Position numbers and translations under genes: made by a program. From Trichormus sp. ATA11-4-KO1 (GTDB lineage Bacteria > Cyanobacteriota > Cyanobacteriia > Cyanobacteriales > Nostocaceae), in NCBI GenBank assembly GCA_019358915.1, contig JAHHIM010000065.1:305453-369452 (forward strand): DNA of 64,000 nucleotides. Reading direction: 5' to 3'. The notes under the pieces were generated by a model. The model had not been told where the DNA came from and did not search any database. It worked only from the letters and a program-made list of their open reading frames with translations. This document shows, piece after piece, positions 1 to 64,000 of the stretch; the first letter of the stretch is position 1, and each line of letters starts with the position of its first letter.

Positions 1-2
1 CT

Positions 3-233
3 GCCAGATGTTTAGCTACTGAATGCTATCCCCAGGATATTTTGTTGGTAGCACATGGTGCATCTGTACTAGGGGCAGCCATGGGGTTAGTGGGGGACAT
101 GGCCATAACAGAAGTAAAAGCTTCTTTATGTTCCTTAGTCAAAGTTGTACGCCAAGGCCCTGAATGGTTGCTAGAACTAAAGGGAGATACTTCCCATTTG
201 ACACAGATAGAGGAAGTAATTCGATTTGCTTAA
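3..233 (+). CDS. Histidine phosphatase (phosphoglycerate mutase family), C-terminal part; 5' end outside window
   Basis: Frame open from the window edge (ARCLATECYPQDILLVAHG...); the LLVAHG motif and C-terminal DTSHL are typical of this family. Confidence 0.75.
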   Translation, partial: ARCLATECYPQDILLVAHGASVLGAAMGLVGDMAITEVKASLCSLVKVVRQGPEWLLELKGDTSHLTQIEEVIRFA

Positions 234-318
234 ATCCCTCATAGGGATTTTAAATCATGTTTTGCACCCTCCTGGGTTTACTCTACAGAAAAAGTAATTA
301 ATTCGCTAATTAAGTTGT

Positions 319-1344
319 ATGACCTTGTTACTAGCAGGAGACATCGGCGGTACGAAAACTATTTTGCGGTTGGTGGAAGCAGTAGACTCACTAGAGTTAC
401 ATACTATTCATGAGGAAACATACCGGAGTGGGGATTTTCCTGATTTAGTACCGTTAGTGCAGCAGTTTCTGCTCAAGGCTAATACACCAGTACCACAAAA
501 GGCTTGTTTTGCGATCGCCGGGCCAGTGGTGAATAATACTGCCAAGCTAACCAATTTAGCCTGGTTTCTCGATACCGAGCGTTTAAAACAAGAATTAGGC
601 ATCGAATCCATTTCCCTAATTAATGACTTTGCGGCTGTAGGTTACGGCATTTTCGGGTTAAGTAAACAAGACTTGCTGACTTTGCAAGCTGGCAAACACA
701 AACTAGAAGCACCCATTGCCATTATTGGTGCTGGTACTGGTTTAGGACAAGGATTTTTAATTAAACAGGGCAACTACTATCAAGTTTTTCCCTCAGAAGG
801 TGGACACGCTGATTTTGCCCCGCGTAGCGAGTTAGAGTTTCAATTATTGAAATACCTATTGGATAAACATGATATCCAGCGTGTTTCTGTGGAAAGAGTG
901 GTTTCGGGACAGGGAGTTGTTGCCATTTACCAATTTTTACGTGATCGCAAAATAGCCGCCGAATCACCAGAAATCGCCCAAATCGTTAGAACCTGGGAAC
1001 AAGAGGCCGGACATCAAGAAAAGAGCGTTGATCCTGGTGCAGCCATTGGAACAGCTGCAATCCAAGGAAGCGATCGCCTATCGGTACAAACCTTACAATT
1101 ATTTGTAGACATTTACGGTGCAGAAGCTGGCAATCTTGCCCTGAAATTTTTACCTTATGGTGGTTTGTATATTGCTGGTGGGATTGCGCCCAAAATTTTG
1201 CCTCTGCTGAAAAACGGCAGTTTTCTCTTAAATTTCAGCCAAAAAGGGAGGATGCGTCCCATCCTCGAAGAGATCCCTGTGTATGTTATTCTCAATCAAC
1301 AAGTGGGGCTAATTGGTGCGGCTTTACGTGCTGCTAGGTTATAA
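319..1344 (+). CDS. glk: Glucokinase
   Basis: LAGDIGGTKT, INDF, GAGTGLG, SEGGH and GGLYIAGGIAPK motifs. Confidence 0.96.
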   Translation: MTLLLAGDIGGTKTILRLVEAVDSLELHTIHEETYRSGDFPDLVPLVQQFLLKANTPVPQKACFAIAGPVVNNTAKLTNLAWFLDTERLKQELGIESISLINDFAAVGYGIFGLSKQDLLTLQAGKHKLEAPIAIIGAGTGLGQGFLIKQGNYYQVFPSEGGHADFAPRSELEFQLLKYLLDKHDIQRVSVERVVSGQGVVAIYQFLRDRKIAAESPEIAQIVRTWEQEAGHQEKSVDPGAAIGTAAIQGSDRLSVQTLQLFVDIYGAEAGNLALKFLPYGGLYIAGGIAPKILPLLKNGSFLLNFSQKGRMRPILEEIPVYVILNQQVGLIGAALRAARL

Positions 1345-1389
1345 CAGCTGGCATCATCAGTAATATCTGCATCGTCGGTTGCTAAAATT

Positions 1390-1992
1390 ATGACTCTTAG
1401 AGGTTTGTTACCACTCATCACCGCCATTGTTATCTGCGGTGGATCTATCCTAGTCGAAGCACGTCAACCCCAGCGTCCAGTTTCTGCGGCTAAACCAACT
1501 GCTACTCAACCAGTGCAGCCACAATGGAAGTTATTCACTGCCCCAGATGGGCGCTTTACTGTTTTAATGCCAGGCCAACCAGAAAGAAATAGTGAAACTC
1601 AAAAAACCTACATGGGGGAAATTAACTTAGAAATGTTTGTTGCCCAACCACCAAAGCAAGAAGTGGCTTATGTGGTTGTTTACAACGACTTTCCTTACAG
1701 TTACGGTCAAATGGCCAATCCCCAAACAATCCTGAATAATGCCAGGGATATGGCTTTAAAAACTACGAGAAGTAATTTAATTAGTCAGCGCAACATTCGT
1801 AGTTCCAATGGTCATCCTGGCAAAGAAATTGTATATATCAACACTGGCGGTAAAATCACCAAAAACAGGATGTATGTGACTGAGGGGCGATTGTATCAAG
1901 TAATGGCCATTACAAGTAGAAAACAGCAGCAGACTTTAGCTAAAACCATTACCGGATATTTAAATTCCTTCCATGTGGTTTTGAAAAAGTGA
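1390..1992 (+). CDS. Hypothetical exported protein
   Basis: 200-aa ORF with N-terminal signal peptide; WKLFTAPDGRFTVLMPGQP segment seen in cyanobacterial periplasmic hypotheticals. Confidence 0.75.
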   Translation: MTLRGLLPLITAIVICGGSILVEARQPQRPVSAAKPTATQPVQPQWKLFTAPDGRFTVLMPGQPERNSETQKTYMGEINLEMFVAQPPKQEVAYVVVYNDFPYSYGQMANPQTILNNARDMALKTTRSNLISQRNIRSSNGHPGKEIVYINTGGKITKNRMYVTEGRLYQVMAITSRKQQQTLAKTITGYLNSFHVVLKK

Positions 1993-2049
1993 AATTTACA
2001 GCCATTTTCATGGAAGGAACTGTCAAATAACCAAACATCTCAAATTTTA

Positions 2050-2077
2050 TTGTGGGATGGGTGTCCCCACCCGTCCC
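2050..2077. repeat. Short dispersed palindromic repeat
   Basis: TTGTGGGATGG...CCCGTCCC, related to copies at 8745-8771 (inverted) and 17389-17441. Confidence 0.6.
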
Positions 2078-2192
2078 ATCTTTATGTAGGGTTTTTTCAT
2101 GACAGTTAATAGGCAGTATCAACAAACTACAACAAAAACTGGTAAATTACCCTATTAACCTGAAAATTTAGTAATTTAAATAACCAAAAATT

Positions 2193-3293
2193 ATGAAACG
2201 CCGAGAGATTCTCAACACAACTGCGATCGCCACGGCAACGGCGGTAACTCTAGTTTCCTGTACACGCACGGAAACAGCCGCTAATGTGCAAACTGGAATG
2301 CCAAATATCCGGTGGCGAATGGCAACTAGTTGGCCCAAGTCATTAGGTATTTTTTCAGGTGCTGATGTAGTTGCTAGGCGAGTGCGAGAAATGACCAACG
2401 GACGTTTCACCATTACACCATTTGCGGCGGGGGAGTTGGTTCCAGGATTGCAAGTCATGGACTCTGTACAAGCAGGAACTGTAGAATGCGGACATACTGC
2501 TAGTTATTATTACATCGGTAAAAATTTAGCTTTAGCTTTTGCCACATCCGTACCCTTCGGCTTAAATGCCCAACAGCAGAATGCTTGGCTGTATCATGGC
2601 GGGGGACTAGAAGTTATGCAAAAAATCTACAGCGACTTCAATATTATTAATTTTCCCGCAGGTAACACCGGGGCGCAAATGGGGGGATGGTTTAAAAGAG
2701 AAATTAACACTGTGGCTGACCTCCAAGGTTTGAAAATGCGGATTCCCGGATTAGGGGGACAAGTCGTATCTCGTATGGGGGTGAATGTGCAAGTGTTACC
2801 CGGAGGCGAAATCTTTTTAGCACTAGATCGCGGTGCAATTGATGCGGCTGAGTGGGTAGGCCCTTACGATGATGAGAAACTGGGTTTACAGAAAGCTGCA
2901 CAATTCTACTATTATCCAGGCTGGTGGGAACCAGGTCCGACAATGGAAGTACTAGTTAACCGTGGTGCGTGGGACAAATTGCCCAAGGAATACCAAGAAA
3001 TTTTTAAGACAGCGACTCATGAAGCCAACATGAATATGTTAACTGAGTATGATGCCTTGAATGGGCAAGCACTTTCGAGATTAAGTGCTGGTGGTACTAA
3101 ATTAGTTTCCTTCAGCCCAGAAATTATGCAAGCATCGCAAAAAGCCTCTTTTGATTTATTCGAGGAAAACGCTAGTAAAGATGCAACTTTCAAAGAAGTT
3201 TATGAACAGTGGAAAGGCTTCCGCAAGCAAGTTTTTGACTGGAACCGTGTTAATGAATTAAGTTACGCCAATTTCGCTATTTCTAATAGTTAG
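2193..3293 (+). CDS. dctP: TRAP transporter substrate-binding protein (TakP-like, 2-oxoacid type)
   Basis: Tat-like KRREIL plus lipobox [48 protein letters not shown]. Confidence 0.93.
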
Positions 3294-3356
3294 GGAGTAG
3301 GGAGCGGGGGAGCGGGGGAGCAGGATAGTAGTAATTTAATTTTCGGAGTTACCTAA

Positions 3357-3543
3357 ATATATCCCTGGTTTTGTCACTCTCGGAAAACAATAATCTCAGC
3401 CAAATTCTGAGACTTTGATTTAATCCAGGTTTGAGGCTTTATTTCCTAACAGAAACTAAAATTCATAGACGAAAAGTGGAAACTAAAGCACCGTAACCAT
3501 TTGAGCGATTGGATTCTCCCAAAGTGACAAATGAGGGATATAT
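3357..3543. mobile_element. MITE-like element with ~30-bp imperfect terminal inverted repeats
   Basis: Left ATATATCCCTGGTTTTGTCACTCTCGGA vs reverse complement of right ATATATCCCTCATTTGTCACTTTGGGA; TA at both outer edges; no ORF. Confidence 0.65.
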
Positions 3544-3595
3544 AAGTTTTTTTCTCCTCTGCCCCTCTGCCCCTCTGCCTGTTTTTCCCCATTCC

Positions 3596-4933
3596 TCACC
3601 GTCCCAATGAAGGGAGAAAACTCACAATACCTGGGAAAGCGATAATTAAGACCAAAACCAACATTTGCAGCAAAATAAATGGGATGACACCGCGATAGAT
3701 GTCAGATGTGGTAACTTCTGGAGGTGCAACGCCACGCAGGTAAAACAGGGCAAAACCAAAGGGAGGTGTGAGAAAGGAAGTTTGTAGATTTGCTCCCAAT
3801 ATCACACCATACCAAATCAAGTCAATGCCTAACTGTTGGGCTACTGGCACAAACAACGGCACGACGATAAAGGCAATTTCAAAAAAGTCAATAAAAAAGC
3901 CGAGAATAAATACCGTCGCCATACTAACAATCAAAAAGCCGATTTCGCCGCCGGGAAGATTGGCGAGGACATCGAACATGAATTGATCACCATTAACTCC
4001 CCGAAATACTAAACTAAAAGCTGTGGAACCCAACAGAATAAAAATCACCATGCTGGTAATTTTTAAAGTTGCATCACAAACTTGACGCAGAGATTCCAAA
4101 GTAAGTTGGCGGTTAGCAGCAGCCAAGGCGATCGCACCTGCACAACCAACAGCACCTGCTTCTGTTGGGGTGGCAAAGCCAAAAAAGATACTACCCAGTA
4201 CTAACAAAATCAGTATTAAAGGTGGCAGCATTACCTGAATTATTCTTCTTCCTAAGGCTTTACCACCAATTTCTCGCACCTCAGCCGGCAAAGCTGGTGC
4301 TAAATCTGGCTGCAAAAATGCCACTATCAGCACATGCAAGGCAAACGCACCCGCCATCATCAAACCGGGAATCAGTGAACCGATAAATAAATCACCGACT
4401 GAAATACCCAATTGATCACCCAGTACCACTAAGACAACACTCGGCGGGATAATTTGCCCTAAAGTACCTGAGGCCGCAATTACACCAGTTGCTAACTGTT
4501 TGTTGTACCCATAGCGCAGCATAATCGGCAGAGAAATCAAACCCATTGCCACCACTGTTGCAGCTACTACACCTGTAGTCGCGGCTAGCAGCGCACCTAC
4601 TAACACCACAGCTAAAGCTAATCCGCCACGTAAGCGCCCCAACAAAATCCCCATCGTTTCTAACAGTCTCTCAGCTATCCCCGATTTCTCCAGCATTGAC
4701 CCCATAAAGATGAAGTAAGGGATAGCTAACAGAGTGTAGTTGGCCATGATGCCAAAAATTCGCTGGGGCATGGCAGTCAAAAACACTGGGTCAAAAACAC
4801 CCAGGGAAATTCCCACTATGCCAAATAAGATTGCCACACCACCTAAAGAAAAGGCTACCGGATATCCCAGTGATAACAGCACCAACGCCCCAGCAAACAT
4901 TACTGGCCCCAGCCATTCATAAGCTAGCGTCAT
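3596..4933 (-). CDS. dctM: TRAP transporter large permease
   Basis: Polytopic membrane protein; ASGTLGQIIPPS, ATPTEAGAVG, NLQTSFLTPPFG. Confidence 0.95.
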   Translation of the reverse strand: MTLAYEWLGPVMFAGALVLLSLGYPVAFSLGGVAILFGIVGISLGVFDPVFLTAMPQRIFGIMANYTLLAIPYFIFMGSMLEKSGIAERLLETMGILLGRLRGGLALAVVLVGALLAATTGVVAATVVAMGLISLPIMLRYGYNKQLATGVIAASGTLGQIIPPSVVLVVLGDQLGISVGDLFIGSLIPGLMMAGAFALHVLIVAFLQPDLAPALPAEVREIGGKALGRRIIQVMLPPLILILLVLGSIFFGFATPTEAGAVGCAGAIALAAANRQLTLESLRQVCDATLKITSMVIFILLGSTAFSLVFRGVNGDQFMFDVLANLPGGEIGFLIVSMATVFILGFFIDFFEIAFIVVPLFVPVAQQLGIDLIWYGVILGANLQTSFLTPPFGFALFYLRGVAPPEVTTSDIYRGVIPFILLQMLVLVLIIAFPGIVSFLPSLGR

Positions 4934-5471
4934 GGTGTTCCTCCTGGGGTTCTAGTCTGCCTTGAAGAATTGCCACATTTTTAATTGCCTGAGAAATTCC
5001 CTGAAAAATCAACATTACAAAGGCGACAATAATCATGGCTTTAATCGGATAGCGCGGCAAACCATCCGGATCTGGAGATGTTTCCAGAATTTGCCACGAA
5101 GCCACGATGGTATCCCAAGAAAAAAAGATGACCATAATGCAGAAGGGAATCAGGAAGAATATCGTTCCCACCAACTCTGCAAGTGCTTTCCGTCGAGGCG
5201 GCCAATTGCTGTAAAAGATGTCAACGCGGACGTGTTCATTGTGCTTTAAAGTGTAAGCTGCTCCCAATAAGAATATTAAATCAAAAATATACCATTGAGC
5301 TTCTATGTAAGCGTTGGAAGTCAAGTTACTGCCAATAATCCGCCCTAAGTATCTACCTATAACATTCCACACGCCAAGTATGACCATGACTAACACCAGC
5401 CAACTGGTCAATCGACCAATGCTTTCAGTGCAAGTATCAATAATTCTGGCTATTCTTAATAGTCTCTCCAA
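4917..5471 (-). CDS. dctQ: TRAP transporter small permease
   Basis: Four TM segments, HVRVDIFY motif; overlaps the dctM start. Confidence 0.93.
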   Translation of the reverse strand: MERLLRIARIIDTCTESIGRLTSWLVLVMVILGVWNVIGRYLGRIIGSNLTSNAYIEAQWYIFDLIFLLGAAYTLKHNEHVRVDIFYSNWPPRRKALAELVGTIFFLIPFCIMVIFFSWDTIVASWQILETSPDPDGLPRYPIKAMIIVAFVMLIFQGISQAIKNVAILQGRLEPQEEHHDASL

Positions 5472-5675
5472 AGGTTATCTCACCTCTCTAATCGCTGTAA
5501 GTGTAGTTTACAACTCAAGATTGCCAAGAAATAGTTTTCTCCTTAGTGTCTTTGTGTCTTTGGGGTGAAAATAACCACCAAGACACCAAGATTGAAGATT
5601 TTCTACTACACTACGTTCTGACTGTCTCCTCAAAATCGTAGGATAAGAAGATAAACTAAACTTTACATTTAATCA

Positions 5676-6275
5676 ATGACTTCTAATGTTCCCGCTAAAA
5701 CTCGAAAGTTACCCATTCAAGCTATAGGGGCTAGGATTTTCCACTCTGTTAATATCATTAGCCTATTTCTGATGATCACCAGTGGGCTACAAATCTATAA
5801 TGCCAACCCGGTTTTTGGTGGACGTGCTGGTTTACATATTCCCGCCATATTTACATTAGGAGGTTGGCTAGCAGGCGGCAGACACTGGCACTTTGCGGCA
5901 ATGTGGTTATTCTCGCTCAATCTGCTGTGGTACGGAATTTATATTTTAATTACCCGACGCTGGCGATATCGATTTGTGGGGTTTAAGGATATTAAAGCAT
6001 TACAAAAAACTCGAAATTCTCAGCGTTTAATTTATGCTTGGCATCGCATTGTTTATACATCTATTATTCCTATCTTACTATTGGCATTACTCACGGGTAT
6101 AGGTATGTATAAACCTGCTCAATTTCCTTGGATTGTCGATATGTTTGGTAGTTGGCAAGCTTTGCGAATTGTTCACTTTTCTTCAGTGCCTCTAGTTGTT
6201 GCTTTTGTATTTATTCACTCGTTGCTAGGACAAAAAGCTGGGGGTTCCCAACTTACAGAATCAATGTTTTGGTAA
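5676..6275 (+). CDS. Cytochrome b/b6-domain membrane protein (YdhU / Ni-Fe hydrogenase cyt b-like)
   Basis: TM helices with candidate haem His (RIFHSVN, HWHFAAMW, RIVHF, FIHS); SGLQIYNANP. Confidence 0.85.
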   Translation: MTSNVPAKTRKLPIQAIGARIFHSVNIISLFLMITSGLQIYNANPVFGGRAGLHIPAIFTLGGWLAGGRHWHFAAMWLFSLNLLWYGIYILITRRWRYRFVGFKDIKALQKTRNSQRLIYAWHRIVYTSIIPILLLALLTGIGMYKPAQFPWIVDMFGSWQALRIVHFSSVPLVVAFVFIHSLLGQKAGGSQLTESMFW

Positions 6276-6290
6276 ATCAATTTGATAAAT

Positions 6291-6998
6291 ATGAATTTAA
6301 TTCACGTACAGCGCCGTCAATTTCTCAAAATCTCTGGATTATCTACTTTAAGTTTGCTGATGGGTGGTTGTGGTACACCAGCTTTTGAAGATATAGTAGG
6401 TCAACTTTCGCAACCACTAAATCATCAAGTGGGAGAATTAATATTTAATCCACAAAAGCCTGTACCAGAATTTTCGCTGAATGAAATTCAACCAGAGGCG
6501 TTGATAGTTAACACATTTCGGTACACCCCAATTATTCATGCAGAAAAGTATCGTTTAGTTATTGATGGTGAAGTCAATAATCCTCTCAGTCTCAGTATGG
6601 CGGAAATTCAGGCTTTACCCCTAACTTCGATGATTATTCGCCATGTTTGTGTGGAAGGTTGGGCGGCGATCGTGCAATGGGGTGGTATATCTCTCAAAGA
6701 AATTATTGCCCTGGCTGAACCTAAAGCTAATGTCCAATTTGCTTATTTTAAATCGGCTGATGGTTACTATGAAAGTTGGGATATAGCTTCGGTTTTACAT
6801 CCTCAAACTTTATTAGCTTATCAAAAAAATGGTGAACCTTTACCAGTTAATAATGGTGCGCCTTTGCGTTTAGCTTCGCCAATTAAACTTGGTTATAAAC
6901 AGAGTAAATGGGTGACTAAAATTTCACTTGTGAGTAATTTATCACCGTTTAAGGGCTATTGGGAGGATCAGGGTTATGAATGGTTTGCAGGACTTTAG
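6291..6998 (+). CDS. Molybdopterin-dependent oxidoreductase (sulfite oxidase/MsrP-like), predicted Tat lipoprotein
   Basis: RRQFLK and LMGGC at the N-terminus; HVCVEGW, NGAPLRL, KLGYKQSKWV, GYWEDQGY; ATG at 6291 preferred over TTG at 6282. Confidence 0.88.
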   Translation: MNLIHVQRRQFLKISGLSTLSLLMGGCGTPAFEDIVGQLSQPLNHQVGELIFNPQKPVPEFSLNEIQPEALIVNTFRYTPIIHAEKYRLVIDGEVNNPLSLSMAEIQALPLTSMIIRHVCVEGWAAIVQWGGISLKEIIALAEPKANVQFAYFKSADGYYESWDIASVLHPQTLLAYQKNGEPLPVNNGAPLRLASPIKLGYKQSKWVTKISLVSNLSPFKGYWEDQGYEWFAGL

Positions 6999-7062
6999 TA
7001 AATGAAAATTGATTAGTTGCCAATACTTATTTCGGTTACTTGTTTTTTATTAATTAATAAAC

Positions 7063-8502
7063 ATGATTTTTTTTGATAAATTGCATGGTAATATTTTGCA
7101 AAACCAAAGCTTACTTTTCGTAGGTCTTGATCCCAATCCTGAGATGATGCCCGCCCATTATAAATCTCAGGATGTTATCGATGATTTGTGGAATTGGTTA
7201 CAATTCATTATTAGCGAAACCGCCGATTTTGTCTGTGCTTATAAGCCAACACTTGGATTTTATGAAGCTTTAGGGGTTGCTGGTTTGGAACTGCTACACA
7301 AAACTTTGGCAGCTATTCCTACCCATATTCCCATAATTTTAGATGCTAAACATAGTGACTTAAATACTAGTACTGTTTTCGCTCGCACAGTATTTACAGA
7401 ATGGCAAGTAGATGCCATAACTCTTAGTCCATATACAGGACAAGATCATGTAGCACCGTTTTTAGTTTACCCCGATAAAGCAGTATTTATTTTATGTTGT
7501 ACTTCTAATCCGGGAGCAGAAGCTTTACAGCAATATCCGACAAATGAATCACCTCTTTATTTGCAGGTGGTAAAGGAATCAAAAAATTGGGGAACTCCAG
7601 AACAATTAGGTTTAGAAGTAGGTACTATAAATCCTGAAGTATTGGCGCTTATTCGCTCAGTTGCACCTGAGAGGATAATTATGGCACGTAGCATTTGGGC
7701 AGCAGGTAATAATAACTTGAAGCAAATTTTAAAAGCAGGCTTGAATGCTAACGGTGATGGCTTACTAATTCCTGTTCCTCAAGATATGTTGGCTAGCCCA
7801 AATTTATCCGACAATATTCAATCTTTACGTGCAAGCATTAATCAGGCAAGAACTGAAATTGTTCGTGATGGTTCTACCTGTTCTGTATGGTTACCTGATG
7901 TTTGTTTGTTGAATCAGCATCCCCAACTAGATTTAATTTTACAGCTTTATGATATTGGTTGCATTATGTTTGGTAACTTTGTTCAAGCATCAGGAGCCAC
8001 TTTTCCTTATTACATTGATTTACGCAAAATAATTTCCAATCCTCAAGTTTTTAATCAAGTCCTTAGTGCCTATGAAAAAATTTTAAAGAACCTGAAATTT
8101 GATAGATTAGCAGGTATTCCCTACGGTTCTTTGCCAACGGCTACTGGTTTATCCTTGCGTTTACATTGTCCGATGATTTTCCCTCGCAAAGAAGTCAAAG
8201 CACATGGAACGCGGAGATTAATTGAGGGTAACTTTTATCCTGATGAAACTGTAGTGGTAGTTGATGACATTCTGATTAGCGGTAAGAGTGTGATGGAAGG
8301 TGCGGAAAAATTAAAATCGGCAGGATTAAAAATTAACGATATTGTAGTGTTTATTGACCATGAACAAGGAGTACAAGATAGGCTACTAGCAAATGGTTAT
8401 CGAGGTCATTCAGTTTTCACAATTTCGGAAATCACAGAAACGCTTTATCAAGCAGGACGAATTAATCAGGAGCAGTTTTTAGCATTTCAGGAAAGCAAAT
8501 AG
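7063..8502 (+). CDS. pyrFE: Bifunctional orotidine-5'-phosphate decarboxylase / orotate phosphoribosyltransferase
   Basis: VGLDP, AYKP and DAKHSD in the N-terminal domain; YYIDLR, RKEVKAHG and VVVVDDILISGKS in the C-terminal PRTase domain. Confidence 0.92.
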   Translation: MIFFDKLHGNILQNQSLLFVGLDPNPEMMPAHYKSQDVIDDLWNWLQFIISETADFVCAYKPTLGFYEALGVAGLELLHKTLAAIPTHIPIILDAKHSDLNTSTVFARTVFTEWQVDAITLSPYTGQDHVAPFLVYPDKAVFILCCTSNPGAEALQQYPTNESPLYLQVVKESKNWGTPEQLGLEVGTINPEVLALIRSVAPERIIMARSIWAAGNNNLKQILKAGLNANGDGLLIPVPQDMLASPNLSDNIQSLRASINQARTEIVRDGSTCSVWLPDVCLLNQHPQLDLILQLYDIGCIMFGNFVQASGATFPYYIDLRKIISNPQVFNQVLSAYEKILKNLKFDRLAGIPYGSLPTATGLSLRLHCPMIFPRKEVKAHGTRRLIEGNFYPDETVVVVDDILISGKSVMEGAEKLKSAGLKINDIVVFIDHEQGVQDRLLANGYRGHSVFTISEITETLYQAGRINQEQFLAFQESK

Positions 8503-8619
8503 CCCTGGCTCTAAAAATTAATAAATTATGCCCTTATCTTAGTTATGGGTTTGAGCCTAACGCACTAAGATAGATGAGAATAAGTAAGATAGTGCGTTGC
8601 TGAATTGAGAGATGATTCT

Positions 8620-8775
8620 TGTCAGGTTGGCAGCATATAGCTTCGCCACGCAAGCTATCGACTGAGCGCTCACGCCGTACCCCTTTGGGGAAGCAAGCTA
8701 CGCGTAGCGTCCCGCAGGGAAGTCTTACCCGCCCAGAAATACAAGGGACGGGCAAGATGTCCATCCCACAAATAC
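8620..8775. repeat. Cluster of nested short cyanobacterial palindromic repeats
   Basis: GC-rich intergenic patch containing CCCCTTTGGGG, GCTACGCGTAGC, TCCCGCAGGGA and GGGACGGGCAAGATGTCCATCCCACAA. Confidence 0.6.
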
Positions 8776-8875
8776 CAGCGAAATCATCCTGCAAATATGC
8801 AGTATTATTTTTGTTTTAGTTTTCTGAATACCTGTGTAAGAGGTCTAATATTAAGATAATTTATTTGCATTAATT

Positions 8876-9964
8876 ATGTCTATTACGCTGGAAAAACTGC
8901 TTAAATGGTTGATTTTGACACTGCTATTTCCTCTAGTCTTTCTCAATGGTTGGCTAGCATTCCGATTTTTTCAATCTTTTCAAGTTTTAATTACAATTTT
9001 TGTATTGGCGACTTTGCTAGCTTTTATTTTGAACTACCCTGTTGCTTTTTTTCAGCAAAGTGGAATGAAACGAAACTATGCAGTAACGCTAGTTTTTATA
9101 TCATCTTTGGCAATTTTAGCTGCTTTAGGCATAACTTTGTTTCCGGTCATTTCTCAGCAATTTAATGAAATGGCTAAATTATTTCCTCAATGGATTCATT
9201 CGAGTGAAGAAAAACTTCACCTACTCGATGAGTGGGCTGTTAACCACGGATTAAGAATTAGTTTTAGCCAAATTATTGGTCAGTTTACGAATCGCTTACC
9301 AGATGAATTGGAGAATCTTGCCGATAAACTTTTTAGTATTGTTATAGAAACTATTGATAGTATTTCTGATATTTTAATAACAGTAGTATTAACTTTTTAT
9401 TTTTTGTTAGATGGACCAAGAATTTGGGAAGGAATATTTAAGAGACTACCTGGAAGTTTTGCTCAACAGGTGCAAAAATCTCTTCAGCAAAACTTCCAAA
9501 ATTACTTGATCGGTCAGATAACTTTGGCTTCATTGATGGGATTTTTACTAACATTTATATTTTTAATTTTTCGAGTTCAATTTGGTTTAATCTTTGGTTT
9601 GGGAGTGGGTATTTTAAGTTTAATTCCCTTCGGTGATGTCGCTAGTATCAGTATAATTACTTTAATAATAGCTTCACATAATTTTTGGTTAGCAGTTAAG
9701 GTTTTAGCTGTAGCTGTTGTCACCGACCAGTTAATTGACCAAGCGATCGCACCTCGTCTTTTGGGTAGGTTTATCGGATTGAGACCAATATGGGTGTTAA
9801 TTGCTTTGCTAGTAGGAACCTATATTGGCGGGTTATTGGGACTGTTAATTGCTGTACCTATAGCTGGTTTGATCAAAGATGCCTTTGATGGTTTTTCGCC
9901 ATCTGATGAGAGCGATCGCGCTGTTGCAGGTTCAGAAATATTAAATCAGCAATCAACAACTTGA
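8876..9964 (+). CDS. AI-2E family transporter (PerM/TqsA-like)
   Basis: LAFILNYPV, LTFYFLLDG, APRLLG and GGLLGLLIAVP motifs; hydrophobic profile. Confidence 0.9.
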   Translation: MSITLEKLLKWLILTLLFPLVFLNGWLAFRFFQSFQVLITIFVLATLLAFILNYPVAFFQQSGMKRNYAVTLVFISSLAILAALGITLFPVISQQFNEMAKLFPQWIHSSEEKLHLLDEWAVNHGLRISFSQIIGQFTNRLPDELENLADKLFSIVIETIDSISDILITVVLTFYFLLDGPRIWEGIFKRLPGSFAQQVQKSLQQNFQNYLIGQITLASLMGFLLTFIFLIFRVQFGLIFGLGVGILSLIPFGDVASISIITLIIASHNFWLAVKVLAVAVVTDQLIDQAIAPRLLGRFIGLRPIWVLIALLVGTYIGGLLGLLIAVPIAGLIKDAFDGFSPSDESDRAVAGSEILNQQSTT

Positions 9965-10150
9965 TAAGATGACCTCTGTCAAGTCTTGACAGGCGATCGC
10001 GCATTTGCATTTTTCTTTGTGGCATAGCAAAGAAAGCATAGGGGTAAATGCTTTTAACCTGCCTGATCCCCTGTCTAAGAATTGCTTTGGAGTTGAGTAG
10101 CCAGTAGAAGAAATCAGCAGCCGCGACAGAATTGAATAATGAGTCAGCAT
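9953..10150 (-). CDS. Candidate small protein containing the RGSGR (PatS/HetN-type) pentapeptide
   Basis: ATG-initiated 65-aa intergenic ORF, ...KQFLDRGSGRLK...; motif encoded at 10058-10072; coding status unproven. Confidence 0.4.
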   Translation of the reverse strand: MLTHYSILSRLLISSTGYSTPKQFLDRGSGRLKAFTPMLSLLCHKEKCKCAIACQDLTEVILSSC

Positions 10151-10249
10151 TTTTAGTACAAGTGGGCAAAAAATTTACTTAAATTCCCAGCCTACATGAC
10201 GACTCAAAAACTCGATTCAGCCTTACGGATGAATATTTTTGCCAAAATA

Positions 10250-11308
10250 TCAAATTCCTTTGAATCCCATCTCAGCTTCTATCTCTTGTTGTGCTGGCGG
10301 AGATTTCACTTCATCCGGGGTAACTCTGCGGCGATTTTGACGCCAAATACCAACTTGGCTGAGAAATATACCAACTAAAATCAAGCTACCACCAATATAT
10401 TGAGCTAAAGTAGGGGCTTCACCCAAGATTATGTAAGCTGCTAGGATGCCTGCAATGGGGGTAAACGAGCCAACCAAGGAAGCCATAGATACCGTGGAAT
10501 CCCTCAAACCCTTGAGCCAAAAAGACTGACCTAAAACGATAATCACCACACCATAAACCAACATCCACTGCCAAAGGAAAGGCGAGAATACATCCATAAA
10601 ATGATCGCTGCTATAAAGCACTAAAGCACTAAAGAAAAAGATGACGGTTCCCAAGGCAGTCCGAAAGATATTGTAAATTCCTAACGGTATACGAGAAAGA
10701 TACTTTTTACTAATAACCGTGGACACAGTTATCGCCACCGCTCCGATCGCTGCCAAAAATTCCCCTATGCCTAGATTAAACCCTCCGATATTCATCATGG
10801 TTTGCCCTGGTAGCTGAAGCAGGATTGTGAGGGTAACGCCGACAAAAGCCGCGATCGCTCCGACAATTTCCCAAAGATTTACCCTCTCCCCTAACAGCCA
10901 AACTGATAAAGCCAAAATCAAGGGTGGTTCCAATCTACCTATCAAAATGACGTTATTAACTTCAGTGAACGCCAATGCTTGAAAAATTAAGCCGGGAGCT
11001 ATTGCTCCTGATAGGATGGCAACTACTGTCATAATCAACCAATCTTTGCGGGATATTTGCCTCAAAGTCGCTTTGCTCCACTGTTGCCCATAGATCAGTA
11101 TGAGAACCATCAAAGCGCACAGGTTGCCCACAAATAAAACGTTACACAGCGAAATGGGATTTCGACCATCTATTAAGTTTTGGGAACCGATTTCTGTCAG
11201 CTTGCGGGTAACTGCACCGGATGCTCCAAAAATCAGGATTGCTAGCCAGAGATAGGCTTGTCCGGGAATTTTGGAGATGAAACGATGCCATTTTCTCTGA
11301 CTAGCCAC
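10250..11308 (-). CDS. DMT/EamA family transporter
   Basis: About ten TM segments in two EamA repeats (LLGERV, ILGEAPT). Confidence 0.9.
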   Translation of the reverse strand: MASQRKWHRFISKIPGQAYLWLAILIFGASGAVTRKLTEIGSQNLIDGRNPISLCNVLFVGNLCALMVLILIYGQQWSKATLRQISRKDWLIMTVVAILSGAIAPGLIFQALAFTEVNNVILIGRLEPPLILALSVWLLGERVNLWEIVGAIAAFVGVTLTILLQLPGQTMMNIGGFNLGIGEFLAAIGAVAITVSTVISKKYLSRIPLGIYNIFRTALGTVIFFFSALVLYSSDHFMDVFSPFLWQWMLVYGVVIIVLGQSFWLKGLRDSTVSMASLVGSFTPIAGILAAYIILGEAPTLAQYIGGSLILVGIFLSQVGIWRQNRRRVTPDEVKSPPAQQEIEAEMGFKGI

Positions 11309-11612
11309 AATTACACCACTGCAATGAAATTGCTGTTAATGATACTAGGCTTCCCTGATTAAGTCTAGGTGAGGTCGATGTCAGCACAAATCACTGAGTA
11401 ATTTTGAAAACGAAGGAAGATGTTCGGAGGAAGGAGGAAGAAGGAATAACAAAAACTTTAGTTGTGGGTTTAAAGCCCACTTTTTAAAATGTGGGTCTCT
11501 TCTTCCCTCTTCCTTCGTGAACTCTGGCGATCGCTGACCAAGTGACTGTGATCTAGCCAGGCAAAACAAGTGAAAATAGCCATAAATCAAAATTTAAGGT
11601 GTCGAAGATATT

Positions 11613-12350
11613 ATGAATTGGGAAATCTTTATAGCTAGTTTTGCCGGATCTCTAATTGAATTAATCGAGATTCTCGGTATAGTCATCGTTGTCGGGAGGT
11701 TAGCAGGTTGGCGTAATGCGCTAGTTGGTTCAAGCGGTGGTATTGGCTTGACTTTACTGCTATCTCTAGTGTTAGGGAAGAGTTTAACTCTGATACCCGT
11801 AGATATTCTCAGAATTGTGGCGGGAGTTTTGTTACTACTGTTCGGTCAAAAGTGGACTCGTTCCATAGTCAAGTACTACGCCGGCATTCCTAAGAAGCGT
11901 AAAGATGATGAAGATAGGCTAGAAGCGGAACTAGCAAAAGATGGCAATCAATCTGGCTGGAACTGGTTTGCTGTGGTCACCACCTTTAAAGGGGCGCTAT
12001 TGGATAGTGTGGAAGTGGCGATCGCTGTAGTTACTTTGGGTGCTGCTGGAAGCAAATGGCTAGAGTCGATTAGTGGTGCTGGATTTGCGGCATTTAGCTT
12101 AATGGTATTTGCTTTCTTATTTAGAGCGCCACTCCAGCAAGTACCCGTGAAACCAATGAAGTTTGTAGCAGCAATGTTACTGATGGGATTTGGTCTCTAC
12201 TGGCTGGGTACAGGATTAGATTTTGAGTGGCCAGGTGGTCATTGGGCAATTATTTGGTTACCTCTAGCTTGGGGCGTGGGTATGGCGATCGCATCTGCAA
12301 TTTGGCGTTGGCGAGTAGGGTTGCAAAAGCCAGAGGAAGTTATCAGTTAA
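11613..12350 (+). CDS. COG4280-like membrane protein (possible cation transporter)
   Basis: Two internal repeats with acidic TM motifs SLIELIEILGIV and ALLDSVEVAIAV. Confidence 0.7.
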   Translation: MNWEIFIASFAGSLIELIEILGIVIVVGRLAGWRNALVGSSGGIGLTLLLSLVLGKSLTLIPVDILRIVAGVLLLLFGQKWTRSIVKYYAGIPKKRKDDEDRLEAELAKDGNQSGWNWFAVVTTFKGALLDSVEVAIAVVTLGAAGSKWLESISGAGFAAFSLMVFAFLFRAPLQQVPVKPMKFVAAMLLMGFGLYWLGTGLDFEWPGGHWAIIWLPLAWGVGMAIASAIWRWRVGLQKPEEVIS

Positions 12351-12391
12351 CATTATCTGTTGAAGCGATCACCGGGTGCAGGAGCATAAAA

Positions 12392-13624
12392 CTATACTTT
12401 CTCCTTTGCTGGCGGCACAATATTACTTTTTTGTAAACCTGCATCAATTTTTTTCAGTAGTTGAAAATCTTCTGCTGGTAAGGGATAACTATTACTGCTG
12501 AACAAACCTGCGCTGACAGTAGGCTGTTTTTCTAAAAAGGAGAATGCTTGTCGAAACTGATCCGGTGCTACTTTAATCGGTGAATTAAAATGACAAGGAA
12601 TAATCCACTGAAAATCCCAACTTGCCAGATGATTAGCCCAGTCGATGGTTTCCCTCGGTGCGCGGTTGAGAATCAGTGTCTGTAAAATCGGTGCGACAAA
12701 TAAACGACCATCCCCTCGTAGTGCATGAAACGATCGCTCCCAATCTTCCTGCCATTTAAAGGGAAATAACCCAAAATAAGCTTTTTTTGAGCGATTTGGG
12801 GCTTTAAGCGCATCGCGCAATACTTGACTCAATCCCAGTACTTCTAACATACTTGGTCGAAAGTATAGAGCAAATAGCGAGATACGCTGCCATCCCTTAC
12901 GGCGATTTGCTTGATTATCGGCAACGATTGCAGATGCTTTGTCTTTGGCATGGAATAGCAAGGGATATGGATCTAATTGCACGATCGCAGGTGGATCTTC
13001 TGGTACAGAAATTACTGAATCTGTAACTAACAGCGTTTGCGATCGCTTATGAAGAAATGCAACTTCCGCAAACCTTCCTGGCCCCAGCTCAATGGGTCCG
13101 AGAATTGCGTAGTCAAACTGGTCAGCAAATGGTGTTTGGCTGCTTGCTTCTGGTAGTACCTGAGTACGTTTAGGAGGTAAGCCCAGCCAACTAAGTGGTA
13201 AATTTAAGGGAAAGCTCCACTGATGAGGAGCCACAAAAATTTGGGCAGTGGGAAAGCATCTAGCAAAGGGGCCAACGAAGACTTTATGTTCTAGTCCAGA
13301 GATAGTTGGCAAAATAATGTACTTGATATCGCCATGTTCGGCAACCAACTCTTTGACTAACCTAATACACTCTCGAGTTGGCGCTACGGGAGCATATACC
13401 AAAAGACCGCCTTCATCTAACCGAACTACGGTCATGCGAATCGGCACCACCACATAGAAAATCCCCTGCAATTGGTCAAATGTCCAGATGGTGTCCTTAA
13501 TTACTTCTTTGCGGATTGTCCGCCGCTTACCATATGGGTAGAGTGGCAAAGTAAACCAGAAAGACCATGAAAAGTCCTGTTGATGAATTGGTTCTGTATT
13601 TCCCACGTGTTCATCTAGAGCCAA
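12392..13624 (-). CDS. DUF4336 family protein (metallo-beta-lactamase-like fold)
   Basis: PIRMTVVRL, GLEHKVF, TLLVTD and IIPCHF motifs. Confidence 0.8.
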   Translation of the reverse strand: MALDEHVGNTEPIHQQDFSWSFWFTLPLYPYGKRRTIRKEVIKDTIWTFDQLQGIFYVVVPIRMTVVRLDEGGLLVYAPVAPTRECIRLVKELVAEHGDIKYIILPTISGLEHKVFVGPFARCFPTAQIFVAPHQWSFPLNLPLSWLGLPPKRTQVLPEASSQTPFADQFDYAILGPIELGPGRFAEVAFLHKRSQTLLVTDSVISVPEDPPAIVQLDPYPLLFHAKDKASAIVADNQANRRKGWQRISLFALYFRPSMLEVLGLSQVLRDALKAPNRSKKAYFGLFPFKWQEDWERSFHALRGDGRLFVAPILQTLILNRAPRETIDWANHLASWDFQWIIPCHFNSPIKVAPDQFRQAFSFLEKQPTVSAGLFSSNSYPLPAEDFQLLKKIDAGLQKSNIVPPAKEKV

Positions 13625-14052
13625 TCTGCGACCCCTCCCAAATTCCCAATGCTCAAATTATTTTTCCGCACTCTCCATAAAGTTGGAGTTCAGCAAATTT
13701 TTGAGCCTACAACTTATGTTGTATCAAAAGTCTAGTATCTCATAACTCAGGCGGCAGACAGAAAACATCTCAAATCTGCCCGCAACTCTCTACCTTTCTT
13801 TGTAAATCTGCAAATTACTACTTTATAACTTAAAACAATTTACTAATTCATTTGATTTTTGGCATTATTTATACATTCGCTAATTAGTATTTTGTCTATT
13901 TATTTTATTGAAGATATAAGCTAAATCATTGACAATTTTTATGTTACTAAAATAGTATGTATGCAAATTCTAACTGCTGCATAGTAAAGCCCACGAGAAG
14001 AATTTGCTTGGAGAAAAGTAACAAGTAATAAAACAGAATTGGGATAAAGCTA

Positions 14053-14406
14053 ATGAACGCTAAAAATATCTCTGCCTTAGCAATTGTGGTAGCTTTTGCC
14101 AGCTTAGGAAGCCCGGTTCATGCTCAGTCACCAGAAGCACCTAATTCAAGTTCAGAAAGCCATACATTAACTGGTGATTCGCTGGAAGGAATTAGTACTA
14201 GAACAGCCCAAGATGATTTCGTCAATTTTTTTAATGGCAACAATTCAGCAGGTCTCTCTAACAATAGTGAGATCAATAATAATACCTTGGGTGGATTGCG
14301 GTTAAACGAATCAATATCACTGCCAAACACCCAAATATTATTGCAGCCGGCTCAGTCTGTAGATGGTAATGACGGAGTACAAGTACAGTTAGATTTGGGG
14401 AATTAA
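14053..14406 (+). CDS. Hypothetical exported protein
   Basis: Signal peptide ending VHA; low-complexity body; C-terminal GVQVQLDL. Confidence 0.7.
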   Translation: MNAKNISALAIVVAFASLGSPVHAQSPEAPNSSSESHTLTGDSLEGISTRTAQDDFVNFFNGNNSAGLSNNSEINNNTLGGLRLNESISLPNTQILLQPAQSVDGNDGVQVQLDLGN

Positions 14407-14415
14407 TAACCCTTG

Positions 14416-14441
14416 TAGAGACGTTGTATACAACGTCTCTA
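14416..14441. repeat. Perfect 26-bp palindrome (cyanobacterial dispersed repeat, possible terminator between convergent genes)
   Basis: TAGAGACGTTGTATACAACGTCTCTA. Confidence 0.75.
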
Positions 14442-14519
14442 AATTCTTTTGCGGAGATATCTATGTAAATTCTTTCCCATTGCCCATTTCCTTGAGTTTT
14501 TTTACAGGGAAATTTGCAT

Positions 14520-14618
14520 TCACTTAGTATCAATGCGACTGAAAAAAACCGCAGCTAGAACAATTAAACCCAACAATGCCAAAGGAACCCAGAGATTAGG
14601 CAAATCTGATAAATTCAT
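14520..14618 (-). CDS. Small single-TM membrane protein (32 aa), not in the ORF track
   Basis: Hand translation MNLSDLPNLWVPLALLGLIVLAAVFFSRIDTK*. Confidence 0.5.
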   Translation of the reverse strand: MNLSDLPNLWVPLALLGLIVLAAVFFSRIDTK

Positions 14619-14696
14619 CACGCAGCTATTTTACTAAGGTTTCCCAATCAGACAACAGGTGTAAACCCACAAACCCAGATTCCATCAGACTTTCTT

Positions 14697-14729
14697 AATT
14701 ACGAATTACGAATTACGAATTACGAATTA
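14697..14729. repeat. STRR heptamer tandem repeat (AATTACG)x4+
   Basis: Seen directly; second array at 38578-38611. Confidence 0.9.
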
Positions 14730-14781
14730 TTCCTGTTCAGGGATAATGCCTTGTATACAGCAACCTGCACGGAGAAGATAA

Positions 14782-17316
14782 ATGACATCTCCAGAAATGG
14801 TTATATGGCTACAAGAACGCACCCCTTTAGGAATTCTCTCACCTGCGGTGCTAGATGCGATCGCCCAAATCATTGAAGAAAAAGTTATCCCAGCACAACA
14901 CAACCTAGTTACCGAAGGTACTACCCCAGAAGCGCTTTACATTCTGCAACAAGGTCAACTCGAAAGTAAAACTAGTAATAAAAATAACCCGGCTTTAGCT
15001 TGTGGTTTTCTCCCTGGTGCAGTTATTCACCTCAAAGAATTGGTCTTAGATGAATTAACCCCCAGTACAATCACCACCGTCACTGAGTGTTACTTGTGGT
15101 TGGTACCTGCGGCTAAATTTCGCACCCTAATCAAGCAATACCCCGAAATTAATCAGGCGTTTTCCCGTCAATTAGCTCAAGAATTGGCGCAAGTCACATC
15201 TGCACTCGGCTATGAACAAGAACGTTCTGTAGCTTTGCGACCATATTTAGTTACCAAAGCCCAACGGGGAATTGTCGGTACAAGTCGCTATGCTGTGCGT
15301 CTGCGGGAGCAAATTAGAGAAGCCTCTAGCAGCAGTAAATCTGTAGAAATCTTTGGGGAACCAGGCTTAGAAAAAGATAACATAGCCGCCCTGATTCATT
15401 ATGGTTCTCCCAAACGGCGAGAACCAATGATTAAAGTTAATTGTGGCATCCTGCAAACTAGTGGCATGGATTTGTTCGGTCGGGCTGGCGGCAAACCTGG
15501 ACTATTAGAATGGCTAGGGGAAGGTACTATAGTTTTTAACAACATCCAAGATTTGCCCCAAGAATTATTACCGGCTGTGGCGCAATTGCTAGAAACAGGC
15601 GAATACTCCCCTGTCTCTCGTTCCGGAGAAACCCTTGCTACACCTCGCCCCTGTAAAGCCCGCATTCTCATTGTTTCCGAAAAAACTCAGCCGAGCATTG
15701 AACGGTGTGTGGGTATGGTGATTAAAGTGCCACCAATCCGGGTGCGGAAAACAGATATTCAAGCCCAGGTAGAATATTACACCAGTCTTTACGTGCGAGG
15801 GAAAGGTCTGCCTAAACCGCATATCACCCCGGAAGCTTTGCGGCGTTTACAGTCTTATGATTTTCCTGGTAATCTCAAGGAATTAAAAAATCTCGTGGAA
15901 CGGGCAATTGTCCAGCTAGGAGAGGGACGGGAGTTAACAGAAGAAATCTTCTGGTCAGCCCAAACGAAGAAAAAACAATTTCGCCTGAATCTTTTGAATG
16001 CTTATCCTGGGTTGCGGAAATTTCTGCGGAGTCCTTGGTGGCCCGATCGCATTAACTATGGCTTCACGGCGGCAGCTTTTGCAATTATCATCGGTATTTT
16101 ATTTATCGGCCCCCAAACACGCGATCGCAATTTCGTTTTAAATTTCTTTTGGGCTTGGTGGTGGCCTTTCTTTCTCTTTCTCTTCCCGTTTTTAGGTCGT
16201 GTGTGGTGCGCCGTCTGTCCCTTCATGATTTATGGGGAAATTACGCAAAAGCTTTCTTTATGGCTGTTTCCTAGAAAACTTAAAGGTTGGCCGAGACAAC
16301 AAGCTGAAAAATGGGGCGGATGGTTCTTATTCGGTCTATTTACCTTAATTTTCTTATGGGAAGAACTCTGGAATTTAGAAAATACTGCCTACCTTTCCGC
16401 TTGTTTGCTGTTGTTAATCACAGCAGGGGCCATGATTTTCTCAGCCCTGTTTGAGCGACGGTTTTGGTGTCGCTATCTTTGTCCTATTGGGGGAATGAAT
16501 GGTTTATTTGCCAAACTCTCCATGACGGAACTCCGGGCGCAGCAGGGCATCTGTTCTGCCTCTTGTACCACTTATCAGTGTTACAAAGGTGGCCCCGAAA
16601 AAGGCGAAGGTATGGAAACTAATGGCTGTCCGGTTTACTCTCATCCAGCCCAGTTGGAAGATAATCGAGACTGTGTGCTGTGTATGACTTGTCTCAAAGC
16701 TTGTCCCCATCGTTCCGTGGAATTTAATTTGCGCCCTCCTGGGATTGAACTATGGACAACTCATGTATCCCGCAGCTATGAAGTAGCATTATTGTTTTTG
16801 CTCTTGGGTGGAATATATCTGCATCGCTTACCAGAGTTGCAATCTTGGTTAGGGTTACAACTAGATTTAACTCAGTTTTGGCAACACCTGGGACTATCGC
16901 TGCTAACTTTAATTATCCCGACTGCTGTGATATTTGCAGGCTATGGCTTCATGAAACTCTTCAATTTTCGCCGTAAGCCGCGACCATTTGTCGAACTTGC
17001 CTATGGCTACCTACCATTGGTTTTAGGCGGTAACTTAGCTCATTACCTGCGTTTGGGTTTGGGTGAAGGTGGGCGGATTTTACCTGTAACCTTTGCTACT
17101 TTTGGTTTAAGCGGTGAACAATTACCAATTTTAGTGGCTCATCCGGCTGTAATTGACTTTTTGCAAGGTGTAACTCTGATTTTCTCAGTATTATTAACCA
17201 TAGTGTTAACCCAAAAAATTGCTCGACAACCCATGCGATCGCTTTTTTGGCAACACCTAGTAGCTGTTGGGCTGGGAGTTAGTATGTGGGCAATTATCGT
17301 ATCTTCAAGCTCATAG
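14782..17316 (+). CDS. cNMP-binding + sigma54-activator-like AAA+ + membrane 4Fe-4S (NapH/CcoG-like) fusion protein
   Basis: N-terminal cNMP domain; GEPGLEKD, KVPPIRVRKTDI, YDFPGNLKELKN; GRVWCAVCP, RFWCRYLCP, CVLCMTCLKACP; many TM helices. Confidence 0.88.
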   Translation: MTSPEMVIWLQERTPLGILSPAVLDAIAQIIEEKVIPAQHNLVTEGTTPEALYILQQGQLESKTSNKNNPALACGFLPGAVIHLKELVLDELTPSTITTVTECYLWLVPAAKFRTLIKQYPEINQAFSRQLAQELAQVTSALGYEQERSVALRPYLVTKAQRGIVGTSRYAVRLREQIREASSSSKSVEIFGEPGLEKDNIAALIHYGSPKRREPMIKVNCGILQTSGMDLFGRAGGKPGLLEWLGEGTIVFNNIQDLPQELLPAVAQLLETGEYSPVSRSGETLATPRPCKARILIVSEKTQPSIERCVGMVIKVPPIRVRKTDIQAQVEYYTSLYVRGKGLPKPHITPEALRRLQSYDFPGNLKELKNLVERAIVQLGEGRELTEEIFWSAQTKKKQFRLNLLNAYPGLRKFLRSPWWPDRINYGFTAAAFAIIIGILFIGPQTRDRNFVLNFFWAWWWPFFLFLFPFLGRVWCAVCPFMIYGEITQKLSLWLFPRKLKGWPRQQAEKWGGWFLFGLFTLIFLWEELWNLENTAYLSACLLLLITAGAMIFSALFERRFWCRYLCPIGGMNGLFAKLSMTELRAQQGICSASCTTYQCYKGGPEKGEGMETNGCPVYSHPAQLEDNRDCVLCMTCLKACPHRSVEFNLRPPGIELWTTHVSRSYEVALLFLLLGGIYLHRLPELQSWLGLQLDLTQFWQHLGLSLLTLIIPTAVIFAGYGFMKLFNFRRKPRPFVELAYGYLPLVLGGNLAHYLRLGLGEGGRILPVTFATFGLSGEQLPILVAHPAVIDFLQGVTLIFSVLLTIVLTQKIARQPMRSLFWQHLVAVGLGVSMWAIIVSSSS

Positions 17317-17388
17317 GGTAACGCACTGAATATAAATGGCGCGTTATTCCACTGGACTGACACAGCTAAAAAGTGCATTAAAATTTTC

Positions 17389-17441
17389 TTGTGGAACAGG
17401 CATCTTGCCTGTTCTGGGCGGGCTAGATGCCCACCCCACAA
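17389..17441. repeat. Short dispersed palindromic repeat pair
   Basis: TTGTGGAACAGGCATCTTGCCTGTTC followed by inverted GGGCGGGCTAGATGCCCACCCCACAA. Confidence 0.65.
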
Positions 17442-17498
17442 TAAGTTGTCAATTTAAAGGTCAAGTCACCACAAAAATATAAAAAGAATTATTATGGG

Positions 17499-17513
17499 TG
17501 GTAATGATTATCT
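17499..17513 (+). promoter_or_regulatory. Putative Zur box
   Basis: TGGTAATGATTATCT differs at 2 positions from the cyanobacterial Zur consensus TGATAATNATTATCA; 27 nt upstream of a COG0523 gene. Confidence 0.6.
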
Positions 17514-17540
17514 AAATTGTGAGAAAAAGGCATTTAAAGT

Positions 17541-18512
17541 ATGTTAACCGAAGAAATAATCAATACAGTGCCTGTTACTGTTTTGACAGGCTACCTAGGT
17601 GCAGGCAAAACTACTTTACTTAATCATATACTCACTTACGAACACGGCAAAAAAGTAGCCGTAATTGTTAACGAATTTGGGGAAGTAGGTATCGATAATC
17701 AATTGGTTATTGATGCAGATGAAGAAATTTTTGAAATGAATAATGGCTGCATCTGCTGTACAGTGCGGGGTGACTTAATTCGCATTGTTGGTAACCTGAT
17801 GAAGCGGCGTGATAAGTTCGATCATTTAGTAATTGAAACTACTGGTTTAGCAGATCCTGCGCCAGTAATTCAAACATTCTTTGTAGATGAAGATATGCAA
17901 AGTTTGCTGTCTTTAGATGCAGTCGTAACTGTTGTAGATGCCAAACATATTTGGCAACACTGGGATGCAGACGAAGCACAAGAGCAGATTGCCTTTGCTG
18001 ATGTAATTCTACTGAATAAAACTGATTTAGTGACACCTGAACAGTTAGATGAATTAGAAAAGCGGATTCGGGGAATGAATGCTATGGCTAAAATCTACCG
18101 TACCCGCAACTCTCAACTAGACATGGATGCCCTATTGGGTGTGAAAGCTTTTGACTTAGATCGCGCCTTAGAAATTGATCCAAATTTCTTAGGTGAAGAT
18201 GCCCACGAACATGATGAAAGTGTCTTTTCTGTAGCTTTGGTAGAAGCAGGTGCAGTCGATGGACAAAAACTCAATGCGTGGCTTTCAGAGTTACTACGTA
18301 CCCAAGGCCCAGATATTTTTCGGATGAAAGGCATTTTAAATATTGCCGGGGAAGATAATCGATTTGTGTTCCAAGGAGTACACATGATATTTGATGGCAA
18401 ACCCGATCGCCCTTGGAAAACCAATGAAACCCGTAAAAATGAACTAGTCTTTATTGGTCGCAATCTCAATGAAGCTCAACTCAAACAAGATTTTCGCGCT
18501 TGTCTAGCATGA
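17541..18512 (+). CDS. CobW/COG0523 family metallochaperone GTPase
   Basis: GYLGAGKTT, NEFGE, GCICC, ETTGLADP, NKTD and C-terminal FRMKG...LVFIG. Confidence 0.95.
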   Translation: MLTEEIINTVPVTVLTGYLGAGKTTLLNHILTYEHGKKVAVIVNEFGEVGIDNQLVIDADEEIFEMNNGCICCTVRGDLIRIVGNLMKRRDKFDHLVIETTGLADPAPVIQTFFVDEDMQSLLSLDAVVTVVDAKHIWQHWDADEAQEQIAFADVILLNKTDLVTPEQLDELEKRIRGMNAMAKIYRTRNSQLDMDALLGVKAFDLDRALEIDPNFLGEDAHEHDESVFSVALVEAGAVDGQKLNAWLSELLRTQGPDIFRMKGILNIAGEDNRFVFQGVHMIFDGKPDRPWKTNETRKNELVFIGRNLNEAQLKQDFRACLA

Positions 18513-18520
18513 ATTAGGGT

Positions 18521-18665
18521 ATTGGGCATGGGGCATTGGGAATGGGGCATGGGGCATGGGGCATTGGGCATTGGTCAAACACCTACCTCATCTGCCCCAT
18601 CCCCCTCATCTCCCCCATCCTCCCCGTCTCCCCCATCCTCCCCATCTCCCCCACTCCCCACTCCC
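18521..18665. repeat. STRR heptamer arrays (GGGCATG/GGGCATT then CCCCATC-like)
   Basis: Tandem G-rich then C-rich units between the cobW-like gene and the WD40 gene. Confidence 0.85.
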
Positions 18666-18674
18666 TTTTTACTT

Positions 18675-19709
18675 ATGAATCTCACAACCAATAAATCCCA
18701 AGGATTTGCAGAACACTATTCAGGGACGCTTTCAGATTACGTAACGGCGATCGCCTGGTTGCCCCAAGGTAAAACTTTAGCTGCTACTTCTGCTGCCGGG
18801 GAAGTAGTACTATGGAACAATGGCGAACTTATAACCCTGCAAACTGGTAATAGTAAATCAGTAGACTGTGTTGCTTTTTCCCCAGATGGCAAATTTTTAG
18901 CCGTTGGTGGACAAAATGGACAAGTCAAAATTTGGCAGGACACCGAATTAATCGCCACATTGGAAAATGCTCCTGCATGGGTAGACAAGCTGGCTTGGAA
19001 TCATACCAGCAACCAACTAGCTTTTAGTTTGGGGCGTTACGTGCAAGTATGGGACGCAGATACTCGGCAGATTGTCGTCACACTCAATTTTGACAACTCA
19101 TCGGTTTTAGGTATTGATTGGCGCAGCGATGGACAATATTTAGCTATCGGTGGCTATAAGGGCGTGAAAATTTGGCACAGCCAAAACTGGGATCAGGAAC
19201 CATATATCTTAGATATGGTTAGTGTCAGTGTCGCTATGGCTTGGTCTCCCGATGGCAAATTTTTGGCTTCTGGCAACATGGATCGGAGCGTTACCGTTTT
19301 GGAATGGGACAATCCTGATCCTTGGGTAATGCGTGGCTTCCCCGGAAAAATTCGTCAATTAGCATGGTCAGAAGCTACCACTAACCTAGGTGCGCCTCTG
19401 TTGGCATCCTCCAGTGTTGAAGGTATCGTAGTTTGGGAAAAGCTAGAAGATGAGGCTTTGGGTTGGGAAGCAAGAATTTTAACTAATCATGTAGATATTA
19501 TTACAGCGATCGCCTTTGCACCCAAAAGTTTCCTGCTTGCTTCCGCCGCAGCTGATGGCTGGCTATGTTTATGGAACGAAGCCAAGCAAGTTTCCCAAGT
19601 TCTCACAGGTGTAGCAGTCGGATTTTCCAGCCTAGCTTGGCATCCCCAAGGTAAATTCCTGGCTGCAGGAGGCGATCGCGGCGAATTACTCGTTTGGTCT
19701 AAATCCTGA
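18675..19709 (+). CDS. WD40 repeat protein
   Basis: Repeated AFSPDG/AWSPDG...VKIW/VQVWD units; ATG at 18675 chosen because the upstream extension is translated STRR. Confidence 0.9.
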   Translation: MNLTTNKSQGFAEHYSGTLSDYVTAIAWLPQGKTLAATSAAGEVVLWNNGELITLQTGNSKSVDCVAFSPDGKFLAVGGQNGQVKIWQDTELIATLENAPAWVDKLAWNHTSNQLAFSLGRYVQVWDADTRQIVVTLNFDNSSVLGIDWRSDGQYLAIGGYKGVKIWHSQNWDQEPYILDMVSVSVAMAWSPDGKFLASGNMDRSVTVLEWDNPDPWVMRGFPGKIRQLAWSEATTNLGAPLLASSSVEGIVVWEKLEDEALGWEARILTNHVDIITAIAFAPKSFLLASAAADGWLCLWNEAKQVSQVLTGVAVGFSSLAWHPQGKFLAAGGDRGELLVWSKS

Positions 19710-19749
19710 GATGGCTAACTGGGGTGTTTAATTGTATTGATCTGCCCAA

Positions 19750-22083
19750 TCAAGCTGCCCTGTTGTGTGAATACAAATACTGCTGAAACCCAATAAATAC
19801 TTCACTAATATTGGCAACGCTTCCTAGTTCTTCGACAGCATCACGAACAGTATGGTATTTTAACTCCAACAGTTGCGGTAATTTAGTGCGATCGAGTTCT
19901 CCCACGCCGGCTTTAATGTATTGCTCTAGTACAAAATCGAGAAATTCTTGCTGTTTGCCGAGATACTGCGAGAAGATTAAGGACTTGTGAGCAAGGACAC
20001 GCTCTCGGCGGCTGATGGGTGGAGAGGCATAGGCGATATAAGCCAGCACATCATATAAATCGCTTTTCTCGGCATCAATCAGGCGGCTAATTTCTGTAAG
20101 TTGTTCCTCCCCGTAGCCCTTCTCTGCTAGTCCTTCTAATAAAGCTCTACGGGTGTCAGGGCGGCTCCAGATGGCTCTTAATTCATCTTCATCTGTAAAT
20201 AGTTCAGGAATTTCACCAAAGAGACGTTCTACAAATGCTGCGGCGCTCATGGGTTTACCGTCTGGACTCCAGAAGGTGGTAGACATCTGATGCTGGAAGA
20301 AACGTTCTTTGCCATCAGCAAGTTTAATTTTGATTTTTTGAGGGCGGCGTTCTTCTGGAGTTTCCAGGCTACCTTTGTTAGTGTCTTTTATGAAACCTTT
20401 AGTTGTATCTGCACCTTCAGGCTTTTTGACTACTACAGGTTCTTGAGGTTCGCCATCCCACTCAGGATCGTTGAAGTGTTCGTAGGCTTTGACAAAATCA
20501 TAAATAGTGAAGTAGTCTTTCCCTTCAAATAGGCGAGTCCCACGACCAATAATCTGCTTAAATTCAATCATCGAGTTGATGGGGCGCATCAGCACGATGT
20601 TACGAACATTTCGGGCATCAACGCCAGTGGAGAGCTTTTGAGAAGTGGTGAGAATGGTGGGGATAATTTTTTCATTGTCTTGAAAGGTGCTGAGGTGCTG
20701 TTCGCCCAGTTTCCCATCATCGGCGGTGACGCGAACACAGTAATTAGGGTTACTGCTAATCTTCATTTGGTTGATTAAATTCCGCACAGCTAGAGCATGG
20801 GGTTGGTTGGCGCAAAACACCAGAGTTTTTTGATTCTGGTCAATTTCTTCCATGAACAGTTGCACCCGGTAAAGTTCGCGTTCTGCAATTTCGATGATGC
20901 GGTTGAAGTCGGCTTCAGTGTAGGTTCTGGCTTCGTCTACTGCACCTTCGATCAGTTCATCTTCGGTGCTGTAAATATATTCATCTAGAGTAGTTTCGAT
21001 TTGCCTGACTTTAAAGGGAGTAAGAAACCCATCGTTGATGCCGTCTTTGAGAGCGTAGGTATAGACTGGCTCGCCGAAATAAGCGTAGGTGTCTGCGTTG
21101 TTTTTTCGTTTAGGAGTTGCGGTGAGTCCCAGTTGTACGGCTGGGGAAAAGTATTCTAAAATACCGCGCCAGGTGCTTTCGTCACTGGCTCCGCCTCGGT
21201 GACATTCATCAATGATGATGAAGTCAAAGAAATCGGGGGGATAGTCGCTGAATTTGGGTGTAGGATTGCCAGCATCGTCCCGTCCGGTCATAAAAGTCTG
21301 GAAAATGGTAAAAAAGATACTGCCATTTTTGGGGACTCGACCCCGTTTTTTGATGGCTTCGGGGTCGATGCGGACTAGGGCATCGTCGGGGAAGGCAGAG
21401 AAAGAGTTATAGGCTTGGTTGGCTAAGATATTGCGATCGCTTAAAAACAAAATTCGCGGACGACGGGTGGGTTGTCGGCTGAGATTCCAACGACTTTGAA
21501 AGAGTTTCCAGGCGAGTTGGAAGGCAATGAAGGTTTTACCTGTGCCTGTTGCCATCGTTAACAAAATCCGGTCTTGTCCTTGGCAGATTGCTTCTAGGAC
21601 GTGCTTAATGGCATTGTGTTGATAATAACGGGCTTCCCATGTGCCGCTTTTGTCTTCAAAGGGGATAGCAGCAAATAAATCTCGCCATTCATTGGCTTTG
21701 CTAAAGGTCGCTTCCCACAGTTGATCGGGGGTGGGATATTGCTTGATGTAGCCTTCTATCCCTGTGTGCATATCTACTTGGTAGATGCCGATGCCATTTG
21801 TAGAGCAGGCAAATCGAGTCTGTAACTTTTCGGCGTATTTTTTGGCTTGTCCTAAACCTTCGGTATCTTGTAAGTCACGTTTTTTCGCTTCGATGACGGC
21901 GAGTTTCTCACCACGATAAACCAGGACATAATCGGCGATGTCTGATTGAGCGCGTCTACCGTTGCCAACTAAGCGACCAGGGGCGATAACTTCGCGGCGA
22001 ATGCGACTACCTTCGATAACTCCCCAGCCTGCGGCTTTTAGTGCGGGGTCAATTAGTTCGGCACGGGTTTCGGCTTCATTCAT
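19750..22083 (-). CDS. hsdR: Type I restriction enzyme R subunit (EcoAI/EcoEI-like)
   Basis: ADY...VIEAKK nuclease motif, MATGTGKT, DECHRG, GLTATP, QIIGRGTR; EcoEI-type C-terminus. Confidence 0.95.
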   Translation of the reverse strand: MNEAETRAELIDPALKAAGWGVIEGSRIRREVIAPGRLVGNGRRAQSDIADYVLVYRGEKLAVIEAKKRDLQDTEGLGQAKKYAEKLQTRFACSTNGIGIYQVDMHTGIEGYIKQYPTPDQLWEATFSKANEWRDLFAAIPFEDKSGTWEARYYQHNAIKHVLEAICQGQDRILLTMATGTGKTFIAFQLAWKLFQSRWNLSRQPTRRPRILFLSDRNILANQAYNSFSAFPDDALVRIDPEAIKKRGRVPKNGSIFFTIFQTFMTGRDDAGNPTPKFSDYPPDFFDFIIIDECHRGGASDESTWRGILEYFSPAVQLGLTATPKRKNNADTYAYFGEPVYTYALKDGINDGFLTPFKVRQIETTLDEYIYSTEDELIEGAVDEARTYTEADFNRIIEIAERELYRVQLFMEEIDQNQKTLVFCANQPHALAVRNLINQMKISSNPNYCVRVTADDGKLGEQHLSTFQDNEKIIPTILTTSQKLSTGVDARNVRNIVLMRPINSMIEFKQIIGRGTRLFEGKDYFTIYDFVKAYEHFNDPEWDGEPQEPVVVKKPEGADTTKGFIKDTNKGSLETPEERRPQKIKIKLADGKERFFQHQMSTTFWSPDGKPMSAAAFVERLFGEIPELFTDEDELRAIWSRPDTRRALLEGLAEKGYGEEQLTEISRLIDAEKSDLYDVLAYIAYASPPISRRERVLAHKSLIFSQYLGKQQEFLDFVLEQYIKAGVGELDRTKLPQLLELKYHTVRDAVEELGSVANISEVFIGFQQYLYSHNRAA

Positions 22084-22088
22084 AGTCT

Positions 22089-22708
<620 letters not shown>

Positions 22709-22775
22709 TCAAATCTTATGTATTTGATGGTTAATTGGGTTTCGGCTGCATTCAACCTAATGGTTTGCGCTGCAT

Positions 22776-23825
22776 TTATGATGGCTCATCTCTGGAATAT
22801 GGGAGTCGGCGGCGGGCAGATGCGATCGCTTCTTGCAGTTTAGCTTGTAACAACTCTTTAGGTGGTAATACGGTGAGGTATTCGGCGACATGGATGCCGC
22901 TTTTATCTAGTTCTAGCAATTCGATTTGCTCTTGTTTTTTACCTGCACATAAGATGATTCCCAGTGGTGGCTGTTCATCAGGCTCTTGGTCGTATTTGGC
23001 AAGCCAGCGCAGGTAAAGTTCCATTTGTCCTTTATATTCGGGTTGGAAGCTACCTAGTTTGAGGTCAATAGCTACAAGGCGTTTGAGTTTGCGGTTATAA
23101 AACAGCAGGTCAATATAAAAGTCGTCGTTGTCGATTTGTAGGCGTTTTTGACGAGCGACAAAAGTAAAGCCTGCACCAAGTTCTAGTAAGAATTTTTCGA
23201 TTTCCCGCAGGATGGCATCTTCGAGGTCTTTTTCGAGATAGCGATCGCTTAAATCCAGAAAATCTAGAATGTAGGGGTCTTTTAGCAACAGGTCAGGTGA
23301 TACTTGTTGATCTTGGCGCAATTGCTCTAGATCGTGGCGAATGGTTTCTTCTGGTTTGCGGGATAGGGCAGTGCGCTCGAATAGCATGGAGTTGATGCGT
23401 TCTTGCAGTTGACGGGATGACCAACCCTCTAAACAGCAAATTTCGATGTAAAAGTCGCGTTTTAGAGGTTCATCAATATACATTAGAGTTTTGATATGCG
23501 TCCAACTCAATTCTCTCCGCAGTGTGGAGAGAATCTGCTCATCAGCAAAGGTTCCGGCAAAATGTAGACAATGCCGTAGTTGTTTTTCGCTCCAGCCTTT
23601 ACCATAAGTTTGGGTTAGCTGCTGGGATAAAGAAAGGATAATTTGTTTGCCATATTCAGCGCGTTGATTTTGTAGGATTTCGGTTTGGATGCGTTTACCA
23701 ACTTGCCAATAGAGCAGGGTTATTTCTGCATTGATGGCAACGGCGGCGCGTTGTTTAGCAGCATCAATAAACTGTCTGATTTCTTGAAATAGGCGATCGC
23801 TCTGTTGAGGCAGATCATTGCTCAT
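22776..23825 (-). CDS. YhcG/DUF1016 PD-(D/E)XK nuclease-domain protein
   Basis: LLYWQVG, ELSWTH, KDPYILDFL, FLLELGAGFTFVARQKR, IDLLFYNR, IDLK, GQMELYL, GIILC. Confidence 0.92.
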   Translation of the reverse strand: MSNDLPQQSDRLFQEIRQFIDAAKQRAAVAINAEITLLYWQVGKRIQTEILQNQRAEYGKQIILSLSQQLTQTYGKGWSEKQLRHCLHFAGTFADEQILSTLRRELSWTHIKTLMYIDEPLKRDFYIEICCLEGWSSRQLQERINSMLFERTALSRKPEETIRHDLEQLRQDQQVSPDLLLKDPYILDFLDLSDRYLEKDLEDAILREIEKFLLELGAGFTFVARQKRLQIDNDDFYIDLLFYNRKLKRLVAIDLKLGSFQPEYKGQMELYLRWLAKYDQEPDEQPPLGIILCAGKKQEQIELLELDKSGIHVAEYLTVLPPKELLQAKLQEAIASARRRLPYSRDEPS

Positions 23826-24472
23826 GCGGCAATTCCCTCGTTAGCGGTTTTCGTCACCTGGTTAGCGGTGTCTGCGGTGAGTTCGCCAGTAAAGGCTTTT
23901 TGCAGGATGGATTGTTTGAGTTCGTTGAGGGCGGCGATTTTTTGGCGGAAGATGGTTTCGAGGTGTTGGGTTTCAAATGATAATTCTTCTAATTGACAAG
24001 CAATTATTTTTTGTGTTTTCACATCAGGAAATGGAAATCTTTGATTAGCAAATGTGCCAATGTTAATATTATCTCGCGCAGTTCCCTTTCCCTTTTCTTT
24101 TAACTCTGCCTTAAAAGATTGGAGAAGATACTCTACATAATCACTATCTGCAACTTCATTATTGACGATAATGCCAATAACGCTATCTGGAAAGCAGGCA
24201 TCAAAATTGAGAATAGCTGTCTCAGCAACGTTAGCTCCAACAATTGCAATACAGACTGTTCCTTGAGGCCAAATTGCACTCTGTGCTAGTCCTAATTCAT
24301 TTTTAAAGATTTCTCCCTGAGCAACTTCACCACTTAAAAGCCAAGGAATCTGCCCACCTTCATAATATTCTTTCTTAGATTTTAAGGGTGTACCACCTGC
24401 ACCGGTCTTGCATACTTCTCCAATGCACTTAACTTCCCATCCCACTGGCAACTGTTCACTGTCCACTGTCAA
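23822..24472 (-). CDS. hsdS: Type I R-M specificity subunit, half length (single, apparently chimeric TRD)
   Basis: LPVGWEVKCIGEV, GGTP, IPW, PFPDVKTQKII, LKQSILQKAFTGEL; only 216 aa. Confidence 0.85.
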   Translation of the reverse strand: MTVDSEQLPVGWEVKCIGEVCKTGAGGTPLKSKKEYYEGGQIPWLLSGEVAQGEIFKNELGLAQSAIWPQGTVCIAIVGANVAETAILNFDACFPDSVIGIIVNNEVADSDYVEYLLQSFKAELKEKGKGTARDNINIGTFANQRFPFPDVKTQKIIACQLEELSFETQHLETIFRQKIAALNELKQSILQKAFTGELTADTANQVTKTANEGIAA

Positions 24473-25992
24473 CTCTCCACTGTCAATTGCATAATTCCCG
24501 CCAAAATCTCAGCACTCTCTGCATCTAACACAGCAATTTCATCTAAAATTTCCTGCGGTTCTCGTAACGTCGATTCCTCGGCTTTATTTGGATTCTTCAC
24601 CGACAAATCAAACGCCTCCCGATCCACATCAGCAATATCCACCAGCCAAGACTTTTCCGACTCTGCAAACCTAGCCTGTAACTCCACAAACTCCCGCAAA
24701 TCCTCATCATTCAGCGCATTTGTTTTCCCCAAACTACGCCCTGGATCGAGTTGGTAATACCAAATTTTCTGAGTCGCCATTCCCTGAGTTAAAGGTTTTC
24801 CCTGAGAAAATAAAGGCGTTCCCTGAACGGCATCAAAGGGCTTTCCTTTCTCAAAAAACAGCACCACTGTTTTCACCCCCGCACCGATAAAAGTCCCACT
24901 CGGACAATCCAAAATCGTGTGCAGATTGCAACTACTCAAAAGTTCTTGACGCAACGCCCGCGAAGCATTGTCCGAATTTGACAGGAAGGTATTTTTAATT
25001 ACCACTGCCGCCCTACTGCCCATCTTCAGGATTTTGATGAAATGCTGCAAAAACAGAAACGCTGTTTCCCCTGTCTTAATCGGGAAATTCTGCTGTACTT
25101 CCTTGCGTTCCTTCCCCCCAAACGGCGGATTAGCCAAGATGACATCAAAGCGATTCTTGTCTTGAATATCACTGAGATTTTCTGTCAGCGTGTTGGTGTG
25201 GATAATATTCGGCGCATCAATGCCATGCAAAATCATATTCATGATGGCAATCACATACGCCAAACTTTTCTTTTCTTTACCCGTAAACGTATGTTTTTGC
25301 AGAATCTCAAGTTCTTTTGTTGTCAGCTTACCCCGACGTAAATAGTCGTAACTCTCACACAAAAACCCAGCCGAACCACAAGCACCATCATAAATGCGAT
25401 CGCCAATTTTCGGCTTCACCACCTGAATGATTGCCCGAATCAACGGACGCGGTGTGTAATACTCACCCCCATTGCGTCCTGCATTACCCATATTTTTGAT
25501 TTTCGCTTCATAGAGATGCGATAGCTCGTGTTTCTCCTGTTGCGATCTAAACCGTAGCTCATCAATATATTCCAGTGCATCCCGCAAGCTGTAGCCGCTT
25601 TGAAACCTGTTTTTAATCTCGCTAAAAATTTCCCCAATCTTGTATTCGATTGTGTCTGGACTAGTAGCCCGTTGCTTGAAACTCTGTAAATATGGGAATA
25701 ACTTGCGGTTGACATAATCAATCAAATCATCGCCAATCAGCGCATTATCATGATCCAATGTACCATCCGCTTTTTTCGGTGCTGCCCAAGATGACCAGCG
25801 ATGCGCCTCATCAATAATAAATTCGTATGGCTTGCCAACTAGCTCCGCCTCTAACGCCCTTTCCTGCTCCAAATCATCCAAATACTTCAGAAACAGCAGC
25901 CAAGAGGTTTGCTCCGTGTAATCTAACTCTGTAGTACAACCCGCCTCTTTCCAGAGAACATCATCAATATTTTTAAAAGTCTGCTCGAACAT
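24469..25992 (-). CDS. hsdM: Type I R-M DNA methyltransferase M subunit
   Basis: GEYYTPRPLI, YDGACGSAGFL, ANPPFGG (N6-adenine MTase motifs). Confidence 0.96.
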   Translation of the reverse strand: MFEQTFKNIDDVLWKEAGCTTELDYTEQTSWLLFLKYLDDLEQERALEAELVGKPYEFIIDEAHRWSSWAAPKKADGTLDHDNALIGDDLIDYVNRKLFPYLQSFKQRATSPDTIEYKIGEIFSEIKNRFQSGYSLRDALEYIDELRFRSQQEKHELSHLYEAKIKNMGNAGRNGGEYYTPRPLIRAIIQVVKPKIGDRIYDGACGSAGFLCESYDYLRRGKLTTKELEILQKHTFTGKEKKSLAYVIAIMNMILHGIDAPNIIHTNTLTENLSDIQDKNRFDVILANPPFGGKERKEVQQNFPIKTGETAFLFLQHFIKILKMGSRAAVVIKNTFLSNSDNASRALRQELLSSCNLHTILDCPSGTFIGAGVKTVVLFFEKGKPFDAVQGTPLFSQGKPLTQGMATQKIWYYQLDPGRSLGKTNALNDEDLREFVELQARFAESEKSWLVDIADVDREAFDLSVKNPNKAEESTLREPQEILDEIAVLDAESAEILAGIMQLTVES

Positions 25993-26393
25993 TTAGCTTT
26001 ACTGTGGAATTTTTAATATTAACGGCTTGACTCCTATATTGCATCTACAAAATTCAATGAGCATATGATTCTTTGAGTGCTAAATCACGGTTAAAAACTG
26101 TATATAGTTACTTCAGTATAAGACTCCCAGGTCTAGATTGAATTTCCCCATTTATGTAGGTGTAACTCGGTTTTATCACAAAGACTAAAGACTGTCAGGA
26201 TGTTTATTATACAACTATTTCAGCAGTTTTAACCATAACCCTTTAACTCCCCTGCGCCTCTCCACCAGCAAAGAAATCTTTTTTCGCAACCAATTTCTAA
26301 TCGCCTGCTCCAAAGCCGCAGTCTGCGTCTCCAACAGCGTCACTAATTTGCGAACTGCGACATTTAATATGCAAATGTACAACAACGAAAAAA

Positions 26394-26467
26394 TCGGGAT
26401 GACTGGATTCGAACCAGCGGCCCCTTCGTCCCGAACGAAGTGCGCTACCAAGCTGCGCTACATCCCG
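26394..26467 (-). tRNA. trnP: tRNA-Pro (anticodon CGG)
   Basis: Reverse complement CGGGATGTAGCGCAGCTTGGTAGCGCACTTCGTTCGGGACGAAGGGGCCGCTGGTTCGAATCCAGTCATCCCGA folds as a cloverleaf; no encoded CCA. Confidence 0.97.
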
Positions 26468-26617
26468 TTAAAATTAAGCAAAAGCTATCCATAGCATATC
26501 ACAACGTATTGGGAAACTATAAAAATAAATCTGTTGTATATAGATAACTTAATCTCCTCACCAAGAGCTTTGCTTGCTAGGATTAGATTTGTATATCTTC
26601 AGTGGTAAAAGCGGATT

Positions 26618-27487
26618 GTGACTGTTAAACCAGACTGGTTGCGAGTAAAAGCGCCTCAGTGGGAGCGCGTTGGTAACGTTAAAGAAATTTTGCGGGATTT
26701 AGCACTCAATACGGTTTGCGAGGAAGCGTCTTGTCCGAACATTGGTGAATGCTTTCAAGCTGGGACTGCCACATTTTTGATTATGGGCCCCGCTTGTACG
26801 CGTGCCTGTCCTTACTGTGACATTGACTTTGAGAAAAAACCCCAACCTCTAGACCCTACGGAACCAGCACGATTGGCAGAAGCTGTGCGCCGGATGAAAC
26901 TCAATCATGTAGTAATTACTTCTGTCAACCGAGATGACTTGCCAGATGGTGGTAGTTCTCAGTTTGTCCGGTGTATTGAAGCAGTTCGTAGTATCTCGCC
27001 TCAAACCACAATTGAGGTACTTATTCCTGACTTGTGCGGTAATTGGAATGCATTAGAAACCATTCTCCAAGCTGCGCCAGAGGTGTTAAACCATAACACA
27101 GAAACGATTCCACGTTTATATAGACGGGTGCGTCCCCAAGGAAACTACGATCGCACAATAGAATTACTCCAGCGAGCGCGTCAAATTGCCCCTAAGATAT
27201 ACACTAAATCCGGTATCATGGTTGGGCTGGGTGAAACTGACGCAGAAATCCGCCAAGTTATGCAAGACTTACGAGCAGTAGACTGCGACATTTTAACAAT
27301 TGGGCAATATCTCCAACCCAGTCAAAAGCACCTGCAAGTCAAAGACTTTATCACCCCAGAACAATTTGCGGCTTGGCAGGTATTCGGCGAAGAAATCGGA
27401 TTTTTACAAGTTGTTTCCTCACCATTAACTCGCAGCTCATATCATGCTGAACAAGTGAGAGAATTAATGCAACGTTACCCACGTTAG
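26618..27487 (+). CDS. lipA: Lipoyl synthase
   Basis: [26 protein letters not shown]. Confidence 0.97.
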
Positions 27488-27595
27488 GGATTTTGGGGAA
27501 GATGAGGGAAATAAGAGAGTGAAGAAGAAATTTTCCTGTTCCCTGTTCCCTGTTCCCTGTTCCCTTAATACTCTTTTGAGTGGTGATAGATAGCG

Positions 27596-28522
27596 GTGCA
27601 AGAAACTACCATAGCAATTCTTGGTGCAGGTGCTTGGGGTGTAGCTTTAGCAGATTTGGCGACTGCAAACGGTCATCAGGTGCGCTTGTGGTCGCGTCGG
27701 GGGTCAAAAACTTTAGAAGCAGTTTTACAAGATGCTCAAATAGTCTTGTCTGCTATTTCCATGAAGGGAGTCAGAGATGTAGCCTCTCAAGTACAGTCTT
27801 TCCCTCTTTCTGCAAAAACAATTTTTATCACGGCGACCAAAGGCTTAGAACCAGAAACTACCTGTACACCATCGCAAATTTGGCAAACAGCATTTCCTAA
27901 CCATGCAGTAGTTGTTTTATCTGGCCCCAATTTATCTCAAGAAATTCAACAAGAACTACCAGCTGCAACGGTGGTAGCTAGCAATGATGAAGTTGCTGCT
28001 GAACTAGTGCAACTGGTATTTTCTTCCCATCGGTTTCGGGTATATACCAATCCTGACCCCATAGGAGTGGAACTAGGGGGAACATTAAAAAATATAATTG
28101 CGATCGCGGCTGGTGTTTGTGATGGCTTACATCTAGGAACCAATGCCAAAGCGGCTTTAGTTACCCGTGGACTAGCAGAAATTATTCGCATCGGCAATAT
28201 CTGGGGCGCAAAGACGGAAACCTTTTATGGTTTATCGGGTCTAGGAGATTTGTTAGCAACCTGCAATAGTCCCCTAAGTCGCAATTACCAAGTTGGTTAC
28301 CAAATGGCCTATGGTAAAACTCTGACAGAAACTCTAGCAAATCTACAAGGAACTGCGGAAGGAGTCAACACTTGCCAAGTATTGGTAAAACGAGCCAAGC
28401 AGCAAAACATTGCTATCCCAATTACCGAGCAAGTGTATCACCTACTTCAAGGTGAAGTTACACCCCGGCAAGCACTAGAGGAACTGATGCTGCGAGATAT
28501 CAAGCCAGAGTATAACTATTGA
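27596..28522 (+). CDS. gpsA: NAD(P)H-dependent glycerol-3-phosphate dehydrogenase
   Basis: GAGAWG, TKGLE, LSGPN, LKNIIAIAAG, GLGDL..TC...SRN. Confidence 0.96.
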   Translation: MQETTIAILGAGAWGVALADLATANGHQVRLWSRRGSKTLEAVLQDAQIVLSAISMKGVRDVASQVQSFPLSAKTIFITATKGLEPETTCTPSQIWQTAFPNHAVVVLSGPNLSQEIQQELPAATVVASNDEVAAELVQLVFSSHRFRVYTNPDPIGVELGGTLKNIIAIAAGVCDGLHLGTNAKAALVTRGLAEIIRIGNIWGAKTETFYGLSGLGDLLATCNSPLSRNYQVGYQMAYGKTLTETLANLQGTAEGVNTCQVLVKRAKQQNIAIPITEQVYHLLQGEVTPRQALEELMLRDIKPEYNY

Positions 28523-29150
28523 TTCAGTCGGAATATTTTCCGTGCTGATTAATAAATATTGGTCTCTAGCTCCTTTTTCATCGGTTATCACAGTTTCCAG
28601 GTATCTTAAGACATAAACTGGTCATCAAATCCTGACACCAAGAGACTTTCACACCTGTAACCTCTAACCTGTTTCCTGTTCCCTACTTTATTGGTGTACG
28701 CAATTCATGACCACTACTAACTCATTCTTGATAACCTATTACCTCTAGTTATTCCTCAATAATCCTGAGAAAAAAATTAGTAAATCGTCAGGATATTACT
28801 TTCATCGTCATGTAGATATGACTATGCCGATGATAAACATAGTTTTTACTGAAATATGTTTATACCAGTTCCTAACTTAACAGTGAATATCTATCAAGGT
28901 TGAAATGCTAACTAGGTAGTTCGTAATTTAAAGCCTATCTGTAGATGTAAATAGCTATTGTTTCAATCAAACGTTCAGCAGCCGAATAAGTTCGGTACTA
29001 GCGTTTGAAAAAAACTAGTAAAGTTTTTTTTGAAAAAAACTTTACTGGAAACCTCAACCGTGTTAGTTCATCTTGAATCACGGGAACAATAGCAACAGTT
29101 AATTAGCTGACCGTAATCTATTGTTACCTGGAGCCATTGAGACGATTCTT

Positions 29151-30401
29151 ATGCCAGCAACATCTTTTTACACAGATGCCGCCTATAATACCCAAAAGTC
29201 CCACCAGGCTTTGGACACAGAACTCACGGTTGATGACGGTGAGTTGTCGGCAGATGATATCCGAGAGTTGGAAATAGCTGCTGTTGACCCTGCTAACTTG
29301 GCTGGGAATACTAACCGTCGTAGTACAGACTTGGTACGTCTATACCTTCAGGAAATTGGACGAGTTCGGCTATTAGGGCGCGATGAAGAAGTTTCCGAAG
29401 CACAAAAAGTCCAACGCTATTTGAAGTTACGGAATGTGCTTGCCAATGCGGCCAAGCAAGGTGATGAAGTAGTCGCACCATATTTAACCTTAATTGAAGT
29501 TCAGGAGCGTTTAACATCTGAACTGGGACATCGGCCATCTTTGGAGAGATGGGCTAATACTGCTGGTATTAATTTGCCGGATCTGAAACCTACCTTAGCC
29601 AATGGTAAACGTCGCTGGGCAGAAATTGCCAAATTAACAGTAGAAGAACTGGAACAAGTGCAATCCCAAGGACTCCAGGCCAAAGAACACATGATCAAGG
29701 CGAATTTACGCTTGGTCGTGTCTGTTGCTAAAAAGTATCAAAATCGCGGGTTAGAATTATTAGATTTAGTTCAAGAAGGCACTTTAGGCTTAGAACGCGC
29801 AGTAGAAAAGTTTGATCCAACCAAGGGATATCGCTTTAGTACCTACGCTTATTGGTGGATTCGTCAAGGAATTACCAGAGCGATCGCAACTTCTAGTCGC
29901 ACAATCCGCCTACCTGTTCATATTACAGAAAAACTCAACAAAATTAAAAAAGCTCAACGCAAAATTGCTCAAGAAAAAGGTCGCACCCCTACCCTAGAAG
30001 ACCTAGCAATTGAGTTAGAAATGACACCAACCCAAGTGCGGGAAGTATTGCTGAGAGTACCACGTTCCGTGTCTTTGGAAACTAAAGTAGGTAAAGACAA
30101 AGACACTGAGTTAGGAGAATTACTCGAAACTGACAGTGTTACCCCAGAAGAAATGTTAATGCGAGAATCTTTACAAAGAGACTTGCACAGTCTGTTATCA
30201 GATTTAACTAGCCGTGAGCGTGATGTCATTCTCATGAGGTTTGGTTTAGCAGATGGTCATCCTTACTCGTTAGCAGAAATTGGCCGCGCTCTTGATTTGT
30301 CCAGGGAACGAGTACGTCAAATCGAATCCAAAGCTTTGCAAAAGCTACGCCAACCCAAGCGACGCAACCTCATCCGCGACTATTTGGAGTCCTTAAGTTA
30401 G
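29151..30401 (+). CDS. sigC: Group 2 RNA polymerase sigma factor SigC
   Basis: MPATSFY N-terminus, DLVRLYLQEIG, ANLRLVVSVAKKY, YRFSTYAYWWIRQ; directly upstream of furA. Confidence 0.92.
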   Translation: MPATSFYTDAAYNTQKSHQALDTELTVDDGELSADDIRELEIAAVDPANLAGNTNRRSTDLVRLYLQEIGRVRLLGRDEEVSEAQKVQRYLKLRNVLANAAKQGDEVVAPYLTLIEVQERLTSELGHRPSLERWANTAGINLPDLKPTLANGKRRWAEIAKLTVEELEQVQSQGLQAKEHMIKANLRLVVSVAKKYQNRGLELLDLVQEGTLGLERAVEKFDPTKGYRFSTYAYWWIRQGITRAIATSSRTIRLPVHITEKLNKIKKAQRKIAQEKGRTPTLEDLAIELEMTPTQVREVLLRVPRSVSLETKVGKDKDTELGELLETDSVTPEEMLMRESLQRDLHSLLSDLTSRERDVILMRFGLADGHPYSLAEIGRALDLSRERVRQIESKALQKLRQPKRRNLIRDYLESLS

Positions 30402-30840
30402 TCATGAGTCAGTTGTCAGTTGGTAGGGGTAAAGCATTGCTACACCTCTACTGGCAAATGGCCGAAATATGACTAATTCGTCATAGGGCATCGACTGCTG
30501 ATAAAAGCAGGACAATAACAAACTTGCAAGCCTATTTTCTATTCCCTGTTTCTGTTCCCTGCTATACAAGCTTCTACGAATTATCACGATATGATCCCCA
30601 CTTGCCAACCTGCTGAGGCTTGTATGGCGAATAATTTGCATTTAATTATACTAGTTCTTTCCCAGGCATTTTTGCCAAATGTATGGAGAGTAGGGATTGC
30701 TCGTTACTTGATTTCTTGTCAAGTTTTGATGAATTATTTTTGAGCATTTAGTAAAGTTTCGCAATAAGCTATGATTGTTGCAAATTGCTCTAAAAATTTG
30801 TTATATTCTCAACTAATAGGCTTTGTTGAGAAAAATTAGT

Positions 30841-31296
30841 ATGACTGTTTACACAACTACTTCACTCAAGGCAGAACTAAATGAACGAGGCTGGCGTTTA
30901 ACTCCCCAGCGCGAGACAATTCTACACATTTTTCAAGAACTTCCGCAAGGTGAACATCTGAGTGCAGAGGATCTTTATCATCGATTAGAAGGCGAAGGTG
31001 AAGGTATCAGTCTTTCAACTATTTATCGAACGTTGAAGTTGATGGCACGCATGGGGATTTTGCGGGAATTAGAACTGGGAGAAGGACATAAGCATTACGA
31101 GATCAACCAACCCTACCCCCATCACCACCACCACCTAATTTGTGTTAAGTGCAACGCGACTATTGAGTTCAAAAACGACTCTATTTTAAAGATAGGGGCA
31201 AAAACTGCTCAAAAAGAAGGTTTTCACCTCCTTGACTGTCAAATGACAATCCATGCAGTATGTCCCAAGTGCCAACGTTCACTGATGCCGTTGTAG
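30841..31296 (+). CDS. furA: Ferric uptake regulator FurA
   Basis: MTVYTTTSLKAELNERGWRLTPQRE, STIYRTL, HHHHHLICVKC, CPKC. Confidence 0.95.
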   Translation: MTVYTTTSLKAELNERGWRLTPQRETILHIFQELPQGEHLSAEDLYHRLEGEGEGISLSTIYRTLKLMARMGILRELELGEGHKHYEINQPYPHHHHHLICVKCNATIEFKNDSILKIGAKTAQKEGFHLLDCQMTIHAVCPKCQRSLMPL

Positions 31297-31400
31297 CACT
31301 TGGGTGAGATAACAAAGCGAAATGACTTAGATGATTAATTCGCTGTTATCGGAGGTAAGCAAGCAGTTGGCAGATCAAACAGATAATATCTCGGCGGATG

Positions 31401-32618
31401 CTAAAAGCGTCCGCTTCTGATATCACTGAGACTGACCCCATAGAATTCCTGGGCTTGCTTAATCGCTTTTTTTGTATCATCTGCCATCACGCCGTTGAGA
31501 TTGCCTTTATAAAAACCTTTTTCCCTGAGTCGTCTTTGGATTTCCAGGACACTAAAATCACTCTTGGGAGCAGTATTAATTAAGTTATATAACTTACCTC
31601 TGGTTGTAGGTCCAGCAATACCACTAGCTGCCAAGTAATTAGCTGCCTGAAATCGACGTACAGCATCGGCAGTGTAGGAACCAAAGTAACCATTTGGTGT
31701 TCCTTTGAGGTATCCGGCGCGGATCAGATGTTCTTGCAGAACTCTGACTGCTTCACCCCGGTGGCCCATCGTCAGGTGATCTCTATTAGCTGTTTGTCTG
31801 GTGGGAGGTGCTTCTCCACCAACACCAATGGGTGGTAACTTGCCTATTGTTGCTGGGCCGACAATCCCATCAACATCTAATTTGTAAGCTTCTTGGAACC
31901 GCTTGACAGCTTCTTCAGTAATTGGGCCAAATACCCCTGTGGCATTACCAAAATAAAACCCCGCAACTCGCAGCCTTTGTTGTAAAACCTTGACATCTTC
32001 GCCTTCATCACCTCTGACAAGGAGGTTAGGATTACGGCGTTTAGTTTGAGTACCAATAGCACTAATTGTTGTAGTTGGTGCAGTGGCAGTACTGGTTCTG
32101 GGCGCTGGTCTACTGGTATTACTAGCAGTACTAGGTCTTGGAGGTTGTGTAGTGGTACTACTAACGGTAGGAACTTGTGTACTAGCAGTACTAGGTCTTG
32201 GAGGTTGATTACTTGCTTGTTGTGGGCGCCAGCTTTCTAATTTTTGCCGTGTGCTTACTCCGACAATGCCATCAACTGTTAAACCATTAGCTTGTTGGAA
32301 GCGCCGCACGGCTTCTTCTGTGGAGAAATCATAAACTTGTGTAATAGGAGCTTGATAAAATCCTGCTTGTTGTAACTTTTGTTGCAGATTCCTGACAGAA
32401 GGGCCTTGATCACCTCGTTCTAGTGCCAAAACGCTACTGACAGAACCAAGAATAGCTAAAGTGAGCGCTAGGGGTAACATGTGTTTCCACGCTCTACTAG
32501 AAAGACGCTTCCAGTCTGGTGCTGCGGCTGTGTTTAATAAATAACTCAGAGACACCAATTCAATGGAGGCGCTGTCTTCATAGGCATCAGCTAGGTGCAA
32601 ATACGCAAGGTTGTCCAT
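31401..32618 (-). CDS. Peptidoglycan-binding domain protein convergent with furA
   Basis: Repeated PG_binding_1 units (TEEAVRRFQ...DGIVG) after a hydrophobic N-terminal segment; Ser/Thr/Pro linker. Confidence 0.9.
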   Translation of the reverse strand: MDNLAYLHLADAYEDSASIELVSLSYLLNTAAAPDWKRLSSRAWKHMLPLALTLAILGSVSSVLALERGDQGPSVRNLQQKLQQAGFYQAPITQVYDFSTEEAVRRFQQANGLTVDGIVGVSTRQKLESWRPQQASNQPPRPSTASTQVPTVSSTTTQPPRPSTASNTSRPAPRTSTATAPTTTISAIGTQTKRRNPNLLVRGDEGEDVKVLQQRLRVAGFYFGNATGVFGPITEEAVKRFQEAYKLDVDGIVGPATIGKLPPIGVGGEAPPTRQTANRDHLTMGHRGEAVRVLQEHLIRAGYLKGTPNGYFGSYTADAVRRFQAANYLAASGIAGPTTRGKLYNLINTAPKSDFSVLEIQRRLREKGFYKGNLNGVMADDTKKAIKQAQEFYGVSLSDIRSGRF

Positions 32619-32636
32619 ATCTGTTTCCTACACCAA

Positions 32637-35600
32637 TTATTTTTCTTCAATGGTCGCTTCAGCTTGATGTACGAGATTTCGCAAATTTTCTAATGTCTGT
32701 ATATTTACATCCTGCCATAAACTGCGCTGGTGTGCTTCTAATAATTTTTCAGCAATATCACGCAACGCCCAAGGATTTTTATCCTGGATAAATTCACAGA
32801 CAACGGGATCAAATACATACGCCTGGGCAATACCCTCATACATGTGGTCTTCCACACATTGGGCGGTAGCATCGTAGGCAAATAAATAATCTACTGTAGC
32901 TGCCATTTCAAATGCACCTTTGTAACCGTGGCGCATCATACCCTCAATCCATTTGGGATTAACTACGCGAGAACGATACACTCTGGCGATTTCGGCTTTT
33001 AATTGGCGGACACGTGGTTGAGCAGGAATGGAATTATCACCAAAATAAGTTGCGGGGTTTTTGCCTTGAAGTGAGCGTACGGCTGCTGTTAAACCACCCT
33101 GAAATTGATAATAATCATCAGAATCCAGCAAGTCATGTTCGCGGTTGTCTTGGTTGTGTAAGACAATTTGCATTTGTGTTAAACGCTGTTTAAAAGCTTC
33201 TGGCGCAGAAATTCCCACTAATCCCCCTTTTTCGTCAGGGTCAGCAGTAGTGTAAGCGTAACAACTCCAATTGATGTAAGCACGTGCTAAATCCTGATCA
33301 TCTGTCCAATTTTGTGACTCCATTAAACCTTGCAGGCCTGCACCATAAGCACCTGGTTGAGAACCAAAAACGCGATATTGCGATCGCATCACGGCTGCAT
33401 CCACAGTCAAACCTTGTTCCATCCAAAAATCAGTATCTTGGCTAACTTGTGCTGCCAGGGGATTATACTCTGGGGATTCATCCAGTGCTGCTACGGCTGC
33501 TACAGCTTGCTCAAATAAATCGATTAAGTTAGGAAAGGCATCGCGAAAGAATCCAGAAATTCGCAAAGTGACATCGACACGGGGTCGTCCCAAAATACTC
33601 AAGGGCAAGATTTCAAAATCCACTACCCGCCTGGCTGCACCATCCCAAACAGGTTGCACACCCATTAATGCCAAAGCTTCGGCAATATCATCACCGCCAG
33701 TCCGCATCGTAGCAGTTCCCCACACAGATAAACCCAATGTTTGGGGATATTCACCGTTTTCTTGGGTGTAGCACTCAATTAAGTTTTCCGCCGCTTTTCT
33801 ACCTACATCCCAAGCAGTCTCTGTGGGAATAGCGCGAATATCCACAGAATAAAAGTTTTTGCCTGTAGGTAAGACCTCCGGGCGGCCGCGTGTGGGTGCG
33901 CCAGAAGGGCCACTGGGGATGTATCTACCATCAAGTCCGTGGAGTAAGTTGGTGATTTCTTGGTGGGTTTGTTTTAAAGCGGGGAGGAGTTTGGTGTTAA
34001 TCCAGTCAAGAGTGGAGGAGAGTGGGGAGTGGGGAGTGGGGAGTGGGGGGGATAAGGGAGTTAGGAATTGTTCTATTAGCTTGGCTGCGTGTGCTTCTAG
34101 TATTTCTACTGCGTCGCCGATGGTGCGACAGGGGTTTGGGGTTTTGGTGGCTAAAATTTGTTGATCAGTTGCAGATAACTGAGTGCTGAAGCCTGTTGTG
34201 AGGGGGTCGAAGTCTAAACCCCATTCTGTGGCTATGGCACGGGTAATACCTATAGAGTAGCGATTGGGGATGCGGGCGATCGCTACAATTAAATCTCGCA
34301 GTTGTCGTCCTTGGGGACATTGCCCAAAGATATGTAAACCATCGCGAATTTGGGCTTCTTTTAATTCACAAAGATAGCCGCCGATGAAATTCAAAATTAC
34401 AGATTCAAACTTTAAAATATCGGTGGCATCTTGAATACCTAAATCTTTGTGAAGATTTTCGGTGATGACTAATTCGCGAATGCGATCGCGGATTGCTGGT
34501 AAACGTGAAGGATCTAAACTTTCGGCTTCGTAATATTCATCAACTAAATTTTCTAACTGTTGCAACGCCCCATAAAGTTCAGCACGGGTCATCGGGGGTG
34601 TTAAATGATCTAAAATCACTGCTTGGGCGCGACGTTTAGCTTGGGAACCTTCACCTGGGTCATTAACAATAAACGGGTACAGGTGAGGAACCGGGCCTAA
34701 AGCAACTTCCGGGTAACACGTATTAGATAACGCCACACTTTTACCAGGTAGCCATTCTAAATTGCCATGTTTCCCCACATGAACAATAGCATCAGCCCCA
34801 AAACTTTCTCTTACCCAATGATAAAAAGCTAAATAATCATGAGTAGGTACCAAATCTGGCGCATGATAATTCAAACTAGGGTCAATATCATAACCCCGTG
34901 ATGGCTGAATTCCCACGAAGACGTTACCGAGTTGAATCCCAGGAATGGGGAGCAGGGGAGAAGAAGCAGGGGGGCAGGGGGCAGGGGGCAGGGGGGAATT
35001 ATACTTATTTTCTTCCTCTGTGTTCTCTGTGTCTCTGTGGTTAGCCCATCTTTCACTAACTTCTTGCTGTACAACTTCCGGTAAAGTAGCAAAATACTCT
35101 TGATACGTCTCACCAGATAAACTTTGCTGCACCGAACGCCATTCTCTGCCTTCTGGGTCATTGGTCACGCCATCGGTAAGACGTTGAATTAATTCATCTC
35201 CGTGGCTGGGGGCATTTTCTACTAAATACCCAGTCGCTTGTAAAGCCTTAATTATTTCCATACAACTAGCTGGTGTGTCCAATCCTACGCCATTAGCTAA
35301 CCTACCATTACGATTGGGGTAATTTGCCAAAATCAGGGCAATACGCCGTTCTTGGGGTGCTTTAGAACGGAGACGTACCCAATTGGCTGCTAATTGGGCG
35401 ACAAACTCAATGCGATCGCTTACTGGTTCATAAACTACTACATCTGTTTCTAAGTCAGGATTTCGGGTTTGTAATGCCTTAAAAGACACAGCACGAGTAA
35501 TAATTCGCCCATCGACCTCCGGTAGTGCCACATTCATCGCCATATCGCGGGGAGAAAGCCCTTGCGATTGTGATTCCCACTGTTCCACACCACCGCCACT

Positions 35601-36557
35601 AAGAATCACTTGTAAAACCGGCACATTTAACTTTTGCCATAAGTCAAGTTGGGGTGCTTCTGTTTCCAACCGTGCCAGAGAAAAACTCGTAGTATTTAGT
35701 AATACACCAATTTGCTCTGAGTCTTTCGGCTGAAAAAACTCACTCAATTCTGCTTGCACATCAGGGTCACGTAATGAAGAAACAAACAACGGCACAGGTT
35801 GTAAATTACGCTGTACTAAAGCCGTACACAAAGCATCAATTACCTTGGTATTTCCTGATAGATAATGAGCGCGGTAGAATAGAATGCCGACTTTGGGAAG
35901 TAGGGAGATGGGGGGATAGGGAAGTATTTTTGTTCTTGTCCCCTTGTCCTCTTGTCCCCTTATCCCTTTGTCCTCTTGTCCTTTTGTCCCCTTGTCTCCA
36001 GTTTCCAGTCCCCAGTTATACAAACCAACGCGCGGAACTCCTTGCGGTGGTGAGAAATTAAATGAAGTGTCAAGGCAAATATCTGAAATAAATTTGAAGG
36101 CATTAACAATATTTTCCACTCCACCTTCGCTGAAATATTGTAATACTTGATTAACAACACCCAAAGGTAAGGTAGACTGAGAGATTAATTCGGGATCAAG
36201 ACCATCGTCTCCAGGCATTACAATCAGCGTTATACTCTGACGTTGCACGATTTCCTGTACTACTTCTAAGCCATAAGCCCAGTAGGAACGTCCTCCTAAT
36301 AAGCGTAAAATAATTACTTGGGCATGTTCTAAAACTTGCTCGCCGTAAGCATCTATACTTATTTGTTGCTGCAACTGCAATAAGTTGGCGACTCTTAATG
36401 CAGGGAAATTTGCAGGTAATTTGGGGACTACTGCTGCTAGGGTTTGAATGTCGGTGTCAGCAGCAGTAATAAACACAAAAGGGGCTGGACTTTGTTCAAT
36501 AAAAGTTAAATTTTCAGACTGATTCCATCCGCCTGATGTGGCACTTATACGATGCAT
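32637..36557 (-). CDS. cobN: Cobaltochelatase subunit CobN
   Basis: MHRISATSGGW, ALPEVDGR, HVGKHGNLEWLPGK, LPTGKNFY, LRISGFFRD, NPKWIEGMMRHGYKGA. Confidence 0.96.
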   Translation of the reverse strand: MHRISATSGGWNQSENLTFIEQSPAPFVFITAADTDIQTLAAVVPKLPANFPALRVANLLQLQQQISIDAYGEQVLEHAQVIILRLLGGRSYWAYGLEVVQEIVQRQSITLIVMPGDDGLDPELISQSTLPLGVVNQVLQYFSEGGVENIVNAFKFISDICLDTSFNFSPPQGVPRVGLYNWGLETGDKGTKGQEDKGIRGQEDKGTRTKILPYPPISLLPKVGILFYRAHYLSGNTKVIDALCTALVQRNLQPVPLFVSSLRDPDVQAELSEFFQPKDSEQIGVLLNTTSFSLARLETEAPQLDLWQKLNVPVLQVILSGGGVEQWESQSQGLSPRDMAMNVALPEVDGRIITRAVSFKALQTRNPDLETDVVVYEPVSDRIEFVAQLAANWVRLRSKAPQERRIALILANYPNRNGRLANGVGLDTPASCMEIIKALQATGYLVENAPSHGDELIQRLTDGVTNDPEGREWRSVQQSLSGETYQEYFATLPEVVQQEVSERWANHRDTENTEEENKYNSPLPPAPCPPASSPLLPIPGIQLGNVFVGIQPSRGYDIDPSLNYHAPDLVPTHDYLAFYHWVRESFGADAIVHVGKHGNLEWLPGKSVALSNTCYPEVALGPVPHLYPFIVNDPGEGSQAKRRAQAVILDHLTPPMTRAELYGALQQLENLVDEYYEAESLDPSRLPAIRDRIRELVITENLHKDLGIQDATDILKFESVILNFIGGYLCELKEAQIRDGLHIFGQCPQGRQLRDLIVAIARIPNRYSIGITRAIATEWGLDFDPLTTGFSTQLSATDQQILATKTPNPCRTIGDAVEILEAHAAKLIEQFLTPLSPPLPTPHSPLSSTLDWINTKLLPALKQTHQEITNLLHGLDGRYIPSGPSGAPTRGRPEVLPTGKNFYSVDIRAIPTETAWDVGRKAAENLIECYTQENGEYPQTLGLSVWGTATMRTGGDDIAEALALMGVQPVWDGAARRVVDFEILPLSILGRPRVDVTLRISGFFRDAFPNLIDLFEQAVAAVAALDESPEYNPLAAQVSQDTDFWMEQGLTVDAAVMRSQYRVFGSQPGAYGAGLQGLMESQNWTDDQDLARAYINWSCYAYTTADPDEKGGLVGISAPEAFKQRLTQMQIVLHNQDNREHDLLDSDDYYQFQGGLTAAVRSLQGKNPATYFGDNSIPAQPRVRQLKAEIARVYRSRVVNPKWIEGMMRHGYKGAFEMAATVDYLFAYDATAQCVEDHMYEGIAQAYVFDPVVCEFIQDKNPWALRDIAEKLLEAHQRSLWQDVNIQTLENLRNLVHQAEATIEEK

Positions 36558-36647
36558 AATCCTGTATTACCGTTTTAAACTGTTGGTTAGAAGACAATTA
36601 CAAAAATTTGGACGTAGCCTTCAGCCTTTATTATCAGACCATTGAAA

Positions 36648-38537
36648 ATGCTTAGTTCCTCTGATGCGAGCTTTTCTCGAAACTTGCCTTTAGTTGTATT
36701 TAATCAACTTGGGGAATTATTACAGCAGATGGCTCAAGCATTAGGAACTGCTGCATTGGTACTCACAGAAGCTGTATTGGTAAGGATTTGCACTCCTTTA
36801 GAGTGGCAAAATCAAAAATTTACGCTAGTGATTTCTGAGCAGTTTAGCGCACTTTTAGTGGGCAAATTGGAGCAAGGGGAGCCAGGAATTTACTCAACAC
36901 TCAATACTACGTTGACATTTAATTCCGAGGCGATCGCCTGCTTTATTTCGCAATTGCGAGACTTATTTGAGTGTGATTCCTACACTCATCAAAATCTTGA
37001 ACACTATCGTCAAGTTCTCAGTCCTAACGATGCCAAACTCCAAGCTAAATTTACACTGTTGTTATTAGAATATCTCCTACCACAAGAAAATGTGGACGCG
37101 ACAGAACCTTCAAGTACCAATAACCCTGAAGTGTATGTCTGTCAGGCTGTGGAAGATGCCCTAAAAAAACAAATTTCCCAAGAACAATTGTTAAATCAGG
37201 TAACGACCCAGATCCGCAAAAGCTTAGATTTGCCAGTAATTATGGCCACAGCGATCACTCAAGTGCGGGAGTTTCTAGAACTAGACAGATTAGTAATATA
37301 TAAATTTGAGGGTGCAAGAGTCAATACTCAAAACCTGCCCCAACCCCCAATACAAAATCTACAACAGTATGGGGGTTGCATTGTCTATGAAGCCCGTGCT
37401 AGAAATACCATTCCCTCGGTGTTGTATTACCAGGAAAGAACCTGTTTCAATAGAAATTCCCCATGTTGGGAGAAATATCGCCAAGGATTTACCTTAGTTG
37501 TTGATGATGTCGAAAAAACTTATGCCTTAGAAGCATGTTTGTTAAATTTTTTAAGGGAAAGCCAAGTTAGAGCAAAGTTGGCAGCACCGATTATATTTGA
37601 AGAAAAGCTGTGGGGGCTGTTGATTGCTCATCAATGTGACACTCCACGAGAATGGGCTGAAAGTGACAAAAACTTACTTACTTCCATAGCTGAACAATTA
37701 GCGATCGCCATTCATCAAGCTGAGTTAATGCGCTCTCTGACTGAAGAAAAACAAACTCTCGAACAACGCGTAATTGAGCGCACAATGGCTTTACGCGAGG
37801 CTTTACTGGCTGCTGAAGCCGCTAGCCGCCTCAGAAATGAATTTCTCGCTACCATCAGCCATGAATTGCTCACCCCTTTAACTTACGTGATTGGCATGTC
37901 TTCCACACTGTTACGCTGGCCTTTGGGTGAATTGACTGGGCGCCAACGAGATTATCTGCAAACAATCCACGACAGTGGAGAACATTTATTAGAAATGATT
38001 AATGACATCCTCGATTTATCCCAAATTGAGGCAGGTAAAACAGTTTTAAATATTACAGAATTTTCCTTAGCAGATACAGCACAAAGGACAGTGGCATCCC
38101 TATCAGAAAAAGCCACTAGTAAACAAATTAATCTCAAACTTGATTTACAAATCGACCCACGACGCGATCGCTTTACTGCTGATGCGGGGCGAGTAGAACA
38201 AATTCTCTGGAATCTGTTAACTAATGCGATTAAATTTACCCCTGAAGGTGGCAGTGTCACCTTGCGTATCTGGGTAGAAGATGATACCGCTATCTTTCAA
38301 GTCGAAGACACGGGAATTGGCATTCCCGAAGAGCAATTACCACTTTTGTTTGAAAAATTCCAGCAACTTGATACACCATTACGTCGCCGCTACGAAGGCA
38401 CTGGACTCGGTTTAGCTTTAACTAAACAACTTGTAGAACTTCATCGGGGTCGAATTGAAGTAGAATCTACTGTGGCCATTGGCTCAATTTTCACTGTGTG
38501 GATACCAGCCCAACTCAGAGTGGGGAGTAGGGAGTAG
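36648..38537 (+). CDS. cikA: GAF-domain sensor histidine kinase, CikA-like, without C-terminal receiver
   Basis: CikA-type N-terminus, GAF (LDRLVIYKF, TCF..CW..YRQG, LWGLLIAHQC), H-box SHELLTPL, N and G boxes. Confidence 0.75.
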   Translation: MLSSSDASFSRNLPLVVFNQLGELLQQMAQALGTAALVLTEAVLVRICTPLEWQNQKFTLVISEQFSALLVGKLEQGEPGIYSTLNTTLTFNSEAIACFISQLRDLFECDSYTHQNLEHYRQVLSPNDAKLQAKFTLLLLEYLLPQENVDATEPSSTNNPEVYVCQAVEDALKKQISQEQLLNQVTTQIRKSLDLPVIMATAITQVREFLELDRLVIYKFEGARVNTQNLPQPPIQNLQQYGGCIVYEARARNTIPSVLYYQERTCFNRNSPCWEKYRQGFTLVVDDVEKTYALEACLLNFLRESQVRAKLAAPIIFEEKLWGLLIAHQCDTPREWAESDKNLLTSIAEQLAIAIHQAELMRSLTEEKQTLEQRVIERTMALREALLAAEAASRLRNEFLATISHELLTPLTYVIGMSSTLLRWPLGELTGRQRDYLQTIHDSGEHLLEMINDILDLSQIEAGKTVLNITEFSLADTAQRTVASLSEKATSKQINLKLDLQIDPRRDRFTADAGRVEQILWNLLTNAIKFTPEGGSVTLRIWVEDDTAIFQVEDTGIGIPEEQLPLLFEKFQQLDTPLRRRYEGTGLGLALTKQLVELHRGRIEVESTVAIGSIFTVWIPAQLRVGSRE

Positions 38538-38577
38538 AGAGTGGGGAGTGGGGAGTGGAAAAAATATTTCAAATTCT

Positions 38578-38611
38578 AATTACGAATTACGAATTACGAA
38601 TTACGAATTAC
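38578..38611. repeat. STRR heptamer tandem repeat (AATTACG)x4+
   Basis: Seen directly; preceded by a GAGTGGG-type array at about 38518-38558. Confidence 0.9.
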
Positions 38612-38629
38612 CAATGATGGGAGAACGTA

Positions 38630-40141
38630 ATGACAGCAGGGTTGCCAGAAAAACGGGTAGTAGTGGTCGGTGCTGGTTGGGCTGGTTTAGGCGCAACCTA
38701 CCATCTGGCCAAACAAGGATACGATGTTACACTTCTTGAAGCAGGGTCTTATCCCGGCGGACTTGTAGCAGGTTGGAAAACAACAGCAGGCAAATCTGTA
38801 GAAGCGGGAATTCACGGTTTTTGGTACCCTTACAGAAATATTTTTGCCCTGATTAATGAATTAGAAATTAATCCCTTCACCACCTGGACTCGTTCCGCCC
38901 AATATTCACCTGCGGGGTTGGAAGTTGAATCACCGATTTTTCAAGACTTACCGCGACTGCCTTCACCTTTGGGTACTTTTCTCTACACTCAGTTTCAACG
39001 GCTGCCATTAATTGATCGTCTCAGCGCTTTGCCTTTGCTTTACTCTGTTGTAGATTTTGATAATTCCGATGAAGCTTGGCGGCGTTACGATTTTGTCACA
39101 GCCCGTGAATTATTCAAAGATTTTGGTGTTTCTGCCCGACTTTACAAAGAAGCCTTTGAACCCATGTTGTTGGTGGGTTTATTTGCCCCTGGTGAACAAT
39201 GTTCAGCCGCAGCTACATTAGGGATGCTGTACTTTTTTATTCTGGCTCACCAACCTGATTTTGATGTGGTTTGGTGTCGGGGAACTGTCGGGGAAAAAAT
39301 ATTTCGTCCTTGGGTAGAAAGAATTGAAAAAGCTGGTGCGAAAGTGCTACCCTTACGACGTGTTACTGACTTAATTGTTGATAGTCAGAATCGGGCTAAA
39401 GGTGTTGTTTGCGGTGATGAAATATTTGCTGCCGATGCCGTAATTTTTGCGGTGGGAATTACGGGAATGCAGAAAATTGTCTCAACTAGCCCCAGCTTAC
39501 AAACCCGCGAAGAATTCCGCAATTTGCATAATTTAGGGGCAATCGATGTTTTAGCTACTCGGTTATGGTTTGATTGCAAAATTGAGATTCCTCGTCCTTC
39601 TAATGCTTGCTTTGGCTTTGATGCCACTACGGGATGGACGTTTTTTGATTTAAATGCTCTACATGATGAATATAAAAATGAGACAGGAACAGTGATTGAA
39701 GCTGATTTTTATCATGCCAATCAATTTCTCGGTATGAGTGATGCAGAAATTGTCACCAAAGTCCAAAATTATTTAGCAACTTGTGTACCAGGATTTCGCC
39801 AGGCGACAGTAGTAGATAGTAGTGTGATTCGGTTACCAAAAGCAGTGACTCACTTCGCACCTGGTAGCTATCGTCATATGTTGCCAGCTAAAACCAGTTT
39901 TGGAAATGTATTTATGAGTGGCGATTGGATTGTCACTCGTCACGGTGCTTGGTCACAAGAAAAAGCTTATGTTACTGGTTTAGAAGCGGCAAATTTAGTA
40001 GTGTCCTATTTAGGAAAGGGTCAGCCATCTGATATTTTACCTGTAGAAGCGGACGAAGCACATATACAAGTGGCGCGATCGCTCAACCAAACAGTGCGTG
40101 ACTTGGGTAAATCTATTTTGCCTGACTTTTGGTTACCTTAA
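38630..40141 (+). CDS. FAD-dependent oxidoreductase (amine oxidase / carotene desaturase-like)
   Basis: VVGAGWAGLGA, PGGL, EAGIHGFW, SGDW...SQEKAYVTG. Confidence 0.85.
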   Translation: MTAGLPEKRVVVVGAGWAGLGATYHLAKQGYDVTLLEAGSYPGGLVAGWKTTAGKSVEAGIHGFWYPYRNIFALINELEINPFTTWTRSAQYSPAGLEVESPIFQDLPRLPSPLGTFLYTQFQRLPLIDRLSALPLLYSVVDFDNSDEAWRRYDFVTARELFKDFGVSARLYKEAFEPMLLVGLFAPGEQCSAAATLGMLYFFILAHQPDFDVVWCRGTVGEKIFRPWVERIEKAGAKVLPLRRVTDLIVDSQNRAKGVVCGDEIFAADAVIFAVGITGMQKIVSTSPSLQTREEFRNLHNLGAIDVLATRLWFDCKIEIPRPSNACFGFDATTGWTFFDLNALHDEYKNETGTVIEADFYHANQFLGMSDAEIVTKVQNYLATCVPGFRQATVVDSSVIRLPKAVTHFAPGSYRHMLPAKTSFGNVFMSGDWIVTRHGAWSQEKAYVTGLEAANLVVSYLGKGQPSDILPVEADEAHIQVARSLNQTVRDLGKSILPDFWLP

Positions 40142-40284
40142 TCAGTGTGAATTCGATAGACCTCACCCCAACCCCTCTGGGCGCCGGAGAGAGGCTTAAA
40201 TATCCTTAATTACCAACGAAAAATCAAGGTTTAAAAACCGGTTTTTGATATTCGTCGAACTCACGTTACATTGAGTAGCAATAT

Positions 40285-41613
40285 CTATGCAACTTGGAGA
40301 ACTCGCTGTTGAATGGGAATTTTAATCACGAATTCCGTCCCTTTTCCGGGTGTGGATTGGCAGCAAAGACTGCCACCATGTTTCTCTACAATAATCTGGT
40401 AACTGATAGACAACCCTAATCCGGTTCCTTTACCAACAGGTTTCGTCGTAAAAAAGGGATCAAATAGCTTGGCTTGCACAGCTTCACTCATTCCTGGTCC
40501 ATTATCAGTAATATGGATAGCAGCCCAATCATTGCCAATCATTTTAGTACTAATCTCAATTCGACTTGGTTGCTGCTTTATTTCTGCAAACGAACGCTGT
40601 TGATTGTATTCATCCAAGGCATCAATGGCATTAGCCAGAATATTCATAAATACTTGATTTAGCCTGCCTGTATAGCAATCAATTAATGGTAATTGACCGT
40701 AATTTCTCACTACTTCAATACCAGGATGCTCTGGTTTTGCCTTTAAGCGGTAATTCAAAATGGTGAGTGTACTGTCAATTCCTTCATGAATATTGACTGT
40801 TTTCACATTAAGTTCGTCTACACGAGAGAAAACCCGCATAGATTTGACGATTTCATGGATGCGTTTTGCACCCATATTCATTGATTGGAACAGCTTCAAC
40901 AAGTCATCTTCAATAAACTCTAAGTCAGTTGTTTCTAATTCTGCTTGGATAAGAGGAGTGGGATTAGGGTATTCTTTTTGATAAATGTGCAGAAGTTTTA
41001 GTATATCTTGGGTATATTCATTAGCATGAATGAGATTACCATAAATGAAATTTACAGGGTTATTAATCTCATGAGTAATACCCGCAACCATCTCTCCTAA
41101 ACTAGATAGTTTCTCGCTTTGAATTAGCTTAATTTGCATTTCTTGCATATCAGTGTATGCAAGACTTAATTCGGCAATTTTTTGCTCTAATAGCCTATTT
41201 TTCTGCTCCAATTTTTCAGACAAATCATACAACTTTAGATGTAATTTCACCCGTGATAACACCTCTTCTTGCTGGAAAGGTTTGGTGATATAGTCTACCG
41301 CCCCAGCTTCAAACCCTTCAACTTTATTGGCAGTGTCAGAGAGGGCGGTCATAAAGATGACTGGAATTTCTTTAGTTGCTGAATTGGCCTTTAGTTGACG
41401 ACAAGTTTCAAATCCATCTATTTCTGGCATCATCACATCCAATAAAATTAAATGGGGTAGGGCATATTTGACCCTTTCTAAAGCTACTTTTCCAGATTTT
41501 GCTACCCACACTTCTAAGCCTGCCTGATCAAGGGCATCAGATAAAACACCTAAGTTGGCAGGATGATCATCAACAATGAGAACCGTTGCAGTTTGCTCAG
41601 ATACAAAATTCAT
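40285..41613 (-). CDS. Receiver-histidine kinase hybrid
   Basis: LIVDD, LLDVMMP, DYITKPF; THEINNP, QVFMNILANAIDA, DPFFTTKPVGKGTGLGL. Confidence 0.93.
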   Translation of the reverse strand: MNFVSEQTATVLIVDDHPANLGVLSDALDQAGLEVWVAKSGKVALERVKYALPHLILLDVMMPEIDGFETCRQLKANSATKEIPVIFMTALSDTANKVEGFEAGAVDYITKPFQQEEVLSRVKLHLKLYDLSEKLEQKNRLLEQKIAELSLAYTDMQEMQIKLIQSEKLSSLGEMVAGITHEINNPVNFIYGNLIHANEYTQDILKLLHIYQKEYPNPTPLIQAELETTDLEFIEDDLLKLFQSMNMGAKRIHEIVKSMRVFSRVDELNVKTVNIHEGIDSTLTILNYRLKAKPEHPGIEVVRNYGQLPLIDCYTGRLNQVFMNILANAIDALDEYNQQRSFAEIKQQPSRIEISTKMIGNDWAAIHITDNGPGMSEAVQAKLFDPFFTTKPVGKGTGLGLSISYQIIVEKHGGSLCCQSTPGKGTEFVIKIPIQQRVLQVA

Positions 41614-41618
41614 ACTGC

Positions 41619-44213
41619 TTACTTGTAAGATTCAATAAGTGCCAAAATTTCTTGGTCTTGAAATTCTTGTGCCAGTTGATGCAGCTTTTGGGCAAAGGGG
41701 ATGTATTTTTTATCCACTTTGGCAATTAATGCTGCTTGTTTAATAATTCCCTTAAAATTACCCTTCATTGCTAGCTCATACAGAATTTCTCTTTCTGCTA
41801 TAGATGGTGCAACTAGGTCGGTAATTTCTGGCTGTTGTTGGTTCACAGTTTTCTCTTCTTCATACAGCCACTCCAGATGCAAATGCTTTTGTAATTTCTG
41901 GAGTAGATCCATTGCCTGTATGGGTTTAGGAAGAAACTCATCGCCTCCTACTTCTAAACTGCGATGTTGGTCAGCTTCAAACACGCTGGCTGAGGAAACA
42001 ATAATCACAATATTTTTGCAGGCTTCAGACTCACGAATGCGCTTGATTAGCCCAAATCCATCGATTTTTGGCATCAATAAATCAGTAATTACCAGGTCTG
42101 GCTGAAATTCGCCAACTTTCTGCCAACCCTCTTCTCCATTGATGGCTTCCGCAATTTCAAAACCGATGGGACTAAGCAAATTAGCAATGACTGAGCGATT
42201 TGCCCATTTGTCGTCAACGACAAGAACTTTAGGTCGGCAATCTTTAATGCCAATAATTTGTCCATAATCGTCGGCTTGAGATGTTTTGACCCACTCATCA
42301 GCTGTGGGTAGGTTGACATCAAACCAGAAAATACTGCCAACACCAACTTCACTCTGAACTTGAATAGTACTGCCCATAAATTCCACAATTTTTTGGCTGA
42401 TTGCTAATCCTAAACCAGTACCCTCATTCTGCCGACTTCTGTCTCCTGCTTGCTCAAAAGGTTGAAAAATAACTTGCTGTTTTTCTGAGACAATGCCAAT
42501 ACCTGTATCACGGATTTCAAAGCGAATTTTGCCTTCACGAGCGTAGCTAATGGTAAAGGTAACACTGCCTGTATCAGTAAATTTGATAGCGTTACTCAAA
42601 AGATTAATTAATACTTGCCGTAGGCGTTTTTCATCGGCACGGATACCAATGGGTAATTCTGAGGCTAATTGATAGTGAAACTGAATACCTTTGAGTTCAG
42701 CTCGAATGCGGCACATTTCAGCTACACCTTGCAAAAACGCTGGAAAGTGAAAATCTGTGGGCATAAGTTCTACTTTCTGCGCTTCGATTTTCGACAAATC
42801 CAGGATGTCATTGATTAAAGTCAACAAATGTGAACCACACTGATAAATAACATCAATCCGCGATCGCTCTTGTTCTTGCAAATGTTTGGAACGCTGAAGA
42901 ATTTGGGCATAACCTAAAATTCCATTGAGAGGAGTCCGCAACTCATGACTCATGTTGGCCAGAAATTCACTTTTGGCATAACTTGCTGCTTCCGCCGCTT
43001 CTTTGGCTTGGGTCAGCGCCATTTCCGCTTGTTTTCGTTCTGTAATATCAGTATGAACTCCGATCCACTCTCGGATACTGCCATCTGCGTGCAGAATCGG
43101 CACACCTCGTACACTCATGTAGCGATACTCGCCATCGTAACGACGTAAGCAATGCTCACACTCAAAAAATCTCTGGTTGGCAATAGCATCTGACCAAGCT
43201 GCTGCGGTGTGGGGTTGATCATCGGGATGAATGGCATTTAGCCAACCCCAGTTTTTGAATTCCTCAAAAGACTGTCCGGTAAACGCACTCCATTGGGGTT
43301 GTTCAATGAACAATTCTCCCTCTGCATTGGTATTCCAGATAATTTGAGTAGTTGCTTCAATCAGCGATCGGTATCTTTCTTCGCTGTACTGAAGTGCTAG
43401 TTCTGCTTGCTTGCGATCGTCAACATCAGTACAAATACCTGTCCACTCACAGATAATACCATCTGGATTGAGAACAGGAACACCTCTAGCTTGAAAATAT
43501 CGATAGCTACCATCTGTCCCTTGTACGCGACATTCGGTTTCATAGATGCTTTTCGTTTCTATAGCCTGCATCCAGATTTTATGTGCTTGTTCGCGATCTT
43601 CTGGGTGAATTGCATTCAACCAGCCAGAACCAGTCATTTCTGCTTCAGCTTTTCCGGTGGAAGCATTCCAGTATGAGACATTAGTTAATTGCCCTTGGGG
43701 GTCTGCTGTCCAGATAATTTGGGAAATTGCCTTGACTAGTGAGCGAAATCTTTCTTCACTCTGTTGCAGTTCCCGCTCAGCTTGTTTGCGCTCAGTAATA
43801 TTTCTGGTTGTACCGATAATCCCTAGGATATTGCCCTCAGCATCCAGCCAAGGAGTTTTGGCAGAAAGAAAAGTGCCTTGAAGATCACCATAGGTAACAT
43901 CTTCCTCGTAAGTCTCCGTAGTACCCATCGTCATAATCTGGCGGTCTTTGTCCATGATTTGATGAGCAACTTCCGGCGAAAACAGTTCTGAATCAGTTTT
44001 ACCAATAATGTCATCAATTGCTTTGCCAAAAAAATTGGCTAAGTTAGAGTTGGCAACAATATAATGCCCCTCTAAATCTTTCACATAGATAAAGTCTGGT
44101 GTATTTTCCAAAATAGAACGCAACAGCAGAGCTATTTCTGCTTGATTGTACCCAGTCATATCAGTATTTGCTCCGGCCGGATGGGATGTTTTGGGGTTTG
44201 GTTTTTCTGGCAA
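41619..44213 (-). CDS. Multi-PAS hybrid histidine kinase (3 PAS/PAC + HisKA + HATPase + REC); N-terminus possibly decayed
   Basis: Three PAS units (ending NITERKQAE, TDVDDRKQAE, TDITERKQAE), MSHELRTPL, VLVVDD; start uncertain (TTG 44213 or ATG 44159). Confidence 0.88.
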   Translation of the reverse strand: MPEKPNPKTSHPAGANTDMTGYNQAEIALLLRSILENTPDFIYVKDLEGHYIVANSNLANFFGKAIDDIIGKTDSELFSPEVAHQIMDKDRQIMTMGTTETYEEDVTYGDLQGTFLSAKTPWLDAEGNILGIIGTTRNITERKQAERELQQSEERFRSLVKAISQIIWTADPQGQLTNVSYWNASTGKAEAEMTGSGWLNAIHPEDREQAHKIWMQAIETKSIYETECRVQGTDGSYRYFQARGVPVLNPDGIICEWTGICTDVDDRKQAELALQYSEERYRSLIEATTQIIWNTNAEGELFIEQPQWSAFTGQSFEEFKNWGWLNAIHPDDQPHTAAAWSDAIANQRFFECEHCLRRYDGEYRYMSVRGVPILHADGSIREWIGVHTDITERKQAEMALTQAKEAAEAASYAKSEFLANMSHELRTPLNGILGYAQILQRSKHLQEQERSRIDVIYQCGSHLLTLINDILDLSKIEAQKVELMPTDFHFPAFLQGVAEMCRIRAELKGIQFHYQLASELPIGIRADEKRLRQVLINLLSNAIKFTDTGSVTFTISYAREGKIRFEIRDTGIGIVSEKQQVIFQPFEQAGDRSRQNEGTGLGLAISQKIVEFMGSTIQVQSEVGVGSIFWFDVNLPTADEWVKTSQADDYGQIIGIKDCRPKVLVVDDKWANRSVIANLLSPIGFEIAEAINGEEGWQKVGEFQPDLVITDLLMPKIDGFGLIKRIRESEACKNIVIIVSSASVFEADQHRSLEVGGDEFLPKPIQAMDLLQKLQKHLHLEWLYEEEKTVNQQQPEITDLVAPSIAEREILYELAMKGNFKGIIKQAALIAKVDKKYIPFAQKLHQLAQEFQDQEILALIESYK

Positions 44214-44700
44214 ATGAGCGATCGCCTATTTGTCAAGAAGTTTTCCGATGGACATTTTTGACTCATCAATCCTAAATCCCAATTGGGATGTGACTTTTCT
44301 CATGAATGTAGGGTTGCATTTGCTTGATATCTGGTCTGTATTTGAGCTTCCACAACACAGCTTTTCTGAGAAATTTGGAAAAATTACAGAGACACAGCAA
44401 TGTATCAAAACCCTATTTTTATTGAAACCTGATTGATGTTGAGTTGAGATCCGGGTGAAAACGGAAATATAGCTTTACAATAATTAATGTTTATTTAAGA
44501 TAAATAGCTTTACATATCATAAAGTAGCAAATTATGGAATTAAGACTTCACTAAAAAAGTGCTAAAGAGCTAGTACGTTGATGAGGCAGCTCTAAGAAAA
44601 AATATTTTCCCCAAAAAAATTACTGAGAGGAAGACTAGGCGCTATTGTTGCTACTGGCATCACTAACTAAAAAAGTGAATTTTAGCTGAAGAAATTATGA

Positions 44701-44741
44701 TGGCTAGGTTAGCTAAGGCAATACCCTAACCAACCTAGCCA
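44701..44741. terminator. Inverted repeat, possible terminator
   Basis: TGGCTAGGTT...AACCTAGCCA 10-bp perfect stem. Confidence 0.4.
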
Positions 44742-44841
44742 TTACTTGTTTTCTTGAGAAAACTCCCACCATAATCTCTGTTATCTAAACCACAATGTAC
44801 ACAACGTTTAATGTATAAGCATTTGACGTTGTGAATTTTTT

Positions 44842-45642
44842 CTACAACGTTGAGAGTGGATACTTGACTAACATCTCTGAGAAAGGTATCCACCGTTCAT
44901 CATGTGTGTAAACAATGATACCGTTTTTGGTGTTTTGGCTGGCAACAACTAATTTCTTCTTGTAGGCTAATGTGTACCATTCCTTAAAAACATCCAATTC
45001 AGATTGTTGTCCAATTTCTTCATTAGGAATCCAACCCTCTTCTATAGCTTTTTTAAGCCATGCTCCTGGCTTTTCAATATTGCTACTAGCCATTGCCTCT
45101 TTTAAAGCTTCTATTGCATTTAAAACAGTTTCCTCTGATGCTGACTTAATAGTTTTTGTTAATGTAGCATTCAATTTAATTCCGATTAAGTCAAGTTGCT
45201 GTTTAACATTATCACTGATATCAGAACGTCCAGCACTTTTCTTATCTAATGAAGTGACCTTTAAATTTTCAGGTAAAGTAACAGGTAATTTTGTCTGAGA
45301 AATACGAGATGCTTCTAACTGTTGCTTCAACTCTGCATTTTCAGATTTTAGCTGTGTATTTTCAACCTTGAGCCTTTGAGCTAAATCATCAGCACCTTGA
45401 GGACTAGCTTGTAAGCCTAGTTCTGTAGCAGTCCAAACATCACCGCTCTTTTTAATTATCTCAAAATCAGGATTGATAACAAATTTATATTGACACTTAT
45501 TGCAGTAATACCTTTGCTTACCCGATTTTTTTAAACCTGCTTTGCGTAAATTTTCACTAGCACATTTAGGACAACTGGTTGTTAGTATTTCAATTACCTG
45601 AGTTTGAACTCTTTCTCCATCTTTGAATTGTGGAATTGTCAT
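44842..45642 (-). pseudogene. Chimeric ORF: zinc-ribbon fragment of a TnpB-like recombinase fused to a TnpC-like C-terminus
   Basis: CPKC...GKQRYYCNKC and DVWTATELG, then abruptly a coiled coil and EKPGAWLKKAIEEGW; no integrase catalytic domain. Confidence 0.6.
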
Positions 45643-46318
45643 CTCTAGGAATTACATAAATCTCATTTACTCCTTGTGAACGAATATCTTCATGTCTTAA
45701 TCCTAATAACTCACCAATTCTCATGCCTGTTTCATAGAGTAAACAGATAATAAATTTGTCTCTAATTCTTTTACAAGCATTAACTAATTCCTTAACCTGC
45801 TGCGAAGTTAAACATCCTGGGAAAGTTTTGGGTTCTTTAATTTTTAGTAATCGTGTTTTAACTTCCTTTCCTTTGCTTATGTGGTGTAAAAATGGCTTGT
45901 ATTTTCGTCCTGGTTGCATCTGATAGCGATAAGAATTAACCCCTTCAGTTGCTCCCAATCGCTCATGAAATTCATAAAAACCACAAACAGTGGTGAGGGC
46001 ATGATTAATCGTCTTTTCTGACCGTTTAGACACTTGTGGTTGAATGGATATTACTCCTGGATCTGGGCTTCTTAGCCAGTGAATAAAATCTGATAACTGC
46101 TCAAGATTTACTTCCCTCCAATCAATTTTTTTATCTCCTAAAAATTCCCAGAACAGCTTTAGGTTGTTGGCATAGACCCTAACTGTATTGGGTGACTTCT
46201 CTAAACTGTCTAAGTAACGTAGGTATTTTTGGATTGGCTCTATGGGTAGATAGTCGTCACCCAGCACGATCCATATTGGGCGAATTGAATCCGGTAGCTG
46301 ACCTTTTTGAACTAACAT
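45590..46318 (-). pseudogene. Truncated Tn554 TnpA-like tyrosine recombinase
   Basis: SPNTVRVYANNLK, LYETGMRIGELLGL (first catalytic Arg); similarity ends after VIPRDDN; HxxR and catalytic Tyr absent. Confidence 0.85.
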
Positions 46319-46548
46319 ATCGTCATTGTATACGTTATAGAAACAGTAAAGTTAATATTAATACAATTTAATAAAAAGAACTCACAAATAATCGTTGTTG
46401 TTGTTGTGTAAGATTATTTATAAGTTATAGATAATCTTTAATTTGGCGGTGAGAGGATATAGCAAAGTGCTGAGTGCTGAGTATCAACCCAGTGGCTTCA
46501 GTGCTTTGAGCAATCAATAATGTCCTAATCTATGTGACTACGGCTATA

Positions 46549-46989
46549 TCAAATTGCTCGTTGCCGCATATGTTGGTCATTAAGTCCCTGCTTAATCCAA
46601 TTCAAGCATTCATATTCAGATTTGAATAACTTTGGTGCTGCAATATTATTCAATAATTCTGGTGGATAATGGTCGTAAAAATATTTACCTCCTTCTTGAA
46701 AAACGATAATCAAGTTATTACCGTATACGTAGCGAGACTGGAAACTATCTCCATGACTGATAAAATCTGCATGTTGGTCAATATGTTCTTTAGCAATATC
46801 AACAATATTGTTGATGCTACTGCCATAGATACTTGCTGGATTCTCGGCTTTATGAAATTTGCTTCTACGTCCAATTTCTGACAAGAGTTTATACGAATAA
46901 ATTTCGTAAGTATCTGCTTTGCCAAAAACAAATGGAATGATGAGATATCCTTTATATGAAACTGAATTTTCATAAAGAAGACGACTCAT
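46549..46989 (-). CDS. Conserved cyanobacterial hypothetical protein
   Basis: 146 aa with RBS AGGAG; two similar halves (SYKGYLIIPF / VYGNNLIIVF). Confidence 0.75.
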   Translation of the reverse strand: MSRLLYENSVSYKGYLIIPFVFGKADTYEIYSYKLLSEIGRRSKFHKAENPASIYGSSINNIVDIAKEHIDQHADFISHGDSFQSRYVYGNNLIIVFQEGGKYFYDHYPPELLNNIAAPKLFKSEYECLNWIKQGLNDQHMRQRAI

Positions 46990-47344
46990 TTTAATCTCCT
47001 TTGATGTAACTGCTTACACAACAATCGCCTTCACATTGATCATCAATACATTTTTTGTTAGTTATATTCAGGCGTTGTTGATACCTTCTTTACATTTTGG
47101 CAAAGAGGGTTATTACCCCCTATTTTGAGAGGGTGAAGGTGTATCGAGTTGGATCAGAAAAGTATTGTAATAACCATTATCACTCTTTTTGAAATCAGTT
47201 AATCTTAGATGTGTGACAAAAGCTAAAAAATTTGCGACTTAGGGAACCGCATACATGCCTACAAGCTACTTTTCATACTTAGAAAAAATGTATTTTTCCC
47301 ATCAGTCTCAATAGATAAACGAGATATTTAATAACTGAAGAGGC

Positions 47345-48199
47345 TTACCATAAACTGAGTTGATGGGGAGGAAGTTGCAGGTTATTCTCAGGCAAAGGAG
47401 GAATTACTGCACCACTTTGTTCTAATAGCTGTTGGAAGTAAAGCGCTGTGCCAGGCGATCGCTCTTCTAGAGGACAATGAACAAAGAAATAAATTCGTTT
47501 TCCCGCTTGTAACCAATGTTGAATCTGGGTAACCCACTCTTCCATAAAAGGCTGATTCTCTAACAAATTAGGATGAGAGATAAACCGAATCAGGCTGAAA
47601 GGTGCTGTCAAACTGAATTGCAGTGGAACTTTGGGTTTGCGCCGTGCCGATTGCAATTGCGGATCATCTTCTCCAGTGTAGATCGGGCGCGAGTCTAATA
47701 GTACCCTGCCCACACCTAACTTTTCTAAAATTGTGGTCAAATTACTCACATGAGGTTCATTAAACCAATCACGATGTCGAACTTCCACAGCTAATGGTGC
47801 TTCTGTGCGTGGCCAGGCTTCGAGAAAAGCAGTCAAATCATCAATGAATTTTGGCCCATAACTTGGAGGTAATTGGGCAAACATCGGGCCGAGATGTTGA
47901 CCTAAAGGACGCATCCCCTCCAGAAATTGTAAAGCACTAGGTATAGAAGGTTGCAGTAAACCTTTATGGGTGATATCTCGTGGCAATTTTAGGCAAAATT
48001 CAAAACCCGGCGGCGTTTCGCTCACCCAACGGGCTATAGTTTCTTGGTTGGGTACAGCATAGAAGGTGGTATTCCCTTCTACTGTAGTGAAGCGACGGCT
48101 GTAGAGGTGGAGAAAATCGGTAGCACGAGTACCTTGAGGATACAGTTCGCCTATCCAACCTTTATATGCCCAAACTGCACAACCAATAGAAAAATTCAC
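47345..48199 (-). CDS. DUF72 family protein (YecE-like)
   Basis: IGCAVW, VEGNTTFYA, QLPP, AVEVRH, YFFVHCP. Confidence 0.92.
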   Translation of the reverse strand: MNFSIGCAVWAYKGWIGELYPQGTRATDFLHLYSRRFTTVEGNTTFYAVPNQETIARWVSETPPGFEFCLKLPRDITHKGLLQPSIPSALQFLEGMRPLGQHLGPMFAQLPPSYGPKFIDDLTAFLEAWPRTEAPLAVEVRHRDWFNEPHVSNLTTILEKLGVGRVLLDSRPIYTGEDDPQLQSARRKPKVPLQFSLTAPFSLIRFISHPNLLENQPFMEEWVTQIQHWLQAGKRIYFFVHCPLEERSPGTALYFQQLLEQSGAVIPPLPENNLQLPPHQLSLW

Positions 48200-48293
48200 A
48201 AGCTTTGATCAAACTATCAACTGGAAATTTACAGTACATTTATTAATTGTAAAGGCAGGTTCTCACAATAAACAAAGCGAGGATGTATTATTT

Positions 48294-48785
48294 TTGCGTT
48301 ACAGTCATTTTATGCGATCGCTAAAGGCGGGGCAAAGCCCATCGCTCATACTTAAATTCTGCAAAATCCTCATCAGGCTAAAGTTTCCAAATATTCGCCA
48401 GATTACGACCACAGAATTTGCTCAATGGTTATTAAACTCTGCCAAGCCCCAACCATTGGTAGTTGATGCCCGGAGTCAGTCAGAATATGAAGTTAGTCAC
48501 CTCAAATCAGTAGTGCATATTGATCCCCATGCGCCTGACTTCACAGCACTCTCAGCAGTTGCAAAAGATACACCCATTGTTGTGTATTGTTCAATTGGTT
48601 ACCGTAGCGCCAAAATTGCCCAACGTCTTGAGCAGGAGGGGTTTTCTGGCGTTTTTAATTTGAATGGTGGTATCTTCCAGTGGGCAAATGAAGGACGACC
48701 TATTTTTAGAGATGAGAAGCCAACAAATCTGGTGCATCCCTACAATGCAATGTGGGGCAAACTGTTGAAAGTTAGTAGGAATTAA
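48294..48785 (+). CDS. Rhodanese-like domain protein
   Basis: VDARSQSEYEVSHL, VYCSIGYRS, NLNGGIFQW; start may be ATG 48312. Confidence 0.9.
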   Translation: MRYSHFMRSLKAGQSPSLILKFCKILIRLKFPNIRQITTTEFAQWLLNSAKPQPLVVDARSQSEYEVSHLKSVVHIDPHAPDFTALSAVAKDTPIVVYCSIGYRSAKIAQRLEQEGFSGVFNLNGGIFQWANEGRPIFRDEKPTNLVHPYNAMWGKLLKVSRN

Positions 48786-48877
48786 GACTGATACGTGACT
48801 GAATCATCCACATACACGGTGATTTTAGATTTCGCGCTATGCTTGATGAGAGCAGCTACAGAACTCCTGCTCAGTAA

Positions 48878-49633
48878 ATGTCGCAAATCTCCATCATCAT
48901 TCCCACCTTGAATGAACAAACCAGCTTGGGGCGAACTTTACGCCAGCTGACTGTACTAAATCCCCCAGCGTGGGAGGTGTTAGTGGTGGATGGTGGTAGT
49001 TGTGATCAAACGGTAGCGGTAGCAAAGCGAGAAGTTGCATTGTTTAATCAGGCTGTCAAAGTACAAATTCTCTCCTGTACGACACCTGGACGTTCTATTC
49101 AGATGAATTATGGCGCATCAGCCGCAACTGGAGATTTTCTTTGCTTTCTCCATGCAGATACTTGGGTTCCTGATGATTTGGTCGCTTTGATTTCGCAAAC
49201 TTTAGCAGAGCCAAAAATTGCTGGTGGGGGCTTCATTTCTTTGATGGTAGGCTCTCAAACAACTCGCTGGGGGATATCTTTACATAATTATCTCAAAACC
49301 TACTACGCTCCATTACTGTTTAAACCGCACCTGTTTTTTCAAGGATTGCGTTTGTTGTTTGGAGATCAAGTCATGTTCTGTCGTCGTAGTGACTTTTGGG
49401 ATTGCGGCGGATTTGATGAAAGCTTGCCAATTATGGAGGATGGCGATTTGTGCCTTAAATTGGTACAAAAGGGACGAATTTGTCAAGTGAACCGGATCGT
49501 TCAAAGCTCTGATCGCCGCGTGGCAAAATGGGGAAGTTGGAAAGCAACGGCAATTTACCTTTACATCGGGTTTCTGTGGGGAATTGGTGTTTCCGCAACT
49601 TATCTCAAACAGTTTTATCAAGATATTCGCTGA
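48878..49633 (+). CDS. GT2 glycosyltransferase, TIGR04283-like (rSAM/selenodomain- or arsenosugar-associated)
   Basis: SIIIPTLNE, VDGGS, GRSIQMNYGA, FLHAD, FGDQVMF, PIMED, SSDRR. Confidence 0.85.
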   Translation: MSQISIIIPTLNEQTSLGRTLRQLTVLNPPAWEVLVVDGGSCDQTVAVAKREVALFNQAVKVQILSCTTPGRSIQMNYGASAATGDFLCFLHADTWVPDDLVALISQTLAEPKIAGGGFISLMVGSQTTRWGISLHNYLKTYYAPLLFKPHLFFQGLRLLFGDQVMFCRRSDFWDCGGFDESLPIMEDGDLCLKLVQKGRICQVNRIVQSSDRRVAKWGSWKATAIYLYIGFLWGIGVSATYLKQFYQDIR

Positions 49634-50322
49634 TTGAGGTTCCAGTCATAGTGTAGATAGGAAATCGGTGTTGAGGCGGTTAAGGGTAGGTCTGTTTGCA
49701 GGTAAGAGCGAATGTATTCTGGAACAGAGGGCGCAACCTTGAAAAAGTCCTGACGATACCACTTAAAAATTTTGTTACAGTAAAGCGTTTCGGTTTGAGG
49801 ATTGTAATAGACTTTTTCAGGATTGTTAATGAAGCGATAGGTATCTTCTTCTAACTGCTGCAAGACTCGCTCAGGATAATAAGCTTCTGGACGCAATAAG
49901 GGACAACCAACAGAAGCGCAGACAATGGCAAAATGAATTTTTGGATCTTGTAACTTCTCTCTGAGAATCTGGTTCTCAATTTGAGCTAGACTGTAACGCT
50001 GATTAAAAATTTCATAAGCTTGACGTTGGAAGAACCACAAAAAAGCCAGCCAGTTAGGAAGTCCGAAGATTTGCGGGCGAATGGACTTAATTGGGTATCG
50101 TTCTAAAATCGTGGAAATGGTGAATGCATTATAGAGGTTAATCCACAATGCCAATTGTTCCGCACTGTTGAGATTGGATGGTAAAGACAGATGCTTGTGA
50201 CTCGATAACCAATCGGAGATAGCTTGGGGTTGTTCTCTTTTCCAGGCATGATAATTGACACGCCCTTGTTGATCAACATACTGGCGCAGTAGCAGATCCC
50301 AGGCTTCAAAATCAATCATCAT
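49618..50322 (-). CDS. DUF547 family protein
   Basis: WINLYNA, DPKIHFAIVCASVGCP, KIFKWY..DF, YDWNLN. Confidence 0.92.
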   Translation of the reverse strand: MMIDFEAWDLLLRQYVDQQGRVNYHAWKREQPQAISDWLSSHKHLSLPSNLNSAEQLALWINLYNAFTISTILERYPIKSIRPQIFGLPNWLAFLWFFQRQAYEIFNQRYSLAQIENQILREKLQDPKIHFAIVCASVGCPLLRPEAYYPERVLQQLEEDTYRFINNPEKVYYNPQTETLYCNKIFKWYRQDFFKVAPSVPEYIRSYLQTDLPLTASTPISYLHYDWNLNQRIS

Positions 50323-50409
50323 TCTTCTCCATCAGGGAGCATCCCAATTTAGCAAAAATATCAGGGGCTGACGCAAAAACCCTGTTAAACCCGCTTACCT
50401 TTGTGTCAA

Positions 50410-51900
50410 TTAGCCAGATTGCCGCCAGTCTACTGGTGCTTCTAAATAATCAGGTAGACGAGTTGTGCGATCGCCTAGTGCCATTTTTATCTGTTGTAAT
50501 TCTACATTTTTCGCTCCTGTCAAAATAGCTCCTTCCAGTTTGACATCACAAAAATTAGCATCCGCAAGGTTAGCTCCCATGAGATTAGTTCCAGAAAGGT
50601 TGGCTTGATAAAGACTAGCCTGATTCAAGTCTGACCCCATGAGGTTAGCTTTATCTAGGTTAGCTTCGGCAAAACTGGCTGCGGTAAGGTTGGCAAAAAA
50701 GATTTCTGTTTGTTGTAGTTTGGCAGCATTTAAATTAGCCCCAGAAAGGTTAGCACCATTGAGGTTAGCTCCTTGGAGGTTGGCTCCAATCAAACCTGCG
50801 AGGTGTAAATTGGCTTTACCCAGTTTTGCCCATTGCAAGTTAGCTAGAAACAACTTGGCTCCGGAGAGGTTAGCAACTTTCAGTGTCGCCTGTTGCAAGT
50901 TAGCTTTATAAAGGTTAGCCCCACAGAGGTTGGCTGCACGCAGACTTGCGCCTAAAAGGTTGGCTCCTCGTAAATTTGCTCCTTGTAAATTGGCTCGATT
51001 CATGTTTGCCCAACAAAGGGTGGCTCGATTTAAGTTGGCTTTGAGGAGATTGGCTTCATACAGAATAGACCCAGCTAGTTTAGCTCCATCGAGGTTGGCT
51101 CCACAGAGATAAGAGCCACGCAGGTCAGCCCCACAAAGGTTAGCGCCACGCAGATCGGCTCTTTCTAGGTTGGCTCCCAGCAGGTCGGCTCGCTGAATGT
51201 CTGTATTACGTAAATCCAATTTTTGGTTTTCCGCTTCTAACAAAGAATTACGCCGTCCAATCACAGTCAGCGCTGCTTGAATATCCCTGCGAATTTTTGG
51301 TAATGTTTCACGGGTGTTCAGTTCTAACTTCTGTGTACGACGCGCCCCGCTTTTGTGCCTACCCAGGTATATTGGCTGTGAGTATTCCCGCCTTTGTTGC
51401 TCGTCCTCTGTTTGGGTAGGAGCATTTTCGCGCACAAAAGCCGTAAGGATTTCCATGATTGTCCAGTGTTCTTTGGGAAATTCCTGTGCGACTCTTTCTA
51501 AGATATAAATTGCACCTGTCCGGGTTTCAATTTTTTCATGCCCAAGCTGGGTAATCGCCCCCATAAAGCGTTCTACTATCAGTTTGTCTTGAGTGAGTTG
51601 GGAATTTTGAATGCTAATTTCATTACTTTTTTCCGCCGCTAACGCATTTTTTTGCATAGCATCTGCGCGCTTGGCTGCGTAGTAGGCATTAATCAATACT
51701 GCCAATCCTAGAAAAACTATGGCAGTGGTTGTTAATGCTTGATTTCTGTATTGTATTTGTTGAGCAATTGTCAACTCTTCAAGATAGGACGATGCAAAAA
51801 CAATCAGTGTTAGTGAGAGCACAAATATAACTGTTATAGCTATCAACCAACGCCAGAATGTGTCTGTCTTATTAGCAGACATAGCAGTAATATTCCTCAC
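50410..51900 (-). CDS. Membrane-anchored pentapeptide repeat protein
   Basis: Two N-terminal TMs, RTGAIYILER...IMEILTAFVRE, DIQAALTVIGRR, long A(N/D)Lxx array. Confidence 0.92.
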   Translation of the reverse strand: MRNITAMSANKTDTFWRWLIAITVIFVLSLTLIVFASSYLEELTIAQQIQYRNQALTTTAIVFLGLAVLINAYYAAKRADAMQKNALAAEKSNEISIQNSQLTQDKLIVERFMGAITQLGHEKIETRTGAIYILERVAQEFPKEHWTIMEILTAFVRENAPTQTEDEQQRREYSQPIYLGRHKSGARRTQKLELNTRETLPKIRRDIQAALTVIGRRNSLLEAENQKLDLRNTDIQRADLLGANLERADLRGANLCGADLRGSYLCGANLDGAKLAGSILYEANLLKANLNRATLCWANMNRANLQGANLRGANLLGASLRAANLCGANLYKANLQQATLKVANLSGAKLFLANLQWAKLGKANLHLAGLIGANLQGANLNGANLSGANLNAAKLQQTEIFFANLTAASFAEANLDKANLMGSDLNQASLYQANLSGTNLMGANLADANFCDVKLEGAILTGAKNVELQQIKMALGDRTTRLPDYLEAPVDWRQSG

Positions 51901-52136
51901 GACACAGAATTATTACTTAGAGGTTAAGAAAAATTAGTATACCATTTAGCTAAAAATTTGAATATACACCACAACACTTAATTTTTAAACATGTACCCAA
52001 AGACTTAATTAATACTATTCTTGTCAAGAAAATGGCATTAAATATAACAGTTAATTGATATTATTTATGTATATGAGTCAGGCGATCGCCTTTGAGTGGG
52101 TAAAGCTACCGCATATTATTTGAGAGTTACTTACTA

Positions 52137-52922
52137 TTAATTACTACCCAGTTCATCCTCTGTAGAATCAGTCAAAGATAATTTGGCTTCTCGGAGATTT
52201 GCCCCTTTGAGTATGGCATCTGTGAGAGTTGCCTCTTGTAGATTGGCGAGATATAAGTTTGCCCGATGCAGGTTAGCCCCAGCCAGATTAGCCCCAGAGA
52301 GGTTTGCTGCACTCAGAATCGCCCCACAGAGGTTAGCCCCAGCCAGATTAGCCCCAGAGAGGTTAGCTGCACTCAGAATTGCCCCAGAGAAGTTAGCTCC
52401 AGCCAGATTAGCCTCAGAGAGATTAACTTGATAGAGATTGCTCAGTTCTAGGTTTGCTTGATTGAGGTTAACTCCCCTCATATTTGTGTAGCTTAAATCA
52501 AGCTGTTCATTTTCCTGGTCTTTCTCAACATTTCTTCTGCCAATCACGGTCAGGGCTAATTGAATATCTGTAGGAATTGTAGGTGATGGCTTACAGTTGA
52601 ACTCTTCTTGATTTACGTGAAAAGCGTAATTTCTCACAAATTTAGTGAGAATATCCAAAATTTCCCAATGAAATTTTGGATAATTTACAGCAATTTGCTC
52701 TAATTCATAAATTACTGCTAGCCTGTTATCTATATTTTCATGGTTCAGATGTTCTGTAACTGTAATTAAACGGTTGGGGAACGCCTGATATAGTGTATTG
52801 CCTATTGTTTTTTGGTTGAAATCTATCCTAAGAATGATGTTTTTTAATGAATTTTGATTGATGGCTAACTGTTTTCTTACAGATTGGTAAGTATTAATAA
52901 TCTCCGTTAGCATACATAACAC
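52137..52922 (-). CDS. Pentapeptide repeat protein, shorter paralogue of the adjacent gene
   Basis: DIQLALTVIGRR and ANLSG/ANLAG repeats; start uncertain. Confidence 0.8.
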   Translation of the reverse strand: MLCMLTEIINTYQSVRKQLAINQNSLKNIILRIDFNQKTIGNTLYQAFPNRLITVTEHLNHENIDNRLAVIYELEQIAVNYPKFHWEILDILTKFVRNYAFHVNQEEFNCKPSPTIPTDIQLALTVIGRRNVEKDQENEQLDLSYTNMRGVNLNQANLELSNLYQVNLSEANLAGANFSGAILSAANLSGANLAGANLCGAILSAANLSGANLAGANLHRANLYLANLQEATLTDAILKGANLREAKLSLTDSTEDELGSN

Positions 52923-53192
52923 TAGTTTTTTTTCATTATTTATTTATAGATGTTATTGTCCCTGTAATTGAAAATTTAAGCATTAGTAAATTTAATGATT
53001 TTCAAAATAGAAAATATGACTATGAATGTTGTATATGTAACTAATTTAAAGATGCAGGTACATTGTAATTATGAATTATTAGTATAATTTTATTCTTATA
53101 ATAATTTTTAATGATTAATATTACTGTCTTTTATTTTACAACTTCAAAAATAACAAGTTCAATAAATTATAAACATTATTCTTAGTGTAAAA

Positions 53193-54434
53193 ATGACAAA
53201 AAAGCTACATTCGATACCTAAAAATTTAGTATTAATTGGGGGCGGTCACAGCCATGCCATTGTGTTGAAAATGTGGGGAAGAAAACCTTTACCTGGGGTA
53301 CGTTTAACATTGATTACCCCAACTTCAGACACACCTTATTCTGGAATGCTACCAGGACACATTGCTGGATTTTACAACCATGATGAGTGCCATATTGATT
53401 TACGAAAATTAGCTAACTTTGCTCAAGCACAGTTATATATTGATGAAGCAGTTGGACTGGACTTGAAAAACCACAAAGTAATTTGCGCTAATCGTCCCGC
53501 CGTAAATTTTGATGTCTTGTCTGTGGATATTGGCAGTACTCCAGCCATGATATCTGTATCAGGAGCCACTGAATATGCCATTGCCGCGAAACCAGTAGCA
53601 AAACTATTAGCACATTGGTATCAGCTACTGGAAAGTGTAGCCAAAAATCCCCAAAAACCTCTGAGTGTTGCCATTGTGGGTGGTGGCGCTGGTGGTGTAG
53701 AGTTGGCGCTGTCGATGCAAACTCATTTGCATCAAATTTTGCTACACAATCAACAACCAATTAATCATCTGGTAATTCATTTATTTCAACGCCACAAGGA
53801 ACTTTTGCCAAATTATCATCAATCAGTGCGACGACAATTTGAGAAAATTTTAATTAAGCGTGGTATCAATCTGCACTTAGGGGAAACTGTATGCCAAATT
53901 GCACCGCAAAACACCATCAGAAATTCTTTATTAGCAAATAGAGAGACTGAAGAAGTCTTTGAACTTAAATGTGAATCTGGTTTAATGATAGAATGTCATA
54001 AAATTTTTTGGGTAACACAAGCATCAGCACCCCAATGGTTAAAAACAACTGGACTGGGTACTGATGAGCAAGGCTTTATTTTGGTTAAGGATACATTACA
54101 ATCTCAAACGCATCCAGAAGTTTTTGCTGCGGGTGACATTGCCACAATGGTAAATCATCCTCGTCCCAAAGCAGGGGTGTTTGCTGTTCGCCAAGGTAAA
54201 CCACTGTTTGAGAACTTGCAACGAATTGTCTTAGGTAAGCCGCTTAAACCTTATAGACCACAACAACAATATTTAAGTTTAATTGGTACTGGCGATCAAC
54301 GCGCGATCGCCACCAAAGGCGCTGTGACTTTACCGCCTCATCAACTCTTGTGGTGTGGGAAAGATTGGATTGACCGCCGTTTTATGCAAGGCTTTGATCA
54401 GGGACTGGAGATGAAAAATAATGCTGAGTGCTGA
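53193..54434 (+). CDS. FAD-dependent pyridine nucleotide-disulfide oxidoreductase similar to the domain found N-terminal to SelD
   Basis: LIGGGHSH, YSGMLPG, GGGAGGVE, FAAGD, PKAGVFAVRQG, KDWIDRRFM. Confidence 0.88.
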   Translation: MTKKLHSIPKNLVLIGGGHSHAIVLKMWGRKPLPGVRLTLITPTSDTPYSGMLPGHIAGFYNHDECHIDLRKLANFAQAQLYIDEAVGLDLKNHKVICANRPAVNFDVLSVDIGSTPAMISVSGATEYAIAAKPVAKLLAHWYQLLESVAKNPQKPLSVAIVGGGAGGVELALSMQTHLHQILLHNQQPINHLVIHLFQRHKELLPNYHQSVRRQFEKILIKRGINLHLGETVCQIAPQNTIRNSLLANRETEEVFELKCESGLMIECHKIFWVTQASAPQWLKTTGLGTDEQGFILVKDTLQSQTHPEVFAAGDIATMVNHPRPKAGVFAVRQGKPLFENLQRIVLGKPLKPYRPQQQYLSLIGTGDQRAIATKGAVTLPPHQLLWCGKDWIDRRFMQGFDQGLEMKNNAEC

Positions 54435-54539
54435 GTGCTGAGTAAGGTAAAGAACGTATCTAGACCTTTGGCTCTTGTTGATGACATAATTCTGTGACAA
54501 TGGTTAACAGTAAGCCAGAATACTGAATTTAAGCTACTC

Positions 54540-55496
54540 ATGAGCCAGAGTTCTCAAAACAGTCCTTTGCAACACAAACCCGTTCCCTCAAATTTCCGTT
54601 GGTTGTACGCTTTCTGGAAGTTCTCCCGTCCTCACACGATTATTGGCACAAGTTTAAGTGTATTAGGTTTATATTTAATCGCCATTGCTGTTACATCGAC
54701 AGATTTTGCTGTTATTCAACTGATTTCGCTTTTAGGCGCGTGGATTGCCTGTCTTTGTGGCAATGTTTATATTGTGGGCTTAAATCAACTAGAAGATGTT
54801 GCTATTGACAAGGTGAATAAGCCTCATTTACCACTAGCATCAGGAGAATTTACGCGCAAGCAAGGGCAATTAATTGTCATGATTACTGGTATCTTGGCAC
54901 TGGTTGTAGCATGGCTGACTGGGCCTTTTTTATTGGGGATGGTGGCTGTGAGTTTGGCTATTGGTACTGCTTATTCTTTACCACCAATTCGCTTGAAGCA
55001 GTTTCCTTTTTGGGCGGCGCTGTGTATTTTTTCGGTGCGGGGAACGATTGTGAATTTAGGGTTATTTTTGCACTTTAATTGGGCATTAGAACAAACTCCA
55101 GCAATTCCGCCTGCGGTGTGGGTGCTGACGTTATTTATTTTAGTGTTTACTTTTGCGATCGCCATCTTTAAAGATATTCCCGATATGGAAGGCGATCGCC
55201 TATACAATATCACTACTTTCACCATCCAACTTGGCCCGCAAGCTGTGTTTAATTTGGCGCTGTGGGTGCTAACTATTTGCTATTTGGGGATAACTTTAGT
55301 TGGTGTGCTGCGTTTTGCCGCAATTAACCCAATATTTTTAGTAATTACTCATCTGGTAGTATTAGCGGGAATGTGGATGCGGAGTTTGGCGGTGGACTTG
55401 CAAGATAAAAGTGCGATCGCTCAATTCTACCAATTTATTTGGAAACTTTTTTACCTCGAATATCTTATGTTTCCTATTGCCTGTCTTTTAGCTTAA
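54540..55496 (+). CDS. hpt: Homogentisate phytyltransferase (tocopherol synthesis)
   Basis: FSRPHTIIGT, NQLEDVAIDKVNKPHLPLASG, KDIPDMEGD, FYQFIWKLFYLEY. Confidence 0.93.
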   Translation: MSQSSQNSPLQHKPVPSNFRWLYAFWKFSRPHTIIGTSLSVLGLYLIAIAVTSTDFAVIQLISLLGAWIACLCGNVYIVGLNQLEDVAIDKVNKPHLPLASGEFTRKQGQLIVMITGILALVVAWLTGPFLLGMVAVSLAIGTAYSLPPIRLKQFPFWAALCIFSVRGTIVNLGLFLHFNWALEQTPAIPPAVWVLTLFILVFTFAIAIFKDIPDMEGDRLYNITTFTIQLGPQAVFNLALWVLTICYLGITLVGVLRFAAINPIFLVITHLVVLAGMWMRSLAVDLQDKSAIAQFYQFIWKLFYLEYLMFPIACLLA

Positions 55497-55713
55497 CAAA
55501 GTCAGAGGGAAGAAGAAAGAAGAAAGAAGTCTTCTTTCTTCTTGCCAAACGGGTTTAAATCCCCACTTCGACAGGAGTTCGGCGAAGGCTACTTCGACAA
55601 GGCTCAGTACAAGTCACTCGAGCCGCTCAGTGACCACCACCAATTTTCCTTCTTCACTTCGGCCATACTCAGTACAAGCCTTCTGACTCCAAACTTCTTC
55701 CTTCTTTAAAACC

Positions 55714-56163
55714 ATGTTAGATATTTTTGCCATCATCTCAGTTATTCTCAGCATTGTCATACTCGGTTATTTCGCCTGGAAAACCTTGATTACCTCAAAC
55801 TTCTTCCAACGAGGAATCAATCTTTATCAACAAAAAGATTATCCAGGTGCAGAGGCTGCTTTTCGCAAAGTTATTTCTATTAACTCTACAAATGACGTAG
55901 TACGTCTATTATTAGGAGATGTTTTAATTCAGCAAGACCATGTAGAAGAAGCAAAAGAATTATTCCAAGCAGTAATTCGCCGCAGTCCCAAAAATCCTGA
56001 TGCTTACTTGCGTCTGGCAAATGTTTTCATGCAAGAAAATCAACAAGAAGAAGCCAAAAGTAACCTACAACTAGCGAAAGAATTATTACAAAAACAACGC
56101 CAACCAGAAAGAGCGGCAAAAATTACTCAACTCTTAGATAAAATTAACGTTAAATCTGCTTAA
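55714..56163 (+). CDS. TPR repeat protein with N-terminal TM anchor
   Basis: Hydrophobic N-terminus followed by about three TPR-like helical pairs. Confidence 0.85.
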   Translation: MLDIFAIISVILSIVILGYFAWKTLITSNFFQRGINLYQQKDYPGAEAAFRKVISINSTNDVVRLLLGDVLIQQDHVEEAKELFQAVIRRSPKNPDAYLRLANVFMQENQQEEAKSNLQLAKELLQKQRQPERAAKITQLLDKINVKSA

Positions 56164-56211
56164 TTGAAAATTATAGTTGGGTGATAAATAATTAATTGAC
56201 AACCATTAACC

Positions 56212-57750
56212 ATGACTGAAGTAAAGGGCAAAGTTTACCTCGTAGGTGCTGGCCCTGGAGATGTGGCATACCTGACGGTAAAAGCTTACAATCTCTTGGG
56301 GCAAGCTCAGGTATTAATCTACGATGCCCTAATAGACGAGCAATTATTACAGTGTGTATCATCCAATTGCCTGAAGTTAGATGTAGGTAAACGCGGTGGT
56401 AAACCCAGTACACCACAAGCTGAAATTAACAAATTACTGGTGCAGTACTGCCAGCAAGGACAACAAGTCGTCAGGCTAAAATCCGGCGATCCGTTTGTTT
56501 TTGGGCGCTGTACTGCCGAAATCGCAGCCTTGAAAGCATCTGGTTGTAATTTTGAAGTGGTACCAGGCATCTCCTCGGCTTTAGCTGCACCTTTATTGGC
56601 GGGAATTCCCCTCACAGATCCCGTCCTCAGTCGCTGTTTTGCCGTGTTTACAGCCCATGAACCAGATGTTTTAGACTGGGAAGCGTTGTCGCGGTTAGAG
56701 ACATTAGTCATATTGATGGGTGGGCGACATTTACCAGAGATTGTACATCAACTGTTGCAGCGCGGGCGATCGCACTCCACACCCATTGCCATCATCCGTT
56801 GGGCTGGTACTCCCACTCAACAAATTTGGACAGCCCAACTAGATACTATTTTGGAACAAACTGCTGGTTTATCTCTCTCGCCAGTGGTAATTGTGGTTGG
56901 TGAGGTTGTTAGGTTACGCAATTACTTACAAACTGAGAAAATATCTGCACATGTCAAAACTTCAACCATGTCAACTAACCTACCTTTAGCCGGAAAAACC
57001 ATCCTGGTAACCCGTGCATCTGGACAATCGAGTGAATTTAGCGATCGCCTCACCGCATTTGGTGCCACAGTAATTGAAATGCCTACTATAGAAATTGTCC
57101 CGCCTGCTAGTTGGACAAATTTAGATCAAGCGATCGCTAATTTATCTGACTTCCACTGGTTAATTCTCACCTCCACCAATGCTGTAGACTATTTTTTTTA
57201 CAGGTTAATCGCCCAAGGTAAAGATACCCGCGCCTTGGCTGGTGTCAAAATTGCCGTTGTTGGCCAAAAGACAGCCCAAAGTCTCAAACAACAAGCCCTC
57301 CAACCAGATTTTATTCCTCCCAACTTTGTCGCCGATTCTTTAATTACCCACTTCCCAGAAGAATTACAGGGTAAAAAGATTTTATTTCCCAGAGTCGAAA
57401 GCGGTGGACGAGAAGTTTTAGTTAAAGAATTAACCGCCAAAGGTGCAGATGTTATCGAAGTTGCTGCATATCAATCTCGTTGTCCCAATAGTATCCCCGC
57501 ATCCGCAAAATCAGCGCTGCAAAATCGCACCATAGATGTCATCACCTTTGCCAGTTCTAAAACTGTGCAATTTTTTTATCAACTGACAAACGAGATATTC
57601 TCTCACAACTCAGGAATTTGTATCGCCTCCATCGGCCCCCAAACCTCAAAAACCTGCCATGATTTATTTGGGCGCGTAGATATAGAAGCAGAAGAATATA
57701 CTTTAGACGGCTTAACCCAAGCACTGATAAAATGGGCGACAAACTCTTAA
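56212..57750 (+). CDS. cobA-hemD: Uroporphyrinogen-III C-methyltransferase / uroporphyrinogen-III synthase fusion
   Basis: LVGAGPGD, RLKSGDPFVFGR, VVPGISS; then ILVTR, LTSTNAV, FASSKTV, SIGPQT. Confidence 0.94.
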   Translation: MTEVKGKVYLVGAGPGDVAYLTVKAYNLLGQAQVLIYDALIDEQLLQCVSSNCLKLDVGKRGGKPSTPQAEINKLLVQYCQQGQQVVRLKSGDPFVFGRCTAEIAALKASGCNFEVVPGISSALAAPLLAGIPLTDPVLSRCFAVFTAHEPDVLDWEALSRLETLVILMGGRHLPEIVHQLLQRGRSHSTPIAIIRWAGTPTQQIWTAQLDTILEQTAGLSLSPVVIVVGEVVRLRNYLQTEKISAHVKTSTMSTNLPLAGKTILVTRASGQSSEFSDRLTAFGATVIEMPTIEIVPPASWTNLDQAIANLSDFHWLILTSTNAVDYFFYRLIAQGKDTRALAGVKIAVVGQKTAQSLKQQALQPDFIPPNFVADSLITHFPEELQGKKILFPRVESGGREVLVKELTAKGADVIEVAAYQSRCPNSIPASAKSALQNRTIDVITFASSKTVQFFYQLTNEIFSHNSGICIASIGPQTSKTCHDLFGRVDIEAEEYTLDGLTQALIKWATNS

Positions 57751-57751
57751 C

Positions 57752-57862
57752 GGCGTTGCTGAATCAGAATATGAAATGCTAAAATCACCCTGATTTTTCT
57801 TTGTACCTTTGCGCCTTTGCGCCTTTGCGCGAGATAAATTCATATTTTCAATCAGCAACGCC
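57752..57862. mobile_element. 111-bp MITE with 24-bp imperfect TIRs and 8-bp target-site duplication
   Basis: GGCGTTGCTGAATCAGAATATGAA vs GGCGTTGCTGATTGAAAATATGAA (reverse complement of right end); CTCTTAAC at 57744-57751 and 57863-57870. Confidence 0.85.
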
Positions 57863-57935
57863 CTCTTAACTATTTAAAATCTAACTCTCTGCGCCTGGAG
57901 CGCCTCTGCGTGAGAAAAAAATCTCCCTCTGACTC

Positions 57936-58532
57936 ATGACTAAACGGATCATCGGCTTAACTGGAGGTATTGCCACAGGTAAAACCACCGTCGCCAATTA
58001 TTTAGCTAACGCTTACAATCTGCCGATTTTGGATGCAGACATTTATGCTAGAGACGCAGTAGCGCTAGGTTCGCCTATTTTGAGTGCGATCGCTCAACGT
58101 TACGGTCAGCAAATTTTACTGCCAGATGGCAACCTCAACCGCCCACATCTCGGTAAAATTATCTTTGATCATCCAGATGAACGCAAATGGGTAGAAAGTT
58201 TAATACATCCTTACGTAGGCGATCGCTTTAATCAAGCAATTGCTCAATCCCACTCTTCAACATTGGTATTAGTTATTCCTCTGTTGTTTGAGGCTCAGAT
58301 GACTAATCTAGTTACCGAAATCTGGGTTGTACATTGTTCTAACTCACAGCAACTACAAAGATTGATACATCGAAATCAGTTAAATCCAGAACAGGCACAA
58401 ACTCGCATCAATAGCCAACTATCTATTACAGAAAAGGTCGCTCGTGCGGATATCGTACTAGATAACTCTTCCACTCCAGAAGCACTTCTCAAGCAAGTAG
58501 ATGTTGCCCTCACAATGAAGAGTAGCAGTTAA
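57936..58532 (+). CDS. coaE: Dephospho-CoA kinase
   Basis: IGLTGGIATGKTT, DAD, IHP, IPLLFE, RINSQ. Confidence 0.96.
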   Translation: MTKRIIGLTGGIATGKTTVANYLANAYNLPILDADIYARDAVALGSPILSAIAQRYGQQILLPDGNLNRPHLGKIIFDHPDERKWVESLIHPYVGDRFNQAIAQSHSSTLVLVIPLLFEAQMTNLVTEIWVVHCSNSQQLQRLIHRNQLNPEQAQTRINSQLSITEKVARADIVLDNSSTPEALLKQVDVALTMKSSS

Positions 58533-59299
58533 TATTTATTTGTCATTAAAAATACACACTTGTGATATCGTAAATATACAAGGTCTTTATAAATTAATCA
58601 ATAACGCCAAAGTCGCAGGTATCCCATTTCCGCAGAAATATCTGGGATTGTAAATTGCATCCCCGTTAATATTCTTCGGCAACTTCTCCAGCGAACAAGT
58701 CGGTAAAGACTTTCGGCAATTCCTCACCAAAGTACTAGCTCGGCTACACAAACTCAACCCGCGCGCGGGTTATTGTGAAATCCGCCTAGAGAACAGTTGT
58801 CAGCAGGAGCATAAGTCTGCGGAAATCTTGTCAAATCCTTTGGTAAATTTACCGTGGTTACTGCATTGGAGACTACTGTAAATTGTTTGCTTAATTATCG
58901 TTAATTTATTACAACATACTTGCCTAGATGCTCAATATTTAAGGAATGTGGGTAATAAATAATAATATCACTACCTAACTTTTATTAAGTAAGGTTAGCA
59001 TCATCAAAGACACAGGCAGTAGATGGTATCAAATAAAAATAAGAATTATGAATTTAGACTTTAAAAAAATTAATCCTGAATTCTAAATCTGCTTCTAAAA
59101 TTATTTCTAGGCATGTTTGAAAAAACTGCGCCAAATTTTTAGATTGCAGTTTTGCCAATCATAGGTTTATTCAGCATTTCAGAGAAATAATAGTAATATT
59201 TTCTACTTAAGATTTTCTGAATTGATTAATGATAGAAATTAAAGTTCATCAATCTAAATTTTTTCTTTCGCTGTAAACACAATCTTGGAAAGTTTAGTC

Positions 59300-59620
59300 A
59301 TGTCTTTCGTCAGAACGAAGTTTAACTTAAATCTTAATTTTTTAAGTTCCTTGCTGCTGTTTAAATTGCCAGTAGATAAATCAGATAAGCAGCATAAAAT
59401 ACATGACTATACACGATTAGTCCAGGGAAAAGACTATGTATTTGAACTACTTGATGAAGGAATTACAGGACAGATGACGGGAGTAGGGAAAGGTATCAAA
59501 CCTTGTGATTATATTATTTTGCAACATGGCTGCGAAATTGAGCGTTATCAAGTCGAGGAAATTGATTACTACTCTGATCCACCAGATATGTGGATAGCTT
59601 TATTACAAAAAAATTGTTGA
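59300..59620 (+). CDS. Conserved cyanobacterial hypothetical protein
   Basis: HDYT...DYVFE...GQMTG...YQVEEIDYYSDPPDMWIALL; ATG 59300 preferred. Confidence 0.7.
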   Translation: MSFVRTKFNLNLNFLSSLLLFKLPVDKSDKQHKIHDYTRLVQGKDYVFELLDEGITGQMTGVGKGIKPCDYIILQHGCEIERYQVEEIDYYSDPPDMWIALLQKNC

Positions 59621-59715
59621 TTAACGCAAACTAACAAACCATTTCCCTTCAATATGGTTAATCTAAATAGCCGTCATAAACTAACTACATTAAGTAGCGT
59701 GAAAAACTGAAATAA

Positions 59716-59767
59716 GCTCGTAGTGAGGACTTTAGTCCTGATTTGAAAACTAGAGTCCTCACTACGA
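59716..59767. repeat. REP-like palindromic repeat
   Basis: TCGTAGTGAGGACT...AGTCCTCACTACGA 14-bp perfect inverted repeat; related copy at 61732-61782. Confidence 0.8.
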
Positions 59768-60141
59768 ACTGAATTACAATTATTTTACATTGGTTAACAT
59801 ACTTTGATTTATTGCCGCCAACTTACTTATTTTAGTATTTTGTCTGAGTCCTCAGATTAATCTTGACATAACCGCCTGCATTGGCGTAAGCAAATTTCAG
59901 CAGTCGTAGTTTGAGCGATTTCAATACGTTGTTGCAAAAAAATGGCTGGGAACTGCCGAAAACATTGGCCGTCTAGAGTGAAAGTAAAAGTAAAGTGTTT
60001 AGGAGCGACAAGTTATGAGTATTTAATTCAAGGAAAGATTTGCCAAAAAGCCTTTCTTGCTCCCGTATGCTTACCCTTTTCATTCTGGGGTTACGTGGTT
60101 AACAATGGGTTGGATGTGTTGCAAATCATTCATTCAACTTT

Positions 60142-60396
60142 ATGCCGAGAACTCCAAATGAATACGTCGTATACCTTCTACTGGAAAGTGGTCACCGTGA
60201 AGAAGTGCGTTTTCCCACTATTCAGGAATTTCAAAAGTGGTATAGTGGCGAACTTGTGCCCAAGTCTGCTTCTAATGACTTTATTAGCGTACCGATCAAG
60301 AATATTCAAGGGGAGTATATGGTTGTACGCCCATCCCGGATTGTGGCAATCCGGGTAGAACCAGTTTTTAGCTCTAGTGTTGAAAGATTCAACTAA
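60142..60396 (+). CDS. Small conserved hypothetical protein (84 aa)
   Basis: Protein-like composition; stop codon abuts the mltA start. Confidence 0.75.
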   Translation: MPRTPNEYVVYLLLESGHREEVRFPTIQEFQKWYSGELVPKSASNDFISVPIKNIQGEYMVVRPSRIVAIRVEPVFSSSVERFN

Positions 60397-61623
60397 ATGA
60401 TGAGAAAAACCCTTGCTTTAATTTCCCTGAGTCTGGGAATTACCCTTGTAAACACCATCTGGTCAGCTGTTGCTCAAATTCCTAATTTACCGTCGCCAGT
60501 CCCGACTAATCCTGAACTACAGCCGCCACTCAAACCTTTTCCCCTCGGAACTAATTGTACTCCCAGACATGGTTGCTTGGGTTGGGATGAGCAACTTTGG
60601 GTACAAATGGGTAAACCAGGCGATCGCCAGGCTTTATTAACTGCAATTGACCACAGTTTAAGTTACCTGCAAAGAAATAGCGCGATCGCTGCGTATCAAA
60701 ACTACCCCGTTAAAGGGATTACGCATGATCGCGTGCGACGGAGTTTAATCCGTTTCCGCCAACTGGTTGTTAACTCCAAATCTCCCGCAGAACTACAAGC
60801 TGCTGTCCGGCGAGAATTTGACTTTTATAAGTCTGTAGGAAATGATGGCAAGGGTACTGTTAAGTTTACTGCCTATTACGAGCCTATTTATACTGCTAGT
60901 CGTGTCAGGACTCCCGAATACAAGTATCCCCTTTATCGATTACCGCCAGATTTCGCTCAATGGGCTAAACCCCATCCCAAACGAATTGATTTGGAAGGGC
61001 AAGATGGTTTACTAGGAGATAGAAGCCAACTGCGCGGTTTAGAAATGCTGTGGTTTCGCGATCGCCTAGATGCATACATGGTACAAATTCAAGGTTCCGC
61101 CCAAATTAAGTTAACTAATGGCCAAACCACATCTGTTGGCTTTGCAGGTGGAACCGATTACCCTTGGACTAGTATCGGAGGACAACTGGCCAAAGACGGC
61201 AAGTTGTCCTCAAATCAATTGAATATGCCAGGTATAATTAATTTTTTCCAGCGTCAGCCCCAGGAGTTGAGTAATTATCTGCCGCGCTGGGAAAGGTTTG
61301 TCTTCTTCCAAGAAACTGCTGGCAGACCAGCTACTGGTAGTATTAATGTACCAGTTACAGCAGAGCGTTCCATCGCTACAGATAAATCTCTCATGCCTCC
61401 AGGCGCACTAGCACTGGTTCATACGTCATTTCCCTATCCTACCAGTGGTGGCAATCTGGAATATCGTACTGTGAGCCGCTTTGTCCTCGATCAGGACACA
61501 GGTAGCGCCATTAAAGGCCCAGGTAGAGTCGATTATTTCATGGGATCTGGTAAATTAGCAGGCGATCGCGCCGGTGTTACAGGTGGTAACGGCACACTAT
61601 ACTATTTGTTGCTCAAGAAATAG
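60397..61623 (+). CDS. mltA: Membrane-bound lytic murein transglycosylase A
   Basis: FTAYYEP, QIQGS, SIATD, DQDTGSAIKGPGRVDYFMGSG (3D domain). Confidence 0.93.
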   Translation: MMRKTLALISLSLGITLVNTIWSAVAQIPNLPSPVPTNPELQPPLKPFPLGTNCTPRHGCLGWDEQLWVQMGKPGDRQALLTAIDHSLSYLQRNSAIAAYQNYPVKGITHDRVRRSLIRFRQLVVNSKSPAELQAAVRREFDFYKSVGNDGKGTVKFTAYYEPIYTASRVRTPEYKYPLYRLPPDFAQWAKPHPKRIDLEGQDGLLGDRSQLRGLEMLWFRDRLDAYMVQIQGSAQIKLTNGQTTSVGFAGGTDYPWTSIGGQLAKDGKLSSNQLNMPGIINFFQRQPQELSNYLPRWERFVFFQETAGRPATGSINVPVTAERSIATDKSLMPPGALALVHTSFPYPTSGGNLEYRTVSRFVLDQDTGSAIKGPGRVDYFMGSGKLAGDRAGVTGGNGTLYYLLLKK

Positions 61624-61731
61624 GAATGGGAAAAAGGGTCAGAAGGGCAGAGGAAAAAAACTTATACTATTCTCTCCCTTACTCCCCACTCTTATCATGT
61701 CCGGTTAATCAAAACTAAATAAAAAATGTTT

Positions 61732-61782
61732 GCTCGTAGTCAGGACTTTAGTCCTGTTTTTTGGGACTTCAGTCCCTACTAC
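61732..61782. repeat. REP-like palindromic repeat inside a degenerate MITE-like shell
   Basis: First 25 nt match 59716-59740 at 24 positions; flanked by TATCATGTCCG...CGGACATCATA imperfect inverted repeats. Confidence 0.7.
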
Positions 61783-61829
61783 AACAGGGCTTCTTATTAA
61801 GGGTAATTTGGCGGACATCATATCACTCC

Positions 61830-62693
61830 TTAGTAAGGTGGATAATCGTCTTCATCAGCATAAATATAAGAACTGGAAACTCCAGCCATTGCTATCTTGG
61901 GCGTTTCTACTTTGATAGCTTCCTTACCAAACTCCTTATGGTCTTCAAAAGACTTGCAGATCATTGCAGATTCCACAGAGTCTGAGGCGATTAGGTATTG
62001 GGTTAACGTTCCTACAGTGGGATGTTTGTAGTCCACTGTTGAAGCCACCATCACAGTATTTGGTTCAATGCCTCTTTCTTCACACTCAATTATCGGACAA
62101 AAGATCCCATGAGCATGGAATAATGGGCCTTTTGGTGTTACTGGTTGCTTGCGGTATACAGCATAAGCTCTTTCTAGTTCAGCCACGAATCCACCGACGA
62201 CTCTTCCTTGTTGAAATTCGCAGTAAGTCTTACTGAAACTTGCTCCGGCGGCACCGTTAAGAGTTAATTGTAATGGTGATTCGTGTAAAAACTTTTTATT
62301 TTCTCCTACCAAATAAATTAGGTAGCGAGTAAAGGTTTTAAATTTAAGTTTGTCTGCTAAAAAAGCATCATAATTTTCTTTAAGAGTACCCAGTTTGTTA
62401 CCAGTTTCCCTGTCTTTGACAGACAAAGGCCCCCGGCGGACTATAACTAACTTTGGAGTAGTAGTAATAAAAATCGTTTCTACTCCAGAGGTAAATTCAT
62501 GCTCCACCTGTTGCCAATTTTCATCTGGCTGAAAACCCACAGCATTGGCATTATCCAGCTTAATCGCCAAACCGTGAGGCTGGATGCCATCTGTGCCATA
62601 CCGAGGATTAATCATCTGACACCAAGGGATGACTTGAGAGGGGGGGGCGTTAAATTTCTCGTCCTCAAAGTCGAAATTAGCAGATGCTTTCAT
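61830..62693 (-). CDS. Conserved hypothetical protein (DUF5895-like)
   Basis: IPWCQMINPR, RYLIYLVGENKKFLHESPLQLTLNGAAGASF; acidic C-terminal tail; family assignment from recall. Confidence 0.7.
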   Translation of the reverse strand: MKASANFDFEDEKFNAPPSQVIPWCQMINPRYGTDGIQPHGLAIKLDNANAVGFQPDENWQQVEHEFTSGVETIFITTTPKLVIVRRGPLSVKDRETGNKLGTLKENYDAFLADKLKFKTFTRYLIYLVGENKKFLHESPLQLTLNGAAGASFSKTYCEFQQGRVVGGFVAELERAYAVYRKQPVTPKGPLFHAHGIFCPIIECEERGIEPNTVMVASTVDYKHPTVGTLTQYLIASDSVESAMICKSFEDHKEFGKEAIKVETPKIAMAGVSSSYIYADEDDYPPY

Positions 62694-62921
62694 CTTTTTA
62701 GGCTATCAAAAGTATTTTGCTAAACAAGTTTATCAGGATGGGAATGAGTAGGGTGTTGCTGGTGGGGGTGCTTCTTTCAACCAAATTTCATTTTAGTCTT
62801 TCGTATCCATTTTAACTAACACTCTACTGAAATTCTCAATCAATTCATGGTAAGTTAAGCAATATTAACTGTTTGGAGAACGTTGAGCGCAATTTAGAGG
62901 TAATACTTTTGTATCATTTAA

Positions 62922-63071
62922 TTGGAAAATGATACACATTCTGAAGTAGATTTTAATAACAGCACCAGCACCAGGCGACTGGAAGTCACAGCTACACAGG
63001 TGTTTAAAGAACTACTCACCAATTTCTTCCCGGATTTCATCGAACTCTTTCTTCCTGATGTCAGCAGTTGA
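62922..63071 (+). pseudogene. Fragment of Rpn-like (recombination-promoting nuclease / DUF4351-associated) gene
   Basis: Hand translation ...QVFKELLTNFFPDFIELFLPDVSS** resembles the DRLFKELLxxFFxEFIELF N-terminus of this family; tandem stops follow. Confidence 0.55.
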
Positions 63072-63107
63072 TAGAACCAGTCCACAAATAAGACAGCCCT
63101 AATAAAC

Positions 63108-63752
63108 TTAAGAGTAATCTTGCTTAATAAACAAAGCACGATAAACAGGTTCACCTTTGTTTTGAGTACCTATTTCCCGCTCTGTCGGGACTGGTAGCGG
63201 GTTTTGTGCTAGCCATTCTTCTGTACTCAGTCGCTCAAATGCAGGATTTTCTGCAAAGCGATCGCGCATTTCTACTGCCACAAATTCTATATCTGATTGC
63301 AGAAATACCATCCCCCCAACTGCCAGATAATTAGCTAATTCTGCGACTAATTCTGGTTGCACTACACGGCGTTTAGCATGGCGGGTTTTAAACCAAGGGT
63401 CAGGAAATTGAATTGTGACACGCTGTAAAGTTCCTGTAGGTAGAGAAGATAACAGCGATCGCAATGAGTTATTCACATTGCAAAATAAATAGTGCAAATT
63501 AGTTAAACCCAACTCAGATCGTAACTGGTTCGCCTCCACCACCAATGGTTCCCGAATTTCCAAACCCAGAAAATTCCAGTCTGGTGCTATCTGTGCCATT
63601 TTTAACAAAAACCTTCCCTTAGCGCAGCCAATATCTATATGTAGCGGTTGGCTGGGCTGTGTATAAACTTTTTCCCAGTCTAAGGGACTTGCTGGTGTTT
63701 GATACTTTTTGGCAAGTGGATTAACATGTTGGCGGACTCGGACTACTGCCAA
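63108..63752 (-). CDS. trmB: tRNA (guanine-N7)-methyltransferase
   Basis: [40 protein letters not shown] at 63752 follows RBS AAAGGAG. Confidence 0.95.
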
Positions 63753-64000
63753 AGTTGATACTCCTTTAAGTAACAAAGTGAAATCTTGCTAGCAATTAAA
63801 TAGATTTAAAGGCGTTATCATCAAATCAATTAACAATAATAATTTTAGTCATAATCAACAGCTTCTAAGATATATTATAGGACTTACGCATTGACAAAGT
63901 GGCAAAAGAGTGGATTGATAAAAAGTATCATCCAATGAATAGGTATCGGACAATCAGAAAAATCAGCAAACCGTCCACAGCACAATGCAATCTGGAACAT

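Follow-up and report, generated by a model that had tools for sequence, protein, structure and literature searches.

What governs the choice of insertion site in Tn554-type transposons, and why these elements need two recombinases, is described as unresolved in PMC3414803 and PMC10214605. A locus in the cyanobacterium Trichormus sp. ATA11-4-KO1 bears on the first of them: in the window, the whole 64,000-nucleotide stretch of DNA that was analysed, a recombinase element occupies the loop of a hairpin, which raises the question of what that hairpin is and whether its use is a habit of the element's relatives. The explanation that we favour, and regard as probable, is that a dead, internally deleted Tn554-family transposon has a decayed IS200/IS605 left end as its site, where it occupies the six-base loop, and that its cyanobacterial lineage is likely to seek out the hairpins of IS200/IS605 ends through an exchangeable N-terminal half of TnpB, its second recombinase. 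Sequence comparison directly shows where the element ends, its empty site, the unequal 6-mers at its junctions, what its target is and that IS ends are enriched among the sites of the clade.

Boundaries and decay of the element

The Tn554-type element, internally deleted, spans 1654 bp (44781..46434, minus strand). By comparison with relatives it begins with TTATCTA at 44781 and finishes with TAGATAA at 46434, giving a 7-bp terminal inverted repeat whose distal copy lies at 44781..44787 (plus strand) and whose tnpA-proximal copy, at 46428..46434 (minus strand), is the common start of 26 clade junctions. These limits agree with an empty site in genome G001, with an alignment to a copy in genome G747, and with contigs of other sequencing runs, in which the match breaks off exactly at 44781 (run X11) and at 46434 (run X5); runs with small word shares served for boundaries only. 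The element is single-copy in its own genome, and the likely source run carries it on one contig with zero differences. Among 61 genomes searched, G001, of the same genus, has the orthologous locus without the element; its junction matches, letter for letter and with one ATAATCT, the empty site that the earlier note had predicted, and a 33-letter pattern found G001 as its sole match among 121 genomes. The insertion is real and its bounds are exact. No circle joint, excised circle or empty site turned up in the contigs of run X1; rare forms are lost from contigs, and the present copy is a dead one.

Some readings attached to these ends had to be revised. The two copies of ATAATCT pointed out beforehand are present at 44771-44777 and 46431-46437, as are the two TACACAAC units, one within the distal end (44798..44805, plus strand) and one inverted at 46403-46410. 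The proposed ends were off by +3/-4 bases, and a 7-bp repeat across the junctions, the supposed crossover, occurs in 4 of 42 two-ended elements. ATAATCT appears twice because target arm and element end share the letters ATAA and each of the junction 6-mers starts with TCT; it is a by-product, with no target duplication. Measured from the actual ends, the offsets of TACACAAC are 18 and 25, so that the apparent symmetry is accidental. The distal unit is conserved, with variants, in relatives and presumably has a function, and CAAC repeats below the proximal terminus (46394..46410, minus strand), found upstream of tnpA in most relatives, are presumed recombinase arm sites. Comparison of the elements suggests that TnpA is the likely binder of the ends.

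The window copy retains parts of tnpA, tnpB and tnpC. It aligns to the 3767-bp G747 copy with 92% identity over 800 bp and 90% over 619 bp, and two internal deletions account for the rest. One removed about 400 bp of tnpA, including the catalytic Tyr, leaving a gene (45590..46318, minus strand) cut after about residue 228, with the first catalytic Arg kept and the HxxR, second His and Tyr missing. The other, of about 1.7 kb, fused what remained of tnpB to tnpC: the resulting in-frame gene (44842..45642, minus strand) runs from the first ~80 tnpB codons, with one zinc ribbon (an IS1/IS1595 zinc-binding domain at aa 24-55), into the C-terminal part of tnpC; its N-terminus is nearest to those of L119 (49%) and L089 (44%), both hairpin users. 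Given the two deletions the copy is dead and cannot move by itself, a point that the earlier note does not mention; it is an inert fossil.

Intact relatives measure 3.8 kb and carry three genes, which encode two tyrosine recombinases and a DUF6262 protein (TnpC). The closest of them, L119 in G747, resembles L417, a Tn554-type element behind a JAB-domain gene on an Enterococcus plasmid, in TnpA (45%, E 3e-118), TnpB (41%, E 1e-111) and TnpC (39%, E 9e-20). In these relatives TnpA keeps R, HxxR, H and Y, most of which the window copy has lost, and R248, H359, R362, H385 and Y394 of TnpB, residues again lost in the window copy, are invariant. At E up to 1e-100, 61 of the 389 family genomes have a TnpA homologue, and at E up to 1e-80, 40 of 401 genomes at the level of the order; a quick TnpA tree groups the window copy with L119, L315, L091, L118 and L314 (support 85).

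Many relatives (L024, L025, L043, L045, L071, L084, L089 and L148) have an ORF after tnpC that by eye resembles the start of a DnaB helicase. The G003 element (L021, 3307-4907) is present in six equal-length copies despite a frameshift that splits tnpB after the zinc ribbon, for which an assembly error, a programmed shift or mobilisation in trans are options. At L114 and L029 one element's distal end runs straight into the proximal end of another, as in tandem or nested copies, and L029 is itself a 234-bp miniature with both ends. L040, L161, L162 and L166 are a lone proximal end at one orthologous site after a gene stop in four genomes, an old remnant, possibly kept for a function.

The target and the junction 6-mers

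The element splits a solo, decayed IS200/IS605 left end, whose TTAC and 5' arm lie on the distal side (44742..44774, plus strand) and whose 3' arm lies on the tnpA side (46441..46457, plus strand), as judged from the G001 empty site and the family consensus. Homologues of the empty site were found in 145 of 389 genomes across the family, a tally that includes hits to a neighbouring repeat, and the best 28 foreign loci among them were used for the detailed analysis. A same-strand TnpB begins downstream in 17 of these 28 (two of the misses fall at contig ends), and TTAC stands upstream of the conserved stretch in 23, with conservation beginning there. The empty site is identical to the left-end consensus at 36 of 42 positions, and the window's TTAC (44742-44745) keeps the family's spacing, ten bases before GAGAA. 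The IS608 left end consists of TTAC plus a subterminal palindrome (PMC3201880), and in the target, too, a tetranucleotide cleavage site is followed by an imperfect palindrome in subterminal position; a tnpB or tnpA gene downstream is a feature of the homologues and not of the window's solo end. These features identify the target as a left end, now decayed, of an IS200/IS605 family that encodes TnpB.

The earlier note had suspected a dispersed repeat or the end of another element rather than a housekeeping gene and had thought of an IS200/IS605 right end. The family was named correctly and the side was not: none of the 28 homologues has a confident tnpB upstream, and the family continues with GATGAAT, not TCAA/TCAC. 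Insertion at the apex of the hairpin that removal of the element was expected to rebuild holds. That hairpin, already decayed in the G001 empty allele, folds weakly (z -0.5 on the plus strand, z -2.1 on the minus strand), as against z -2.6/-2.8 for an intact member of the same left-end family. The core proposal of a Tn554-like element with precise ends at a hairpin apex is supported.

The family search found a single TnpB gene in the element's own genome, on another contig. In the same genome, tblastn with a relative's TnpB nuclease gave no match and the loop pattern found no sister hairpin; Rfam returned only chance matches on the empty site, and a plasmid search gave three weak matches. An 84-bp dispersed repeat (46466-46549) with 24 matches of at least 60 nt in the own genome comes right after the left-end remnant and replaces the left end's usual tail; G001 has an extra insert inside it. 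On the other side, at 44700-44742, lies a palindrome with 19-bp arms, which has no second copy in the own genome and to which stretches in L004 and L009 look similar by eye.

Two unequal 6-mers flank the element. TCTTTA, at the tnpA end (46435..46440, plus strand), is the 6-bp overlap of the present target, lies in the hairpin loop and is found identically in the G001 empty site; the foreign TCTCTG, at the distal end (44775..44780, plus strand), is missing from that site and would be a footprint of the previous one. In 2 of the 28 loci (L291, L306) TCTCTG is a loop variant of the target's own left-end family, which makes another end of this kind a plausible earlier home. Chains of copies in other genomes agree with this: four copies in G499 line up in a single linear chain, every distal 6-mer repeating the proximal 6-mer of the copy that precedes it, and in G003 all six distal 6-mers match some proximal 6-mer within the set. 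One G747 copy (L120) carries seven bases instead of six. The two 6-mers are identical in 12 of 38 junction pairs; six rows whose distal end was doubtful, in tandem or of 7 bases had been set aside before counting, and same-genome copies are non-independent. Among the 26 non-identical pairs the last base matches in 26 and the penultimate in 22, and the first four positions in 9-14; nine of the 26 end in A, T or C, which looks like a need for short homology rather than for a fixed base.

A footprint rule of the same polarity is described for SEs and Tn554-related elements in PMC10214605 and PMC12486829. From the copy chains and the Tn554/SE literature we infer that the element would be excised as a circle whose joint keeps the 6-mer adjoining the tnpA end, and that integration would place this 6-mer at the distal junction; a copy-out step is probably involved, and the last one or two overlap bases appear to need a match between donor and target. 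Membership in the Tn554 family, together with this junction rule, we hold to be almost certain, as the tnpA-tnpB-tnpC order and homology, the catalytic residues in both recombinases of intact relatives, and the presence of 6-7 bp of the previous site at the distal junction instead of a target duplication all agree with it. Tn554, Tn558, Tn552-II and Tn6674 have in common with the present elements the gene order, a DUF6262 TnpC and imperfect terminal inverted repeats; the differences are a cyanobacterial host, a longer TnpC, the lack of resistance cargo and targets other than radC. The hosts named for the family are Staphylococcus/Enterococcus or Firmicutes (TnCentral, 10.1101/2021.05.26.445724; PMC10214605), while PMC3414803 describes actinobacterial relatives, with the roles of the two recombinases given there as not established, and PMC8138268 defines the TnpA subgroup. 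Instead of the Tn554 site in radC (att554), IS ends, tnpB/iscB, comM, recQ, TPR codons and palindromes are hit; since PMC12486829 finds a family member in a different gene, radC is no strict mark of the Tn554 family.

The integrative elements SE-6283 and SE-6945, which circularize with a strand bias, likewise combine two tyrosine recombinases, a 6-bp footprint of the same polarity and target specificity (PMC10214605). They come from Gammaproteobacteria and have a Tfp/CDS2 gene that is lacking here, and copy-out, which is proposed here, was shown in them by experiment (PMC10214605). The four core genes of SE and GInt elements, including Tfp/GinC, compare with three genes in the 3.8-kb intact copies, and the RIT arrangement of three tyrosine recombinases with terminal inverted repeats of 34 bp compares with a third gene for a DUF6262 protein and 7-bp repeats.

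Hairpins of IS200/IS605 ends as targets of the clade

For the clade as a whole, flanks were compared with a library of 211 hairpins picked automatically beside family-picked tnpB/iscB genes, with a threshold at the 99th percentile of 500 random sites; the library includes some non-IS repeats, seen among control matches, and was drawn in part from genomes that also supplied the sites. A family habit of hitting IS200/IS605 ends, which the earlier note had surmised, is borne out by proximal flanks above threshold at 14 of 26 clade junctions (11 of 19 when repeated rows for a single site or family count once) and by distal flanks at 8 of 14 (five non-clade rows having been taken out of 19), as against 4 of 300 ordinary controls and 8 of 176 strong genomic hairpins. 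The 12 proximal flanks below threshold include the window's own, which scored 28.0, at the threshold and not passing, with its family excluded from the library, and L030, where TnpB begins 535 nt away. Further misses are four flanks that look like hairpins and either find no counterpart in the library or fall slightly short of the threshold, and five rows that are not IS-like; one old shared site (four rows) and L159 have no likeness to IS ends. A generic end profile left the window's site unscored, and a first, untrimmed flank library was too noisy and insensitive. An end pattern gave 25 matches in 18 of 389 genomes and its reversed control none, and a metagenome scan gave four matches, one of them a new site.

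Individual genomes give the same picture. One left-end repeat of G747 has eight copies, and in four of these the loop is taken by an element; in G003, 6/6 copies sit in right-end loops, in both orientations, five of them with TnpB ~90-120 nt off. Clade insertions use left and right ends in both orientations, always at the hairpin apex, and the loop type GAGTAC is constant at L118, L091, L170, L314, L326 and L328. At L118 and L314 (G688) the left and right flanks belong to different IS ends sharing a GTACTC loop and were probably rearranged between copies, so the targets rebuilt there are not real sites. An assignment of the L118 and L170 flanks to IscB ends was rejected; they are reversed TnpB right ends, with an RRXRR gene 2 kb away. 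All in all, we consider a preference for IS200/IS605 ends quite likely.

Such a preference could in principle be one for shape alone, any short-looped inverted repeat or cruciform serving and IS200/IS605 ends being merely the commonest dispensable ones. The apex crossover, regardless of stem length or orientation, and the unrelated palindromes used by ribbon-less relatives fit this explanation, which we nevertheless judge unlikely. IS-end likeness is seen in just the 8 of 176 strong genomic hairpins mentioned above, while a T or A run adjoins 41 of them; single lineages hold to one loop type, such as GAGTAC; and the window's site is a weak hairpin (-3.4/-5.7 kcal/mol) next to a strong one, the palindrome at 44700..44742 outside the element, which was left unused (-10.3/-13.5 kcal/mol). 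A far stronger palindrome ~35 nt away bypassed for a target already decayed is a single case in favour of sequence being read over shape alone. A short-looped inverted repeat probably aids homology-poor strand exchange and is probably insufficient alone.

Recruitment by the IS machinery, whether the Y1 transposase on a single-stranded hairpin or a TnpB-RNA complex, in place of DNA reading by the element itself, is less probable still, and would make sense of the convergence of many lineages on IS200/IS605 parts (22 of 65 non-clade sites near tnpB/iscB) and of the binding of TnpA-Y1 to these hairpins (PMC3201880). It sits poorly with a window target that is a solo decayed end in a genome whose one TnpB gene is on another contig, with the use of both strands, and with comM, recQ and TPR users that share the same architecture.

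The TnpB front half and the wider family

Outside the clade, a tnpB/iscB coding sequence lies within 210 nt of 22 of 65 sites (score above 99.5% of 2000 random windows), namely right-end loops in G003 and fixed tnpB codons hit in unrelated genomes. The remaining non-clade targets are comM, recQ, an FtsK-like Walker A motif, TPR repeats and AT-rich palindromes, with several unclassed; the names comM, recQ, FtsK and TPR are readings of translated motifs, not tool labels. The AT-rich palindromes, which have no IS link, host the ribbon-less relatives L075, L123, L124, L136 and L144, and L397 apparently sits in recQ at a second position, the N-terminal helicase motif, and has a divergent TnpB N-terminus. 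PMC9881144 mentions a tyrosine-recombinase element in a cyanobacterial comM. The idea that the family targets the ends of other elements rather than housekeeping genes thus applies to the clade and not to the whole family, in which some lineages sit in comM, recQ, TPR codons or plain palindromes.

Insertion could also be loosely specific, by a short overlap match with weak preferences, and the pattern could then come from selection, insertions in other mobile elements being harmless. IS ends and tnpB genes are indeed dispensable, and survival favours insertions in dispensable repeats; several relatives have unclassed sites, and L146, identical to a comM user, sits at a different site. At the same time one loop is reused again and again (6/6 in G003, 4/4 in G747) and the same codon is hit in unrelated genomes, a repetition for which survival alone cannot account, and we regard this explanation as very improbable.

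The part of the element that may do the reading is the front half of TnpB. In many cyanobacterial elements the first ~180 TnpB residues of Tn554 give way to 0-4 zinc ribbons, and this half varies far more than its neighbours. Across 29 elements in 8 target classes, which were assigned by the analyst, partly by eye (L067 by eye; L078 relabelled after an earlier 23-element run), with elements lacking a full TnpB left out and with kin sharing labels, the tree of the TnpB N-half required 7 target-class changes, the minimum possible, compared with 8 for the catalytic half, 11 for TnpA and 18.7 for shuffles; the earlier run had given 7, 7 and 10 for the N-half, the catalytic half and TnpA. L067 and L068 agree at 93% in TnpA and 85% in the last 200 TnpB residues, with 29% in the N-terminus, and their targets differ; L399 and L148 (TnpA 95%, N-terminus 45%) differ in target as well, while L074 and L097 (TnpA 64%, N-terminus 62%) share the same tnpB codon. 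An out-of-sample case, L058, has a TnpA nearest to recQ users and an N-terminus nearest to comM users, and is located in comM; among 41 further loci it alone told the two predictors apart, and nine new comM rows may be a single inherited insertion.

A single zinc ribbon is present in 9/9 hairpin-apex users and in the window remnant, and also in comM and recQ users, while six palindrome users have none. Hairpin-class N-termini are just 34-64% alike, L106 has an N-terminus 55% like that of the hairpin user L087 and yet a non-hairpin site, and the entire TnpB, not the N-half alone, follows target well (8 versus 7 changes). Weighing these comparisons, we lean towards the front half of TnpB being a swappable target selector, in which the zinc ribbon or ribbons and the core-binding domain would read the target; with this half swapped, the element would be redirected to a different family of IS ends, to a tnpB codon, or to comM or recQ. 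IS621, IS1397 and IS1111-attC also insert into dispersed palindromic ends or repeats (REP, BIME, attC hairpins), with enzymes of other families, IS110 (bridge-RNA) and IS3. A modular target selector swapped between elements is likewise known from Tn7-like elements with exchangeable TnsD/TniQ, for which comM is a common target, the difference being that those have a DDE transposase and a separate targeting protein, whereas the likely selector here lies within the recombinase (PMC9881144). A literature search returned no report of Tn554-type insertion in IS200/IS605 ends or of a zinc-ribbon selector; subscription journals and supplements, which were outside it, may hold one.

By its genes and junction rule the element is a member of the Tn554 family, beyond the hosts and the target named in TnCentral and PMC10214605. 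Natural pairs with near-identical TnpA and different TnpB front halves and targets make the selector directly testable by domain swaps. An end hairpin with an insertion would no longer be recognised by the Y1 transposase, and at a right end the scaffold of the TnpB guide RNA would be cut in two. A wider reading, which we offer tentatively and with slightly more doubt than belief, is that the cyanobacterial Tn554-type transposons are a radiation parasitising IS200/IS605 (TnpB/IscB) elements and other targets and retargeted by exchange of the TnpB N-half, with 0-4 zinc ribbons and the core-binding domain as a modular DNA-reading code: a naturally reprogrammable integrase that would also put RNA-guided nuclease elements out of action by breaking up their genes, their ends or the hairpins of their guide RNA. 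If the TnpB front half is indeed the selector, the family would offer a compact integrase retargetable through a protein module, and would reveal a layer of conflict among mobile elements.
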